Source of the DNA: Vulcanimicrobiota bacterium
GTDB taxonomy: Bacteria; Vulcanimicrobiota; Vulcanimicrobiia; Vulcanimicrobiales; Vulcanimicrobiaceae
Direction: 5' to 3'
DNA: 64,000 bases
Assembly: GCA_963812155.1 (NCBI GenBank)
Contig: CAWETW010000002.1
Span: 320,001 to 384,000, forward strand
Part shown: piece after piece, positions 1-64,000 of the stretch
Position numbering within the stretch: the first letter of the stretch is position 1
Layout: each line of letters opens with the position of its first letter
Notes under the pieces: generated by a model
What the model was told of the DNA's origin: nothing
What the model saw: the letters and a program-made list of their open reading frames with translations, nothing else
Databases searched by the model: none
Made by a program: the position numbers and the translations under genes

Positions 1-1340
1 AAGGCGGCGTTGTGGTGGTTCGTGCCGGGCAGCGTGCGATACGGAATGCCGTCTTTGTCGACGTCGCGATAGCGGCCCCACGACGGCACGCGGTTGAGGT
101 CTTCGGCGGTCAACACTTTGCCGCGCTCGAACGACTTCTCGGGATACGGCAGCGGCGGCGTAAGCCACGAGTTCATTCCGAGATCGAGATCGCTCAGCAC
201 GAAGACCGGCGTTTGAAAACGATCGGCCAAGTCGAAGGCTTCCATCGCGAACTCGTAGGCCTCGCGGACGGTCGCCGGGAGAAGCACGACGTGCTTCGTG
301 TCGCCGTGCGACAGGTTGTAAACGAATGCGACGTCACCTTGCATCGTGCGGGTCGGCAGGCCGGTCGACGGTCCGGCGCGCTGAACGTCGAAAATCACGC
401 CCGGCACCTCGGCGAAATATCCAAATCCCGCGTACTCGGCCATCAGCGAAATGCCCGGGCCCGACGTCGAGGTCATCGCGCGTGCGCCGGCCCAGCCCGC
501 GCCGAAAACCATGCCCGCCGCGGCCAGCTCGTCTTCGGCCTGAACGATCGCGTATTTGTGTTCGCCGGTTTCCTTGTCGACGCGAAAACGTTCGCAGTAA
601 TCGATGAAGTATTCGCAGAGCGACGACGACGGCGTAATCGGATACCATGCCGCGACCGTGCACCCGCCCATGACGCAACCGAGTGCGGCGGCACGATTGC
701 CTTCCATGAAGAGCAATCCCTCGGTCTTGCCGTTCGCACGTTCCAAGTGATACGGGTCGCGCTTTTCGAAGTGTTCGCGCGCGTACTCGAAGCCGACGTT
801 GATCGCGGTCATATTCAACTCGACCGCGGCCGGCTTGGTACGGAATTGCGCCTTGAGCCCTTCCTCGAGGGTTTCGGCGGGAATGTCGAGCAGCTGTGCG
901 AGCGCTCCCACGTAAATCATGTTCATCAGATATTTACGGAGATCGCCCTTATCCGCGAAGCGCTCTTTGGCGAGTTGCGCGAACGGGACGGCGTAATACG
1001 TCACGTCGTCGCGCAAGGTCGCGCCGGTCACCGGGAAGGCTTCTTCCTGAAGGATCGCGCCGCCGGGCTTGACGCCGGCGACGTCGGCTTGCCACGTGGT
1101 CGCGTTGAGCGCCACCAAGACGTCGACGTCGCGCGTGCGGCACTGATAGCCCTTCGCGGTGACCCGAATGTCGAACCACGTCGGCAGTCCCTCGATGTTC
1201 GAGGGGAAGACGTTCTTCGGCGCGACCGGAATGCCGAGCCGCAAAATGGCGTTGGTGATGACGAGATTCGAGGATTGGCTCCCCGAGCCGTTGACCGTCG
1301 CCACCCGAATGGTGAAGTCGTTGACCGCGCGTTTGGGCAT
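1..1340 (-). CDS. 2-oxoacid:acceptor (ferredoxin) oxidoreductase subunit alpha, runs off the left edge
   Basis: Not in the ORF track because there is no stop in the window. Minus-strand translation from ATG at 1340 reads MPKRAVNDFTIRVATVNGSGSQSSNLVITNAILRLGIPVAPKNVFPSNIEGLPTWFDIRV, with later WYPITPSSS, TSGPG and DVQRAGPSTGLPTR motifs of KorA/PorA alpha subunits. The + strand ORF 12..1352 is its shadow. Confidence 0.88.
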   Translation of the reverse strand, partial: MPKRAVNDFTIRVATVNGSGSQSSNLVITNAILRLGIPVAPKNVFPSNIEGLPTWFDIRVTAKGYQCRTRDVDVLVALNATTWQADVAGVKPGGAILQEEAFPVTGATLRDDVTYYAVPFAQLAKERFADKGDLRKYLMNMIYVGALAQLLDIPAETLEEGLKAQFRTKPAAVELNMTAINVGFEYAREHFEKRDPYHLERANGKTEGLLFMEGNRAAALGCVMGGCTVAAWYPITPSSSLCEYFIDYCERFRVDKETGEHKYAIVQAEDELAAAGMVFGAGWAGARAMTSTSGPGISLMAEYAGFGYFAEVPGVIFDVQRAGPSTGLPTRTMQGDVAFVYNLSHGDTKHVVLLPATVREAYEFAMEAFDLADRFQTPVFVLSDLDLGMNSWLTPPLPYPEKSFERGKVLTAEDLNRVPSWGRYRDVDKDGIPYRTLPGTNHHNAA

Positions 1341-1463
1341 GGGCGGCACTAACTTCCGAGGCGGCGGGGTCAACTCCCGGTTTATGGGGATCGAGCGTGC
1401 GCCAGCGCCGGGATCGTGGGGATTCCCTCGAGGCAGCACGTGGGGTTTTTCGGCGAGCGCACG

Positions 1464-1501
1464 TTGACTGTCTGATGGCATTGGCGATACAGTGATGGCA
1501 T
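1464..1501 (+). promoter_or_regulatory. Putative sigma70 promoter and autoregulatory operator of the vapBC pair
   Basis: TTGACT (1464-1469), 18 nt, TACAGT (1488-1493), then ATG at 1500 (leaderless spacing). Direct repeat TGATGGCAT at 1473-1481 and 1493-1501 overlaps the promoter, as expected for a ribbon-helix-helix antitoxin operator. Confidence 0.55.
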
Positions 1502-1769
1502 GCACCGCATTCAGGTACAACTGACGACCGAGCAGGAGCGTGCCTTGAAAGAGATCGCGCGCTTGCGCGGCGTCTCGATTTCGGCACTCGTGCGCGAAGG
1601 CGTTGACCGCATCCTCGAGCCCGAGCGGCACCGCGACGACGCGAGGGTCAAGCGGGCGCTCGGGCTCATCGGTTTGTTCAATTCGAAAGGGCCGCGTGAC
1701 GTCAGCGAACGTCACGACGAGTACGTTGCCGAGGCGATACACGAACGCTTCGCGCGGCGGAGCAGATGA
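1500..1769 (+). CDS. vapB: Ribbon-helix-helix (CopG-like) antitoxin, VapB type
   Basis: MHRIQVQLT...LKEIARLRGVSISALVREGVD fits the RHH pattern. C-terminal DVSERHDEY is typical of these antitoxins. Overlaps the PIN gene by ATGA. Confidence 0.8.
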   Translation: MHRIQVQLTTEQERALKEIARLRGVSISALVREGVDRILEPERHRDDARVKRALGLIGLFNSKGPRDVSERHDEYVAEAIHERFARRSR

Positions 1770-2170
1770 ATCCGATTTTCTGCGACACCTCGGGTTTCTA
1801 CGCATTGATCGACGCGTCCGAATCGCAGCATCCGATCGCCGCAGCGGCTTGGGAACGAATGATTTGCGATCGCCATCGGCTCGTAACGAGCAACTACGTC
1901 ATCACCGAGACGCTTGCCGTTACTCAGGCGCGCATCGGCGTAAGAGCGGTACGGGCTCTCCTGGAACGCATCGAGGACTTCGTCGAGGTCGCGTGGATCG
2001 ATCGCGCGCTTCACGAGGACGCTCTTCGCCAGCTCCTCAGTCACGATCGCCGGCATCGAAGCTTCGTGGATTGCACGAGTTTTGCGCTGATGCGACGGCA
2101 TCGCATCGTCGAAGCCTTTGCGGTCGACGCCGATTTCAAAGAGCATGGCTTCACGCTCTTTCAGGGCTAG
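1766..2170 (+). CDS. vapC: PIN-domain ribonuclease toxin, VapC family
   Basis: 134 aa with IFCDTSGFYA, TSNYVITET, SFVDCTSF and FAVDADF carrying the conserved acidic PIN residues. Confidence 0.9.
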   Translation: MNPIFCDTSGFYALIDASESQHPIAAAAWERMICDRHRLVTSNYVITETLAVTQARIGVRAVRALLERIEDFVEVAWIDRALHEDALRQLLSHDRRHRSFVDCTSFALMRRHRIVEAFAVDADFKEHGFTLFQG

Positions 2171-2179
2171 CGAGCGAGC

Positions 2180-2215
2180 AAAAAAGAAAGGCCCGGCATC
2201 ACTGCCGAGCCCTTC
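2180..2215 (-). terminator. Rho-independent terminator of the groESL operon
   Basis: Minus strand reads GAAGGGCTCGGCA-GTGA-TGCCGGGCCTTTC followed by TTTTTT. Confidence 0.8.
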
Positions 2216-2231
2216 GAACGGTGACTGAGCC

Positions 2232-2336
2232 GTAGGAAGATCCGATTTCTCCTCAGAGCTAGGAACCGCGGGTCGCGGTTTGCTACGGCAAATAAGACCC
2301 GCGGCGACAACGCTATGAGGAAAATCGGGCTTCCTA

Positions 2337-2337
<1 letters not shown>
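2232..2337. repeat. About 106-nt imperfect inverted repeat / rod-like hairpin (candidate structured RNA or REP/MITE-like element)
   Basis: GTAGGAAGATCCGATTTCTCCTCAGAGC pairs with GCTATGAGGAAAATCGGGCTTCCTAC. Inner stems are CCGCGGGTC/GACCCGCGG and TTTGC-TACG-GCAAA. Confidence 0.75.
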
Positions 2338-4010
<1,673 letters not shown>

Positions 4011-4020
4011 TTAAAACTCC

Positions 4021-4326
4021 TTAGACGCCGGCCGGCACTTTGTCGACGACGGCGAGGATATCTTTTTCAGGAATGATGAGATATTCGGTGCCGTCGATCT
4101 TGACTTCGCTGCCCGAATATTTGCGATAGAGAACGCGATCGCCGACCTTGACGCTCATGCCGAGCTTCGTGCCGCTTTCCAGCACGCGGCCGTCACCGGC
4201 CGCCCGCACCATGCCCTCTTGGGGCTTTTCCTTAGCGGTATCGGGCAGAAAAATACCGCCCGTCGTCTTGTCGTCTTGCTCGACGTGCTCGATAACCACG
4301 TTATCGTGCAAAGGCTTGAGATTCAC
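4021..4326 (-). CDS. groES: Co-chaperonin GroES
   Basis: LKPLHDNVVI, TTGGIFLPDTAKEKPQEG, VKVGDRVLYRKYSGSEVKIDG. GTG start with GGAGG upstream. Confidence 0.98.
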   Translation of the reverse strand: MNLKPLHDNVVIEHVEQDDKTTGGIFLPDTAKEKPQEGMVRAAGDGRVLESGTKLGMSVKVGDRVLYRKYSGSEVKIDGTEYLIIPEKDILAVVDKVPAGV

Positions 4327-4361
4327 GGATTACCAACCTCCAAAAGCTGTCTCTACAGGAA

Positions 4362-4388
4362 TTAGCACTCTCAGCGCGAGAGCGCTAG
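4362..4388. promoter_or_regulatory. CIRCE element (HrcA operator) 1
   Basis: TTAGCACTC-N9-GAGCGCTAG versus consensus TTAGCACTC-N9-GAGTGCTAA, upstream of groES. Confidence 0.9.
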
Positions 4389-4395
4389 CCGTGCC

Positions 4396-4425
4396 ATCTT
4401 AGCAAACTGGACCGGAGAGTGCAAG
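4396..4425 (-). promoter_or_regulatory. groESL sigma70 promoter overlapped by a second, degenerate CIRCE
   Basis: Minus strand TTGCAC-N17-TAAGAT. Plus strand TTAGCAAAC-N9-GAGTGCAAG at 4399-4425. Confidence 0.75.
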
Positions 4426-4430
4426 TGGCC

Positions 4431-4724
4431 CTAGGGGGCCAGGCGAGCGAACTCCGGGCTGCCCAGCGCATAGGCGACGGCGAGCGCGACGGCGAGCAGC
4501 ACGAAGAAGATGCGCGCGAGGAGCCGCTCACTCCCGAGGCCGATGAGGGCCAGTCCTAGGCTCAGGCTCAAGACCGCACCCTGGGCCACCATCGGGCGAT
4601 CGGTGCGGTGCAGGAAGATCCACAAGAAGAACGCCGTCCCAAGCCCGACGACGACGGCCAGCAGGCTCGTGGAGGTCCAAATGACCACCTCGTTCGGCTC
4701 CCGTAAGGAGCGGTCGGGCATCAT
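4431..4724 (-). CDS. Small hypothetical membrane protein (about 3 TM)
   Basis: 97 aa with three hydrophobic stretches, filling the gap upstream of groES. Confidence 0.6.
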   Translation of the reverse strand: MMPDRSLREPNEVVIWTSTSLLAVVVGLGTAFFLWIFLHRTDRPMVAQGAVLSLSLGLALIGLGSERLLARIFFVLLAVALAVAYALGSPEFARLAP

Positions 4725-4743
4725 GCCGATACTCTACCTTTCG

Positions 4744-5256
4744 ATGCGTAGAGACCGCTTGGAAAAATCCGAAACCAGGAACAAGGATGCGCGCGCTTCG
4801 TGGGGCCGCATCGCGGCGCAGGTCCTGCTCGCAGGTTTGGCCGGCGCCGTTCTCCTCGACTGTTACCTCTTCGTCACGAAGCTGCTGCCGCACGGCAACG
4901 GCATCGTCGGGATGTGGCAGTGGATTGCGTCGACTGTGCTCGGCAAATCCGCGCTCGCCAACCCCGGATCGGCCGCAGTCGGAGCGGCGCTGCATCTCCT
5001 CGTCAGCATCGGTTGGGCGGCGGGCTACGTCTATATCGCGGTCAACCACCCGGCAAGCACGCGGCGATGGTTCGTTGCCGGCATCGTGTACGGCTTGATC
5101 GTCTACACGATCATGCAAGTGATCTTGCTCGCCGACGGCAACTTCATCTATCCGCCGACGCCCAATGCGTTCGTCAACGACCTGATCGCGCACGCACTCT
5201 TCTTCGGAGTTCCGGTGGCGCTCGTCGTACGAGCGTTGCAGCCCCGGCGCACGTGA
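4744..5256 (+). CDS. Hypothetical membrane protein (about 4 TM)
   Basis: C-terminal part of ORF 4510..5256 with hydrophobic helices (WQWIASTVLG, LHLLVSIGWAAGY, LIAHALFFGVPVALVV). Start uncertain (ATG 4744 or TTG 4759). Stop overlaps the alr start (GTGA). Confidence 0.7.
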   Translation: MRRDRLEKSETRNKDARASWGRIAAQVLLAGLAGAVLLDCYLFVTKLLPHGNGIVGMWQWIASTVLGKSALANPGSAAVGAALHLLVSIGWAAGYVYIAVNHPASTRRWFVAGIVYGLIVYTIMQVILLADGNFIYPPTPNAFVNDLIAHALFFGVPVALVVRALQPRRT

Positions 5257-6410
5257 TCGGACGCCTGCGCGTCTCGCTGCGCGCGCTCCGCAACAACGCA
5301 CAACTGCTGCGCGACATGGTCGGACCCAAACACGCCGCATTCGTCGTCAAAAGCAACGGGTACGGACATGGCCTGCTCGAAACGGCGCGCGCGGCCGAGC
5401 CGCTCGCGCGGCGCATTTGCGTGTACGCTTTCGAAGAAGCCCTAGCGTTGCGCGCAGGCGGTATCACGAAGCCGATACTCGTGCTCGGTCCCATTCCGCC
5501 GGAGGCGCTCGACGACGTCATGGCGGCGAAGCTCGACGTCGCGCTTTGGGACACCGGCGAATTCGCGCGCCGGCTCGCCAACGCCGCACGCAAACGCCAG
5601 ACGCGCGCACCCGTGCACGTAAAAGTCAATACCGGATTGAACCGGCTTGGATTCGAACCGCACGAGCTGGCCGACGCGATCGAGGACTACCTGCACGTGT
5701 CGGAGATCGAAATCGCCGGCGTCTTTTCGCACTTGTCGGCGGCCGAGGAACTCGACTCGCCGTATACGATGTATCAACTGGAAACGTTCGAGCGCGCGCT
5801 GACCGCAGCGGAGCCGCTGTTCGAACGCGAGCGCATCGTTCCGCTGCGCCACATCGCGGCGTCTGCGGCAGCCATCCTCTGGCCCCAAACGCGGCTCGAC
5901 CTCTCGCGCTTCGGCATCGCGCTGTACGGACTGTGGCCCTCGAAAGCCACGCGTGAGGCGGCCGATTCCAACGGCATCGCGCTCGAGCCCGCACTATCGT
6001 ACGAGTCCGAAATCGTCGTCGTCCGATCGGTGCCGGCCGGCTCGGCCATCGGCTACGGCGCGACGTTCCACGCACCGCGCGATCTGCGCGTCGGCGTCGT
6101 GCCGGTCGGTTACGGCGACGGCGTGCCGCGGGCCCTCTCCAATCGTGGCGCATTTCTGGTGGATGGTGCCGTCTGCCCGATCGTCGGACGCGTCGCGATG
6201 AATCTTAGCGAGGTCGATCTCACCTCCGCGCCCGGAGCGCATCCGGGCTCGAAGGTAACGCTGATCGGCCGCGACGGCGATGCCTACGTCGGTGCCGACG
6301 ACTGGGCGCAATGGGCGGAAACGATCAACTACGAAATCGTCGCGCGTCTACCGTCCGAGATACCGCGCGTCTACGACGATCTAAGCGACGGCGGCGATAG
6401 CGTCCTTTAG
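5253..6410 (+). CDS. alr: Alanine racemase
   Basis: PLP-lysine motif AFVVKSNGYGHG, HVKVNTGLNRLG, GYGDG, GRVAMN and ETINYEIV. GTG start at 5253. Confidence 0.96.
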   Translation: MIGRLRVSLRALRNNAQLLRDMVGPKHAAFVVKSNGYGHGLLETARAAEPLARRICVYAFEEALALRAGGITKPILVLGPIPPEALDDVMAAKLDVALWDTGEFARRLANAARKRQTRAPVHVKVNTGLNRLGFEPHELADAIEDYLHVSEIEIAGVFSHLSAAEELDSPYTMYQLETFERALTAAEPLFERERIVPLRHIAASAAAILWPQTRLDLSRFGIALYGLWPSKATREAADSNGIALEPALSYESEIVVVRSVPAGSAIGYGATFHAPRDLRVGVVPVGYGDGVPRALSNRGAFLVDGAVCPIVGRVAMNLSEVDLTSAPGAHPGSKVTLIGRDGDAYVGADDWAQWAETINYEIVARLPSEIPRVYDDLSDGGDSVL

Positions 6411-7100
6411 TTCCATCGTTCCGGTGTAGAGCGCGCTGCCGACGATGCACGAATCGACGTTGGCCGGAACGGAGTGCTTGAGTTCCTGTAAGTCCTCGAT
6501 ATTGCGCGCGCCGCCGCTGGCCGTCACGGCGACGCCGGCCGCGCCGGCGACCGCATTGAGCGCCTCGATGTCGTAGCCTTCGCCCATGCCGTCGCGCCGG
6601 ATCTCGGTGAAAATGACGCGACCGATGCCCCACTGCGCGACGCGGCGCACGAGCGCGTCGCGATCGACCGGCGTCCGTTCTTGCCAGCCGTGCGTTGCCA
6701 CTTGGGATCCGCGCGCGTCGATGCCGGCGATGACTTTGCCGGGAAAACGTCCGACGATATGGCGCGCCAGCCGCTCGTCTTCCACCAGCAGCGTTCCGAG
6801 GATGATTTCGGAAACGCCCGCGGCAAACGCCGTTTCGGCGTGCTTGAGATTGCGCAAGCCGCCGCCCATCTGCACGGGAACGCCGACGGCCGCGCAGATC
6901 CCCTCCACGGCCGCGAGATTCTCACCCGATCCGAACGCTCCGTCGAGGTCGATCACGTGCAATCGCTGTGCGCCTTGCGCAACGAACTCCGTTGCGCGCT
7001 CGACCGGGTCGTCGTCATACGCCGCGGTGGTCGAGGGATCGCCCTGTCGCATGCGCACGCATTTGCCGCCGCGCAGGTCGATCGCCGGGATCACGATCAC
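6381..7100 (-). CDS. hisA: Phosphoribosylformimino-5-aminoimidazole carboxamide ribotide isomerase
   Basis: IVIPAIDLRGGKCVR, HVIDLDGA, QMGGGLR, TEIRRDG, ASGG and IVGSALY. Confidence 0.95.
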   Translation of the reverse strand: MIVIPAIDLRGGKCVRMRQGDPSTTAAYDDDPVERATEFVAQGAQRLHVIDLDGAFGSGENLAAVEGICAAVGVPVQMGGGLRNLKHAETAFAAGVSEIILGTLLVEDERLARHIVGRFPGKVIAGIDARGSQVATHGWQERTPVDRDALVRRVAQWGIGRVIFTEIRRDGMGEGYDIEALNAVAGAAGVAVTASGGARNIEDLQELKHSVPANVDSCIVGSALYTGTMELKDAIAAVA

Positions 7101-7113
7101 CGCGACGGCTCTC

Positions 7114-8340
7114 TCAATTCCTCGCCCCGTTCGATTCGCGCTTTTCGAGCGGCACGTACGGACCGGCCGGCGGTCCGTCGTAGGTTGCCTGCGGCCGAAT
7201 CAAACGATTGTCGGCGAGTTGCTCGAGCACGTGCGCCGTCCAGCCCGCGATGCGTCCGCACGCGAAGAGACAGGTGAACTCGTCGCCCGGGATGCCCAAA
7301 TCCGCCAGCACCGGCGCCGTATAGAAATCGACGTTGGCGTAGATGGTGTTGTCCGGTTTTTTCTCTTGCAGAACTTTGCGGCTGGCCTCTTCGAGCCGAT
7401 GCGCGATTTCGTACCAGGGGCTGTTGCCCTGCTGTTCCGAGAGCTTCTTTGCCATCGCTTCGAGATGACGGGCGCGCGGGTCGCGAACTTTGTATTCACG
7501 GTGGCCCATGCCCATGATGCGCTCGTTGCGTGCGAGCGCGTCGCGCACGTACTGTTCGGCGTTCTCGGGCGAACCGGCTTCCTTGAGCGCACGGAACGCG
7601 GCGGTGGCCGCGCCGCCGTGCAGATCGCCTTGCAGCGTCGCAAGCGCCGCCGTGATCGAAGCGTAGAGGTCGGCGCGCGTCGATGCGGTGACGCGACCCG
7701 AGAACGTCGACGCGTTGTACGAATGGTCGGCGAGGAGCACGAAATACGTATCCAGCGCGTCCGCCTCGACGCCGTTGGAGACTTTTCCGGAACGCATATA
7801 GAGGAAGTTGGCCGCCTGCGAGAGGTCGGTGCGCGGCTCGATCGGATCGAGTCCGCGACGAATACGATCCCACGCGGCCACGATCGTCGGCATCTTCGCG
7901 ATCAGTTCCACGGCGACGTGCACGTCGGAAACGTGTTCGCCGCGCGCGTCGACCGGCGAGAAGAGCGCAAGGCCGCTGACGATCGTGCGAAGGACGTCCA
8001 TCGGCCATGCCGTCTTCGGGACGTTCTGCATCGCGCTGATCAGCGGTTCGGGCAGCGAACGGCGCGAGCCTAACTCGCGTTTGAGGGCTTCAAGTTCGGC
8101 GCGGTTCGGCAGATGGCCGTACAGCAACAGGTGGACGACCTCTTCGAACGTCGCGCTCGGCGCGAGATCGTCGATATCGTAACCGCGATAGGTCAGGCGG
8201 CCGACGGCGCCTTCGACGTTGCTGAGTTGAGTGGTTCCTACGACGACGCCTTCGAGGCCACGGTCGACTACGGTTGACAAAGAATCCCTCCACAGAGAAG
8301 TTCCGCTGATGCGCGGGGTGGCTGAGTTTTCAGTCTCCAT
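7114..8340 (-). CDS. Citrate synthase family (citrate or 2-methylcitrate synthase)
   Basis: GLEGVV, LTYRGYDI, DHSYNASTF, LHGGA, MGMGHREYKVRDPRA and NVDFY. Start taken at METENS (ATG 8340). Confidence 0.93.
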   Translation of the reverse strand: METENSATPRISGTSLWRDSLSTVVDRGLEGVVVGTTQLSNVEGAVGRLTYRGYDIDDLAPSATFEEVVHLLLYGHLPNRAELEALKRELGSRRSLPEPLISAMQNVPKTAWPMDVLRTIVSGLALFSPVDARGEHVSDVHVAVELIAKMPTIVAAWDRIRRGLDPIEPRTDLSQAANFLYMRSGKVSNGVEADALDTYFVLLADHSYNASTFSGRVTASTRADLYASITAALATLQGDLHGGAATAAFRALKEAGSPENAEQYVRDALARNERIMGMGHREYKVRDPRARHLEAMAKKLSEQQGNSPWYEIAHRLEEASRKVLQEKKPDNTIYANVDFYTAPVLADLGIPGDEFTCLFACGRIAGWTAHVLEQLADNRLIRPQATYDGPPAGPYVPLEKRESNGARN

Positions 8341-8424
8341 TATTAACCCCTCTCGGGGCCGGAACGTGCCACAAAGGCGGCTGGCGCAAAGACGTGGAGG
8401 GGCGCCGAAGCGAAGCAAGGCGGC

Positions 8425-8860
8425 ATGGAAAGCCTCGATCTCTCCGGCCGGCCGCCGCGCGGACCCCGCCTGCCGCTCGCCGGTCTCGATCTCTTCATGC
8501 TGGCGCGTACCGTCGATAAGGTTCGGGCAACGCTGCCGGGCGGCAGCCTCGGCACCTATCAAATTCCCGGCTTCAGCGCGCGTCTGTTGGAAAGGCTCGG
8601 CATTACCGAGGACGAGATGCGCGATGCCGTTGCGCGCGCGGACTCCGACGAGGCCGTCGCCGCATGGGTCCGCGAGCGCACCGACCAGGCGCGCTACCCG
8701 GAAATCAACGCGGCGATGGAGCAACGGACGATCGCGCGACCGGCTCGGCGATCCCGCCTTCGTAGCGAAATATCCGATCGCGCGCTCGCTTCCGCCCGAC
8801 ATGCCGTTGCTCGATTTTCTCTCGACCGACGACGCCGACATGTTTCCGCCGCGCCCATGA
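8425..8860 (+). CDS. DUF5069-like protein, apparent frameshift near 8735
   Basis: N-terminus DLSGRPPRGPR...LARTVDKVRATLPG...Y matches the family as I know it. The natural C-terminus (DRLGDPAFVAKYPIARSLPPDMPLLDFLSTDDADMFPPRP*) lies in another frame ending at 8860. Confidence 0.65.
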
Positions 8861-9606
8861 CCGCGGAAATTATCGTTTCGGCGGATTCGGGCGTCGGCGA
8901 GATTCGCATCGATCGTCCCGCAAAAAAGAACGCACTCACTTCCGGCATGTACGCCGCCATGGCCGAAGCACTCGAAGCATTCGATCGCGACGACGCCATT
9001 CGCGTTGCGGTGATTCGCGGCGGAAACGATTTCACGGCGGGCAACGATCTCCGCGATTTCATCGATGCGTCCGCCGCCGGCGATCGCAAAGCGCTCGACG
9101 CGATCGTCGAGTTTCTCACGCACCTCGCAGATTTCTCGAAACCGCTGATCGCGGCCGTGCGCGGAAATGCCATCGGCGTCGGCACGACGATGCTGCTTCA
9201 TGCCGACGCCGTCGTCGCCGGAACGTCGGCGCGCTTTCGTGTGCCGTTCACGCAACTGGGCCTCGTCCCCGAAGCCGGCTCGTCGCTGCTCTTACCGCTG
9301 ACCGTCGGACGCATGCGCGCAGCGTGGATGCTGCTTGCGGGCGAGTTTTTCAGCGCGGGCGACGCGTTTGCAGCCGGCCTGATCACCAGCGTCGTCGCGG
9401 ACGACCGCGTCGAGGATACGGCCGCCGCAATGGCGGCCAAACTCGCGTCGCTTCCACCCGTCGCGGTACGCGAGACCAAACGTTTGATGCGCGATGCGAT
9501 CGCTCGAGACGTTCGCGAGCAAATGGATGCAGAGATCGCGGCCTTCGCCGAGCGCCTGACGTCCGAAGAGTTCCGAGCGTCCGTTAGCGCAGTGCTCGCG
9601 CGTTAG
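8857..9606 (+). CDS. Enoyl-CoA hydratase/isomerase (crotonase family)
   Basis: RPAKKNALT, FTAGNDL, KPLIAAVRGNAIGVGTT and PFTQLGLVPEAGSS. ATG at 8857 overlaps the upstream stop. Confidence 0.92.
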   Translation: MTAEIIVSADSGVGEIRIDRPAKKNALTSGMYAAMAEALEAFDRDDAIRVAVIRGGNDFTAGNDLRDFIDASAAGDRKALDAIVEFLTHLADFSKPLIAAVRGNAIGVGTTMLLHADAVVAGTSARFRVPFTQLGLVPEAGSSLLLPLTVGRMRAAWMLLAGEFFSAGDAFAAGLITSVVADDRVEDTAAAMAAKLASLPPVAVRETKRLMRDAIARDVREQMDAEIAAFAERLTSEEFRASVSAVLAR

Positions 9607-10544
9607 GCGACGGCGTCGCGCACGTCTCCTCGCGCCAGCGCGTACCCAACCAAACGGTCGACGAGCGCGTCGTACGTAATTCCGGCAGCGCCGCACGCAT
9701 CGGGCAATAGGCTCGTCGGGGTGAGTCCGGGCAGCGAATTGATCTCGAGAATGTACGGCCGGCGGTCTCCGCTGACGATGAAGTCGGTGCGCGAGTAGTC
9801 GCGCAGGCCGAGCAGCCGGTGCGTCGAGAGCGCGAGCATCTGCAGCCGCGCGGCGAGATCGTCGTCGATCTGCGCGGGAGCGACGTGCGTGCTGCCGCCG
9901 GGTTCGTACTTGGCATCGAACGAGTAGAATCCGTCGCGGTTGGCAACGATCTCGACGACCGGGAGCGCTTCTTCGCCCAGCACGCCGCACGTGAACTCGC
10001 GTCCTTCGACGTACTCTTCGGCGAGAATCTGCCCGAACGACTTGGATGCGGCCAGCATGGCCTCCGTCCACTGTTCGTGCGTGCGCACGATCGCAACGCC
10101 GGCCGACGAACCTTCGAAGCGCGGCTTGACCACGAGCGGAAGATCGAGCGACCCGGGAAGCAGCGGCAGCGTGCCGCCGCTCAGATCGAACATATCCCAA
10201 GCCGCGGTCGGCAGTCCCTCGGCCGCCAACAGTTTCTTCGTGAGGTGCTTGTCCATCGCGAGCGACGACGCTTCGACCTCGCTTCCGGTGTACGGAACGC
10301 CGGCATATTCGAGCAGTGCTTGGATGTGGCCGTCTTCACCGCCCGGCCCGTGCAGCGCGTTGAAGACGACGTCGGGACGCATCTCGCGCACCGCCTCGAA
10401 GAACCGGTCGTCGTAGTCGAGCGAAGCGGCATCGTAGCCGAGCGCGCGCAGCGCCCGCATCACGCCTTCACCGCTGAGCATCGAGATCTCGCGTTCGGCA
10501 CTGCTGCCGCCCATGACGACGACGATCTTTGACGTTCGTTTCAT
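9603..10544 (-). CDS. ddl: D-alanine--D-alanine ligase
   Basis: VVMGGSSAEREIS, ALHGPGGEDG, MDKHLTK, VVKPRFEGSSAGV and LEINSLPGLT. Confidence 0.97.
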   Translation of the reverse strand: MKRTSKIVVVMGGSSAEREISMLSGEGVMRALRALGYDAASLDYDDRFFEAVREMRPDVVFNALHGPGGEDGHIQALLEYAGVPYTGSEVEASSLAMDKHLTKKLLAAEGLPTAAWDMFDLSGGTLPLLPGSLDLPLVVKPRFEGSSAGVAIVRTHEQWTEAMLAASKSFGQILAEEYVEGREFTCGVLGEEALPVVEIVANRDGFYSFDAKYEPGGSTHVAPAQIDDDLAARLQMLALSTHRLLGLRDYSRTDFIVSGDRRPYILEINSLPGLTPTSLLPDACGAAGITYDALVDRLVGYALARGDVRDAVA

Positions 10545-11494
10545 GCGTCGATGAAGACCCCGACCAAATGCACTTCGAGTTGCAACTCGACCCCGAACCG
10601 TTCGTACACGGCGGAGCGCACGCGCGCGAGCAGCGTCGCGACGTCTTTGGCGCTCGCGCCGCCGACGTTGTTGATGAAGTTCGCGTGCAGCGTCGAGACT
10701 TCCGCGCCGCCTTCGCGCCACCCCTTGGCGCCGGCGGCTTCGATGAGCCGGGCCGCCTTGTCGCCCTCGGGGTTACGAAAGCACGAGCCGGCGTTGGGCA
10801 GGGCGATCGGCTGCGTGTCCTTGCGCCGGACGAGGCGCGCCTGCATCTCCTCGCGGACGGCGCTTGGGTCGTGCCGCGCGAACGCCAGCGTCACGCGCGA
10901 AACGATCGCGTCGCGCGCGAGCGTCGAATGGCGGTAGAAATACTGCAGCGTCACCGGGTGCGCCTCCGGCTTCGCGGGCGACTGCACCCACACGTCGCGA
11001 ACGAAATCGCCGATCTCGCGGTCGGTGCCGGCGTTCATACGCAGCGAGCCGCCGACCGTTCCCGGGATTCCCGAGAGCGAACCGATGCCCGCGGCGCCGG
11101 CGGTCGCGGCCTTTGCCGTCACGGCCGCCATGTTCGCCGACGCGCCCGCCTCGACAACGACCGCGCCGTTTTCGACGCCGACCTCGATTCCGGCAAAATC
11201 GCCGCCGAGACGAATCGCGACGCCGCGCAGGCCGCCGTCGCCGATCAGCATGTTGCTGCCGCTGCCGATCGCCATCCACGGTATCTTGCGTTTGAAGCAC
11301 CAGCGCATCAACGCCTCGAGTTCACCCTCACGGTGTGCGACCACGAACGCGTCGGCCGGACCGCCGATTTTCCAGGAGGTGTGTGGCGCGAGCGGCTCGT
11401 CGAAGGCGGCCCGGCCGGCGAAAATCTCGACCAGCGCCGCGCGATCGCGATCGGTCAGCAGGGAACGCGTCGCTTGTTCGGTGGTCAGACTCAC
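10541..11494 (-). CDS. murB: UDP-N-acetylenolpyruvoylglucosamine reductase
   Basis: HTSWKIGGPAD, GSGSNMLI, GIPGTVGGSLRMNAG, NAGSCFRNP, HANFINN and LQLEV. Confidence 0.96.
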   Translation of the reverse strand: MSLTTEQATRSLLTDRDRAALVEIFAGRAAFDEPLAPHTSWKIGGPADAFVVAHREGELEALMRWCFKRKIPWMAIGSGSNMLIGDGGLRGVAIRLGGDFAGIEVGVENGAVVVEAGASANMAAVTAKAATAGAAGIGSLSGIPGTVGGSLRMNAGTDREIGDFVRDVWVQSPAKPEAHPVTLQYFYRHSTLARDAIVSRVTLAFARHDPSAVREEMQARLVRRKDTQPIALPNAGSCFRNPEGDKAARLIEAAGAKGWREGGAEVSTLHANFINNVGGASAKDVATLLARVRSAVYERFGVELQLEVHLVGVFIDA

Positions 11495-12868
11495 GCCCGC
11501 ACCGTATCGGAGCGCGCGAGGCGCTCCGCAAGCCGCGCCGCGACGTCGGTCACGTTCCCGGCGCCCAAGAACAGGACGAGCGCGCCCGGCGGCGTTTCCT
11601 CAAAAATCCGTTCCTCCAAATCGTCGACCTGCGTAACGTAGCGCACCTCCGAACCGGCGGCCTCCAGTGGTTCGCCGATCGAGCGTTCGCTGACGCCGGG
11701 AATCGCCGGTTCGGAAGCCGCGTACACCGGCGTGAGATAGACGCGGTCCGCGCCGTGGAGCGCGTCTGCGAAATCGCGCGCGAGAAAAGCGGTGCGCGTG
11801 TAGCGGTGCGGCTGAAAGGCGACGATCAGCGGACCCGAATGAAAGTCGCGCGCCGCCGCGATCGTCGCGCGCACGGCCGTCGGATGGTGCGCGTAATCGT
11901 CCACGACCGTCATGCGCTCGCCCGACACCAGCACGTCGAAGCGGCGCCGCACGCCGCGAAAGCCGTGCAGCGCAGCCGCAATGGCATCGAACGGAAGGTC
12001 GAGTTCGAGCCCGACCGCGACGGCGGCAAGCGCGTTCAGCACGTTGATTTCGCCCGGAACGCGCAAACGAACGTGCCTAGCGTCGCGTCGCGCGCAATCG
12101 CGTCGAAACTCGCGTGTCCGCCTTCGTAACGAACGTTCGCGGCTCGCACGTCCGACGGCGCGACGCCGAACGTGACGGTTCGCGCACGCAACGCATGTTC
12201 GCTCAGCGACGCGCTGCGCGCGTTGTCGATTCCCAGGATCGCCGCGCCTCCGGACGGCAACCGCTCGAGGAATTCCTCGAACGCGCGTACGAGGTGCGGA
12301 AGGTCGTCGTCGCTGGCGAGATGGTCGTTTTCGACGTTCGTGACGACCGCGATCGACGGCTCGAGCAGTGCGAACGAACCGTCGGACTCGTCGGCTTCGG
12401 TCACGAACCACGGCGACGTTCCGTCGTGGGCGTTTGCATCGAGCGTGCGGTCGATGCCGCCCAAGACCAAGCTTGCGTCGATGCCTCCGGCGCGCAAAAC
12501 GGCGTGCGTCATCGCGGTCGTCGTCGTCTTTCCGTGCGTGCCGCAGATCGCAATGCCTCGCCTTCCCGCAATGAGTTGCGCGAGCATCTCGCCGCGGTGG
12601 AGCACCGTCGTGCCGTTTCGGCGCGCGGCGACGCACTCGGGGTTACTGCGATCGATTGCCGAACTGACGACGACCGCGCGTGCACCGCGCACGTTTTCGC
12701 CGCGATGGCCGATCGTCACCGACGCGCCTTCGCGGCGCAGCTCTTCGACCAGCGGCGTTGCCTTCACGTCGGATCCGGTCACGCTTCGCCGCGCGCCAGC
12801 AGGATGCGCGCGATAGCGCTCATGCCGATGCCGCCGATGCCGACGAAGTGGACGGGCTGCTTGGTCAC
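11491..12868 (-). CDS. murC: UDP-N-acetylmuramate--L-alanine ligase, two apparent frameshifts (about 12785 and 12070)
   Basis: HFVGIGGIGMSAIA, then (next frame) GTHGKTTTT and EADESDGSF, then (next frame) GVRRRF, DDYAHHPT and FQPHRYTRT. Confidence 0.93.
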
Positions 12869-13986
12869 CGCTCGTCTTTTCTCGCCGCAAGCCAATCGAC
12901 CCGGGCGAGAATGGTCGCAAGCGGATCTCCGGTTTGCAGGCGGCCCGCCGCGGCGCGCAACGCGCCGAGCGCCGGCTCCTCCGACGCGCGCGCAAACGCG
13001 TGTAGCGCGCCCGCGGGAAGGTCGCCGTCTGCGACGACCACGGCCGCGCCGCTTTCGGCGAAGCGCTGGGCGTTGGTCGTCTGATGATCGTCGGCTGCAA
13101 ACGGATACGGTACGAGAATGGCCGGCTTTCCGACGGCCGTAAGTTCGGCGAGCGTCGAAGCGCCGGCTCTGGCGAGCACGAGGTCGGCTGCGGCGTACGC
13201 CGCGGCCGGATCCTCCAGATATTTCACCACCGCCGCACGGCCGGCGGGCATCGCGGTCACGACGCGTTCGAAATCGTTTTCACCCGTAACGAGCAGCAGT
13301 TGCCAGCCGGGCGCCAACGCGCGCGCGATCGCGATGACGGCGTCGTTGACGCTGCGCGCGCCTTGGCTGCCGCCCATCGCCAGGAGCGTTTTTCGCGCGG
13401 GATCGAGCCCGAGCGATGCGATCGCACCGTCGCGCGACGGCAACGCGCGCAGACTCGCGCGAACGGGAACGCCGGTGCGTACGTACTTGCCGGCGAAACG
13501 CGAGTCCGCGTCGCCGAACGCGCCCCAGACTTCGTCGACGAACGGCGCGAGCATCCGGTTCGTGAGCCCCGGCTTAGCGTTCGGTTCGAGCAGCGCGATG
13601 GCGGCGCGATGCAGTCGCGTCCAGCGCAGCGCGCGCGCCGCGAGCACGGCCGGGAAGCAGACGTATCCTCCAGTGGCGATGACGGCGTCGGGACGATCGC
13701 GCAACAGCAGCGCGAGGCTTTGCAGCGTTCCCACGGCGTTCGCCCACGCCGTTCGGAGGAGATCGAACGAGAGCCGTCGCGTCAGCGCACGAGACGCAAT
13801 CGTGTGCAGGGCGTAACCGGCGCCCGGCACGATGCGTGCTTCGAGCCGGTCGGCGCTGCCGACGAACGCTGCGTGCGCGCCGCGCGCGCGCAGCGCATCG
13901 GCAACCGCAATCGCCGGATAGAGATGTCCGCCCGTGCCTCCGCCGGCAAAGAGGATGCGGCGACCGCCGCCGCCACTAACGTCCAC
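12865..13986 (-). CDS. murG: Lipid II GlcNAc transferase MurG
   Basis: GGGTGGHLYPA, TGGYV, EPNAKPGLTN, GGSQGA, RAGAST and HQTTNA. Confidence 0.97.
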   Translation of the reverse strand: MDVSGGGGRRILFAGGGTGGHLYPAIAVADALRARGAHAAFVGSADRLEARIVPGAGYALHTIASRALTRRLSFDLLRTAWANAVGTLQSLALLLRDRPDAVIATGGYVCFPAVLAARALRWTRLHRAAIALLEPNAKPGLTNRMLAPFVDEVWGAFGDADSRFAGKYVRTGVPVRASLRALPSRDGAIASLGLDPARKTLLAMGGSQGARSVNDAVIAIARALAPGWQLLLVTGENDFERVVTAMPAGRAAVVKYLEDPAAAYAAADLVLARAGASTLAELTAVGKPAILVPYPFAADDHQTTNAQRFAESGAAVVVADGDLPAGALHAFARASEEPALGALRAAAGRLQTGDPLATILARVDWLAARKDER

Positions 13987-15163
13987 TGAGACGGCGGTGG
14001 CGCCCGACGTTGGCGATCAAAGCCACTGCGACGAGGTTGACGATGAGCGAACTGCCCCCAAAGGAGACGAACGGCAGCGGCACGCCGGTCACCGGCCACG
14101 ACGACGTCACGACGCCGATGTTGATGAAGGCTTGGATCGCGATCATCGCGCCGCAACCGATTGCGAGGAAATACCCGAACCGGTCGGGCGCCGCCAACGC
14201 GATTCGCACGGCGCGATAGGCGAATGCCACGAAGAGCGCCACGACGACGAACGCGCCGACCAGTCCGAGCTCCTCGCCCAGAACCGAGAAGATGAAATCG
14301 GTGTACTGTTCGGGCAGATAGAAGAACTTCGCGCGCGACGCGCCCAGCCCCATGCCGAAGAAGCCGCCGCTGCCGAGCGCGAGCAGCGATTGCACGATGT
14401 GGAAGCCGGTGTTCTGCGGATCCTTCCACGGATTCAGAAACGCGAAGACGCGCGCCCTCCGGTAGGGACTCGCAATGACGCTGACGATGGCAAGCGGCGC
14501 CGTGACCGCCAGAATCGCGACGAGATGAAAGACGCGAGCACCGGCGGCGAAGAACATCGTGAAGGCGACGAACACCAGCAGCGACGCCGTTCCCATGTCG
14601 GGTTCTTTGAGGATGAGCACCGCCATCAGCAGCACCGGAACGCACAGCGGAAAGAGTCCGCGCGTCAACGACGTGATGCGATCGCCGCGATTGGAAAGAA
14701 TCGCCGCGAGATAGACGACCAGCGCGAGTTTCGCGAACTCGGACGGCTCGAGACTCAGCGAGGAGAAACCGATCCACCGGCGTCCACCGTTGACGCCGAC
14801 GCCGACGTGCGGCACGAAGACGAGCAGCAGCCCGGCGAGCGCTGCCACGAGCAGATACGGCGCGGCACGCTTGAGGCGCGCAAGATCCATGCGATACACC
14901 GCAAACGCGGCGATCGACCCGACGAGCAGCCATATCAGTTGGCGTTTGAGATAGTACGCGATGTCGCCGTGCTCGGCGTACGCCGTCGCGCTCGATGCCG
15001 AGAAGACCATGACCAGACCGATGCCTACGAGCGTCGCGACGACGGCGAACAGTACCGCGTCGGGCGCAGCCGTAACAAAGGAACGCACCGGCACGCGGTC
15101 GGCGGCATCGCGCCGCAGTGCGGTGCGGCCGCCCTTCGCGGCACGCGCCGACGCGTTAGGCAC
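13976..15163 (-). CDS. ftsW: SEDS family peptidoglycan polymerase FtsW
   Basis: GLVMVFSAS, RRWI, EPSEFAK, EPDMGT, LPEQYTDFIFSVLGEELG and GVPLPFVSFGGSS. Start approximate. Confidence 0.95.
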   Translation of the reverse strand: MPNASARAAKGGRTALRRDAADRVPVRSFVTAAPDAVLFAVVATLVGIGLVMVFSASSATAYAEHGDIAYYLKRQLIWLLVGSIAAFAVYRMDLARLKRAAPYLLVAALAGLLLVFVPHVGVGVNGGRRWIGFSSLSLEPSEFAKLALVVYLAAILSNRGDRITSLTRGLFPLCVPVLLMAVLILKEPDMGTASLLVFVAFTMFFAAGARVFHLVAILAVTAPLAIVSVIASPYRRARVFAFLNPWKDPQNTGFHIVQSLLALGSGGFFGMGLGASRAKFFYLPEQYTDFIFSVLGEELGLVGAFVVVALFVAFAYRAVRIALAAPDRFGYFLAIGCGAMIAIQAFINIGVVTSSWPVTGVPLPFVSFGGSSLIVNLVAVALIANVGRHRRLSGR

Positions 15164-16559
15164 CGGCCGGCTCCGGCAACGCGGCGACCGCCGCGGCAAA
15201 ACGCTCCCCGCGGTCCTCGGCCGACGCGAACATGTCGAACGATGCGCATGCCGGGGAAAGCAGCACGACGTCGCCCGCTACGCTGAGATCGCGCGCGCGC
15301 CGCACCGCTTCGTCCATCGAAGCCGCTCGCACGCCGGTCACGCCGCGGCTCGCGCTCAGAACGTCGCCGGCAGCTTCGCCGATCGCCACGACCGCTTTCG
15401 CGCGGCGGCGAATCGCGGCGCCGAGTTCGCTGAAACCCGTTCCCTTTGCACGACCGCCCGCGATCAGGACGATCGGACGATCGTAACTGTAGAGCGCCGC
15501 AACGCTCGCGTGGGGATTGGTCGATTTGGAGTCGTCGACGAACAGAACGCCGTCGATTTCCGCGACCGGTTGGAGCCGGTGCGGCATCGGCGCAAACGTG
15601 GCGATTGCCGAACGCAATGCGGCCGGTTCGCAGCCCGCTGCCAGCGACGCCAGCAACGCGGCCATCGCGTTACGCACGTTATGATCGCCCGGCAGTGCGA
15701 TCTCTTCGCGCGGAACGATGGCTCGGGGACGCGGATCGCCGGCAACCGGCGCGTACGTCAGCACTCCGCCGCGCAAGAACATTGCCGCGCGCTCTTCCTG
15801 CGCGCCCAGCGTGAACCAGAGTTGGCGCGCCTGCGCGCGAGCGTTACCGCATCCCCAGTGCAGTTGCGCGATGCGCGGGTCGTCGAGATTGCCGACGAAC
15901 CAATCGGTGAGACTCTGATTGGCGAAGATGCGATACTTCGCTTCCGCATATTCGTCCATCGAATGGTAGCGATCGAGATGATCCGGTGCGACGTTGAGGA
16001 GCACCGCGATACGCGGCTTGAACGATCGAATCGTTTCGAGTTGGAACGACGACACCTCGGCGACCACCCAATCGCGCTCGCTCGCGCCGAGGACTTCCTT
16101 GATCAGCGGATTGCCGATGTTGCCGCCGACGCGAACGCCGAAACCACACTCGCGCAGCAAGTGGGCGATGAGCGCGGTCGTCGTCGACTTGCCCTTCGTT
16201 CCGGTCACGGCCACGATCGGCGCGCGGCATAAACGGTAGGCGAGTTCGATTTCGCCGATCACCGGGACGTTGGCCGCGTTGATCGCTCGTACCACCGGCG
16301 ACGTGGGAGGAACGCCCGGCGACAACACCGCCGACGTCAGGCCGCTCGCAATCGTCGCGACGCCGGACGGCGCGACGAAACGCGCGCCCGTTCCCTCGAT
16401 CGAGGCAATCGCGCGAGTCAGCTCCGCCCAAGGCTTCTCATCGGTTGCGCAGACGTCGACGCCGCGCTCGCGCAATACGTCGACGCAGGCAAGGCCGCTG
16501 CGGCCCAGTCCGATGACGAGCACGCGATCTTGCGGACCGAACGCGAACATCTCGTTCAT
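15156..16559 (-). CDS. murD: UDP-N-acetylmuramoyl-L-alanine--D-glutamate ligase
   Basis: GLGRSG, SPGVP, TGTKGKSTT, EVSSFQL, DHLDRY, DDSKSTN and LSPACASFDMF. Confidence 0.97.
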   Translation of the reverse strand: MNEMFAFGPQDRVLVIGLGRSGLACVDVLRERGVDVCATDEKPWAELTRAIASIEGTGARFVAPSGVATIASGLTSAVLSPGVPPTSPVVRAINAANVPVIGEIELAYRLCRAPIVAVTGTKGKSTTTALIAHLLRECGFGVRVGGNIGNPLIKEVLGASERDWVVAEVSSFQLETIRSFKPRIAVLLNVAPDHLDRYHSMDEYAEAKYRIFANQSLTDWFVGNLDDPRIAQLHWGCGNARAQARQLWFTLGAQEERAAMFLRGGVLTYAPVAGDPRPRAIVPREEIALPGDHNVRNAMAALLASLAAGCEPAALRSAIATFAPMPHRLQPVAEIDGVLFVDDSKSTNPHASVAALYSYDRPIVLIAGGRAKGTGFSELGAAIRRRAKAVVAIGEAAGDVLSASRGVTGVRAASMDEAVRRARDLSVAGDVVLLSPACASFDMFASAEDRGERFAAAVAALPEPAGA

Positions 16560-17530
16560 CGCACCACCGCCAGCCCTACGAGCGAACACACGAGCGAACC
16601 GAGCCAAAAACGCGCCGTGACTTTCGTCTCGGGCCAGCCGCTCAACTCGAAGTGATGGTGCAGCGGACTCATCTTGAAGACGCGCCGGCCGTTGGTGAGC
16701 TTGAAATACGCGACCTGCACGATGACGGACAGCGTTTCGGCGACGAACACGCCGCCGACGAGCAAGAGCAGCAGCATTTCGCCGCTGAGGATGGCGATGC
16801 CCGAGAGCAGCGCGCCCAGTGCGAGCGACCCCGTATCGCCCATGAAGAGTTTGGCCGGATGCCGGTTATAGAAAAGGAAGCCCGCGCAGGCGCCCGCGCC
16901 CGTCGCCGCGGCGATCGCCGCTGCCGGCACGAGTGCCTGCGCCGCGATCGGGACGAAGACCGCCAGCGGCGGCAAGATCGTGCCTGCCGCCAGGCCGTCG
17001 AGTCCGTCGGTCAGATTCACGGCGTGAATCGTTCCGGTAATGGCCGCGATGCCGAGCAACAGCCAGAGCCAGTGCGGCGCGACGAGCGAGTACGAGCCGG
17101 CGTGAAAGAGCACGTCGCGCGGAAAGAAGCTCAACGACGCGTCGATCGCGCGCAGGAAGATTACGGCGACCAGTGCGGTGGCGAGAAACTTCGTGCGGGC
17201 TCGCAATCCGCGGTTGCGCCCCGACCGAATTCCCAGAACGTCGTCGATCGCTCCGACGGCGGCGCAGAGCAGCACCAGCACTCCAAGCGTCTGCACGAGC
17301 GGCAGGCGCGCCGTCAGCATCATTGCGGCGAATGCCGCGACGAAGACGAGGCCGCCCATCGTCGGCGTTCCGGTCTTGCGCTGATGGGTTTCGGGCGCGT
17401 CTTCGTAGGCGTGCTGGAAGACCTCGAGCCGGCGCAGGAGCGGCAGGAGCAGCGCTCCGGCAACGAGTGCGACGACCGCACCGAACACGATCCAGAACGG
17501 CGTTTGCGCAAAAATGACGCGCGCGTTCAC
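16556..17530 (-). CDS. mraY: Phospho-N-acetylmuramoyl-pentapeptide transferase
   Basis: KTGTPTMGG, NLTDGLDGLA, FMGDTGSLALG and MSPLHHHFE. GTG start at 17530 overlaps the upstream stop. Confidence 0.96.
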   Translation of the reverse strand: MNARVIFAQTPFWIVFGAVVALVAGALLLPLLRRLEVFQHAYEDAPETHQRKTGTPTMGGLVFVAAFAAMMLTARLPLVQTLGVLVLLCAAVGAIDDVLGIRSGRNRGLRARTKFLATALVAVIFLRAIDASLSFFPRDVLFHAGSYSLVAPHWLWLLLGIAAITGTIHAVNLTDGLDGLAAGTILPPLAVFVPIAAQALVPAAAIAAATGAGACAGFLFYNRHPAKLFMGDTGSLALGALLSGIAILSGEMLLLLLVGGVFVAETLSVIVQVAYFKLTNGRRVFKMSPLHHHFELSGWPETKVTARFWLGSLVCSLVGLAVVR

Positions 17531-18243
17531 GATGCGGCGCTTTCGAAGAGCGGATTCGGTCCGCGACCACGCCATTTCAGCACGACCAGGGGCGTCTGCT
17601 CGTCGCCGTTGCCGTGCGGATTGTCGAGCAACGCCCGTTCGACCAGCGCGGCGTCCACGCCGGCCGACGCGCCGAGAACCTTTGCTTTTTCGAGATCGTT
17701 GACGTCGACGACCGCGCAGCCGGAACCGGTCCGTTCGAACGCTGACTGCGCGAACGCGGCCGGCTCACGCGGCGCAAAGACGATTGCGCGTTCGTAGGGC
17801 GGCATCGTTCCGGTATACCCGTCGATCGCAGCCAGCGCTCCGCCCATCACTTCATAAAAAGCGCCGCGGCGGCCGAACGCGCGGCCGAAGACGTGTGCGA
17901 GCGTTGCGTAGAGCACTCTGGCACGTCCGGCTTTGTCGATAACGAGCTGCATCGATTCCGGCTGGCTCACCGTCGCCATGGCGTCGGCCCGGCGGCAGAG
18001 CGCATACGCGAGTGCCGATGGCCGCACGTGCTCGGCGGCGACGAACTCGGACTGCGCGATCGCCAATGCCGTCTCGGAAACGGCGATCACGTCGCCGGGT
18101 CTTGCAATGCCCGCCACTGCCTCCGCGACGATGCGCACCAGATCGTCGCCCGGGTTCACGAGCGCCGTGCGCACCGGTATGGCGACGATGCCTTCGGGGA
18201 CGCCTTCGCGTGCGACGGCGAGCGGTCGCGTTGCGACGCTCAC
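17527..18243 (-). CDS. Coenzyme F420-0:L-glutamate ligase (CofE)-like protein inside the dcw cluster
   Basis: C-terminal about 238 aa of ORF 17527..18993: IPVRTALVNPGDDL, GDVIAVSETALAIAQ, AIDG...PPY, VVDVNDL and DNPHGNGDEQTPLVVL, matching the CofE-like family seen in non-F420 bacteria. GTG start overlaps the murF stop. Confidence 0.75.
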   Translation of the reverse strand: MSVATRPLAVAREGVPEGIVAIPVRTALVNPGDDLVRIVAEAVAGIARPGDVIAVSETALAIAQSEFVAAEHVRPSALAYALCRRADAMATVSQPESMQLVIDKAGRARVLYATLAHVFGRAFGRRGAFYEVMGGALAAIDGYTGTMPPYERAIVFAPREPAAFAQSAFERTGSGCAVVDVNDLEKAKVLGASAGVDAALVERALLDNPHGNGDEQTPLVVLKWRGRGPNPLFESAAS

Positions 18244-19616
18244 GAGCGCAACTCCGTCAGCACTTCCTCCAGCCGATACTTTCGGGCGCCCTTCAGCAGC
18301 ACGACGTCGCCGCTGCGGACGTTGTCGCGCAGCCAGCGCGCGGCGTCGTGGTTGGACGAAACGCGCACCACGTCGCTGCAGCCTTCGCGCCGAGCGGCGC
18401 GCGCCAGCACCTCGGCATACTCGCCGCCGACGAGCAGCACGCCCGCGCGGCCGGCGGCATGCGCGCCGACGCGCTCGTGCAGCGGCACCGCCTCCGTACC
18501 GAGCTCCGCCATGCTGGCAAGCACGGCGATCGTACGCGACGCCTCTTCGTTCGCCAGCGCGTCCAGGGCCGCGACCATGCCGCCCGGGCTCGCGTTGTAC
18601 GCGTCGTAAATCATTCGCCATCCGCCCGGCATCTCGATCGACTCGTAGCGGCCGGGCGGCAAACGCAGCGCCGGAATCACGTCGCTCATCGCTGCGAGGT
18701 CGGCACCCAGTTCCACCGCTCCGGCCAGTGCCGCTGCGAGATTGGCGGCGTTGTGCGCTCCGGGGAACGCGATGCGAACGTGCCGGTCGAATATGCGGCG
18801 TCCGCCGGCGACGTCGATGAGGTGCGAACGCGCGAGCAGCGCGGTGACGCGCCCGAATCCGCCGGCGTCCGCGCCGGGATCGTCGTCGGCAAGAAACCAG
18901 TGCGGCGAGGCCGGCAACGTCTCGGCCCGAGCGAGCGAAACGGCGTCGCGCGCATTGAGCACCGCCTGCGCGCCGGCGCCGAAGAGCGCCCATTTCATCT
19001 CCGCGATGCGCTCGCGAGACCCGGCAATCTCGAGGTGCGCGTCGCCGACGTTGGTGAGGATCCCGACGTGCGGTCGGGCGATCGCCACGAGTTCGGCGAC
19101 GTCGCCATAACGGCGCGCACCCATTTCGACGACGATCGCGTCGTGCGCTTCGTTGGAGGCGCCCAGCAGCAGTCTGCTTACGCCGATTTCGTTGTTCTCG
19201 TTGGCCGGCGCCACGGCAATTCGTTCGCCGTAATGCGCCGTCAACAACTGCGCGGCGAAGACTTTGCAGGTCGTCTTGCCGGCGCTCCCCGTGATCGCGA
19301 GGATGCGTCCTTCGAATCGTTCGCGGGCCAGCGCGGCCAGCGCCATGTAGGCGCGCAGCGTATCCTCGACGACCATCGTAGCGACGCCGTCGCAGCGCGC
19401 ATCGGCGCGATCGACGACGATCATGTGGGCACCGCGCGCAACGGCGTCTGCGACGAAGTCGTGTCCGTCGAAACGCTCGCCGTGCAGCGCCAGGAACGTG
19501 TCGCCCGCATCGGTGCTGCGCGTGTCGGTCGAGACGCGTACCCGCGCCGGCGCGAACTGCGGATCGAGCAGGGTCGCCGACGTTGCCGCGACCGCGTCGT
19601 CGAGCGGCAGGTTCAT
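18240..19616 (-). CDS. murF: UDP-N-acetylmuramoyl-tripeptide--D-alanyl-D-alanine ligase
   Basis: STDTR, GERFDGHDF, ITGSAGKTTCK, NNEIG, VEMG, DAYNASP, MAELG and LLKGAR. Confidence 0.96.
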   Translation of the reverse strand: MNLPLDDAVAATSATLLDPQFAPARVRVSTDTRSTDAGDTFLALHGERFDGHDFVADAVARGAHMIVVDRADARCDGVATMVVEDTLRAYMALAALARERFEGRILAITGSAGKTTCKVFAAQLLTAHYGERIAVAPANENNEIGVSRLLLGASNEAHDAIVVEMGARRYGDVAELVAIARPHVGILTNVGDAHLEIAGSRERIAEMKWALFGAGAQAVLNARDAVSLARAETLPASPHWFLADDDPGADAGGFGRVTALLARSHLIDVAGGRRIFDRHVRIAFPGAHNAANLAAALAGAVELGADLAAMSDVIPALRLPPGRYESIEMPGGWRMIYDAYNASPGGMVAALDALANEEASRTIAVLASMAELGTEAVPLHERVGAHAAGRAGVLLVGGEYAEVLARAARREGCSDVVRVSSNHDAARWLRDNVRSGDVVLLKGARKYRLEEVLTELRS

Positions 19617-21073
19617 CGCAGCACTCCGCGCATGCGCAGCGCGCGCCGCGCCGTTTCGGCGTCGTCGAATTCGAACACGTCGTTGCCGACGATTTGATGC
19701 GTCTCGTGGCCCTTCCCTGCGATCAGCACGACGTCGCCCGGCTCCGCTTCGAGAACGGCGCGTTCGATGGCTCGCGCGCGATCGAGTTCGACGACGTGTG
19801 GATGCGTCCCGATGCCCGCCACGATCTCATCGGCAATCACTTGGGGATCTTCGGTGCGAGGGTTGTCGTTCGTCACGTACAGCCGGCCGGCCAAGCGTGC
19901 GGCCGTCGCTCCCATCTCGCGCCGCTTCCCGCGGTCGCGATTTCCACCGCAACCGAACACGACCGATAGCGAACCGCCGGTCGTCTCGCGCAGTGCCGAG
20001 AGCGCCTGATGCAGCGCATCGGGCGTATGCGCGTAGTCGACGACCACGTCAACGCCGTCTTGGCACAACCGCTGCATGCGTCCGGGAACGCGTTCGAGCT
20101 GCAGCAGCCCGCGCGCGCTGTCGGCGTCGCGGGCGCCGAGCGCGCGCGCCGCACCGATGGCGGCCAGCGCGTTGGAGACGTTGAAGCGCCCGGGAAAGCG
20201 CACGACGAAGCGCGTGCCGTCGAGCGAAAAGGCAACCGCTTCCGGCGAGGCTTCGACGCCGGTCGCGACGAGCTCGGCGCCCTCGCGTTCGCCGTACGTG
20301 GTGACGCGCACTCCGGCCGCCGCGAGTTCGCGCGCCCACTGCGCGCCGAGAGGGTCGCCGGCATTGAGCACCGCTTCCGCCGATATGTCGAAGAGGCGCC
20401 GCTTCGCTGCCGCGTACGCCTCGCGCGTTTGATGAAAGTCGAGATGGTCGCGGGTCACGTTGGTGAGCACGCCGACGCGAAAGCGCACGTCGTCTACGCG
20501 GCCGAGCGCCAGCGCGTGGGAACTGACCTCCATCGCGACCGCACGCGCGCCGTCGTCGCGCATTCCCGCGAGCAGTGCGTGCAGTTCGGGAGGCAACGGC
20601 GTCGTATGGGCCAGCGCCCGATCCTGCGCGCCGAACGAAGCGCCGACCGTGCCGATCGTTCCGGACGGTATTCCGGCTTCTTCAAGAATCCCGCGAAGCA
20701 TGTGCACGGTCGTCGTCTTACCGTTGGTTCCGGTAACGCCCACGACGTCGAGGGCATGCGACGGATCCCCGTAAAACGCCGCGGCGAGCGTTGAAAGCGC
20801 GCGTCGCGTGTCGCTCACCGCGATCGCCACCGTTTCGGAAGCCACGGGCACCGCGGCGTCGACGACCACCGCGGCCGCACCCGCCGCAACCGCTTGTGCG
20901 ACGAACGCGTGGCCGTCGGAGTGCTCGCCGCGCAACGCGACGAAGAGTGCGCCCGGTACGATTCGGCGCGAGTCGCTTTCGATCGCACAAACTGCACGCG
21001 ATGCGTCGCCGCGCACGACGGTTTCAGGCGGAAGTCGCGCGATCAGCGCACGCAGATCGACGGTTTCAGCCAT
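19613..21073 (-). CDS. murE: UDP-N-acetylmuramoyl-L-alanyl-D-glutamate--2,6-diaminopimelate ligase
   Basis: TGTNGKTT, MEVSSH, DHLDFH, DYAHTPD and AGKGHE. The DNPR motif indicates meso-DAP specificity. Confidence 0.97.
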   Translation of the reverse strand: MAETVDLRALIARLPPETVVRGDASRAVCAIESDSRRIVPGALFVALRGEHSDGHAFVAQAVAAGAAAVVVDAAVPVASETVAIAVSDTRRALSTLAAAFYGDPSHALDVVGVTGTNGKTTTVHMLRGILEEAGIPSGTIGTVGASFGAQDRALAHTTPLPPELHALLAGMRDDGARAVAMEVSSHALALGRVDDVRFRVGVLTNVTRDHLDFHQTREAYAAAKRRLFDISAEAVLNAGDPLGAQWARELAAAGVRVTTYGEREGAELVATGVEASPEAVAFSLDGTRFVVRFPGRFNVSNALAAIGAARALGARDADSARGLLQLERVPGRMQRLCQDGVDVVVDYAHTPDALHQALSALRETTGGSLSVVFGCGGNRDRGKRREMGATAARLAGRLYVTNDNPRTEDPQVIADEIVAGIGTHPHVVELDRARAIERAVLEAEPGDVVLIAGKGHETHQIVGNDVFEFDDAETARRALRMRGVLR

Positions 21074-22799
21074 GGGGTCCAGCCGCCGGCAGGATTCCAG
21101 CATGCAGCATCGCCGCACGCGAAATCTCCGCAAACGCCGGGGCTGCGACCACGCTTCCGTAGTAGGATCCGATTGGGCGCTCGACCTTCACGTAAACGAG
21201 ATAGCGAGGATGCTCGTAAGGCACCATGCCGATAAAGGATGCGGCGTAGTATCCCGAGCGATATTCACCGTCGACGACCATCTCCGCGGTTCCGGTCTTA
21301 CCGGCGGTCGAGTATCCGGGAATTTGCGCGGTCGGATCGCCGGTTCCGTGTAACACGACCATCCGCAGAAAACCGCGCAACTCGCTTGCGGTGCGACGCG
21401 AGAAGACGCGGCGAACCACGTGGGGCGCAACGCTGTGCACGAGCTTGCCCTGCTGGTCGTAGACGGCCCGCACGATGTGCGGCTGCATCAGAAGGCCGCC
21501 GTTGGCGATCGCGCAGTAGTAACGGGCCATTGCAATCGGCGTAACCGAAACGCCTTGTCCGAACGACATCGTCGCCAGCGACGGCGCGCTCCAATCCCGC
21601 GGATTCGGAACGATGCCGGGATTCTCTCCGGGCAGTTCGATGCCGGTCGTGTCGCCGAAGCCGGCGCGCCGCTCCATTGCGTAAAAGGTTTTTGCTCCGA
21701 TCGACATGCCGACTTCGGCGGCTCCGACGTTATGCGAAAATTCGATGATTTGCCCCAGCGTCTCGCTTGCGCCGGTACCGGCCATGAAGCCGTCTTCCGC
21801 GTTGTGAATGATTCGCCCGCCGACTTCTAAACGATCGTGCGCCGGGAAACGCGTCGTCAACGATACTTTGTGCGAATCGAGCGCGGCGGCAGCCGTTAGG
21901 AGTTTGTAGGTCGAGCCGGGTTCGTACGCGTCCATCACCGCGCGGTTGCGCCGGTGGGCGTCGTCGTATTTCCAGAACCGGTTCGGATCGAAGGTCGGCG
22001 CATTGGCTAGAGCGAGCACTTCTCCGGTGTAGGGATCCATGACGATGGCGGTGCCGTCGAGCGCATGGTACGTCGTGACTTGCGTAGCGAGCGCACGCTC
22101 GGCGACGAACTGGATGTAGGAGTCGAGCGTCAACTCGATCGTCGAGCCGGGGTCGGCGGCCGTCACGACGCGCTCGCGGCCGAATGGAATCGGACGTCCG
22201 AACTCGTCGGTCTCGAGCATCACGCTGCCCGAGCGGCCGCGCAGCAGCGCGTCTTGCGAATACTCGATGCCGTCGAGGCCGTTTTCGTCGGTACCGACGA
22301 AGCCGAGCACCGTCGCAGCCAATCTGCCCGACGGGTCGACGCGCTGGCCCGTTTCTTCTTCCTTTAAAGCGATGCCGCCGATACCGAGCGCGCGCACCCG
22401 CTCGACCTCGTCGTGCGGCGCCTTGCGCGCAATCCACGCAAACCAGGAACGCTTGTCGTGAAGCTGCGCAACCGTAGCGGGATCGAGCTTCCCGAATATG
22501 CTTTGCAGTTTCGCGGCGGTCGCATCCGGATTGGCGAGATCGCGCGGCACCGCGTAGACGCTCTCGGAAGGGAGCGAACGCACCAGCACGCTGCCGTTGC
22601 GGTCGAGGATGCTGCCGCGGCGCGCAAAGACTTCAACCGCGTTGGAACGCTGCGCGAGGGCCTGGCGCGCGTACGAGGCGCCGTGAACCACTTGCACGTC
22701 GTAGAGCCGCCACGCGAGGTACGCGGCGGTGACCAGAAGCGCGTAAAAGACGAACTTGGCGCGAATCGGCGAGATGCGTGCGAAGGCTCGCTGATGCAC
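21066..22799 (-). CDS. ftsI: Class B penicillin-binding protein (FtsI/SpoVD-like)
   Basis: N-terminal TM, RGSILDRNG, GIE, EPGSTYK (SxxK), SHN (SxN) and GKTGTA. Confidence 0.93.
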   Translation of the reverse strand: MHQRAFARISPIRAKFVFYALLVTAAYLAWRLYDVQVVHGASYARQALAQRSNAVEVFARRGSILDRNGSVLVRSLPSESVYAVPRDLANPDATAAKLQSIFGKLDPATVAQLHDKRSWFAWIARKAPHDEVERVRALGIGGIALKEEETGQRVDPSGRLAATVLGFVGTDENGLDGIEYSQDALLRGRSGSVMLETDEFGRPIPFGRERVVTAADPGSTIELTLDSYIQFVAERALATQVTTYHALDGTAIVMDPYTGEVLALANAPTFDPNRFWKYDDAHRRNRAVMDAYEPGSTYKLLTAAAALDSHKVSLTTRFPAHDRLEVGGRIIHNAEDGFMAGTGASETLGQIIEFSHNVGAAEVGMSIGAKTFYAMERRAGFGDTTGIELPGENPGIVPNPRDWSAPSLATMSFGQGVSVTPIAMARYYCAIANGGLLMQPHIVRAVYDQQGKLVHSVAPHVVRRVFSRRTASELRGFLRMVVLHGTGDPTAQIPGYSTAGKTGTAEMVVDGEYRSGYYAASFIGMVPYEHPRYLVYVKVERPIGSYYGSVVAAPAFAEISRAAMLHAGILPAAGPHG

Positions 22800-22812
22800 T
22801 AGGGAACGGCCG

Positions 22813-23268
22813 CTAACGCTGCCGGGTTGCCGCCGGAACGAACAGTCCGGCCAGCGACGAGAGCACCGCGACGCGCGGTTGTCCGGCGGCCGCCGAAGGC
22901 CGCGGGACGTGGAGCACGGCAAACTGTACGGGCTCGGTCATCTTCAAACGCGTTGCGATCGCGGAGAGGCGATCGTCGGAGCGCAACGCGGCAATTCGAT
23001 CGTCGAGGCGCATCGTCTCCTCGAGCAGGGATTCGCGTTGATGTGCGGCGCGTGCCACCGCGTACGAGAGTCCGGTTAGCGTCGACGTCAGCAGCACGTA
23101 GCCCATGAACAGCACGAGCAGGCCGGTGACGGCGGCAGTCACCCGTCCGATGCTGGAGTAACGGGCACGCGATTTGTGCACGATGCGCCGGCGCGTTGCG
23201 GCGCGTGCGGTGCGCGGATTGCGCACGCGGGCGGAGCGTTCGGAGGGTCGCGGCGCAATCACGATCAA
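22813..23268 (-). CDS. ftsL: Cell division protein FtsL-like
   Basis: Basic N-terminus, one TM and a leucine-zipper-like segment. Position between rsmH and ftsI. Confidence 0.65.
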   Translation of the reverse strand: MIVIAPRPSERSARVRNPRTARAATRRRIVHKSRARYSSIGRVTAAVTGLLVLFMGYVLLTSTLTGLSYAVARAAHQRESLLEETMRLDDRIAALRSDDRLSAIATRLKMTEPVQFAVLHVPRPSAAAGQPRVAVLSSLAGLFVPAATRQR

Positions 23269-24137
23269 CTCGCCTTCCGCCGCGCGGCGCGCAGCTTGGC
23301 GCTGCGGGAGCGCGGGTTTTCCGCGATCTCGTCAGCATCGGGTAGCAACGGTTTTTTGGTCAACACCTCGAGACGCTCGTCGTCCTTGAACGAGCGCTTG
23401 ACGATCCGGTCTTCGAGCGAATGGAAACTGATGGCCACGACGCGACCGGCTTCACGCAGCCGGCCGGCGGCGGAGCTCAATCCGTCGAGCAGCGCGTCGA
23501 GTTCGCCGTTGACCGCGATGCGCAATGCTTGAAACACGCGCGTCGCCGGATGCAAGCGCTCGCGGTGACCCCGGCGATGAACGACTCCTGAAACCAGCGA
23601 CGCCAACTCGGTCGTCGTGGTCGGCAACTCGCCGGCGCTTCGCCGTTCGACGATTGCGTGCGCGATTTTTCGCGCGAACCGCTCTTCGCCGTAGAAGTGG
23701 AAAATGTCGGCGAGTTCGCTTTCGCTCGAACTCGAAAGGACGTCGTACGCGCTGCGCCCCTCGTGCGGATCCATGCGCATGTCGAGCGGCGCCGTCTTTC
23801 CGAGCGAGAATCCGCGGTGCGCGTCGTCAAACTGCATCGAGGAGACCCCCAAGTCGAAGAGGACGCCGTCGACCGACGCGATTGCGCAGCCGTCCAGAAC
23901 GGCTGCCAAGTTTCGAAAGTTCTCGCGCACGAACGTCAAGCGCGCATCGTCGATTTCCGCCGCTCGCGCACTCGCCGCCGGATCCGCATCCAGCGCAATG
24001 AGCCGCCCCGATTCCAGGCGCTCCAGGATCGCTCTCGCGTGGCCGCCCGCGCCAAAGGTTGCATCGACGTAGATCCCATCGGGCCGGATCGCCAGCAATT
24101 CCAACGCCGGCCGGAGCAGGACCGGGACGTGCCTCAT
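23265..24137 (-). CDS. rsmH: 16S rRNA m4C1402 methyltransferase
   Basis: HVPVLL, DATFGAGGH, DLGVSSMQ, PLDMRM, FQALRIAVN, SFHSLEDRIVK and NPRSRSAKLR. Confidence 0.98.
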   Translation of the reverse strand: MRHVPVLLRPALELLAIRPDGIYVDATFGAGGHARAILERLESGRLIALDADPAASARAAEIDDARLTFVRENFRNLAAVLDGCAIASVDGVLFDLGVSSMQFDDAHRGFSLGKTAPLDMRMDPHEGRSAYDVLSSSSESELADIFHFYGEERFARKIAHAIVERRSAGELPTTTTELASLVSGVVHRRGHRERLHPATRVFQALRIAVNGELDALLDGLSSAAGRLREAGRVVAISFHSLEDRIVKRSFKDDERLEVLTKKPLLPDADEIAENPRSRSAKLRAARRKAS

Positions 24138-24160
24138 GCGCGACGCTCCACATGGCGCCC

Positions 24161-24601
24161 CTACAGCCCCAGGTCGGCCATGAAGCCGGCCACCTCGCCC
24201 TCGGGCGGCTGCTGAAAGGCATAACGTTCTTTCGCCCAGATCTCGACCCGCGTGAGCAGTCCGACCGAAACCACCTGGCGTTCGATTCCGGCGTACTCCC
24301 GCAGCCGCGCGGGCACGACCACCCGGCCTTGGTTATCGCATCCGACCTCCTCGCTGTTTGCGAAGAGATAGCGCACGAAACGCCGGTACGGCTCGTCCTT
24401 CTGCGGCACCGATTCGAGCCGTCCGCAAATCTCCACCCAGGTTGCGCTTGGATAGAGCGCGAGGCATGGATCGGGGTGTGCGATGGTCAGCACGAACTGC
24501 GATCCGAGCCGTTCGCGGAAGCGCGCGGGCACGATGAGCCGTCCCTTATCGTCAAGGGCGTGCTGCTCCGAACCGGCAAAACGCGGCAATCCGGCGTGCA
24601 C
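24161..24601 (-). CDS. mraZ: Division/cell wall cluster transcriptional repressor MraZ
   Basis: FAG...LDDKGRLIVPARFR, DNQGRVVVP and RVEIW. First gene of the dcw cluster. Confidence 0.96.
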   Translation of the reverse strand: MHAGLPRFAGSEQHALDDKGRLIVPARFRERLGSQFVLTIAHPDPCLALYPSATWVEICGRLESVPQKDEPYRRFVRYLFANSEEVGCDNQGRVVVPARLREYAGIERQVVSVGLLTRVEIWAKERYAFQQPPEGEVAGFMADLGL

Positions 24602-24617
24602 AGAATCCTCCGAGCGG

Positions 24618-24670
24618 CACCACTACGCACTACTTCACACCACTATACGCCCCCAGGAAACTCAAAGCAA
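24618..24670 (-). promoter_or_regulatory. dcw promoter with three MraZ-binding repeats
   Basis: Minus strand TTGCTT-N17-TATAGT overlapped and followed by AGTGGTG / AGTAGTG / AGTGGTG at 10-bp period (24644-24618), like the GTGG repeats known for MraZ. Confidence 0.75.
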
Positions 24671-24713
24671 GGCCGGCGTTCCACGGTAAAAGGACGGTGA
24701 GCCGGTACGGAGA

Positions 24714-24743
24714 TGCAGATGCGAACAACAGTTCGCATCTGCA
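24714..24743. promoter_or_regulatory. Perfect 13-bp inverted repeat with a LexA (Cheo-type) box core
   Basis: TGCAGATGCGAAC-AACA-GTTCGCATCTGCA, with core CGAAC-N4-GTTCG at 24722-24735. Confidence 0.5.
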
Positions 24744-24827
24744 AGGCTAGCTGCCGTAACGCCGGCTCCGCGCAGACAGGATCGCCGCCGCGACGTTACC
24801 CGGCCGCGATGCGGGTATGACCGTCGC

Positions 24828-25271
24828 ATGAGAGCGACGTGGAAACCTCACGAAAAGCATGGGCGTCTCACTCGCCAGAGCGACCTCCCCGATAGCGTGT
24901 ACGCCTTTCCAAAGGAGCGCAAAGAACCGCTGACCGACGCAAAACACGTTCGCAACGCGGTCGCGCGCTTCGATCAGGTGACCGGCGTGTCGGAGAGTTC
25001 GCGCGAACTTGCGTTTGCAAACATCAAGAAAGCCGCAAAGCACTACGGCATCGATCTCGGGGAATCGTCGGCAAAGGATCTCGGCGTGCATCCGCAACGC
25101 CATCGCAAGACCGCGTCGCGCAAGGGTGCCGCTATTCGCAAAAAAACGGGCGTCGCAAAAAAAGCAGCGCGCAAGGGCGCTGCTACGCGCAAGCGGACCG
25201 GGGTTGCGAAGAAGGCGGCACGCAAGGGCGCCGCGACGCGCAAAAAGCAGGCCGGGCGCTCCTCACGCTAA
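24828..25271 (+). CDS. DUF6582-like protein with a basic, histone-H1-like repeat tail
   Basis: DLPDSVYAFPKERKEPLTDAKHVRNAVARFDQV...IKKAAKHYGI matches DUF6582 as I know it. The C-terminus has about 2.5 copies of a 17-aa RKGAATRKxTGVAKKAA repeat. Confidence 0.75.
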   Translation: MRATWKPHEKHGRLTRQSDLPDSVYAFPKERKEPLTDAKHVRNAVARFDQVTGVSESSRELAFANIKKAAKHYGIDLGESSAKDLGVHPQRHRKTASRKGAAIRKKTGVAKKAARKGAATRKRTGVAKKAARKGAATRKKQAGRSSR

Positions 25272-25286
25272 TCGGCGGATCGCTCC

Positions 25287-27161
25287 TTACACGTAGTCTC
25301 GCAACGTTACGATGACGTCGCGCGACGTGCCGTCCTTCCCGCTGACCGTCATCCGAATCGCCGTGCCCGATACGCCGTAGAATAACTCGCGCACTTGCTG
25401 GAGCGTCATATCCGCAGCCGGTTTGCCGTCGACGCTGACGATCGTGTCGCCCTTGGCTAAGCCCGCGTCGGCCGCCGGCGTGCCGGGCCGCGCGTCGAGC
25501 ACGAGATACTTGCCGTCGCGATTGAGCAGAAACAGTCCCGCGCGCTCGTACGTGTCGCGCTGACCGAACGCCGCGTTCGGCGTCAGCGTCATCGTTTGCT
25601 TGCCGTAGTCGAGCGTCAAGGTAAACCGCCGGAAGAGATTGCCGCCGACGTTGGCCGCGACGAACGGCTCGGCGAACGCGCCTTTGGTTTGCGTGGTGAA
25701 ATCGCCGATGACGTCGTTCAGCGTGAATCCGCCGAAAGCAACCGACTGCATGCGGCCGAGTTTTCCGAATGATGGGCCGCCGAACCCGTAGCCGGTGACC
25801 CCTACTCCGGTCAACGTGGCCGGCACGACCTGCGGATGCTCTGCGAGGAACGGACCAAAGAGCGTGATCGAGTCGCGCGCCCCCGTGTCGAGCGTGCATT
25901 GCGTGTCGACGCCGTCGATGGTGCACGCGAACTGCGGTTGACGTCCGTCGAGCACGAACGGCGACGTCTTCGCTTCGCCCGGCGCGGCCGGAGCGCTGCC
26001 CGGCATTGCCAGCGTCACCGACTTAGCCGCGTAGTCGAAGGTCGTAATGAAACGCGAGAGCACTTCGAAACCGATCAGCCCGTCGACCGGGCGTCCGCTC
26101 GAAATGCCGAAACCCAAGCGCGTCGGCGCGACGCCGAAGAGTTGATTGCGGACCGTCGCATCGCCGATCTGCATGGATGCGACCTTTGCAAAACTCACCG
26201 ACTCCGTGGTCGATCCGACGCCGCCGCCTTGAATCGATCCATGACCGGCAGCGCCGATTTCTCGTGCGACCGCCGGATCGACGATATTCGCTCCGCCCGT
26301 ATCGTAGATGAAGCGATAGGGTCCTTTGCCGTTCAGCATCAGCGAAAGATAGACGTGATTGTCGACCAGTTCGATGGGAATGGTGGTGCTCGTCGCGCTG
26401 CCGGCGATCGAAAAGTCGTGCACGGTCGACGCGGGCTTGGCAAGATGCTCGGCTGCGCCCGCGGGATTCGCGATGGCTTGCGTGACGGTGGAATCGCCGG
26501 AGTTTCCGTCGCTCGATTGCGTGTGACTCGCGCGCGGAATCATCAAACCGTCCACCGGCTTATAGTTTGAAAACGTCGAAACCGTCGTCGTCGGACCGAT
26601 GGTTTGCACGAAACGCACCGGTAAGTGCGTCGTGCGATCGAACCACAACTCGAACGGGACGAGCGATTGGGGAGCGGTGATCTGCAGCACGTCGTAACTG
26701 CGGCCGGCGTCTTGCTTGACGCCCGCAAAGTGGACCGTCGCGCCGCCGCGGTTTGGACCCCAGAGCGCGCCGTCGTTTACGAACGCCTGGCTGATGGCTT
26801 GCGCGCGCCCCGCTTGTCCGCCGTCGACCCAGACGAGGCCCGAGTCGTCGCTATTCCACGCGTCGGTTCCGTCGAAGCCGTCGCCGCCGCTCAGCGGCTG
26901 GGCATCGTACGACTCCGAAAACCGCTTTCCGCCGATCTCAAGCCACGAACTTCCCTTGCCGCTCATGCCGCCGAAGCTGACGGTGCCTTCCAACTCCAGC
27001 GTCTTCACGCGTTCCAGGGCGGCGCCGCCGAGCGCGGCTCGCGATTGCGCCAGCAGCCGGGCGAGCGGATCGGCCGGTGTAGCGGCCTGTGCCGCTAGCG
27101 GGCATCCTGCGGCGAGGGCGAGCCCCATGGCAAATCGCGCGAACGTCTTTACAAACTTCAT
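25287..27161 (-). CDS. Secreted retropepsin-like aspartyl protease with two catalytic motifs and a C-terminal PDZ domain
   Basis: Signal peptide, FIYDTGG and CTLDTGA, DGLIG flap-like motif, and PDZ-like RPGTPAADAGLAKGDTIVSVDG. Confidence 0.85.
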   Translation of the reverse strand: MKFVKTFARFAMGLALAAGCPLAAQAATPADPLARLLAQSRAALGGAALERVKTLELEGTVSFGGMSGKGSSWLEIGGKRFSESYDAQPLSGGDGFDGTDAWNSDDSGLVWVDGGQAGRAQAISQAFVNDGALWGPNRGGATVHFAGVKQDAGRSYDVLQITAPQSLVPFELWFDRTTHLPVRFVQTIGPTTTVSTFSNYKPVDGLMIPRASHTQSSDGNSGDSTVTQAIANPAGAAEHLAKPASTVHDFSIAGSATSTTIPIELVDNHVYLSLMLNGKGPYRFIYDTGGANIVDPAVAREIGAAGHGSIQGGGVGSTTESVSFAKVASMQIGDATVRNQLFGVAPTRLGFGISSGRPVDGLIGFEVLSRFITTFDYAAKSVTLAMPGSAPAAPGEAKTSPFVLDGRQPQFACTIDGVDTQCTLDTGARDSITLFGPFLAEHPQVVPATLTGVGVTGYGFGGPSFGKLGRMQSVAFGGFTLNDVIGDFTTQTKGAFAEPFVAANVGGNLFRRFTLTLDYGKQTMTLTPNAAFGQRDTYERAGLFLLNRDGKYLVLDARPGTPAADAGLAKGDTIVSVDGKPAADMTLQQVRELFYGVSGTAIRMTVSGKDGTSRDVIVTLRDYV

Positions 27162-27281
27162 GCGATGGTTACGGGCGGGGATCTGGATTTGTTTCCATAG
27201 CGCGGGCAAAAAGGTTACGCCCCAGGGGGGCTCCGGGTACAGTAAGCGCGTCTGGGGGAAGGGGAGATCGTCGTTTCAGAG

Positions 27282-28871
27282 TTGGGCCGCCCGAGTGCGC
27301 TGTGGACCGAAGCCGACGCTCACCTGCGCGCGCTGTCGGAGTCGCTGCCGCTCATCCTTTTTAGTGCTGGGCCCGACGGCTGGGTCGACTGGTACAGCCG
27401 GCGGTGGTATGAGTACACGGGCCAAGCGCCGGAACAGGCGGCCGGTTGGGGCTGGCAGGCGGTGCATCACCCCGACAGCCTGCTCGACGTCATGCGGGAA
27501 TGGCCGCATTCGATCGCAACCGGCGAGCCCTTCGAGATGGAAGTGCGCTTACGCCGTAACGACGGAACGTTTCACTGGTTCTTGGCGCGCGCAGAGCCGT
27601 TTCGCGACGAGAACGGTACCATCCGGCGCTGGTACGGAAGCATCGTGGATATCGACGCGCAGAAGTTCAGCATCGACCGCAGCAAGCGCATCGCCGAGAC
27701 GATGCACGAAATTTTTCTTCCAAAGGTGCTGCCGCAATACGCCGACCTGCGTCTCGACTCTATGTATCTCTCGGCCGAACGCGACGCGCTCGTCGGCGGC
27801 GATTGGTACGACGCGTTCGAACTTCCGGACGGACGGCTAATTCTTTCGATCGGCGACGTCGCGGGACACGGGCTCGAATCGTCGATCACCGTCGGGCGGC
27901 TTCGCCAAGCGATCTATACGATGGCGTGGCGCGGCGACGACCCGGGGACGATTTTGAAAGAAGCCGACCGGATTCTCAGCTTTCAGGATCCAGGAACGAT
28001 GGTGACGGCGATCGTCGGCTCGATCGATGCCGCGCACGCGACGCTGCGTTACGCGGTTGCCGGGCATCCGCCGCCAATGATTGCGCGCACCAAGGGAAAA
28101 CCGGCGGAGGTACTTCCCTTCGGCGACCCGCCGCTCGGCATCGGCTTGAACGTCGACCCGCAGACGCACGTCGTGCCGATCGACCGCGACAACGTCGTCG
28201 CGCTCTACACCGACGGCGTCACGGAGTTCTCGCGGGATGCCGTCGCAATCGAGAAAAAACTTGCACGCGCGCTGTCGTCGCTCGTCGGTGACGCCGAGGT
28301 CGCCAGTCCCGCGAGAACACTAGCCGAAAAGATTTTTGAGGGTAGGCGGCCGTCCGACGACGCAGCGCTGCTCGTGCTGCAGTTTTCCGCGACGCGACCC
28401 CACATCGCCAACGATCCCGGCCCCCTCGAAAAGGTGTGGCGTTTTCATTCGAGCAGCGCTCACACGGCGCAGGCGTCGCGCCGCGAGGTCATGGCCTTTT
28501 TGCGCGCGCTGGCGCCTGCCGGCGAAAATCTCTTTGATGTAGAGCTGATCGTGGGCGAACTTTTCGCCAATACGGTACAGCACGCGCCGGGTCTGGTCGA
28601 AGTGCGCGCCGATTGGTCGAAGGAACACCCCGAACTGATCGTCCGCGATACGGGACCCGGGCTGGAGTTTCTCGTCGGGCGGCTGCCGGAGAACGTCCTC
28701 AGCGAAAACGGACGCGGCCTGTTTTTGCTCAAGACGCTCGCCACCGGCGTCACCGTGCGGTCGCGTCCCGGCTATGGAACGGAGCTGCGCGCGGTGCTTC
28801 CGATTTCGCGCGCTTTACACGCACGCTCGCGGTCGATCAAGACGCGCTTGCGCGCCAAGCCCCAGCGATAG
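27282..28871 (+). CDS. PAS - PP2C (SpoIIE/RsbU) phosphatase - HATPase (RsbW-like) fusion
   Basis: PAS/PAC (WYEYTG, WQAVHHPD, RWYGSIVDI). PP2C motifs GGDWYD, GDVAGHG, AGHPPP, YTDG and DDAA. HATPase motifs ELFANTVQH, DTGPG and GRGL. Confidence 0.9.
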   Translation: MGRPSALWTEADAHLRALSESLPLILFSAGPDGWVDWYSRRWYEYTGQAPEQAAGWGWQAVHHPDSLLDVMREWPHSIATGEPFEMEVRLRRNDGTFHWFLARAEPFRDENGTIRRWYGSIVDIDAQKFSIDRSKRIAETMHEIFLPKVLPQYADLRLDSMYLSAERDALVGGDWYDAFELPDGRLILSIGDVAGHGLESSITVGRLRQAIYTMAWRGDDPGTILKEADRILSFQDPGTMVTAIVGSIDAAHATLRYAVAGHPPPMIARTKGKPAEVLPFGDPPLGIGLNVDPQTHVVPIDRDNVVALYTDGVTEFSRDAVAIEKKLARALSSLVGDAEVASPARTLAEKIFEGRRPSDDAALLVLQFSATRPHIANDPGPLEKVWRFHSSSAHTAQASRREVMAFLRALAPAGENLFDVELIVGELFANTVQHAPGLVEVRADWSKEHPELIVRDTGPGLEFLVGRLPENVLSENGRGLFLLKTLATGVTVRSRPGYGTELRAVLPISRALHARSRSIKTRLRAKPQR

Positions 28872-29665
28872 CCGCCGAGATCTCCGTCACCGCGAATGAC
28901 GCGATGACACGGTATCACGATCGCTGCAACGTTGGCCGCGCAGGCGCGCGCGACCGCACGGGCCGCGCCGGGCGACCCGATCGCTGTGGCGATTTCGCCG
29001 TACGATGCAACCGAGGCGTACGGTATCGATGCAATGCAGTTCCACACGCGCATTTGGAAAGCCGAGGCTCGAATGTCGAGCGGCAGATCGACGTGCGGGC
29101 GATGGCCCTGCAAATGCTCGGCGATCGCGTTCGCCCAGCGCGAGAGCGCAGGATCGGCGGGCTCCCGGATCCGCTCGATGCATGCGGCGTTGTATTCACG
29201 CCGTAATTCACCGGCAAGCGCCGCTTCGGTGTCGCCGAACTGCACGAAGCAGACGCCGCGGTCGGTCGCGCCGATCATCATCAGCCCGACCGGCGTCTCC
29301 ATGGCTGCATACGTGATCGCCACGCCCGCGCCGGCGGCGCGATATTGCGCGGGCGTCATGCCGAGCCGCCGCGGGGCTCGTTCGTAGACGCGGCTGGCAG
29401 AACCGTAGCCGGCGTCGTACACGGCCGCGTCGACCGACGCCGCGGCGCGAAGGCCGCCCTTCAGGCGCTCGACGCGCTTTTCGGCCGCGTACCGCTTGGG
29501 CGTGACGCCGACGACGTCTTTGAAACTGCGGGCAAAGTGAAATCGGCTCATGGCGGCCTTCGAGGCAAGAAAGCCCAGCGTCAAGGCGTCGTCGCAGTGA
29601 TCCTCGATGTAGCGGCAAATCTCGCGAACTCGCTCAGGAACCGAACAGGGTGCGTGCTCTAACAT
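28772..29665 (-). CDS. ada: AraC-HTH / O6-methylguanine-DNA methyltransferase (Ada-like, no N-terminal Zn domain)
   Basis: AraC HTH (MSRFHFARSFKDVVGVTP, YDAGYGS, LGMTP) plus the methyltransferase active site IPCHRV and GGYRWG. Confidence 0.88.
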   Translation of the reverse strand: MLEHAPCSVPERVREICRYIEDHCDDALTLGFLASKAAMSRFHFARSFKDVVGVTPKRYAAEKRVERLKGGLRAAASVDAAVYDAGYGSASRVYERAPRRLGMTPAQYRAAGAGVAITYAAMETPVGLMMIGATDRGVCFVQFGDTEAALAGELRREYNAACIERIREPADPALSRWANAIAEHLQGHRPHVDLPLDIRASAFQMRVWNCIASIPYASVASYGEIATAIGSPGAARAVARACAANVAAIVIPCHRVIRGDGDLGGYRWGLARKRVLIDRERACKAREIGSTARSSVP

Positions 29666-29810
29666 GGGTATCACTTTAACCGCCGCCGGCACGACGGACC
29701 ATCCGGAAATTGCGGTGAAACGAGCTTGCTTGCTTTAACCCGACCCGGCCGCTTGCAAGGCCCGCCGGTAAGATGGGAAGAAAGCGCGGTCACAGGTTTT
29801 AACGAGGACG

Positions 29811-30284
29811 ATGCGGCGATTATTTGCACTGTTCGGGATTCTGGGACTGCTTTACGGCTGTAGCGGCGCCGGTTATCTTCCCTATGCGCCGCACGCCCTG
29901 AAGCCGGGCGATATCCACGTGCTCGTCTCGGATGCGGCGCGCAACAACGGCGTCCCCGAAGCCCTCGTCCACGCCGTCCTGATGGCCGAGTCGGCCGGCG
30001 ATCCGTCGGCGATCAGTTCGGCCGGCGCCCAAGGGCTGATGCAGCTCATGCCGGGGACCTCCAGCAGCTGCGGGATCGCCAACCCGTTCGATCCGATGCA
30101 AAACGTGGAATGCGGGACGACGTACCTTCATTCGCTGCTGGTACGCTATCACAACGACGTTCGGCTCGCGGTGGCCGCATACAACGCCGGCCCCGGCGCC
30201 GTCGATCGCTACCACGGGGTTCCGCCTTATCCGGAAACGCGCGCCTACGTAACGCGCGTCCTGACGGCGTACCGAAGCTACTAG
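29811..30284 (+). CDS. Lytic transglycosylase (SLT domain) lipoprotein
   Basis: Lipobox LYGC, then AES, GAQGLMQLMPGT, AAYNAGPGAV and PPYPETRAYV. Confidence 0.93.
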   Translation: MRRLFALFGILGLLYGCSGAGYLPYAPHALKPGDIHVLVSDAARNNGVPEALVHAVLMAESAGDPSAISSAGAQGLMQLMPGTSSSCGIANPFDPMQNVECGTTYLHSLLVRYHNDVRLAVAAYNAGPGAVDRYHGVPPYPETRAYVTRVLTAYRSY

Positions 30285-30295
30285 TCGCTTTCGCG

Positions 30296-31450
30296 ATGGC
30301 GACGCTCACCCGCCCACAACCGCTCCCTCGTATCAGCGCGGCAGCCTTTCGCCTGCCGATTCTCGACGGCTACCTGCTGCGGGAGATGCTGGGTCCCTTC
30401 ATGTTTGCCTTCGGCGCGTTCTTGCTCTTTTGGGCGTTGAACATCTTTTTTCTCGCCGCCGACTACATCATCAATCAGCACGCGCCGTTCTTCCTCGTCT
30501 TGCGGTTCGTCATCTTCCGCATTCCTCAAGCGATCCCAATGGCGTTCCCGTTCGGCTGTTTGTTTGCAGCGTTGCTGTCGATCGGGCGCGTGATGGGCGA
30601 CAACGAAATCACTGCAATGCGTACGGCCGGCATCGCGGTCTGGCGCATCGCGGTGGCGCCCCTGTCGTTCGGCGTCGCTATGTTTGCGATTTGCTATTCG
30701 ACCAACGAGTGGATCGCGCCACCGTCGGTCGACCTGTCGACGCGGACCTTCTACCAAATTATTTACCATACCGAATCGCTGCCGGTCGAGCCGCAGTTCT
30801 TTCGCAAAGATCAGGATACCGGCAACGTTTTCTACGTCACCCAGGTCGCGCCCGACAACAAGACGATGATCGGGGTGCAGATCTTTAAACCGGCGAAGTA
30901 CGGTACGTGGAACGAAACCCTGCAGGCCAAGCGCGCCACCGTGAAGGGTACGTCGCTGCTGCTGCACGACGTCGTCGACACGCGCTTCAACAACGACGGA
31001 TACATGAGCAGCCAGCAGCACGTCGACGAGATTACGATCGGCCTGCCGATGGGCGAGACGGCCTCGCAGTTCGTCAGCAACGTCAACAACGATCCCTGGA
31101 CGATGAGCAGCAAGTCCCTGCGCACCCAGGTCAACGCCCTGCAGGAACAGGGCATCGGCGGAACGGCGTTGGGAAACCTGCAAATCAATCTCGCCAACAA
31201 GCTCGCATGGCCGTTCGCCTGCATCATCAGCATCCTGCTTGCGGTTCCGCTCGCGCTGCGGTTCGGAAAGCGCGGACGCACCCTCGGCATCGCGCTGGCG
31301 ATCATTTTGTTCTTCGTGTATTATCTCATGATTTCGGCCGCCGCGGCTTTCGGACGTAACGGAGCAATCAATCCATTCCTCGCCGCCTGGCTGCCCAACA
31401 TCATCATGGCTACGGCCGGCGCGACGCTGCTGTGGATGGAAGAGCGCTGA
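30296..31450 (+). CDS. LPS export ABC permease, LptF/LptG family
   Basis: ILDGYLLREMLGPF, DNEITAMRTAGI, a periplasmic domain, KLAWPFAC and AAWLPNII. ATG at 30296. Confidence 0.92.
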   Translation: MATLTRPQPLPRISAAAFRLPILDGYLLREMLGPFMFAFGAFLLFWALNIFFLAADYIINQHAPFFLVLRFVIFRIPQAIPMAFPFGCLFAALLSIGRVMGDNEITAMRTAGIAVWRIAVAPLSFGVAMFAICYSTNEWIAPPSVDLSTRTFYQIIYHTESLPVEPQFFRKDQDTGNVFYVTQVAPDNKTMIGVQIFKPAKYGTWNETLQAKRATVKGTSLLLHDVVDTRFNNDGYMSSQQHVDEITIGLPMGETASQFVSNVNNDPWTMSSKSLRTQVNALQEQGIGGTALGNLQINLANKLAWPFACIISILLAVPLALRFGKRGRTLGIALAIILFFVYYLMISAAAAFGRNGAINPFLAAWLPNIIMATAGATLLWMEER

Positions 31451-31459
31451 CGTAGCGCG

Positions 31460-34009
31460 GTGCCTGTCCGTAACCTGACGCCTCGCGGCTTGGCCGCGCT
31501 CGCGTGTCTCGTGGCGTTTTTCTGCAGCGCGCTTCCGGCGCTCGCCGACTCGGCCGCCCCGACCGACGACGACCGTGCCGCGGCGATGGCCCTGGTGCTT
31601 TTCAGCAAGCAAACTTGCGCGCAGCGCGCCGGCGCGAAAATCCTCGACGACGCGGTCGCACAGGCCACGACGCAGCCCTCGCCGGCGCCGCCGTCTCCGC
31701 CCGAAGGCTCGACGCCGAGTGCGTCGCCGACGCCGCTGTCGACGCCGGGGTTACCCGGACCGCCGCCGGGCGTCGGCAACGGAACCTATCAAATCTACCA
31801 AACGCCCCGGCCCCCGCCGGGCTCGTCTCCGGGTGCGTCGGCGCCGCCGGTTCCGACGCCGACGCCCAGTCCGCAGACGTCGGGCGAACCGATCTTTCTC
31901 ATCCGCGGCGGTGAAACGCCGCCACCACTTACGCCGGCCGGCATCTCGACGCCGGAGCCGACCGCCGAGCCGACCGGCGCCCCGACGCTTTCACCCGGCT
32001 ACGTTGCGGTCATTGCCGATACGGTGACGGGCGGCACGAAGAAGGGCGAACCGGGCGACGCCGTCGGCAACGTGCACATTTATTACCGCGATGAAGAGAT
32101 CGTCGGCGATAAGGCGCACTTCGACGGCGAACGCACCGTGACGATTACCGGCCATCCGTTCCTGATCAATCACACGCACGACTCGATCCTCACCGCGGAC
32201 GAGATTGATTTCGACACGATCGGCGAAACGGCCAAACTGCTCAAGGGCAACGGCGAAACGGCGCAAGGTGTCGAGCGCGGCTTCGTGCACTTTCAAGCCA
32301 ACGATCTGCACACCGACGCCGACGGTTCCGCGCACGGACTTAACCCGAGCGTCACGACCTGCGAAAATCCTCGAGCCGGTTATCACATCACCGGCAAATC
32401 GCTCGACGTGATTCCCGGCGACAAAATCGTCATCAACAAAGCGGTTTTATGGTTGGGAGCCGCCGCGGTGTTCTATCTGCCGAAACTGGTGATTCCGCTG
32501 CGCACCGTCGACGATCAGCGCGCGCGCCCGCAGTTCTTCCCGGAGGTCGGATACGACTCGTACGAGGGCGCCTGGATCAAGATGCACGTGCCGTTCGGCA
32601 AAGACCAATACTACTACGGCTACTACATCGTCAACTATTTCACGAAGCTCGGGCTCGGCATCGGCTATGTCGGATTTTACGCGAGCAAGAAAGGCCGGCG
32701 GACCGTCAGCGTCAACTTGTACGAGCAACAGAATTCCTCCGAAGGAGGGCGCACCTACAACGCCGCGATTCAAGAGCAGGAAAATTTCTCGCAGCATCTG
32801 CGCGGGAACTTTCAGTACACGTATCAATCGAACTTCGGCGCGCTGACGAACATTCCACCAAACGAATCGCTCAGCGGTGCGATCGTGCATCAAGGGCAAA
32901 ACAATTCGCAGAACTATTCGTACACGCACAGCTCGGTCGGGACGCAGTCGAGCAGCAACAGTTATTCGGTCACCGATACGCGCCAGTTCAATCAAAATCT
33001 CGACCAAGCCGTAAGCCTCAACATGTCGAACAGCTCGTCGAATTTCATCGGTGAGTCGTCGTTCAACGCGAGCACCGAGTTCGATTACCTCATGCATTAC
33101 GTCACCGCAGGGGCCGACTACCAACTCGAGTTCGACAAGACGTATTCTCAACAGGGCTTCGGCATCAACAAGATTCCGGAACTGCAAGTCCGGCCGAACG
33201 AAGTCTTCCCGCACTTCTTCATCCCGCTGTCGGCGCAGTTGACGGTGGGCGAATACAGCGAGCCGCCGGCCGACTTTCCGGGGAGCGAAAGCCTGGCGAC
33301 CTGGCGCGGCGATGCCGGTTTGGTGATCGGGCCGGCGCTTGCAAAAATCTGGGGCAGCGACTTCGAGGGCACGATCAACGTCGACCAGTACGCGTACGGA
33401 ACCGGCGATCTCAAAGCCGCCATCGAACAAGACTTCAGTCTCACCACGCCCATCGGTAGGCATTTCGTCAATTCGCTCACCTACAACGAGGCGAACTACA
33501 ATGGGCCGGCGCTCGTGCCGTTTCAATATCTCGATCAACAGCCGACCGACAATACGCACAACGCGCAGGATCTCATCCGGTTTTTCAACGACGACGTCTA
33601 CACGGTTTCGCTGGGTCTTTCGACCAACTTCGACGGCATCGCGCAGCCGGTCAGCTATCAGGTGATGGCGCGTCCTTCGCCGCGTTCGGTCGTGCTCTTG
33701 AGCGGGTCGTTCGTCCCGGGTCCGGGTTTCGGCTTCGAAACGACCAACCTGCAGCTATCCACGCCCTTCGGCCGCGACGCGTCGCTTCAGTTCGTCACCG
33801 ATTTGCAGTGGAAAGGCCCCGAACTGTTTTCCAACAAAGTCATCTACTACACGCGCACGATCGGCAACTGTTACCAAATTCAAGTGCTCTACAGCGAAGC
33901 CTCGCAGTCGGTCAACGTCGGCTTGAGTCTATTGGCATTCCCGAACCAAACGGCGACGTTCAACATCGGCCAGCCGGGGTCGATCGTTCCGAGCACGTTT
34001 AATTTCTAA
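31460..34009 (+). CDS. LptD-like outer-membrane LPS assembly protein with a Pro-rich N-terminal region
   Basis: Signal peptide, P/T/S-rich linker, OstA-like segment (AVGNVHI, TTCENPRAGYHI, FYLP, PEVGYDS) and an aromatic-rich beta-strand C-terminus ending in F. Follows lptF/G. Confidence 0.72.
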   Translation: MPVRNLTPRGLAALACLVAFFCSALPALADSAAPTDDDRAAAMALVLFSKQTCAQRAGAKILDDAVAQATTQPSPAPPSPPEGSTPSASPTPLSTPGLPGPPPGVGNGTYQIYQTPRPPPGSSPGASAPPVPTPTPSPQTSGEPIFLIRGGETPPPLTPAGISTPEPTAEPTGAPTLSPGYVAVIADTVTGGTKKGEPGDAVGNVHIYYRDEEIVGDKAHFDGERTVTITGHPFLINHTHDSILTADEIDFDTIGETAKLLKGNGETAQGVERGFVHFQANDLHTDADGSAHGLNPSVTTCENPRAGYHITGKSLDVIPGDKIVINKAVLWLGAAAVFYLPKLVIPLRTVDDQRARPQFFPEVGYDSYEGAWIKMHVPFGKDQYYYGYYIVNYFTKLGLGIGYVGFYASKKGRRTVSVNLYEQQNSSEGGRTYNAAIQEQENFSQHLRGNFQYTYQSNFGALTNIPPNESLSGAIVHQGQNNSQNYSYTHSSVGTQSSSNSYSVTDTRQFNQNLDQAVSLNMSNSSSNFIGESSFNASTEFDYLMHYVTAGADYQLEFDKTYSQQGFGINKIPELQVRPNEVFPHFFIPLSAQLTVGEYSEPPADFPGSESLATWRGDAGLVIGPALAKIWGSDFEGTINVDQYAYGTGDLKAAIEQDFSLTTPIGRHFVNSLTYNEANYNGPALVPFQYLDQQPTDNTHNAQDLIRFFNDDVYTVSLGLSTNFDGIAQPVSYQVMARPSPRSVVLLSGSFVPGPGFGFETTNLQLSTPFGRDASLQFVTDLQWKGPELFSNKVIYYTRTIGNCYQIQVLYSEASQSVNVGLSLLAFPNQTATFNIGQPGSIVPSTFNF

Positions 34010-34746
34010 GGGCAGGGGCTGGAGCTGGGACCCGGGCTGGGATTATTGGCGATCTCGATGCTGACGATTTGTGCCGCGGGATCGCTCGGCGGGTTGACGT
34101 CTTGCTGCTTGTAGAAGACTTGATCGAAGCAGGTGTTGACGTCGAGTTGCGGAGAGACGAAGGTCGTATCCGTTGGACCGCCCGATCCCATCGAATCGAG
34201 AAAGATCAACTGATTTTGAACGGTCGCTTGCGTCGTGAACGCGTTGAAGAGCCAAATGTGGGAGATCGGCGCCGGACTGGGAGACGGCGACGCATAGCGC
34301 GGAATGAAGAGCGAGCGCTGGAAGGTAATCTGAAACTCGGTGTTCGTCCCGTTGTTGTTCAGGGTGTACTGATACTGCTGCGGTGTCGTTGGGAAGCTGA
34401 AAAACGCCGGGGGGATCGCCGGATTCGAATTTTTGAGGAACTGAATTACGTGGGAATACGTTGCGCCGCCCTGGCCGGCGGCGACCACTCCCGCCGAATA
34501 CGCGTTCCAATTGGTCTGCTGGGCGTTGGTCAGCGGCGTCACGCCGTTTCCGCTGGTGTTGAAGATCGTCCAGTATTGATAGTTGGCGAAGTTGAACGTC
34601 CCCGCGACGTCAAACTTGACGATCATGTAGCCGGGAAGAGCGCCGCCCGCTCCCAAGCCGGGAGGATTCGGCGTGACTTGCCGTCCGCACGCCGCAATGA
34701 TGAACGCCGTTACTAGTACGAAACCGAAGGTCAGTCTGCGAAGCAT
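34006..34746 (-). CDS. Hypothetical lipoprotein
   Basis: MLRRLTFGFVLVTAFIIAAC lipobox signal, then an N/Q/T/F-rich beta-type body with two further Cys near the C-terminus. Confidence 0.75.
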   Translation of the reverse strand: MLRRLTFGFVLVTAFIIAACGRQVTPNPPGLGAGGALPGYMIVKFDVAGTFNFANYQYWTIFNTSGNGVTPLTNAQQTNWNAYSAGVVAAGQGGATYSHVIQFLKNSNPAIPPAFFSFPTTPQQYQYTLNNNGTNTEFQITFQRSLFIPRYASPSPSPAPISHIWLFNAFTTQATVQNQLIFLDSMGSGGPTDTTFVSPQLDVNTCFDQVFYKQQDVNPPSDPAAQIVSIEIANNPSPGPSSSPCP

Positions 34747-36226
34747 GTCGTCCTCGTCGCGCGTGCGCGATGCCGTCGTTGCCGTTTGCTCGGCGGTCGC
34801 GCTGGCTGCGTCATTCCCTAAACTCGGCGCGACTTGGCTGGTTCCCTTCGCAGCCGCCGCTCAGTTTTGGGTGTGGCAAGGCGCGTCGTGGAAGCGCGCC
34901 GCACTGCTCGGTTGGTTTGCCGGAATCGTTTTTTTCGCGATCGGTTACGACTGGATCGGGCACACGGTCGGCGGATACATCGGCGCTTTCGGTCCCTTTC
35001 TGATGCTCGGCCCGGCGCTCGTCGAGGCGCCGTTCTTCGCGCTGGCCGCCGTGCTGGCCGTCGTTGCGTATCGCTACCTGCGCCCCGGCGCGGCACCGCT
35101 GGCGGCGGCAGCCGCGTTTGCATTCTGCGAATGGTTTCGCTCGGTGGGCATCCTCGGCGCGCCCTTCGACCAACTCGGCTACACGCAAGCGGGCACGCCG
35201 CTGCGGGCGATCGGGGCGTATCTCGGATCCTACGGCATCACATTTACGATTTGCATTTTCGGCGCCTATCTGGCCGATGCGCTGCACAGGCGCACGTGGC
35301 GCCCCTTCGCCACGGCCTGCGTCGCCCTCGCCGGCGTTACCGCAATCGCATGGCTGGCGTGGCCGGCGCGGCACCTGCCGGCGCCCACGGTGGAAGTTGC
35401 CGCGATTCAAGGCAATATCGCGCAATCGCTCAAATGGAACGCGTTGAATTTGGCGATCTCCCGTTACACGCTGATGACGCGCGCCGCCGCCGCGCGCAAA
35501 CCGAAGATCGTCGTCTGGCCCGAAACCGTCGTTACGACGACGCTCAATCTCGACGACGCGCTGATGGACCGCTTTTCGAATCTCGCGCGTCAGACGCGCG
35601 CGACGATCGTTGCCGGCAGCCTTCGCCTGCAGGGACGGCGCGCGTACAACTCGCTCTATTTCTTTCAGCCCGACGGCCTGCTGCAGACCTACGACAAGCG
35701 GCAGCTGGTGCCGTTCGCCGAGTCGTTCCCCGGCCGGCCGTTCCTTTCGTGGTTGCCCTACGTCGGCGCGTTGAGCGGACGTTTTTCGACCGGTAAAGAC
35801 GACAACGTGTATCCAACCGCAGCGCACTTGAGCGTCGCGCCGCTGATTTGCTGGGAATCGGCTTTTTCCGATTTGGCTTTCGCGCAGGTGCGCAACGGCG
35901 CGCAGCTGCTCGTGATCAGCACCGACGATGCGTGGTTCGGCACCACGTCGGGACCGTACATGCACGCGCAGATCGCGCAAATGCGCGCGATCGAGAGCGG
36001 CGCCTACGTCGTCCGTGCGGCCGCGACCGGAATCAGCGGCGTCATCGCGCCCGACGGGAGCTGGCAAAACCGCAGCCGCATGGAACAACGCGTCATCGTC
36101 GCAGGAAAGGTGGGGCCGCGCGTGCCGACGCTCTTCGCCATCATCGGGCCGACCGGGGTGGCGCTCCTGATCGTGGATCTCTACGTCGTTCTACTGCTCG
36201 TCGCGCGCCGGAAGACGAATGCTTAA
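34745..36226 (+). CDS. lnt: Apolipoprotein N-acyltransferase
   Basis: N-terminal TMs, IQGNI, VWPET, YDKRQLVPFAE, LICWES, DDAWFG, RAIE and TGISGVI. Start is ATG 34745 or GTG 34763. Confidence 0.95.
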   Translation: MSSSSRVRDAVVAVCSAVALAASFPKLGATWLVPFAAAAQFWVWQGASWKRAALLGWFAGIVFFAIGYDWIGHTVGGYIGAFGPFLMLGPALVEAPFFALAAVLAVVAYRYLRPGAAPLAAAAAFAFCEWFRSVGILGAPFDQLGYTQAGTPLRAIGAYLGSYGITFTICIFGAYLADALHRRTWRPFATACVALAGVTAIAWLAWPARHLPAPTVEVAAIQGNIAQSLKWNALNLAISRYTLMTRAAAARKPKIVVWPETVVTTTLNLDDALMDRFSNLARQTRATIVAGSLRLQGRRAYNSLYFFQPDGLLQTYDKRQLVPFAESFPGRPFLSWLPYVGALSGRFSTGKDDNVYPTAAHLSVAPLICWESAFSDLAFAQVRNGAQLLVISTDDAWFGTTSGPYMHAQIAQMRAIESGAYVVRAAATGISGVIAPDGSWQNRSRMEQRVIVAGKVGPRVPTLFAIIGPTGVALLIVDLYVVLLLVARRKTNA

Positions 36227-36776
36227 GCGCATCCGCTGGAAACGCGTCGCGACCGTCGCGGCGATTCTTTTCGGAGTCTACGTCGTCGTCGAAGTCGTCT
36301 TAGCCGGCTACGGAACGCCGCCGATTCCGCCCTCGTCGGTGAAGATGAACCTGCACGGCGGGCACGTTCAGGCCAATCGCATCACGACCAAATCCTGGAG
36401 CTTCGACTACGACCGGGCGCAGTTATCCCCCGACGGCATGTCCGGCAGCGTCGACGGCGTGCGTAACGGCATCGTCTTCCGCAAAGGGAAGCCGTATTTG
36501 AGGATATCGGCACAGCACATTCAAGTCGACGTCGAGTCGCTGGACTTCACCGCGATCGGTAAAGTGCACGTCGAGCGCATCGACGATCCGCAGCGCCGGG
36601 CGTTCGACACCGACTTGGTGACCTGGACCAACAATGCAAAGCTGTTGCGCATGAGTCACCCGGCTTACGTGCACACCGGCGACCAAACGCTGCGCATCGA
36701 CGGCATCACCGTCGATTTTGCGGCAAATACGATCCATCTCGGCAAGCTGAGCGGCCAAGTCAACATGGTGAAGTAG
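36219..36776 (+). CDS. LptC/LptA-like periplasmic beta-jellyroll protein
   Basis: One N-terminal TM, then repeated beta-strand pattern (WSFDYDRAQL, AIGKVHV, TDLVTW). Context with lptF/G, lptD-like and lnt. Confidence 0.6.
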   Translation: MLKRIRWKRVATVAAILFGVYVVVEVVLAGYGTPPIPPSSVKMNLHGGHVQANRITTKSWSFDYDRAQLSPDGMSGSVDGVRNGIVFRKGKPYLRISAQHIQVDVESLDFTAIGKVHVERIDDPQRRAFDTDLVTWTNNAKLLRMSHPAYVHTGDQTLRIDGITVDFAANTIHLGKLSGQVNMVK

Positions 36777-36784
36777 GCACCGGC

Positions 36785-37087
36785 CTACTCGCGCAGTTTC
36801 TTCTTGGCCTCCGCGATGAGTTTCTTGACCTTTTGGCCGCCCTTGTGTCCGATCTCTTCGTAGAAGTCGGAGCCGTACTTTTCTTTGACGGCTTTGCCAC
36901 CTTTTTGACCGATCGACTCGTAGAACTCGACTCCGTGACGGTCGCGCGTCGCTTTCCCGCCCTTACGGCCTATGTCTTCGTAAAAGGTCGAGCCGTAGCG
37001 ATCGCGCACCGTATCGCCGCCCTTCTTGCCTGCTTCACGCACCGACATTTCGCGCCCGCGGGCGCCTTCTTTGGGTTTGTCAGCCAT
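36785..37087 (-). CDS. KGG-repeat general stress protein (GsiB/YciG-like)
   Basis: MSVREAGKKGG followed by repeated FYE(D/S/E)IG(R/Q/H)KGG units. Confidence 0.9.
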   Translation of the reverse strand: MADKPKEGARGREMSVREAGKKGGDTVRDRYGSTFYEDIGRKGGKATRDRHGVEFYESIGQKGGKAVKEKYGSDFYEEIGHKGGQKVKKLIAEAKKKLRE

Positions 37088-37125
37088 CGGTCCTTACGCG
37101 TCGTGGTTCGCGGTGGGTGGATGAG

Positions 37126-37341
37126 TTACGAGGAGACCTTGCGTTTGGGGCGCTGGCCGCCTTTTTGTCCGATTACTTCGTAAAACGACGGGCCATATTT
37201 GGTTTTCGTCGCCTCGCCGCCCTTGCGGCCGATCTCTTCATAGAATTCCGAGCCGTACTTCGCTTTGACGCGCTCGCCGCCGCGGCGACCGGCTTCGCGT
37301 ACGCTCATGCCTCCAGATTGTCCGGTTTCCTGCGTGGCCAT
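37126..37341 (-). CDS. KGG-repeat general stress protein (paralog)
   Basis: MSVREAGRRGG, FYEEIGRKGG and FYEVIGQKGG. Confidence 0.9.
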   Translation of the reverse strand: MATQETGQSGGMSVREAGRRGGERVKAKYGSEFYEEIGRKGGEATKTKYGPSFYEVIGQKGGQRPKRKVSS

Positions 37342-37447
37342 TTTTCCTCAACCTCACTGTGGGAACGAAAAAGGTGAACAACCGCATTCTATCCCTTCCG
37401 AGCGCTCGGTAAACTTATAAATCTCTCAGGAACGGCGCCCGGCGGTC

Positions 37448-38029
37448 CTAGGCTGCGGCGAGGCGGTCGTAAATGCTGCGAGCGCGTTCCCGCAGCGTGC
37501 CGAGCCCGGCGTCGTTTTCGATCACGTCGTCGGCCCGCGACCGCGCCTCTTCGGGAGCGATCTGCGCCTCCATTCTCGCGCGTGCCCGGCCCTCGTCGAG
37601 CCGATCGCGGGCGAGGATGCGCGCCAGCCGCGCTTCGGGCGGAGCGACGACCACGATCGTGCGGTCGACCAACGCCTCGTACCCCGTTTCGAACAGCAAG
37701 GGCACGACGTGAACGATCAATTGACCGGGGCGCGCCTTGCGCTCGCGCGCGGCGGCCATCCCGCGGATGACCGGGTGCAGGATAGCGTTGAGACGCGCGC
37801 GCGCAACCGGATCGGCAAAGACCACGTCGGCGAGAGCCGCGCGGTCGAGCGCGCCGCGCCGGATCACGTCGGGCCACTCGCGAGCGATGGCCAAGAAGCC
37901 GTCGCCGTTCGGCGCCGCGGCTTCGCGGGCCAGCGCATCGGTGTCGATGACGAGGGCCCCAAACTCCTCAAAGAGCGCTGCAACCTCGCTCTTCCCGGAA
38001 CCGATGCCGCCGGTCAAGCCCACACGCAT
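37448..38029 (-). CDS. coaE: Dephospho-CoA kinase
   Basis: VGLTGGIGSGKS, LDRAALA, LNAILHP, VPLLFE and ADDVIEN. Confidence 0.97.
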   Translation of the reverse strand: MRVGLTGGIGSGKSEVAALFEEFGALVIDTDALAREAAAPNGDGFLAIAREWPDVIRRGALDRAALADVVFADPVARARLNAILHPVIRGMAAARERKARPGQLIVHVVPLLFETGYEALVDRTIVVVAPPEARLARILARDRLDEGRARARMEAQIAPEEARSRADDVIENDAGLGTLRERARSIYDRLAAA

Positions 38030-38039
38030 GGGCCGGCGT

Positions 38040-39252
38040 CTATTGCGGAGGCGGCTCCGGCGACTCCACGGATTCGCCGGACGACGCCGCGGCTTGAGGC
38101 TCCTCGGCCGGCGTTTCCCCGACGTCCGCGGGAATCACGTCGATCTCCGGGACCACGAGCCGGTCGATCTCTTCGGGCGGCACGTCGGCGACGTGCTGGA
38201 TCGACGCGGTGATGCGGCGGGTCGCGTGATTGATCGTCAGCAGCGTGACCTCGATGTCTTGACCCGGACTGTACTGCGCCGCGGCGTCGAACTCGCCCTT
38301 CGGCACCATCGCGAGAATTCCCGGGATGATTTCGACGAGCAGATAGTTCGGCGTGACCTTGACGACTTGCGCGGAGAGTTTGTTCGTTTCGTACAGCTTG
38401 TCGGCGTGCTCGATCCCACGGATCGGGCAGCGCGTGCTTGAGCGAAAGGCTGACCTTCTTCGCTTCCGGATCGAACTTCATGATTTCGACGTGGACGACG
38501 TCGCCGATCTTGACGACCTCGGACGGATGCTTGATGCGCGCGTACGAGAGTTCGCTGTTGTGAATCAGGCCGTCGATGCCGCCGAGGTCGACGAACGCGC
38601 CGAAATCGGCGAGACGCACGACGACGCCTTCGCGAATCTGACCGACTTCGAGCGTGTCCGAGCAGTTCTTGCTTCTTGGCTTGCAGTTCTTCTTCGAGCA
38701 CGAGGCGCTGCGAGAGCACGACGCGATGCCGCTTGTGATCGAGATCGATCACTTTCAGGCGCAGGCGCTGGCCGACGAGTTCGTCGAGATTGCCGACCGG
38801 CTGGCGGCGGATCTGCGATGCCGGAACGAAGCCGCGCATGCCGAGGTCGACGAGAACGCCGCCTTTGACGACTTGCGTGACGGTGGCTTCGATGACTTCG
38901 TCGCGCTCGTGCGCTTCGATGACTTTCTCCCACGTCTTGAGCGCGCGCGCGCGACGCTCGGAAAGGAAGAGCGTTCCGTCCATGTCGTCGATGCGGTGGA
39001 TCATCACTTCGAGCGTGTCGCCGACCTTGAGGAGTCTTTGGGATCGATGGCGAGCGACAGCTCGCGGAACGGGAGGACGCCTTCGGATTTGCCGCCGACG
39101 TCGACGAGCAGTTCGTCTTTGTCTTTTTGAACGATCATGCCGGTGAGGACTTGGCCTTCGTCGAGGACCTTGAGCGACTCTTCGTAGAGCGCTGCTCGAG
39201 TGCGAGTTGGTCTTCCTCGTCGGGTGCGGGGAGCGATTTCAGTCGTAGAGAT
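38040..39252 (-). CDS. rpsA: 30S ribosomal protein S1 (about 4 S1 domains), several apparent frameshifts
   Basis: Fragments in successive frames: LLVDVGGKSEGVLP; LSERRARALKTW, VVKGGVLVDLGMRGFVPASQI; FGAFVDLGGIDGLIHNSELSY...VSLSLKHALPDPW; then an acidic tail. Start uncertain (see findings). Confidence 0.92.
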
Positions 39253-39296
39253 GTTGTGTTTCCTACCTTACATTTCGTATTTTTTATTTGCGAACG

Positions 39297-40112
39297 TTAC
39301 CGCTGACAGTTGCGGCACCACCAGGTTCCGCGTTGTCCGAGCACCGTTCGTACGATCGGTTTGCCGCAGCGCACGCAGGGTTCGGCCGAGTCTGCCCGTA
39401 GACCGCAAGCGCGTTTTGAAATCCGCCTCGGAGGCCGTCGGCATCCACGTAGTCGTCGACGCTCGTGCCGCGCATATCGATCGCGCGTTGCAAAACGTCT
39501 ACGATGGCGTGGTGTAGCCGGCGAATCGCCGGTTTCGTCAACGCCTCGTGCGGGACGGCTCGGACGGATCCGGGCCTCCCACAGCGCCTCGCATGCATAG
39601 ATGTTTCCAATGCCCGCGATGCGCCGCTGATCGAGGAGCAAAGCCTTGATCGGCGTCGTCCGCCCGGCCAGCATACCCAGAAAGGCTTGGACTGTAAAGC
39701 CTGGTGAGAGCGGCTCGACGCCCAGGTCGCGGTCCCAAGGCTCGCCCGCTTCGACGAGGCGCATCCGGCCGAAGGTGCGCACGTCGGCGAAGCTCAGCCG
39801 GCGACCGCCGCGGAACCACAGCACGACGTGGGTCCCGGCAAAGTCGCGTTCGCGGGTTCGCTGCACGACGAGCCGCCCGGTCATCCGCAGGCTGGTCACG
39901 AGGCGCCGTCCGGAATGCAAGTCCACGATCGCATACTTGCCGCGGCGGCGTACTCCCGCCACGCGATCGCCCGCGAGCGCGCGCTCGAAATGCGTGCCGG
40001 CCGGCGCAACGGCGATTTTCGGCAGGCGCACTTCGACGCGCTCGATGCGCTTGCCGACGATCGCGGCGGCGAGACCTCGGACGATCGTCTCGACCTCGGG
40101 AAGCTCCGGCAC
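39297..40112 (-). CDS. mutM: Formamidopyrimidine-DNA glycosylase (Fpg), compensating frameshifts near 39545 and 39390
   Basis: N-terminal PELPEVET, RRGKY, DVRTFG, LLDQRRIAGIGNIYACE, and C-terminal zinc finger CVRCG...CRNCQ. GTSVDDY lies in the alternate frame. Confidence 0.95.
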   Translation of the reverse strand: MPELPEVETIVRGLAAAIVGKRIERVEVRLPKIAVAPAGTHFERALAGDRVAGVRRRGKYAIVDLHSGRRLVTSLRMTGRLVVQRTRERDFAGTHVVLWFRGGRRLSFADVRTFGRMRLVEAGEPWDRDLGVEPLSPGFTVQAFLGMLAGRTTPIKALLLDQRRIAGIGNIYACEALWEARIRPSRPARGVDETGDSPATPRHRRRFATRDRYARHERRRLRGCRRPPRRISKRACGLRADSAEPCVRCGKPIVRTVLGQRGTWWCRNCQR

Positions 40113-40113
40113 G

Positions 40114-40569
40114 TTACGTTTTTGGAATCGCCAGGGTCACGCCGGGCGCGATGCCGTCGCGCGACGCTTCGCCCGCGGGAAGCTCGATGACGTATTTGGC
40201 TACGCCGTTTTCCCGCGGAATCGCATCGTCGGCCATCGAGGGCGGCGCCGGCGCGACGTTGCGAAAGACCGTGCGCACGCGTCCGTCCCCGGCGACGAAG
40301 ACCATGTCGAGCGGAACGAGCGTATTCTTCATCCAAAACCCGATCGGACCGTCGGAAGCGAAGACGAAGAGCATGCCGGTGTGCGCCGGGAGCGCGGTGC
40401 GATACATCAGTCCGCGCTCTTGCTGCGCCGGCGTCCTCGCAACTTCTAATCGAACGTCTGCCGAGGGCGCGTGCACGATGACGACCGGCAACCCGGTCGC
40501 GGCCGGCGTGGCGGCCGTCGTCGCGAAGGCAAGCGCGGCTGCGACGCTAACGCGGAATTTGTTCGACAT
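40114..40569 (-). CDS. DUF192 family exported protein
   Basis: EVARTPAQQERGLMYR, GMLFVF, FWMKNTLVPLDMVF and YVIELPAG. Confidence 0.92.
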   Translation of the reverse strand: MSNKFRVSVAAALAFATTAATPAATGLPVVIVHAPSADVRLEVARTPAQQERGLMYRTALPAHTGMLFVFASDGPIGFWMKNTLVPLDMVFVAGDGRVRTVFRNVAPAPPSMADDAIPRENGVAKYVIELPAGEASRDGIAPGVTLAIPKT

Positions 40570-43146
40570 CGTACCAGTTGCGACCCGACTTGAGGGTAAC
40601 TTCGAGCGGAACCGAGAGTTCCATCGCCGATTCCATGTGGTTTCGAACGAGATTGCCGACGTCGTCTCGCTGCGCGGCGGCGACTTCGAAGATCAGCTCG
40701 TCGTGAATTTGGAGCAGCATGGTCGCGTCCAAGCCCGATGCGCACAAGGCGCCGTCGACGTTCACCATCGCGAGCTTCATGAGGTCCGCGGCACTGCCTT
40801 GCAGCGGCGCGTTGGTCGCTTCGCGTTCGGCGGCGGCGCGCAGCATGTAGTTTCCCGACGTCAGCCCCGGCATGTAGCGGCGCCGCCCCAGAATCGTCGA
40901 GACGTAGCCGTTGCGGCGGCCGTCCTCGAGCGTTCGGTCGATGTAGGCACGCACCGACGGAAAGCGCGCGAAGTACGCGGTCGTGATCTCCTTGGCTTCG
41001 GCGCGCCCGATCTCGAGACGCTGCGCCAATCCGAAATCCGACATGCCGTAGAGGAGGCCGAAGTTCACGCTCTTGGCCATGCGCCGCTGATTGGCGTCGA
41101 CCCGCTCGCCGCCGGCGACGTTGAAGATTTGGCGCGCCGTGAAATCGTGAATGTCTTGCCCTTCCTCGAACGCGGCGCGCATCGCTTCGTCGCCCGAGAG
41201 GTGCGCCATGAGCCGCAGTTCGATTTGGCTGTAGTCGGCGGCCAGCAGCACGTAGCCGTCGCGCGCGACGAAGGCCCGGCGAATGCGGCGCCCGAGATCG
41301 CCGCGCACCGGAATGTTCTGCAGGTTCGGGTTGGTCGACGATAGCCGCCCGGTCGCCGTCGCCGTCTGATTGAAGACCGTGTGCAACCGTCCGTCGCGCG
41401 GGTCGACCAACTGCGGGATCACGTCGATGTAGGTATTCTTGAGCTTCGTCACTTCGCGCCATTCCAGCACCAGCGCGCAAATCGGGTACTCGCGCGCGAG
41501 CCCCTGCAGCACTTCGACGCCGGTGGCCCAGCCGGTCTTCGTCTTCTTGCCGCCCGGGATCGCGAGCTTCCCGAAGAGCACGTTTCCGAGCTGCTGCGGC
41601 GATCCGATGTTGAACTCTTCGCCGGCAAAGTCGAAGATCTGCCGCGCGAGACGCACCGCCGCATCGTCGACTTCGCGCCCGACCGCGCGCAGTTCCTCGG
41701 GATCGACGGCGATGCCGGCGCTCTCCATCCGGGCGAGAATCGGCGCGAGCGGAACCTCGACGTCTTCGTAAAGCCGTAGCTGATCGCGTTGCTCGAGCAG
41801 CGGGCGAGTTTCTCGATCATCTGCAGCGCCGCATCGGCGTGCGCCGCGGCCTCGCCCGGAACGCCGGAGTGCAAATGCGCGGCCGCCGCATCCTCGAGAT
41901 CGGAAGATCCTCGCGACGGATCGAGCAGGTGCGCGGCGATCATCGCGTCGTCGGCGAATCGCGTGTCGCGCACGCCGCCGTCGCGCAGCACGCGTGCGAC
42001 GCGTTTTGCGTCGTACGCGCCGGCGCGCCGCTTCCTCAAAAATCGACTGCACCGCGTCGCGCACGGCAGGTCTGCGCGAGCGCGCCGGCAGCGAACCCAA
42101 TGCCCGTACCGGCAGCCCCGCTCGCGCCGACGGCATCGCCGAGCACGGCGAAAGCGACGTACGGCGCCTTCGCGAGGGCGCGCAACGCTTCGGCGAGCTG
42201 CGCGAATTCCGGCGGATCGACCGAGGCGACGTAACTACGGTAGTCCCCTTCGAGCGTCTCCCGCCGGCGAAGAGCGGCAGATCGGCCGGCGGCTGCAGCT
42301 TCGCGAGCAGCGTCTTGAATTCGAGTTCGCTGTAGAGCGGATAGAGCTCCGCATCCGGAGGCCGTTCGTACGGCTCGATTCCCAATCGACGTGCAGCGGC
42401 AGATCGCGGCGCACGATCGAGACGGCGCGGCAGAAGCACGCCTGCTCGCCGTAGTCTTCGACGAGTTTCTGCAGCTTCGGGTTTCCCGCAAGCTCCGGGA
42501 TCGGCGACGAGCGCGTCGAGCGAACCGGCCGCTTGCAGCAGTTTGATCGCCGTCTTTTCGCCGACACCCGGGATGCCGGGCAGGTTATCCGACGGATCGC
42601 CTTTCAGTCCGCGATAGTCGGGCAGTTGCGCCGGCTCGCAACCCGAATCGTTCGCGCACGGCGGCGGGATCGTACCGGCCGAGATCGGTGATCCCGCGCC
42701 GCGTCGTCAGCACGGTCGTCCGATCGTCGACGATCTGCAGCAGATCGAGATCGCCGGTGACGACGACGGTTTGTTCGCCGGCCTCTTCGGCTTGACGCGC
42801 GAGCGTCGCGATGACGTCGTCGGCTTCCTGGCCTTCGATCTCGACGATCGGAATGCGATGCGCCGCGAGAATCTGGCGCACCAAGCGCAAACTGGCTGCG
42901 CAAATCGTCGGGCATCGCGTCACGCTGCGCCTTGTACTCCTTGTACAGCGCGACGCGTTCGGCCGGCATTCCTTTATCGAATGCGGCGATGACGTGCGTC
43001 GGCTTCTCGTCGGTGATGAGCTTGTTCAGCATCATCGTGAAGCCGTACGCGGCGTTGATCGGCACGCCGCGCGTCGTCGTCAGCCGCGGCAACGCAAAGA
43101 ACGCGCGATAGACCAACCCGTACGTGTCGAGCAGCATCAGGCTCAT
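40547..43146 (-). CDS. polA: DNA polymerase I, multiple apparent frameshifts between about 41800 and 42900
   Basis: 5'-3' exonuclease (LLDTYGLVYRAFFA, EADDVIATL, VVTGDLDLLQ, GDPSDNLPG) and polymerase motifs (TGRLSSTNPNLQNIP, ADYSQIELR, AKSVNFGLLYG, QGSAAD, LQIHDEL). Confidence 0.96.
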
Positions 43147-45533
43147 GCGATTCGACGCCTATCGTACGACGACGCTCGAGGATCGCGGCGCGACACGCGG
43201 CCGTCGTCGGAAATCTCGAGCACCGAGAGCGTATACCGTCCGCTCTGCGCGGGCATCTGCACCGCGAAGGCATCCCCGCCGGCGCGCACGACGCTCCACG
43301 ACACCACTTGCGTTTCGGCCTCGCGAGAGCGAGATCCTTGCGGCGGCTGCGTGCGGCGAACGAATCCGAGCACTTGCGCGTGATCGCCGGTCGAATCGAC
43401 CCACGGATGCCACGTCACTCCGGCCGGCGCGCTGCTCTGCGTCGACGCCAAACCGATCGCCAGCAGCGCCGGTGCCGAGTCGAACAGCGCGCTGCCGGAC
43501 GGCTCGCCGCGGCTGATGCGCACGACGACCGTTCCGCGTCGCCGGCGCCGCGCCGCGGAACGACACCTTCGCGGATTCACCGGGCGCGAAGCTTCCGTGC
43601 CATCGATCGCGAGCGAGACGAGTTGCGGCCGGCCGGGCGCTTCGAGCAGCAGCGGCACCGTCGTCCACTCGATCGCGCCGTCGCGCACGAACGCCGCTCC
43701 GACGCGCAGTTCGCCGGTCGCATCGCTCGCGCGATAGTGCGCTCGCGCGTGCCACCGCCGGCGCCGGCCACGTTGGCTTGCACGCCGAGCGCGCTCTCGA
43801 GCGTGAGCAGCGCGTCGCCGGACGATTGCGGCGCCTGCGCGTCGAGCACGACGTCGTCGCCGCTGCGATAGAGCGTTTTTTCGAGCGAGACGCGCACGTC
43901 GGCGCTGCCCCCGCCCGGCGCCGAGCCGACTGCGTGCGCATCGACGAGCACGGCGGCCGCATCCGTCGCGGTGCCTTGCGTCTCGACGCTTGCGAAAAGC
44001 AGATTCGTTCCCGGCGGCGGGCATCGAAGCTGCCGCGCGCGTGACCGTCGGCATCGAGCGTCGAGTTGTTGCTGCGCGACGGTCGCGCCGTGCGCGAGGC
44101 GCACGGTGACGGCCGCTCCGGCGAGCGGCTTCCCGATCGGCGACGTCGTTTGCGTACACGTCGAAGCCGACCGGCGTCGCGAGCGTTTGCTCGTCGCGGT
44201 CGAGCTGCAAACGCACGGCGGCGCGCGACGTCGGAACGACGATGCGCGTGTCGGCCGTCGCGCCGCCGGATTCGACGCGAACGCCGTAGGTCGACGCGAG
44301 TTCGTCGTTCGGTCGAGGGATCGTCACCGTCACGGCGCCGTCGGCGCCGGTGCGAATCGATTCGTCGATCCAAATGGTCGTCGCCCACGGCACGTCTTCG
44401 GAAACGTATCCGACGTAGACGTGCGGCGAGCGAACGACGGTCACGTGCACGATCGCATCGCCGCGCGAGGAACGAACCGTCAACGGCACGTCGTGATTGG
44501 GATCGCACGAACCGCCGCACGGCGCTGCGGCATCGAGCGAGAGGCCGGCAGCGTTGGCGTCGACGTGCACGGTCGCGCCGCCGACGCCGTCGTCGACTTG
44601 CGCGAGCACCGCGTAATCTCCGGCGGCGGCGGTGGCCGGTACGGCAAACGACGTTTCGAACGCGCCGGCCGCATCGAGCGGTACGCGGCGCTCGCCGACG
44701 AGCCTCGCTCCCAAGCGCAGCGATACGTTGGCGCTTCCGCCGCTCGGACGTAGCGCGTTGCCGGCGCGGCTGCGTGCGAAACCGACGATCCGAACGGTAT
44801 CGCCCGCGTGCACGACAGCCGAGTCGAGGCGCACGCCGACGATCGTCGTCGGCAGCGGCGCTTGCGGCAGGAGGCTCAGGAACGCATAGCTGTTGCCCCA
44901 TTGCGCGAGCGCGAAGACCGGACGCGGCGAACGCCGCCATTGCACCATTCCATTTCCATCCGTCGCCGTCGTTTCGAACTTGTCGTTCACGACGAACTGC
45001 ACGCGCATTCGCGGCAGCGCGCGACCGGTGCCCAAATCGGTGCCGTAGACGAGCAGCGCGCCCGGCGTTTCCTTCGAAACGAGCCCGACGCGCGTGCGAT
45101 TGATCCACACTTGTTCGCCGACGTCGCCGCGGCGCGCCTCGACGACGAAAAAGCCCTCGCGCGAACCGAGCTGCACGTCGATCTCGTTCGATTGAAACTG
45201 ATAGCCCCCGGGAGGCGTAAACGTGAACGAAACGACCGGACGGCGTCCGCGCGTCGAAATTGCGCGCGGACGCGCGTTGGAACCGGCCGTCAGCACGTCG
45301 ATCGGATCGACTTGATACACGGAAAAGAGTACCGGCGCGCTCGAATAGGTATCCAAGCGGACCGCCGTCGGCTTCCACGGCACGTTGGAATCGCCGGCAA
45401 ACAATGCAAAGTATGCGTCGAGCCGATGCGGATCGACGATCGAGCGCTCGGCACGAACCGGCAGCGCGCTCAGCGTAAACGCGAGCGCGAGGAGCCATAC
45501 GGCGCGCAGGGTCACGACGGCTGCTTCGTTCAA
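43143..45533 (-). CDS. Exported protein with alpha-2-macroglobulin-like (MG) domains, frameshifted in the 3' half
   Basis: Signal peptide, GLVSKE..GALLVYGTDLGTGRAL, DSAVVHAGDTVRIVGFAR, LDAAGAFETSFAVP and LEKTLYRSGDDV, all resembling bacterial A2M MG domains. No CxEQ thioester seen. Start approximate. Confidence 0.55.
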   Translation of the reverse strand: MNEAAVVTLRAVWLLALAFTLSALPVRAERSIVDPHRLDAYFALFAGDSNVPWKPTAVRLDTYSSAPVLFSVYQVDPIDVLTAGSNARPRAISTRGRRPVVSFTFTPPGGYQFQSNEIDVQLGSREGFFVVEARRGDVGEQVWINRTRVGLVSKETPGALLVYGTDLGTGRALPRMRVQFVVNDKFETTATDGNGMVQWRRSPRPVFALAQWGNSYAFLSLLPQAPLPTTIVGVRLDSAVVHAGDTVRIVGFARSRAGNALRPSGGSANVSLRLGARLVGERRVPLDAAGAFETSFAVPATAAAGDYAVLAQVDDGVGGATVHVDANAAGLSLDAAAPCGGSCDPNHDVPLTVRSSRGDAIVHVTVVRSPHVYVGYVSEDVPWATTIWIDESIRTGADGAVTVTIPRPNDELASTYGVRVESGGATADTRIVVPTSRAAVRLQLDRDEQTLATPVGFDVYANDVADREAARRSGRHRAPRARRDRRAATTRRSMPTVTRAAASMPAAGNESAFRKRRDARHRDGCGRRARRCARSRLGAGRGQRRRARLARKNALSQRRRRRARRAGAAIVRRRAAHARERARRASQRGRRRRWHARAHYRASDATGELRVGAAFVRDGAIEWTTVPLLLEAPGRPQLVSLAIDGTEASRPVNPRRCRSAARRRRRGTVVVRISRGEPSGSALFDSAPALLAIGLASTQSSAPAGVTWHPWVDSTGDHAQVLGFVRRTQPPQGSRSREAETQVVSWSVVRAGGDAFAVQMPAQSGRYTLSVLEISDDGRVSRRDPRASSYDRRRIA

Positions 45534-45619
45534 CGCCCTGCGACCGCCTAGTGTCCCAGTAGCCTCGAGCCGAACCCGTGAAGGTCGCGGCCCGGAGCGC
45601 GCGTAAGCGCTCGCAGGAT

Positions 45620-46168
45620 ATGAAGAAATCGTGCCTGGGTGCCGTCGGCCTCGCCGTGCTTGCGTTTGCATGTGCGCCTGCGCTCGCCGACACGACGCCG
45701 AAGCCGAGCGCATCGCCGCACATGATTAAAATTCCGCCGCCGCACCCTCCGCCGGTGGCGCTTCATGCCGAGTACGTGGTCGAGGTCAACAAAATGGGTC
45801 AGGTCGTGCGCATTAAATCGGGAAAGGGCACCAAGTACCCGAGTTTCAATTCGCAAACGTACGGCAACGCGTTGCAAATGTGGATCCGCAAGGCCGACGG
45901 TACCGCGGTGGTCGGTCTCTTCAAAGTGACCTACGACTACAATCCGAAAAACCACGCGATTTCGCGACGCGTCGCGCTGCTTTCGACCGGCGGGAATTGG
46001 GCCAACCAGCCCGGCGCGGCCAACGTCATGATCGACACGGCGAAGAAAGAAGCGCAAGAGGCGGCGAAACAAAAACAGCAGCAGCAACAGAAGCTGCCGT
46101 CGCTCAACACCATCACGGGCGGAAAGTCTCCCGCACCCAGCCCGCAGCCGACGATTCCGCACCGGTAG
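45620..46168 (+). CDS. Secreted hypothetical protein, possibly TonB C-terminal-like fold
   Basis: Signal peptide ending ALA, a Pro-rich stretch, VVEVNKMGQVVRIKSGKG...ALQMW, and a Q-rich tail. ATG at 45620 follows AGGA. Confidence 0.6.
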   Translation: MKKSCLGAVGLAVLAFACAPALADTTPKPSASPHMIKIPPPHPPPVALHAEYVVEVNKMGQVVRIKSGKGTKYPSFNSQTYGNALQMWIRKADGTAVVGLFKVTYDYNPKNHAISRRVALLSTGGNWANQPGAANVMIDTAKKEAQEAAKQKQQQQQKLPSLNTITGGKSPAPSPQPTIPHR

Positions 46169-46194
46169 TGCCGCAGTAGTTTGGCGGCCCGGCG

Positions 46195-47040
46195 ATGCGA
46201 TTCGTAACGTACTCGTATGGCGGCACGACGTCGCCCGGCGTCCTCGAAGGTGACCGCGTGCGACCGATCTCGACGGAAACGCTGCGCGACTACGTCGCGC
46301 TCGCCCCGCACGAGCGAATCGCATGGCACTCGGCCGAGGATCCGGTGCCGCTGCGCGAAGTGCGCCTGGAAGCGCCGCTACAGCCGGCGCGCAACGTCTT
46401 CTGCGTCGGCCGGAACTATCTCGACCACGCGAAGGAAGGAGCGCGCGCGTTCGGACGCGAGCTGAAGCTTCCGTCCGCCCCGACGTTCTTTACCAAGGCG
46501 CCGACGGCGATCTCCGCGCCCGGCGCGACGCTGCATCTGCCCGCGAGTCTTTCCGCCGAGTACGACTTCGAAGCCGAGCTGGCGGTCGTCATCGGCGCAA
46601 AGTGCAAAGACGTTTCCGTCGAGGACGCTCCGCACGTCGTGTTCGGCTATACGGCGCTCAACGACGTCACCGCTCGCAACATTCAACGCGAGCGCGGCCA
46701 ATGGTTCAAAGGGAAGAGCCTCGACGAAAGCTGCCCGCTCGGACCGTGGATCGTTTCGCGCGACGAAATCGACGACCCGCAGCAACTGGCGATCGCTTTT
46801 CGTCTCAACGGCGTCGAGAAGCAGCACGGCAACACGGCCGACATGCTTTTCCCGGTTGCCGCGATCGTTGCCGAGTTGAGCAAAGGCATGACGCTCTTAC
46901 CGGGCGACGTTATCGCGACCGGAACGCCCGCGGGCGTCGGATTCGCACGAACGCCGCCGGAGTTTTTGACCGACGGCGACGTCATGGAAGTCGAGATCGA
47001 GCGAATCGGCGTGCTGCGCAACGCCGTTTCGATCGCGTAA
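46195..47040 (+). CDS. Fumarylacetoacetate hydrolase family protein
   Basis: CVGRNYLDH, FFTK, DFEAELAVVIG, NDVTAR, KGKSLD and PGDVIATGTPAGVG. Confidence 0.94.
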   Translation: MRFVTYSYGGTTSPGVLEGDRVRPISTETLRDYVALAPHERIAWHSAEDPVPLREVRLEAPLQPARNVFCVGRNYLDHAKEGARAFGRELKLPSAPTFFTKAPTAISAPGATLHLPASLSAEYDFEAELAVVIGAKCKDVSVEDAPHVVFGYTALNDVTARNIQRERGQWFKGKSLDESCPLGPWIVSRDEIDDPQQLAIAFRLNGVEKQHGNTADMLFPVAAIVAELSKGMTLLPGDVIATGTPAGVGFARTPPEFLTDGDVMEVEIERIGVLRNAVSIA

Positions 47041-47097
47041 CCAACGTTTTCCGTCGTGTAGGGAGTCTCCAACCCCAAGCCGTATCAAAGGTTCCCT

Positions 47098-48219
47098 ATG
47101 ATCGTCGCCGTCCCACGTGAGCCGGGCGCTCGCGAGCGCCGGGTTGCGCTCGTGCCAGAAACCGTTGCAAGACTGGTCAAATCCGGGGTCGCGGTGCGCA
47201 TCGCGCGCGGTGCGGGCAACGCAGCGGCGTTTCCCGACGAACTCTACGAGAAAGCGGGCGCGGCCGTGGTCGACGGCGTGCACGATCTGGTCGGCGGCGC
47301 CGGCGCGGTGGTGTGCGTCGGACGCCCGAGTCCCGAGCTGCTCGCGGCGCTCGAACCCGGCACCATCGTCGTCGGCTTTCTCAATCCGCTCGGCGACCCG
47401 CCCTACGTCGAGTCGTTGGCGAACGCCGGCGTCAGCGCGCTGGCGATGGAGATGATTCCCCGGATTACGCGCGCGCAAGCGATGGACGCTCTCTCGTCGC
47501 AGAGCAACATCGCGGGGTATAAAGCCGTCCTGCTGGCCGCCGCCGCGCTGCCGAAGTTTTTTCCGATGCTCACCACCGCCGCGGGAACGATTCCGCCGGC
47601 GAAGGTGCTCGTGCTCGGCGCCGGAGTCGCGGGTCTGCAAGCGATCGCGACCGCCCGGCGTTTAGGCGCCGTGGTGAGCGGCTACGACGTGCGCGCGGCC
47701 GTCAAAGAACAAGTGCAATCGCTCGGCGCGACGTTTCTCGAGTTCGATCTCGGTGCGGATGCCGAGGGCGCCGGCGGTTATGCCAAAGAACTCACGCCGG
47801 AACAACAGGAACGGCAGCGCGCGTGGATGGTCGAACAGATCGGCATCAACGACGTCGTTATCACCACGGCGCTCGTTCCGGGGCGCAAAGCGCCGATTCT
47901 CGTCAGCGCCGCGGCGGTCGCAGCGATGAAGCCCGGCAGCGCGATCGTGGATCTCGCGGCCGAGGCCGGCGGAAACTGCGAACTCACCGTCGCCGATGAA
48001 ATCGTCACGTCGCCGAACGGCGTCACCATCGTCGGTACGACGAATTTGCCGTCGACGATGCCGTATCATGCGAGCCAGCTCTACTCGCGCAACGTCTTCG
48101 CCCTGCTGTCGCCGTGGCTGAAGGACGGGGAGATTACCATTGACATGAACGACGACGTTGCCAAGGGCGCGTGCGTCGCCGCCGGCGGACGCGTCTTAAA
48201 AGGAGGAAACGCCTCGTGA
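47098..48219 (+). CDS. pntA: NAD(P) transhydrogenase subunit alpha, part 1 (domain I)
   Basis: ERRVALVP, PRITRAQAMDALSSQ, GAGVAGLQAI, GGYAKEL and DLAAEAGGNC. Confidence 0.96.
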   Translation: MIVAVPREPGARERRVALVPETVARLVKSGVAVRIARGAGNAAAFPDELYEKAGAAVVDGVHDLVGGAGAVVCVGRPSPELLAALEPGTIVVGFLNPLGDPPYVESLANAGVSALAMEMIPRITRAQAMDALSSQSNIAGYKAVLLAAAALPKFFPMLTTAAGTIPPAKVLVLGAGVAGLQAIATARRLGAVVSGYDVRAAVKEQVQSLGATFLEFDLGADAEGAGGYAKELTPEQQERQRAWMVEQIGINDVVITTALVPGRKAPILVSAAAVAAMKPGSAIVDLAAEAGGNCELTVADEIVTSPNGVTIVGTTNLPSTMPYHASQLYSRNVFALLSPWLKDGEITIDMNDDVAKGACVAAGGRVLKGGNAS

Positions 48220-48530
48220 ACGATGCCTCGCACTACGTCAGCCTTTTGACCGTTCTGGTGCTGGCGGTTTTCGTCGGGTTCGAAGTCATTTCGAAGGTTC
48301 CGACGACGCTGCACACACCGCTGATGTCGGCCACGAACGCGATTCACGGCATCGTGCTCGCCGGCGCCATCGTCATCGTCGCGCAGCTCTTTGGAGCCGA
48401 CGTCAACACGCCGGGGTTTACGGTGCTGGCAATCGTGGCAGTGATGCTCGGCGCGATCAACGTCTTCGGCGGATTCGCGGTGACCGAGCGCATGCTGCAA
48501 ATGTTCCGGCGCAAAGAAAGCGGCAAATGA
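48216..48530 (+). CDS. NAD(P) transhydrogenase subunit alpha, part 2 (membrane)
   Basis: VPTTLHTPLMSATNAIHG and NVFGGFAVTERMLQMF. GTG start at 48216. Confidence 0.95.
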   Translation: MNDASHYVSLLTVLVLAVFVGFEVISKVPTTLHTPLMSATNAIHGIVLAGAIVIVAQLFGADVNTPGFTVLAIVAVMLGAINVFGGFAVTERMLQMFRRKESGK

Positions 48531-49930
48531 CCTCAGGCGCCTTGGCCATCGCCCTCTTCGATTTGGTCGCCATCGGGCTCTTCATCTACGGCCTCCACGA
48601 TCTGAATTCGCCGGCGACGGCACGGCGCGGTAATCGTTTGGCGATGCTCGGCATGTTCATCGCGCTAGTCAGCGTCTTGGTGCAGACGCTCGGCGTCGGA
48701 TGGTGGGCGATTGCCGTCGGCACGATCGTCGGTGCGGTCGTCGGCATCGTCGCCGCGGTCAAGGTCAAGATGACCGCGATGCCGCAGATGGTGGCGCTCT
48801 ACAACGGCGCCGGCGGCGGCGCGGCGGCATTGATTTCAACCGTCGAGTTTTACGTTTCGCGGCACGGCACCGTGTCGATCGACGACGTCATCGCGATTTC
48901 GCTCGTGCTTTCCGCCATTATCGGCGCGGTCAGCTTCGCCGGCTCGATCGTTGCATTTCTCAAACTGCAAGAGGTGATGACCGGCCGGCCGGTGACCTAT
49001 CCGGGCCAGCAGTTCGTCAACGCGCTCGTGGCGCTCGGCATCGTCGCGCTGGGAGCGTGGTTCGTCGCAACGCTCGGCGCGCTGCCGATGTGGGGATTTG
49101 CGGCGCTGTTGCTGGCGGCGTTGATGCTCGGCGTCCTCTTCGTCTTGCCGATCGGCGGCGCGGACATGCCGGTCGTCATCTCGCTGCTCAACTCGTTTAC
49201 GGGTTTGGCGGTCGCGATCACCGGTTTCGAGCTGTCCAGCACGCTGCTGATCATCTGCGGTGCGCTGGTCGGCGCGAGCGGCACGCTGCTGACCGTATTG
49301 ATGGGGCACGCGATGAATCGTCCGCTCACCAACGTGCTGTTCGGCGCGTTCGGCGCCAAGGGCGGAATGGAGGTCGCGACCGGCGGCGGCGGCCCGCAAC
49401 AGATTCGCAGCGCAAGCGCCGACGACGTCGCGATCATGCTTGCCTACGCGGGGAAGGTCATCTTCGTGCCCGGCTACGGCATGGCCGTCGCGCAAGCACA
49501 GCACAGCGTCAAAGCGCTCGCGGATCAGTTGGAGAAACGCGGCGTCAAGGTGCTCTACGCCATCCATCCGGTCGCGGGCCGCATGCCGGGCCACATGAAC
49601 GTGCTGCTCGCCGAGGCGAACGTGCCGTACAATCAACTGCTCGACATGGAGGACGTCAACCCGGAGTTCGCCACCACCGACGTCGCGCTGGTGATCGGCG
49701 CGAACGACGTGACGAATCCGGCCGCGCGTAACGTCCAGAGTTCTCCGATCTACGGCATGCCGATTCTCGACGTCGACAAAGCCGCCAACGTCGTCGTGCT
49801 CAAACGCTCGATGCGTTCGGGCTTTGCCGGCATCGAAAATCCGCTGTACGAGATGCCGAACTGTTCGATGCTCTTCGGCGACGCGAAAGCGTCGGTTGAT
49901 TCGCTGACCGCCGCCGTCAAAGCACTATAG
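48527..49930 (+). CDS. pntB: NAD(P) transhydrogenase subunit beta
   Basis: MTAMPQMVA, IGGADMPVVISLLNS, PGYGMAVAQAQ, HPVAGRMPGHMNVLLAE and GANDVTNP. Confidence 0.97.
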   Translation: MTSGALAIALFDLVAIGLFIYGLHDLNSPATARRGNRLAMLGMFIALVSVLVQTLGVGWWAIAVGTIVGAVVGIVAAVKVKMTAMPQMVALYNGAGGGAAALISTVEFYVSRHGTVSIDDVIAISLVLSAIIGAVSFAGSIVAFLKLQEVMTGRPVTYPGQQFVNALVALGIVALGAWFVATLGALPMWGFAALLLAALMLGVLFVLPIGGADMPVVISLLNSFTGLAVAITGFELSSTLLIICGALVGASGTLLTVLMGHAMNRPLTNVLFGAFGAKGGMEVATGGGGPQQIRSASADDVAIMLAYAGKVIFVPGYGMAVAQAQHSVKALADQLEKRGVKVLYAIHPVAGRMPGHMNVLLAEANVPYNQLLDMEDVNPEFATTDVALVIGANDVTNPAARNVQSSPIYGMPILDVDKAANVVVLKRSMRSGFAGIENPLYEMPNCSMLFGDAKASVDSLTAAVKAL

Positions 49931-50462
49931 CGTCTTCCTCAAACAGCACGTCGTAGCGGAGTGTATTTTCGGGCGTAACGCGGACGCCGGCGGTCGGCTG
50001 GTGCGGTCGGAGCGAGCCGTCGTGCATCAGGTGGCCCACCTCGAGGCCGTGCAGCAGTTGCGCCGCGTCGGCAATGAGCCGCCGGTGGCAGCGCCACCAC
50101 AGCGATTCCGAGCACATCACGGCGGTTTGCGCGTCTTTCGCATCCGCAAGCAGTTGCGCTAACGCATTCGCGAACTCGCCGGTTTCCATGTAGTCTGCAT
50201 AGCCGCGAAACGACGGATGACGCAGTGCGACGTTGGGGCTTTCCGGCCGCGCCTTGCGGAAGCCGCCCAGCCGGGGCTCCCAGCGATACGCCGCCGCCGC
50301 CGCTGACGGAATCCATCGCTCCATCTCTTCCCGCCCGAACTGCGGATGGCGGCGGCTCTTGGGCACGGTTCGAACGTCGATCAGCGATGCGATCGACGCG
50401 CCGACAATCAAGTGCGCGAGTTGGTCCGACGTCGCGGTTCCGTGACCTAGCGTAATGAGCAA
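49917..50462 (-). CDS. DUF488 family protein
   Basis: TLGHG, LIDVRTVPKSRRHPQF, LGGFR, FRGYADYM and MCSESLWWRCHRRLIAD. Confidence 0.9.
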   Translation of the reverse strand: MLITLGHGTATSDQLAHLIVGASIASLIDVRTVPKSRRHPQFGREEMERWIPSAAAAAYRWEPRLGGFRKARPESPNVALRHPSFRGYADYMETGEFANALAQLLADAKDAQTAVMCSESLWWRCHRRLIADAAQLLHGLEVGHLMHDGSLRPHQPTAGVRVTPENTLRYDVLFEEDAIVL

Positions 50463-50481
50463 GCCGCGCTCCCTGCGACCG

Positions 50482-53400
50482 TTACACGATGGCCGGCGGC
50501 GGCTCCGGCAAGTGCGGCGGGCCGGGGAGCGGCGGCGCCGGCGGCGCCGTCTTTTTCTTCTTGCGTTCGGTCCAGTTGACGACGATGACGTAGAGCACGG
50601 GAACGATCGCGAGGTTCATGACCGTCGAAACGATCATGCCGCCCAACACCGCGGTACCCAGAGAAATTCGCGACTGCGCGCCGTCGCCGTGCGCGAATGC
50701 CAACGGCAGAATTCCCAGGACGAACGCAATCGACGTCATGAGGATCGGCCGCAGGCGCTCGGTCGCCGCATGCGTCACCGCGTCGATCGTATTGCGGCCC
50801 TGTTCGCGCAGCTGATTGGCGAACTCGACGATCAGGATGGCGTTCTTCGCGGCCAGTCCGATGAGCATGACGTAGCCGATTTGCGCGTAGACGTCGCTCG
50901 ACGTTTGCGGCACGATGACCAAATGCCCCGCTAGTTTGGAATGAATCACGGTGCTGATGATCTCGCACCATCGACGAACGTAGATGCCGCCGACGGCGCC
51001 GACGAGGGCTAACGGCACGGCCATCATGATGACGAACGGCGTCGTGAGGCTCTCGTACTGCGCGACCAGCACGAGGAAGACGAAGAGCAATCCCATCGCA
51101 AAGACGAGGATCGTCTGCGGGCCGCTCTGCACTTGCTGGCGAGCGATGCCGCTCCAGTCGTACTTCATGCCCTTGGGCATATTCTCGGTCGCGAGCTTCG
51201 CCATTACGTTGAGCGCTTGACCGGAACTAGAGTTCGTGCCGGGCGAGCCGTCGATTTCGTAGGCGTTGAACTCGTTGAAGCGCATGATCGTGACGTTGGC
51301 CGTCGTCTTGGTGATGTCCAAGAGCTGCGAAACCGGCATGAGGCTGCCGTTTTGATTCGCGACGTAGATGCGCGTCAAGTCCTGCGGTACGGTCCGGTAC
51401 TTCGCGCCGGCTTGGATGACGACGTTGTACGACCGGCTGCCGTAGTCGAAGAAGTTCACGAACGCGGCGCCGGTCGTACTATTGAGCGTATTGAAGAACG
51501 ACGACGGCGAGACGCCGAGCGCGAGCGCCTTGGAGCGATTGAATTTCGCCTCGACGTACGGACCGGTGAGCAGCGTCGGAATGCGAACCTGCGACAACTG
51601 ATTGTTTTGCTGAGCCTTCGCGACGATCGTGTTGCCCACACGGTTGAGCGCCGGGAGACCGAAGCCGTTGATGTCTTGAATTTCCATGGCGAAGCCGCCC
51701 GTCGAGCCCAGTCCCGGAATGGCCGGCGGATTTGCCGGCAGCGCCTTCACGTTGGGGATCTTCAGGAAGTTCTGGTAGAGCGCGTACTGCAGGTTGAACG
51801 AACTGTTTTCCAGACCTTTGCGTTTGGACAGCGGCCAAAGCTGCACGAACAGCGTGGCTTGATTGCTGCTGCTGTTGGCGAAACCGAAGCCGACGCCCGA
51901 CGTCACCGCTTCGACTTGCGGCATCTTCACCATCATCGCTTCCAGCCGCTGGGAAACGGCCATCGTCTGATCGAGCGATGCGCTCGTCGGCAAGGTCACC
52001 AAAACGTAGAGCAGACTTTGGTCTTCGGTCGGTAAGAAGCCCTGCGGCGTCACGACGAAGAGCACGCCCAACAGCGCGATGCCGGCGAGGAAAATGGCGA
52101 CCATGATCTTGGTGCGCGCGATCAAGCGCGGCACCAAACCCATGTACCAGTTTTTCAACCCACCAAGGCGATCGTTGAACCACTTCAGGAACACGTTCTT
52201 GCTCGGTTCGTCGGCATGCACGAGCTCGTACGTCAAGACCGGGGCCAGCGTCAGCGCGGTAAAGAGCGAGATGCCGATCGACGCGGCCATCGTCAGCGCG
52301 AACTGCTGATAGAGCAAGCCGGTGGTGCCCGGCAGGAATGCCACGGGAATGAAGACCGACATGAGCACCAGCGACGTCGCGACGACCGCCCCGGTGATCT
52401 CTTTCATCGCGCGCTTGGTCGCTTCGAAGCTGTTGAGTTTGTCGTCCACGATGTGGCGGACGATGTTCTCGAGCACGACGATCGCGTCGTCGACGACGAG
52501 CCCGGTAGCGAGCGTAAGGCCGAACAGCGTGAGGGTGTTGATGGTGAAATTCATCATCTTCATGGCCGCGAACGTACCGATCAGCGAGACCGGAATCGTG
52601 ATCGACGGAATGAGCGTGCTGTGCCAGTTCTGCAGGAAGATGAAGATAACGAGCACGACGAGCAAGATCGCTATCAGCAGGGTGACGACGACTTCCTTGA
52701 TGGAGGCTCGAACGAAATCCGAGGTGTCGAAGGCGATCGAGTAATCCATGCCGGGCGGAAAGAACGGCTTGAGCCGTTCCATCGTGGCGCGCACCGTCTT
52801 TGAAATTTGCAGAGAGTTCGCGGTCGGTTCGCCCTCGATGGCCAGCACGACCGCCGTTCGTCCGTTATAGCGCGCGGACGTGACGTAGTTCTGCGCTCCT
52901 AACTCGACGTCGGCAATGTCGCCGAGCCGCACGTATCCGCCGTTCGGCTGCGCGACCACGACGATTTGCTTGAACTCGTCGGGCGTTTGCAGACGCCCGT
53001 TGACCTTGATGGGAATCTGAAAAGGCTGGGACCCGTTGGTCGGAGCTTGGCCGATGGCGCCCGGAGCGACGTCGGCATTCTGCTGCTTGATCGCGTTGAC
53101 CACGGTATCGATCGAAATGTTGTTGGCCTGCAGCTTGTGCGGATCCACCCACACCCGCATCCCGTAGGTGCGGTCGCCGAGCACTTCGACTTGGCCGACG
53201 CCCGGGATGCGCTTGAGATCTTCGATGACGTTGATGTCGGCGTAGTTGCTCACGGCAACGTCGCTGACCGACGAACTGGTCGAGACCATCGCGACGGCAA
53301 TCGTAATGTTGCCGGAGCTCTTTTGCACCGAAACGCCCTGCTGCTGTACCGCCGTCGGCAGCTGCGCCAGCGTAAGATCGACGCCGTGCTGGACGTTGGT

Positions 53401-53712
53401 TTGATCGGTCGTCGGATCGGTTCCAAGCGCAAACGTGCAGGTAATCGTCGAGATGCCGTTGGCACTGGAGTACGATTGCATGTACTGCAGGCCGTCGGCG
53501 CCGTTGATGTTGATCTCGAGCGGCGTCGTCACGGAACGCACGACGGCTTGGGCATCGGCGCCCGGGAAGTTCGCGGTGACGGTTACGGTCGGCGGTGAGA
53601 TCTGCGGGTATTGGGAAATCGGCAGGATCGGAATGCAAATCAAGCCTGCCAGCAATACTACGAAACTCAAGACGCCGGCAAAAAGCGGACGTTTGAGGAA
53701 GACCTCGATCAA
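50482..53712 (-). CDS. RND efflux transporter permease (AcrB/HAE1 family)
   Basis: FLKRP, LPISQYPQISPP, GLVVDDAIVVLEN, AKNAILIVEFA and RLRPILMTS. Proton-relay Asp-Asp and Lys are intact. Confidence 0.96.
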   Translation of the reverse strand: MIEVFLKRPLFAGVLSFVVLLAGLICIPILPISQYPQISPPTVTVTANFPGADAQAVVRSVTTPLEININGADGLQYMQSYSSANGISTITCTFALGTDPTTDQTNVQHGVDLTLAQLPTAVQQQGVSVQKSSGNITIAVAMVSTSSSVSDVAVSNYADINVIEDLKRIPGVGQVEVLGDRTYGMRVWVDPHKLQANNISIDTVVNAIKQQNADVAPGAIGQAPTNGSQPFQIPIKVNGRLQTPDEFKQIVVVAQPNGGYVRLGDIADVELGAQNYVTSARYNGRTAVVLAIEGEPTANSLQISKTVRATMERLKPFFPPGMDYSIAFDTSDFVRASIKEVVVTLLIAILLVVLVIFIFLQNWHSTLIPSITIPVSLIGTFAAMKMMNFTINTLTLFGLTLATGLVVDDAIVVLENIVRHIVDDKLNSFEATKRAMKEITGAVVATSLVLMSVFIPVAFLPGTTGLLYQQFALTMAASIGISLFTALTLAPVLTYELVHADEPSKNVFLKWFNDRLGGLKNWYMGLVPRLIARTKIMVAIFLAGIALLGVLFVVTPQGFLPTEDQSLLYVLVTLPTSASLDQTMAVSQRLEAMMVKMPQVEAVTSGVGFGFANSSSNQATLFVQLWPLSKRKGLENSSFNLQYALYQNFLKIPNVKALPANPPAIPGLGSTGGFAMEIQDINGFGLPALNRVGNTIVAKAQQNNQLSQVRIPTLLTGPYVEAKFNRSKALALGVSPSSFFNTLNSTTGAAFVNFFDYGSRSYNVVIQAGAKYRTVPQDLTRIYVANQNGSLMPVSQLLDITKTTANVTIMRFNEFNAYEIDGSPGTNSSSGQALNVMAKLATENMPKGMKYDWSGIARQQVQSGPQTILVFAMGLLFVFLVLVAQYESLTTPFVIMMAVPLALVGAVGGIYVRRWCEIISTVIHSKLAGHLVIVPQTSSDVYAQIGYVMLIGLAAKNAILIVEFANQLREQGRNTIDAVTHAATERLRPILMTSIAFVLGILPLAFAHGDGAQSRISLGTAVLGGMIVSTVMNLAIVPVLYVIVVNWTERKKKKTAPPAPPLPGPPHLPEPPPAIV

Positions 53713-53777
53713 ATCTCAGGCTCCTGGTTCCTGGGCGCTGAACCGCGCTTTTCGCCAAATGAGGGGGCCGCGGCCTC

Positions 53778-55442
53778 TCACGGCGCGCTCCGCAGCGACC
53801 ACGCGTACGCGTTCCACGTCGGGAGGAATGCGTTGGGAGCGAAACCGTGGAGACGCTTGAGATATGCGTATACGTAATCGGCATTGAAAAGGTAGAGGAT
53901 CGGGACGTCTTCCGCAACGATCCGCCCGATGCGCGCGTACAGCCGCTTGCGTTCCGCTTGCTCGGTCGAACTCAGGGCCAACCGCTCGAGCGCGTCGACG
54001 CGCGCATCGCACCACCGCATATAGTTCGACGGCGCGCGGCACGCCAGCACCGAGGAGTCGTCGGGATCGGCGCCCATCGTCCACGGAACGTACGCGAGGT
54101 CGAACGTCCCGCGCGCGAGCACTCCGGTGAGCGGCAGAAAGAGCTGTGCGTTGGCAACTGCTTTGACGCTCACGGCCACGCCGCGCAGCCGTAACGATTC
54201 CTGCACGGCGGTCGCGACGCGAACGCCGGTCGCCGATTCCGGAAACTGCACGTAGAGCAGTTCCAGCTCGCGCCCGTCTTTACGCCGTACGCCATCTTCG
54301 CCGCGCCTCCAGCCGGCTGCGTCGAAGAGCGCGTCGGCTCTATCCGGATCGTATCCGGGCTCGCGGACCGACGGATCGAACGCCCAGGAGAAGTGCGGCT
54401 GCAGCATGTCGGTCACGGGATAGGTCCCGAACGTAATTTTGCGCGAGATCGCTTGACGATCGATCGAAAACGCAATTGCACGGCGCACGCGTACGTCGTC
54501 GAGCGGCGCGTGCCGCGTGTTGAACGCCAACCCGGCGACGACCGCGGTCGGAACCTTTACAAACGCGACGTTCCGATTTCGGCGAAGAATCGGCAGTTGT
54601 GCGGGCGCGATGAGATTCCAATCCAGTTGGCCGGATTGCACGAGCAGCAAGTTCGTCGATGGATCCGGCACGACGCGCACGGAAAGCGTCGCAACCGCGG
54701 GCCGGCCGCGCCAGTACGACGGATTGGCCGAATACCGCAGGACGTCGCCGCGGTGCCACGACTCGAAACGGTAGGGTCCGTCACCGACGGAGGGGGCCGC
54801 GTTGAACGCAGCCTGCCCGAGCGGCTGCTGTCCGCGCAGCACGTGTGCCGGAAGGACGACGTCAGAGGATAATCCGTAAGAAAAATACGTCAGCGCCGCC
54901 GGCGCCCACGCGCGCGCAAGATGCACCACCACGGTACGCGCGTCGGGTGCTTCGGCGCGGTCGATGAGATCGTAGCCGGCGCGCGTGCGCACCGGATTGC
55001 GCGGATCGAGTATCGCGCGCAGTGTGAAAAGCACGTCTTGCGACGTGACCGGCAAGCCGTCGCTCCATTTCGCTCGCCGTAACCGGTAGACGATGGTGCG
55101 GCCGTCGGCCGAAACGCCGCCGTTGGCGCGGGTGGGCAACACCGAAAGCAGCGCCGGCTCGGGGCGGCCGCGGGAATCGAGATCGACGAAAGGCTCGAAA
55201 ACGAGCCGGGCCGCCTGCTGCTCGACAGAGGCGGCGTCGGGATGCGCGAATAGCGGATCGAGCGTCTGGGGATCGGCGGCCAGGGCGAAGCGGACGGTCG
55301 CTGGCGGCGCGGCCGGCCGGGAGGCCGGCTGACAGCCGTTGGAAGCCAAGAGGGCAAGCGCCAGTATAAGAATCCCGATGCCCCTACTTGCGCCGAATAA
55401 ATCGTTGGTGCTATAGTTTTGCAACCGAAGATTGTTCGGCAA
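53778..55442 (-). CDS. Peptide/nickel ABC transporter substrate-binding lipoprotein (family 5)
   Basis: Lipobox-like NGC, PQTLDP, KWSDGLPVTSQDVLFT, GDGPY, DVRVRRAIAFSIDR and NYMRWCD. The true start is uncertain and probably nearer 55380. Confidence 0.88.
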   Translation of the reverse strand: MPNNLRLQNYSTNDLFGASRGIGILILALALLASNGCQPASRPAAPPATVRFALAADPQTLDPLFAHPDAASVEQQAARLVFEPFVDLDSRGRPEPALLSVLPTRANGGVSADGRTIVYRLRRAKWSDGLPVTSQDVLFTLRAILDPRNPVRTRAGYDLIDRAEAPDARTVVVHLARAWAPAALTYFSYGLSSDVVLPAHVLRGQQPLGQAAFNAAPSVGDGPYRFESWHRGDVLRYSANPSYWRGRPAVATLSVRVVPDPSTNLLLVQSGQLDWNLIAPAQLPILRRNRNVAFVKVPTAVVAGLAFNTRHAPLDDVRVRRAIAFSIDRQAISRKITFGTYPVTDMLQPHFSWAFDPSVREPGYDPDRADALFDAAGWRRGEDGVRRKDGRELELLYVQFPESATGVRVATAVQESLRLRGVAVSVKAVANAQLFLPLTGVLARGTFDLAYVPWTMGADPDDSSVLACRAPSNYMRWCDARVDALERLALSSTEQAERKRLYARIGRIVAEDVPILYLFNADYVYAYLKRLHGFAPNAFLPTWNAYAWSLRSAP

Positions 55443-55470
55443 ATCTCCCTCCGCGGCGAATATGATAACG
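55388..55470 (+). promoter_or_regulatory. Promoter and putative Lrp-family operators of the lrp-kdd-kamA operon
   Basis: TTGCGC-N18-TATAGT with an extended TG. Palindrome CCGAA-GATTG-TTCGG (55425-55439) with related CGAAT-led copies at about 55393 and 55456 (31-32 bp period). Confidence 0.45.
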
Positions 55471-55932
55471 ACGACCGACGAACTCGACGAACTCGACCTT
55501 CAGCTTCTCGACGCGTTGCAGAGCAACGCGCGCTCGACCTTTGCCGAACTCGGCTCGCTCGTCGGCTTGAAAGCGCCGGCCGTTCACGACCGGGTCAAGC
55601 GCCTCGAGCAGCGCGGCTACATCCAGCGCTACTCGGCGCAGCTGGACGTGAAGCGACTCGGCCTTCTGCTGACCGCCTTCGTCAGTCTGTACACGTCTCC
55701 CGACTGCAACTACGACGAGTTCACGCGAACGCTCGGCGTCATGCCGGAAGTCTGCGAAGTTCATTCGGTCGCCGGCGAGGAGACCTTCGTTTGTAAGGTG
55801 GTGACCGCATCGACCAAGCATCTCGACGACCTGCTCGCCCGGCTCAAGGCAATGCCCGGGATGGCGCGTACGCGCACAACCATCGTGCTCACTACGCCCT
55901 ACGACCGCGGCGGGGTGACGGTGCAATCGTGA
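55462..55932 (+). CDS. Lrp/AsnC family transcriptional regulator
   Basis: LDELDLQLLDALQSNAR...ELGSLVGL...RVKRLEQRGYI and EVHSVAGEETFVCKV. Confidence 0.94.
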   Translation: MITTTDELDELDLQLLDALQSNARSTFAELGSLVGLKAPAVHDRVKRLEQRGYIQRYSAQLDVKRLGLLLTAFVSLYTSPDCNYDEFTRTLGVMPEVCEVHSVAGEETFVCKVVTASTKHLDDLLARLKAMPGMARTRTTIVLTTPYDRGGVTVQS

Positions 55933-57002
55933 GTGCGATCTCCGACCCGCGCCCGCACCGCCTCGGGACGCATCGCGTGCTCGAGCCGGCCGGCGCGCTG
56001 CCGCAGGCGGCCTGGAAGCTCGACAACACGCCGATTGCGCGCGACAACGAAATTCTCTGCGACGTCGAGACGCTCAACGTCGATTCGGCCTCGTTCAAAC
56101 AGATCGCCGACGACTGCGAACGCGACGCGGAACGCATCGCCGCGCACATCGTCGGGATCGTGAACGAGCGCGGCAAGCAGCACAACCCGGTAACGGGAAG
56201 CGGCGGGATGTTCATCGGATCGGTTGCCGAGGTCGGCCGCGCCCTGCGCGGCAAGCACCAGCTCGAGGCCGGCGACCGCATCGCTTCGCTCGTCTCCCTT
56301 TCGCTAACGCCCCTGCACGTTGAAGAAATTACGCGCATCGACGTTGCGACCGGCCGCGTCTGGATTCGCGGAAAGGCGATTCTGTTCGAAAGCGGCATCT
56401 GGGCGACGCTGCCCTCCGACATCGACGAGAACGTCGCGCTGGCAGTCCTCGACGTCGCCGGAGCGCCCGCGCAAGTAAAACGTCTCTGCAAGCCCGGACA
56501 AACGGTGGTCGTCATCGGCGCCGCCGGAAAAAGCGGCATGCTCTCGTGTGCGGAGGCCCGCCGCCGGGTCGGTCCGCAAGGCCACGTCATCGGCGTCGTC
56601 CCGCATCCCGAATCGGAATCCGCGCAGCTGCTCTTAAGCGATCACTTGGTAGACACCCTCGTGCGCGCCGACGCACGCGATGCTTTGGAGTTGAGCGAGA
56701 AAGTTGCCGCCGTCGCGCCCGATTTGGCCGATGTGACGATCAATTGCGTGAACGTTCCCGCAACGGAGATGGCGTCGATTCTTTGCACGAAAGAGGGCGG
56801 AATCGTCTACTTCTTTTCGATGTCGACGTCGTTTACGGCCGCCGCGCTCGGCGCCGAGGGAATCGGCCGCGACGTTACGATGATCATCGGCAACGGCTAC
56901 GCCAAGGATCACGCGGCGACCGCGCTGCAAACGCTGCGCGATCATCCGCACCTGCACGACTACTTCAACGCTAAGTACGCTCACAAGAGGAACCCGTCAT
57001 GA
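55929..57002 (+). CDS. kdd: L-erythro-3,5-diaminohexanoate dehydrogenase
   Basis: GTHRVLEPAGALPQAAWKLDN, RGKQHNPVTGSGGM, SLVSLSLTPL, LDVAGAPAQ and FFSMSTSFTAAALGAEG are Kdd signature stretches. Confidence 0.92.
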   Translation: MSAISDPRPHRLGTHRVLEPAGALPQAAWKLDNTPIARDNEILCDVETLNVDSASFKQIADDCERDAERIAAHIVGIVNERGKQHNPVTGSGGMFIGSVAEVGRALRGKHQLEAGDRIASLVSLSLTPLHVEEITRIDVATGRVWIRGKAILFESGIWATLPSDIDENVALAVLDVAGAPAQVKRLCKPGQTVVVIGAAGKSGMLSCAEARRRVGPQGHVIGVVPHPESESAQLLLSDHLVDTLVRADARDALELSEKVAAVAPDLADVTINCVNVPATEMASILCTKEGGIVYFFSMSTSFTAAALGAEGIGRDVTMIIGNGYAKDHAATALQTLRDHPHLHDYFNAKYAHKRNPS

Positions 57003-58378
57003 ACGACACCGTCATCAGCCACGTAAAGCCTCCGGCCCCGCCGCAACAGTTCGAGTACAAGAACCTCAAGCAGGGCGAGTTCTGGCGGCACATACCGGCT
57101 TACAAAGACGTCGACGAGACGACGTTCCTCGATCATCTCTGGCAGCAGAAAAATGCCGTCAAGACGGCCGACGAACTGCTCGCGGCGATCAAGGACGTCT
57201 GCTCGCCGGAGTTTTACGCCGATGCCGAATCGGGTTTCAAACGGGCACCGATGGCGGTGCGCGTTTCGCCGTACGCGATCGCCCTCATCGACTGGAACGA
57301 TCCGCTCAACGACCCGATCAGGCGTCAATTCGTTCCGCTTGCCTCAACCTTGCTTCCCGACCATCCGCGCCTGACGCTGGACTCGCTGCACGAGCAAGGG
57401 GATTCGCCGGTGCCCGGACTCGTGCACCGCTACGTGGACAAGGCGCTGTTCCTGCCGCTCAATACCTGTCCGGTGTACTGCCGTTTCTGTACGCGCAGTT
57501 ACGCGATCGGCCCAGACACCGAGAACGTGGATAAGGTCGCGCTTGCCAAGACGCCCAAACAATGGGAAGAGGCGTTCCAGTACATCTCGGAGCGACCGGA
57601 GCTCGAAGACATCGTGATCTCGGGCGGCGACATGTATCAAATGTCGCCAAAGAATCTGGAAGTCATCGGTAACCGGCTGCTCGACATTCCACACGTGCGT
57701 CGCATGCGCTTTGCCACCAAAGGCCCGGCGATCATGCCGATGAAGATCCTCACGCACGCGGAATGGCTCGACGCCATTACCGCCGTCGTGGATCGCGGCC
57801 GCACCATGGGCAAGGAAGTCGTGCTGCACACGCATTTCAACGCCCCCGAAGAGATTACGTGGATCACCGAAAAGGCGATGCGCGCGCTGTTCGAGCGCGG
57901 CATTTTTACGCGCAATCAATCGGTGCTCATCCGCGGAGTCAACGACGAACGGGAGCGGATGCAGCTGCTCGTCAAGCGCCTCGGTTATCTCAACGTCCAC
58001 GCCTACTACGTTTATATGCACGACATGGTGAAGGGCGTCGAGGAACTGCGAACCACCATCCACACCGCAACCGACGTCGAGAAGTTCGTGCGCGGCAGCA
58101 CGGCAGGCTTCAATACGCCGACCTTCGTTTGCGACGCGCCCGGCGGCGGCGGCAAGCGCGACGTTCACTCCTACGAATACTACGACCGTGACAACGGGAT
58201 CGCCGTCTACGCCGCACCCAGCGTCAAACCGGGCCAGGCGTTCGTCTATTTCGATCCGATCGACAAACTCTCGGCCGACGCGCAGGCGCGCTGGGCCGTT
58301 CGCGAGATTCAGGATCAGATGATTCACGAAGCCGTGCGCAAGGCGGGCGTCGGAGACGAACAGCTGGTCTTAGCGTAA
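56999..58378 (+). CDS. kamA: Lysine 2,3-aminomutase (KamA family radical SAM enzyme)
   Basis: VPGLVHRY, CPVYCRFCTR (CxxxCxxC), ISGGD, HFN, NQSVLIRGVND and DAPGGGGK (PLP Lys). Coupled to kdd. Confidence 0.92.
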   Translation: MNDTVISHVKPPAPPQQFEYKNLKQGEFWRHIPAYKDVDETTFLDHLWQQKNAVKTADELLAAIKDVCSPEFYADAESGFKRAPMAVRVSPYAIALIDWNDPLNDPIRRQFVPLASTLLPDHPRLTLDSLHEQGDSPVPGLVHRYVDKALFLPLNTCPVYCRFCTRSYAIGPDTENVDKVALAKTPKQWEEAFQYISERPELEDIVISGGDMYQMSPKNLEVIGNRLLDIPHVRRMRFATKGPAIMPMKILTHAEWLDAITAVVDRGRTMGKEVVLHTHFNAPEEITWITEKAMRALFERGIFTRNQSVLIRGVNDERERMQLLVKRLGYLNVHAYYVYMHDMVKGVEELRTTIHTATDVEKFVRGSTAGFNTPTFVCDAPGGGGKRDVHSYEYYDRDNGIAVYAAPSVKPGQAFVYFDPIDKLSADAQARWAVREIQDQMIHEAVRKAGVGDEQLVLA

Positions 58379-58397
58379 GCCGGGCCGTTGGAGCAGC

Positions 58398-58943
58398 GTG
58401 GCTGACAACTCGTATCACTTCATCACGCACTGGCGCGTCAAAGGCACGTGCGCCGAAGTTGCCGACGTTCTCGGAAATACGAAGGATTTCGCTCGGTGGT
58501 GGCCGTCGGTGTACTTAGACGTGAACGTACTCGAGCCCGGCGACGCGAACGGGCTGGGCGAGCGCGCCAGCTTGTTTACCAAAGGGTGGCTGCCCTATAC
58601 GCTGCGCTGGGAATTCATCGTCGCAGAGAGACGCTACCCGTACGGATCGGCGATCGAAGCGCACGGCGACTTCGTCGGGCGCGGTCGATGGACGTTCGAG
58701 CAAGACGGCGAGTTCGTCGACGTGACCTACGACTGGAACATCCGTGCGGAGAAGCCGCTCCTGCGCACCCTAACGCCGCTGCTTCGTCCGATTTTTTCCG
58801 CGAACCATCGTTGGGCAATGGCGCAGGGAAAACGGTCCTTGGAACTCGAGCTCGATCGCCGGCGCGCGAAGACCGCCGAAGAACGCGAAGCCGTTGCCGC
58901 ACCTCCAGGCCCAACGTTCTATCGTGCGAGGCGTTCGCCTTAG
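58398..58943 (+). CDS. SRPBCC/polyketide cyclase-like protein
   Basis: YHFITHWRV, WWPSVY, LPYTL, GDFVGRGRW, YDWNI and FSANHRWAM. Confidence 0.8.
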   Translation: MADNSYHFITHWRVKGTCAEVADVLGNTKDFARWWPSVYLDVNVLEPGDANGLGERASLFTKGWLPYTLRWEFIVAERRYPYGSAIEAHGDFVGRGRWTFEQDGEFVDVTYDWNIRAEKPLLRTLTPLLRPIFSANHRWAMAQGKRSLELELDRRRAKTAEEREAVAAPPGPTFYRARRSP

Positions 58944-58953
58944 CGCGACGGCG

Positions 58954-59634
58954 TTACGTCTTCTTCAGCGCGATCGAGCCGTTGGTCGTCTCGAGCGTGA
59001 TCGACGCGCCGCCCGGCGAAAGCGCTTGATCGACGGTGCCGCCGACGTATGACGTGCGATCGACGCGTACGGGCCAATCGCTGATGATCCGGCCAACCGA
59101 GGTGTCCATCTTTAGCCGGCCGATTTTCGCCGAAGCCGGAAGCGCGAGCGAGATGCTGCCGTTGCTGGTCGAAAGCGAAACGCGCGCGACGCCGGCAAAC
59201 GCCGCATAGGATGCACTCACCGAACCGTTGCTCGTTTCGAGGCGCGCGTCGGCGGAGAGCCCGCCGGCGGTGACGCTGCCGTTGCTCGAGCTTAGATCGA
59301 GCGACGTGCGCGGCGGCACCACGACCGAAAAAGAAATTTCGCCGCCGCACGAGCCGCTGCCGCAGCCGCTCGGATAGATCGCTCGCAGCGTGACGACGTT
59401 ATTGCGGTTGGTGGCGTCGACGCGCAGAGCGTTGACTTCGGCCATCGTGTCGGCGCGCTTGACGACCGTCACCTCGACGGGAGAGCCGGGACGGCCGGCC
59501 GTCACCTCGATCTTGCCGTTTGCCGTTTCGGCGCGCAGTTGGGCCGCCGCCGACACGCTGAAGGTATAGTGCTGCTCGACGTGCTGGCCGGTGCCGAAGA
59601 TCGACCAGGCCGCCAAAATCACTGCGTACGTCAT
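58954..59634 (-). CDS. DUF4097-like beta-strand repeat protein
   Basis: Repeated (S/T)(S/T)NGS(I/V) units, characteristic of the DUF4097 family. Confidence 0.8.
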   Translation of the reverse strand: MTYAVILAAWSIFGTGQHVEQHYTFSVSAAAQLRAETANGKIEVTAGRPGSPVEVTVVKRADTMAEVNALRVDATNRNNVVTLRAIYPSGCGSGSCGGEISFSVVVPPRTSLDLSSSNGSVTAGGLSADARLETSNGSVSASYAAFAGVARVSLSTSNGSISLALPASAKIGRLKMDTSVGRIISDWPVRVDRTSYVGGTVDQALSPGGASITLETTNGSIALKKT

Positions 59635-59693
59635 GCCACTTCTTACAGGACGGCGAGCGGGACGGTTTCACCCGCAATGTGAAGGAACGCCGC

Positions 59694-60275
59694 ATGGACG
59701 AAAAGCGCTTCCGGTTCGATCTCGTGGTCGCGCTCTGCGCGCTGCTGATCAGCGGCGTCGCGGCCGCCGCCTCCGCCTATCAAACATACGTCATCCGCCA
59801 GCAGTACAGCGCGACCGTCTGGCCCTATTTGACCTTCATCTCCTCGTCGTCGGAGACGTTTTTTTCGCTTACCGTGAGCAACGACGGTATCGGACCCGCG
59901 CTCATTCGCGCAGCGGTGGTGAGCCGGGACGGAAAACCGATCGACGTGCAGGCGAATCCGTCCACGAGCCCGGCGATCTTTTACGCCATCCTTCCCGAAC
60001 GAAATGCAGCCGAAGCGGAGGAACGTACCGCGCATAGGCACGGAAGAACCTCCGTCACCGTCAGTTCCATCGTTCGCGGAGACGTCATTCCGGCCGGTCA
60101 AACGCTGCAACTGCTGCGCGTCGACGGCCAGTTCATTACCCATCACATCGTGGCGGACATGCGTCGCTTCGATCTCCAGATTTGCTATTGTTCGCTGTTG
60201 GGTTCGTGCTGGATAAAACGGTTATGGGATCCGGCGGTCGAGCCTCACGCCGTCGCAAGCTGTCCCGAAACGTAG
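59694..60275 (+). CDS. Hypothetical membrane-anchored protein
   Basis: N-terminal TM, then VWPYL, NDGIGPALI and ICYCSLLGSCW. Fills the gap between divergent and convergent neighbours. Confidence 0.7.
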   Translation: MDEKRFRFDLVVALCALLISGVAAAASAYQTYVIRQQYSATVWPYLTFISSSSETFFSLTVSNDGIGPALIRAAVVSRDGKPIDVQANPSTSPAIFYAILPERNAAEAEERTAHRHGRTSVTVSSIVRGDVIPAGQTLQLLRVDGQFITHHIVADMRRFDLQICYCSLLGSCWIKRLWDPAVEPHAVASCPET

Positions 60276-60295
60276 CCTCGCGGGAAGCGCGACCG

Positions 60296-61609
60296 CTAGA
60301 CGGCGGCTGCGAAGACGCTCCGTTCGACCGGCCGCATCGGGACGGGCCCTGCCGGGCGAAGCGTCACCATCGGTGCGGTCGCCACCTCGACGCCGGGATC
60401 CTTGACGAACGAATACCGGCGCGCGATTGCCGAGACGACGATCTCGGCTTCACGAAGTGCGAACTCGTCGCCGATGCAGCGCCGCGCGCCCCCGCCGAAC
60501 GGGAAGAACGAAAACGGCGCCGGTTCCCAGTCGAGCCAACGGTCCGGATCGAAGCGCTGCGGCTCTGCAAAAAATTCCGCGCGACGATGAAGCAGCAAGG
60601 GCGCGAAGAGCACCGTCGTTTTCGATGGGATCACCGTTCCGTCGACGAGCGTCACCCGGCGCTGCGATTCGCGGCCGACCAGCCACGCCGGCGGATAGAT
60701 CCGGAGGCTCTCGCGAACGACGCGTGCGACGTAGCCCGAGTCGCCGGCAGCGGCCGCCGCACCGAGACGTTCGTCGATCTCCGCATGCTGCGCGAGTAAG
60801 TAGAACGTCCACGTAAGAAGATTGGCTGTCGTTTCGTGGCCCGCCATGAAGAGCGTCATGACTTCGTCGCGGATCTCTTCGTCGGTCGGACGATAGCCGG
60901 TGTCCGCGTCGCGCGCCGCGAGCAGCATCGAGAGCGCGTCTCCGGTGTCGCCGCCGTCGGCGCGACGGCGCGCGATGAGCCCGTAGATAATCGCGTCCAA
61001 CTGCGCGCGCGCCTGATGGAAGCGCTTCGTCGACGGCAGCGGCAGACGTTGACGCAAGTGCCCGAGCGGGACGAGCACGTGCGGAAACTCTTCCATCATG
61101 AGCCCCAACGCTTCGCTGACGTTGCCGGTGGAGGCGCTTTCGTCGCTGCCGAATAGCGTCGTCGTCGCGATGCGCAGCGTCAAGGCCGTCATCGCTGCAT
61201 GCACGTCGAACACCGCGTTCGGGCGCAGGCTCGCGACGAATTCGTCCGCCGCGCCCTCCATGATTTCGACGTAGCGCGCGATGCGTTCGCGGTGGAAAGC
61301 CGGCTGGACGATGCGGCGCATCTGGCGGTGCTTCGGCTCTTCGCTCGTGAGAAGTCCGTCGCCGAGCAGAAAACGCAAGGAGCGCGCGCCGAGCGATTTC
61401 GTGAACGCCTGCTGCTGCGTCACGAACACGTCCTTGATGAGCGCCGGCTCGTTGATGAAAACGTACCTGCGCCACGGAACCGAGAAGGCGACGACGTTGC
61501 CGTATCGCGCGCTCATCTCGAGCAGAAAGGGCGTAAACTTCCGGAACGGGACCGGAAAAAGCCGGCGCATGGTGGTCCACTGCGACGGTCCGGGTATGCG
61601 CGCGCTCAT
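60296..61609 (-). CDS. Cytochrome P450
   Basis: AGHETT (I helix), ESLR (ExxR), FDPDRW and heme motif FGGGARRCIG. ATG at 61609 overlaps the yciH stop. Confidence 0.96.
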   Translation of the reverse strand: MSARIPGPSQWTTMRRLFPVPFRKFTPFLLEMSARYGNVVAFSVPWRRYVFINEPALIKDVFVTQQQAFTKSLGARSLRFLLGDGLLTSEEPKHRQMRRIVQPAFHRERIARYVEIMEGAADEFVASLRPNAVFDVHAAMTALTLRIATTTLFGSDESASTGNVSEALGLMMEEFPHVLVPLGHLRQRLPLPSTKRFHQARAQLDAIIYGLIARRRADGGDTGDALSMLLAARDADTGYRPTDEEIRDEVMTLFMAGHETTANLLTWTFYLLAQHAEIDERLGAAAAAGDSGYVARVVRESLRIYPPAWLVGRESQRRVTLVDGTVIPSKTTVLFAPLLLHRRAEFFAEPQRFDPDRWLDWEPAPFSFFPFGGGARRCIGDEFALREAEIVVSAIARRYSFVKDPGVEVATAPMVTLRPAGPVPMRPVERSVFAAAV

Positions 61610-61878
61610 CCGCCGGCCAACTTCACGCGGCGTCCCTGCGCGGCAAACCATGCCGCTATTTTCTCGCGATGGTCGCCTTGAATTTCGATCGTTCCGTTCT
61701 TCGCCGTGCCCCCGCTTCCACAATAGCGTTTCAGCGTTTGCGCGATTGCGTCAATTTCGCGCGGCGCAAGCCCCGTGACGATGCTAACGGTGCTCGCGCG
61801 CCGCTTCGCGCGCATGATGCGCACGACACCATCGTCGGGCACCGCCGGTCTGCGTGCGGCGCGATCGTTGCGTAGCAT
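61606..61878 (-). CDS. yciH: Translation initiation factor SUI1 / YciH family
   Basis: DGVVRI, VSIVTGL, LKRYCGSGGTAKNGTIEIQGDHR and VKLAGG. Confidence 0.9.
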   Translation of the reverse strand: MLRNDRAARRPAVPDDGVVRIMRAKRRASTVSIVTGLAPREIDAIAQTLKRYCGSGGTAKNGTIEIQGDHREKIAAWFAAQGRRVKLAGG

Positions 61879-61952
61879 GCGCGCGGGCTTCGGCAGGCGC
61901 GCAACGGCTAACTGCGCCCGACTACCTCCCTATGGTCGCAGCCTTCCCGGGA

Positions 61953-62032
61953 TAGCCGGTCTAACAGGTTACAGTGGCGCCAGGGGGCTGGCGTTGACCC
62001 GGCGAGCTGTAACGGTCTAAAATAGTTACAGC
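61953..62032. promoter_or_regulatory. Paired operator-like sites and promoter in the yciH / CGNR divergent region
   Basis: Inverted repeat GCTGTAAC-N11-GTTACAGC (62006-62032) overlaps TTGACC-N18-TAAAAT. A second copy GGTCTAACAGGTTACAG lies at 61958-61974. Confidence 0.6.
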
Positions 62033-62524
62033 GTGCAACTCGGCAGCGCCAGCCTCGATTTCGCCTCGGCCGCTCGGAAAGGGGAGGCTGCCATCGCCCG
62101 TGCAATGGGCGTCGTGCTTTCGGTCGAACCGGCGCTGCGGCCGGAGGAGCGAGCCGACGCCCTTCGGCTAGCCGAGGCACTTGCCCGGGCCTTCGCGGCC
62201 GTCGCGAGCGGCATGCCGATCGCCGACCGCGACGTCGCCACGGTCAATAGCCACGCATCGGACGACCTCCCGTTCATCCAGCTCGGCCCGGACGGGAATG
62301 CGGTGCGCGGTGCCTTCGATCCGATTCGCGCGACGCTCGCCGCGCTCGCGCGCGATGGGATCGAGACGATCGCGCGGGAGCGAGAGCGCCTGCGGGTCTG
62401 CGCCGGCGCCGATTGTGGCCGCGTCTTCCTCGACCGTTCGCGCGGCAAGCGGCGGCGCTGGTGTTCGATGCAGGGTTGCGGCAATCGCGCGAAGGTTGCG
62501 TCCTTCCGCCGCCGCGCGCGCTAG
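62033..62524 (+). CDS. CGNR zinc finger (ABATE/DUF1470) domain protein
   Basis: RLRVCAGADCGRVFLDRSRGKRRRWCSMQGCGNRAKV. Confidence 0.93.
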   Translation: MQLGSASLDFASAARKGEAAIARAMGVVLSVEPALRPEERADALRLAEALARAFAAVASGMPIADRDVATVNSHASDDLPFIQLGPDGNAVRGAFDPIRATLAALARDGIETIARERERLRVCAGADCGRVFLDRSRGKRRRWCSMQGCGNRAKVASFRRRAR

Positions 62525-64000
62525 AAGGCCGCCGGCAGCGTCATGTTCAGGTTCTTCACCAAGAACGCGTAGACGTCGGCGGTCGCGTCGAAGCTTTGCG
62601 TGAGCGTCGTGCTTCCGCTATGTCCGGCTTTCAGCTGCACGCGCAGCAGAATTGGAGCGCTGCCGGCCTGATCGGCTTGCATCTTGGCGGCGAATTTGAA
62701 ACTGTGCGCCGGAAAGACTCGGTCGTCGTGATCCGACGTCATGATGAGCGTCGGCGGATAGACCGTATTCGGCCGCACGTTAGCATAGGGCGAGTATTTG
62801 TAGAGCCATGCGAAATCACCGGCGCCGCACGTCGCGCAGCCGTATTCGGGAATCCAAAAGTTCCCGATCGTAAACTTATCGAAGCGCAGCATGTCGAGGA
62901 CGCCCACGCCGGGCACGGCCGCGCCGAAAAGATCGGGGCGCTGCGTTTCGACCGCGCCGATCAGCAGACCGCCGTTCGACTCGCCCTTCACGGCCAGTTT
63001 CGGCGTCGAGGTATATTTTTGAGTGATGAGGTACTCGGCGGCTGCAATGAAATCGTCGAAAACGTTTTGCTTGTTTCCCAGCATCCCGGCGCGATGCCAA
63101 GCTTCACCGTACTCCGAACCGCCGCGCATGTTGGCGACCGCATAGATGCCGCCCATCTGAAGCCAGGTCGCGATCGACGTCGAGAACGCCGGCGTCATCG
63201 GAATGTTGAAGCCGCCGTAGCCGTAGAGAATCGTGGGAGCGCTGCCGTCCAGCGCCGTTCCGCGCCGGTACGACACCATCATGGGAACGCGCGTGCCGTC
63301 TTTGCTGCGGTAGAAAACTTCGCGCGTGACGTACTGCCCGGAGTCGAACGAGATATGCGGCTTGCGGTAGACGGTACTCCGGCCCGTAGTCACGTCGTAA
63401 CGATAGATGGTCTGCGGCGTCGTCCATCCCGCGTACGAATAGTAGGTCGAGCGATCGGACGCGAAGCCCCCAAATCCGCTCGCCGTGCCCGGTCCCGGCA
63501 AGTCAACGTCGCGCAGATGCCGTCCGTCCGCATCGAAGACGCTGACGCCGGAGTGCGCGTCGGTGAGATACGAGAGGATGAAACGTCCGCCGACGTACGA
63601 CGCGGATTGCAGCGCGAACCACGATTCGGGGATGACGGTGCGCACGACGCCCGGTTTGCGCACGTCGATCGCCACCACGCGCGAGTTCGGCGCCGCCAGC
63701 GTCGTCGTCAGATAGAAAACCGGACCGGCATTGCCGACCAATCCCCATTGCGCATCGTTTTTCCAAAGCAGCCGGCGAACCGGATGCGATGCCTGCCGAA
63801 GGTCGGCGTACCCGATGCGATTGTTGATCGAGTCGTTTTCCGACACGCTCACGACGGCGTATCGTTGGTCGTCGCTCACCTGCACGCCGTAGAGCCAGTT
63901 CTTGTGTTCGGGACGGTAGTAGAACACCGAGTCGGCCGATTGAGGCGTTCCGAGTTTGTGGTAGTACACCGCGTGTCCGTAGAGCGCGCCCTTCAGCGTC
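62521..64000 (-). CDS. Prolyl oligopeptidase (S9A), N-terminus beyond the right edge
   Basis: SKDGTRVPM, YGYGGF, RGGSEYGEAWH, GESNGGLL (catalytic Ser), HDDRV and AGH. Confidence 0.96.
   Translation of the reverse strand, partial: TLKGALYGHAVYYHKLGTPQSADSVFYYRPEHKNWLYGVQVSDDQRYAVVSVSENDSINNRIGYADLRQASHPVRRLLWKNDAQWGLVGNAGPVFYLTTTLAAPNSRVVAIDVRKPGVVRTVIPESWFALQSASYVGGRFILSYLTDAHSGVSVFDADGRHLRDVDLPGPGTASGFGGFASDRSTYYSYAGWTTPQTIYRYDVTTGRSTVYRKPHISFDSGQYVTREVFYRSKDGTRVPMMVSYRRGTALDGSAPTILYGYGGFNIPMTPAFSTSIATWLQMGGIYAVANMRGGSEYGEAWHRAGMLGNKQNVFDDFIAAAEYLITQKYTSTPKLAVKGESNGGLLIGAVETQRPDLFGAAVPGVGVLDMLRFDKFTIGNFWIPEYGCATCGAGDFAWLYKYSPYANVRPNTVYPPTLIMTSDHDDRVFPAHSFKFAAKMQADQAGSAPILLRVQLKAGHSGSTTLTQSFDATADVYAFLVKNLNMTLPAAF

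Follow-up and report, generated by a model that had tools for sequence, protein, structure and literature searches.

A CofE-fold protein encoded between murF and mraY in the Vulcanimicrobiia is a candidate amide ligase of peptidoglycan precursors

Why should a gene whose relatives carry the name of an F420-0:glutamate ligase lie inside a cell-wall operon? The question is raised by gene X, which sits between murF and mraY within the dcw operon of a soil bacterium of the Vulcanimicrobiota (Eremiobacterota; class Vulcanimicrobiia; assembly GCA_963812155.1), in the 64,000-nt stretch of contig CAWETW010000002.1 that was analysed here and is referred to as the window (Table 1). An earlier reading, made from the letters and their open reading frames, had described a 238-residue gene in this position, linked to both neighbours by GTGA overlaps and bearing a series of CofE-like motifs. 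All of this was borne out: the gene lies on the minus strand, which the sequence-only reading had left unstated, both overlaps measure 4 nt, and the motifs were located at residues 31–35 (PGDDL), 50–57 (GDVIAVSE), 140–142 (IDG), 178–184 (VVDVNDL) and 207–218 (DNPHGNGDEQTP). The GGAG element ahead of the start codon may serve as a ribosome-binding site. Within the operon, ftsL was named from its position and had no Pfam match, and the DNPR motif of murE presumably marks an enzyme of the meso-diaminopimelate type; murC is frameshifted in this assembly. The 4-nt overlaps were rejected as special evidence concerning X: the murE–murF, mraY–murD and rsmH–ftsL junctions of the same operon have them too, and they therefore speak for operon membership and not for function. 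The overlap is kept at 53 of the 59 murF–X junctions scored and at 47 of 66 X–mraY junctions.

Table 1. Positions, within the window, of gene X, its neighbours and the motifs discussed in the text
Feature	Coordinates	Strand	Remarks
Gene X, 238-aa CofE-fold protein (predicted)	17527..18243	minus	GTG at 18243, TGA ending 17527
Class of X			PF01996 member scoring under CofE equivalog cut-offs
murF, upstream of X	18240..19616	minus	Pfam/NCBIfam match
mraY, downstream of X	16556..17530	minus	Pfam/NCBIfam match
GTGA overlap, murF stop / X start	18240..18243	minus	4 nt
GTGA overlap, X stop / mraY start	17527..17530	minus	4 nt
GGAG, RBS-like motif	18252..18255	minus	8 nt before X GTG, within murF end
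murE with DNPR motif	19613..21073	minus	
dcw operon	9603..24601	minus	mraZ rsmH ftsL ftsI murE murF X mraY murD ftsW murG murC murB ddl
Asp141 codon	17821..17823	minus	Asp in 132/135 family domains
D180-V-N182-D183 motif	17695..17706	minus	aligned to CofE D-T-N
N208-P-x-G-[NQ]-x-x-E/Q-Q-T-P218 motif	17590..17622	minus	

The resemblance to CofE that had been proposed held in both profile and structure comparisons. X scores 46.8 bits against PF01996 (gathering cut-off 25), the match being limited to residues 24–107, whereas it falls far under the cut-offs of the two CofE equivalog models (27.7 bits against 180.65 for TIGR01916, and 27.5 bits against 274 for PRK13293). Two AlphaFold models of X have pLDDT values of 83.1 and 92.4, the latter from AF2. 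A Foldseek search with the X model returned A. fulgidus CofE as all of its top five hits (E 3.7e-9 to 3.2e-8), followed by a hit at E 1.0; VIA superposed 182 residues on CofE with an rmsd of 3.1 and Z 14.7 (next fold, Z 3.6; TM about 0.55; identity 18–24%), and a comparison against 48,161 chains again gave CofE (Z 13.4; next, 4.0). The CofE fold is thus predicted across the whole domain, in likeness to A. fulgidus CofE (PDB codes: 2PHN, 2G9I and 7ULD; COG1478) and the N-domain of FbiB, and X shares with CofE the GDDL/GD motifs near the N terminus and, after the central strand, the D-x-N motif. Against this likeness stand the equivalog scores, a long branch that parts the two families in the tree, and the setting of X among wall genes with no F420 pathway.

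Residue conservation was counted in 135 family domains, 20 of the 155 proteins having been excluded for partial coverage (L067, with an internal stop, was left out of alignment A1). The most constant positions are Asp51 (133 domains), Asp141 (132), Asp180 (134), Asn182 (129), Asn208 (135), Pro209 (134), Gly211 (133), Thr217 (132) and Pro218 (134), all 96–100% conserved, and Asp183 is present in 124. Asp141 is probably the counterpart of CofE Asp109, the profile alignment being out of register there, and Asp180 aligns with CofE Asp150, Ala or Val occupying the position of Thr151. On our reading of the motifs, the Asn208–Pro218 segment would match CofE residues 206–214, and position 212, which is Asn or Gln in 135 of 135 domains, is read as the site of CofE Glu208. 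The metal ligands of CofE we take to be Asp109, Asp150, Thr151 and Glu208; as the last of these positions is Asn or Gln in every domain, the metal site of the family probably differs. Arg66, found in 123 of the 135 domains, is replaced by Glu in the class to which X belongs. From the D-x-N motif to the final proline there are 39 residues in X compared with 64 in CofE, and the segment that is 25 residues shorter would be the one carrying the F420 hairpin of CofE, if the hairpin is correctly placed. Additionally, the structural alignment stops at CofE residue 226, with three residues of X remaining, and X therefore has no counterpart of Arg234; in CofE, F420 is held by a domain-swapped hairpin and by Arg234 (excerpts of PMC10861534).

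It is extremely unlikely, then, that X is the F420-0:glutamate ligase of its database name, and we reject this role as largely refuted. The PF01996 score, the fold and the names given to its relatives favour it; the equivalog scores, the shortened hairpin-bearing segment and the missing Arg234 region oppose it, as does the distribution of the pathway. The earlier observation that the window holds no F420 genes extends to the whole genome (83.85% complete), in which X is the sole PF01996 match, no CofC, CofG or CofD was detected, and the only PF01933 match proved to be YvcK/GlmR and not CofD. In the class, cofD is found in 0 of 131 genomes and cofG in 0 of 61, so that a full F420 pathway lacking any other CofE, the arrangement that would have spoken for F420-0 as the substrate, does not occur there. 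Elsewhere in the phylum, cofD is present in 38 genomes of other classes; a separate canonical cofE, scoring above the cut-off, adjoins cofD in all five of the F420-gene-bearing relatives checked, and X lies on another contig than cofE and cofD in all three relatives whose X locus was examined.

The family is real, strongly conserved and misannotated. Profile searches found X in 130 of 131 other class genomes and in 169 of 170 near-complete phylum genomes; strong matches occur in 197 of 201 phylum genomes, or 198 when one weak match, probably the true cofE of genome G072, is included (these phylum and class tallies contain genomes marked unpublished, G128, G178, G208 and G215, none of which is solely decisive). 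Of 75 loci, 70 retain the order murF–X–mraY and five are cut short by contig ends; the order was also seen in all of 20 additional class genomes, drawn from three families. The dcw location is a property of the class and not of this genome. Of 50 loci compared, 34 show higher conservation of X than of any of murE, murF, mraY and murD (median 72%, against 58–70% for these four genes). In the other classes of the phylum, a peptidoglycan gene (ddl, in L121) lies beside X in just one of 19 loci, the remaining 18 showing folD, glnS, transporters or unknowns, and metH/MTHFR-type genes are neighbours in some. The fixed dcw position in the class, the MurF, amidase and AsnB fusions and the murI of Veillonella-type loci (both described below) favour a wall connection, and the 1/19 figure weighs against it.

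Relatives were sought among 1.84 billion representatives, giving 1,020 matching clusters at 50% identity; there was no match in the plasmids or the viral contigs searched. Named members come from Leptolyngbya, Marchantia (MPTK1_2g07820), Tetraselmis, Caldisericia, Oscillospiraceae, Limnochordia, Thermodesulfobium and Brachybacterium. A PF01996 control search gave matches in three archaeal controls alone and none in S. elongatus, a blank that is uninformative because the Pfam model misses a cyanobacterial member. Among 82 long relatives, X is fused to AsnB-type (8), Amidase_3 (6) and MurF (1) domains, and also to TPR, GNAT, PlsY, M20 peptidase, HD, ADK and polysaccharide deacetylase domains; of this second group, the first six offer no pointer to the stem peptide. 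The in-frame MurF–X fusion is present in 4/4 genomes of one genus (g42) and in 12 of 20 long matches; it probably reflects a single event. Long open frames in genus g2 were rejected as fusions, the genes being separate in 7/7 cases, and an X–MraY fusion (P0122, L029), seen in one genome and possibly an assembly indel, was set aside.

A tree of 71 rows, several of which were assigned to their group by similarity alone, places the amidase fusions beside X's class as its sister group (support 98/95). Both fall within a clade of 47 rows (95/94) that also holds the Veillonella-type, TPR, cyanobacterial and plant forms and those of other Eremiobacterota, and in which the cyanobacterial-type and plant/algal rows, including Leptolyngbya, Marchantia and Tetraselmis, group together at 100/98; a long branch divides the whole family from canonical CofE. 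The Veillonella-type clade is not the sister group of X's class, so a shared substrate is not implied.

The Veillonella-type branch was sampled as 35 representatives of the best 80 of 337 confirmed metagenome loci. Within this sample, a small membrane-anchored gene lies directly upstream of X in 35/35 representatives; it is homologous to the N-terminal half of 400-aa forms that occur in cyanobacteria, plants and other Eremiobacterota. A search for this transmembrane partner found none in 61 class genomes, in a run that had no positive control, and none in the genome of X except for leakage into X itself. The gene murI, whose product makes D-Glu, is found ≤1.2 kb upstream of X in 19 of the 29 representatives with room for it (again from the best 80 of 337 loci) and is missing nearby in the other 10. 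As murI–rph–rdgB is a common gene run in Firmicutes, X may be a passenger there. One such locus (L172) reads SDR, DUF697, DUF1232, thioesterase, murI, membrane gene, X, rdgB, phosphoesterase and speD, and this order matches Vpar_0426–0438 of V. parvula in Table S1 of PMC5491611; there, Vpar_0432 is listed as COG1478, two genes after murI, and as detected by mass spectrometry. Judged from matching gene order alone, Vpar_0432 appears to belong to the X family.

What is known of the walls of these organisms provides a chemical context. Veillonella and Selenomonas have polyamines on the D-Glu alpha-carboxyl (excerpts of PMC10628300, PMC5020339 and PMC12826042), and the plastid walls of glaucophytes have N-acetylputrescine on residue 2 (excerpts of PMC9434261). 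In the same excerpts the UDP-MurNAc-pentapeptide of moss is unmodified, so that any modification in plants would fall at the lipid stage. For cyanobacterial walls, the literature listings contained no report of a substituent, and no muropeptide analysis surfaced in them. In Brachybacterium paraconglomeratum, an AsnB–X fusion is encoded between dapB and dapA; Brachybacterium walls are of type A4gamma (PMC3035206, PMC6090031) and contain glycine (PMC6090031, which does not give its position).

Taken together, these data make it likely that X is an amide ligase of some kind acting on a peptidoglycan precursor, since its recurring partners (MurF, MraY, MurI, Ddl, amidase, AsnB and DapA/B) all have to do with the stem peptide, which they make, join, cut or amidate. 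That it joins an amine to the D-Glu alpha-carboxyl of that peptide is a more tentative proposal, to which we give slightly less than an even chance; the site is favoured because it is the one known to carry polyamines in Veillonella and Selenomonas and N-acetylputrescine in glaucophytes. MurT (MurT_C), the known enzyme for this site (excerpts of PMC3266927), is present in just 1 of 201 phylum genomes, which lends the proposal slight support. By analogy with CofE, in which GTP phosphorylates a carboxylate and an amine then displaces the phosphate (excerpts of PMC10861534), X would be a cytoplasmic, nucleotide- and metal-dependent enzyme: GTP or ATP would phosphorylate the carboxylate of the acceptor, and the incoming amine would displace the phosphate to leave an amide. 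The acceptor may be UDP-MurNAc-pentapeptide, supplied by MurF, or lipid I/II, supplied by MraY/MurG. Most relatives would reach the membrane through the transmembrane partner domain; no such partner was found in 61 genomes of the class, where coupling to MurF and MraY may serve instead. Putrescine or cadaverine would be the amine in the Veillonella-type branch; in the AsnB fusions, glycine may be joined and then amidated.

A polyamine need not be what X attaches in its own class. The rationale offered by the sequence-only reading linked X to polyamines and SLH-domain outer-membrane proteins, and this part is weakened for the present organism, in whose genome no SLH match was found; SLH domains occur in 14 of 32 family genomes (18 lack them) and in 80 of 101 phylum genomes, and csaB is present in 59 of 61 class genomes. 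We take csaB here to represent the pyruvylated-polymer route for outer-membrane tethering. With csaB in the class and no SLH in this genome, a wall polyamine tether is not evidently needed; pyruvylated polymers provide the tether in most diderm Terrabacteria, and polyamines do so in the Negativicutes (excerpts of PMC10628300). Two genes of the Orn/Lys/Arg decarboxylase family are present in the genome. The wall role itself, as distinct from this rationale, is supported by the MurF, amidase and AsnB fusions and by the Veillonella-type murI adjacency.

Other reactions on the stem peptide have to be weighed against amine addition at D-Glu. X might join the side-chain carboxyl of D-Glu or D-Asp to the amine of meso-diaminopimelate, forming an interpeptide bridge, with AsnB amidating in the fusions; the two would then resemble the Aslfm/AsnH pair. 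This is unlikely: the murI adjacency and the dapB–dapA setting of the AsnB–X gene in Brachybacterium, with its A4gamma walls, would suit it, but AsnB was not found in the genome of X, and the peptidoglycan of Veillonella and Selenomonas is directly cross-linked. The gamma-glutamyl amides made by CofE (excerpts of PMC10861534) offer a chemical precedent for such a bridge, whereas PMC10628300 describes the two genera with polyamines on D-Glu and not with acidic bridges. Re-attachment of L-Ala or of a recycled stem peptide to the lactyl carboxyl of UDP-MurNAc, in the manner of MurC or Mpl, is likewise improbable. The first substrate of CofE does present a phospholactyl carboxyl (excerpts of PMC10861534), and the sister clade of X is fused to a MurNAc-L-Ala amidase that cuts this very bond; yet murC is already present in the operon, and retention in plastid lineages together with a membrane-anchored partner in most relatives fits a lipid-linked substrate better. 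Under this Mpl-like scheme, X and the fused amidase would act together as a module that exchanges or edits peptides.

More distant from the stem peptide, X could modify another envelope polymer (a secondary wall polysaccharide, a lipid or LPS), its place in the dcw operon reflecting co-regulation only. The near-universal csaB of the class, the fusions with PlsY and polysaccharide deacetylase, and qimC, a PF01996 gene of S. pyogenes that lies in an operon for wall modification (excerpts of PMC12803152), can be cited in its favour, but the in-frame MurF and amidase fusions indicate the stem peptide, and we regard this reading as quite unlikely. Much the same can be said of a pathway unconnected with the envelope, such as ligation of a cofactor or small molecule: in other classes, some loci have folD or metH/MTHFR-type genes next to X, which hints at one, and its low probability follows from a dcw position fixed in all 90 assessable class loci and from several independent fusions to wall enzymes. 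If X were a scaffold or nucleotide sensor that links MurF to MraY without catalysis, the gene's position, the MurF fusion and the change of Glu208 to Asn or Gln would be accounted for; this is very unlikely, given Asp and Asn residues that are near-invariant across phyla even where X is far from murF.

Amine addition at the D-Glu alpha-carboxyl, the reading that we prefer, has precedents of two kinds. Enzymes attaching polyamines in Selenomonas and Veillonella, N-acetylputrescine in Cyanophora and glycine in Micrococcus all act at D-Glu, need ATP and use lipid intermediates, and they are orphans: the literature searched yielded no gene assigned to any of these three attachments, although reactions of this kind were described long ago in anaerobes of the gut and in the plastids of algae. 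X, as proposed, would form an amide on the same carboxyl, and relatives of it occur in plastid-bearing lineages and, judged by synteny, apparently in Veillonella. MurT/GatD, which amidates the D-Glu of lipid II, provides the other precedent, the proposed site and chemistry of X being similar (an ATP-activated D-Glu alpha-carboxyl on a lipid-linked precursor); MurT is, however, homologous to the Mur ligases, works with a glutaminase and adds ammonia (excerpts of PMC3266927), whereas X has a different fold with no Mur domain and a genome that lacks AsnB. The nearest published case is QimC of S. pyogenes, also PF01996-type, with no F420 role and in a wall-modifying operon, although its gene context differs and its authors call its role unclear (excerpts of PMC12803152). 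No paper proposing a peptidoglycan role for the X family was found in open full text, subscription journals lying outside that scope.

A broader proposal is that the family is one ancient Terrabacterial class of enzymes decorating the D-Glu alpha-carboxyl, that it is the gene behind three orphan reactions known for decades, and that cyanobacteria and walled plant plastids would accordingly have a stem-peptide modification so far unrecognised; as a whole this seems doubtful. The three reactions meant are the polyamine attachment of Negativicutes, the N-acetylputrescine attachment of plastid walls and, in Micrococcales, the attachment of glycine or glycinamide (AsnB fusions).

If X is a ligase of peptidoglycan precursors, the chemistry by which they are made would gain a new step as well as a new fold, and the 'F420 ligase' annotation would be corrected on many genes of bacteria, algae and plants (1,020 clusters). 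Vpar_0432, in the tractable V. parvula, would become a candidate gene for the polyamine attachment by which diderm Firmicutes tether their outer membrane, and MPTK1_2g07820 of Marchantia a candidate for the plastid peptidoglycan modification proposed in PMC9434261 (excerpts). Overall, we consider X a candidate for the orphan enzymes that add polyamines and glycine to the bacterial cell wall.

X is the CofE-fold protein encoded between murF and mraY. The transmembrane partner of most of its relatives is made up of a domain of ~170 residues, which belongs to no Pfam family and carries the motifs GD, N-x-G-x-Q and R-x-D-x-YWEA, and a transmembrane helix. In the Veillonella-type loci, the partner is encoded apart, by its own gene ahead of X. 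Cyanobacteria, plants and other Eremiobacterota have the partner domain and X joined in one fused protein. The domain was not found in any of the 61 genomes searched from X's own class. Two records deposited as bacteriophage, MT835656.1 (L108) and MT838774.1 (L109), contain housekeeping genes: Brachybacterium paraconglomeratum has proteins identical or near-identical to those of the former, and the X of the latter is an Oscillospiraceae protein.

Features and their locations (G000, the organism's own genome; C, contig; L, locus; P, protein)
Feature	Location	Strand	Remark
murC	window 11491-12870	-	spread over three reading frames
csaB	G000:C2:113770-114675 (L247)		own genome
X residue 66 codon	window 18046-18048	-
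Transmembrane partner	L155:3411-4004		also N-terminal half of X proteins L110-L128, P0196, P0173

The frame shifts in murC (near 12782 and 12065) are probably assembly indels, as this gene is normally essential, and single-genome fusions or breaks from such assemblies are therefore to be treated with caution. One genome joins MraY and X in frame (L029/P0122), possibly an assembly artefact. One of the two Orn/Lys/Arg decarboxylase genes of G000 is also frameshifted (C3:644273-645364), and PF02784 has no match in this whole genome (83.85% complete), such that no LysA-type diaminopimelate decarboxylase was found.

Across the phylum, cofD-like matches occur in 38 of 201 genomes, and canonical cofD-cofE clusters in other classes (G058:C20, G086:C118, G054:C15, G078:C52 and G072:C74) suggest F420 synthesis there.

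Although csaB is present in 59 of the 61 class genomes, SLH domains were undetected in G000 and in 18 of the 32 members of its family, the Vulcanimicrobiaceae, whose outer-membrane tether may be divergent. Position 66 of X is Arg in 123 of the 135 aligned X-family domains and Glu in X's class, a difference that may mark a changed substrate or nucleotide.
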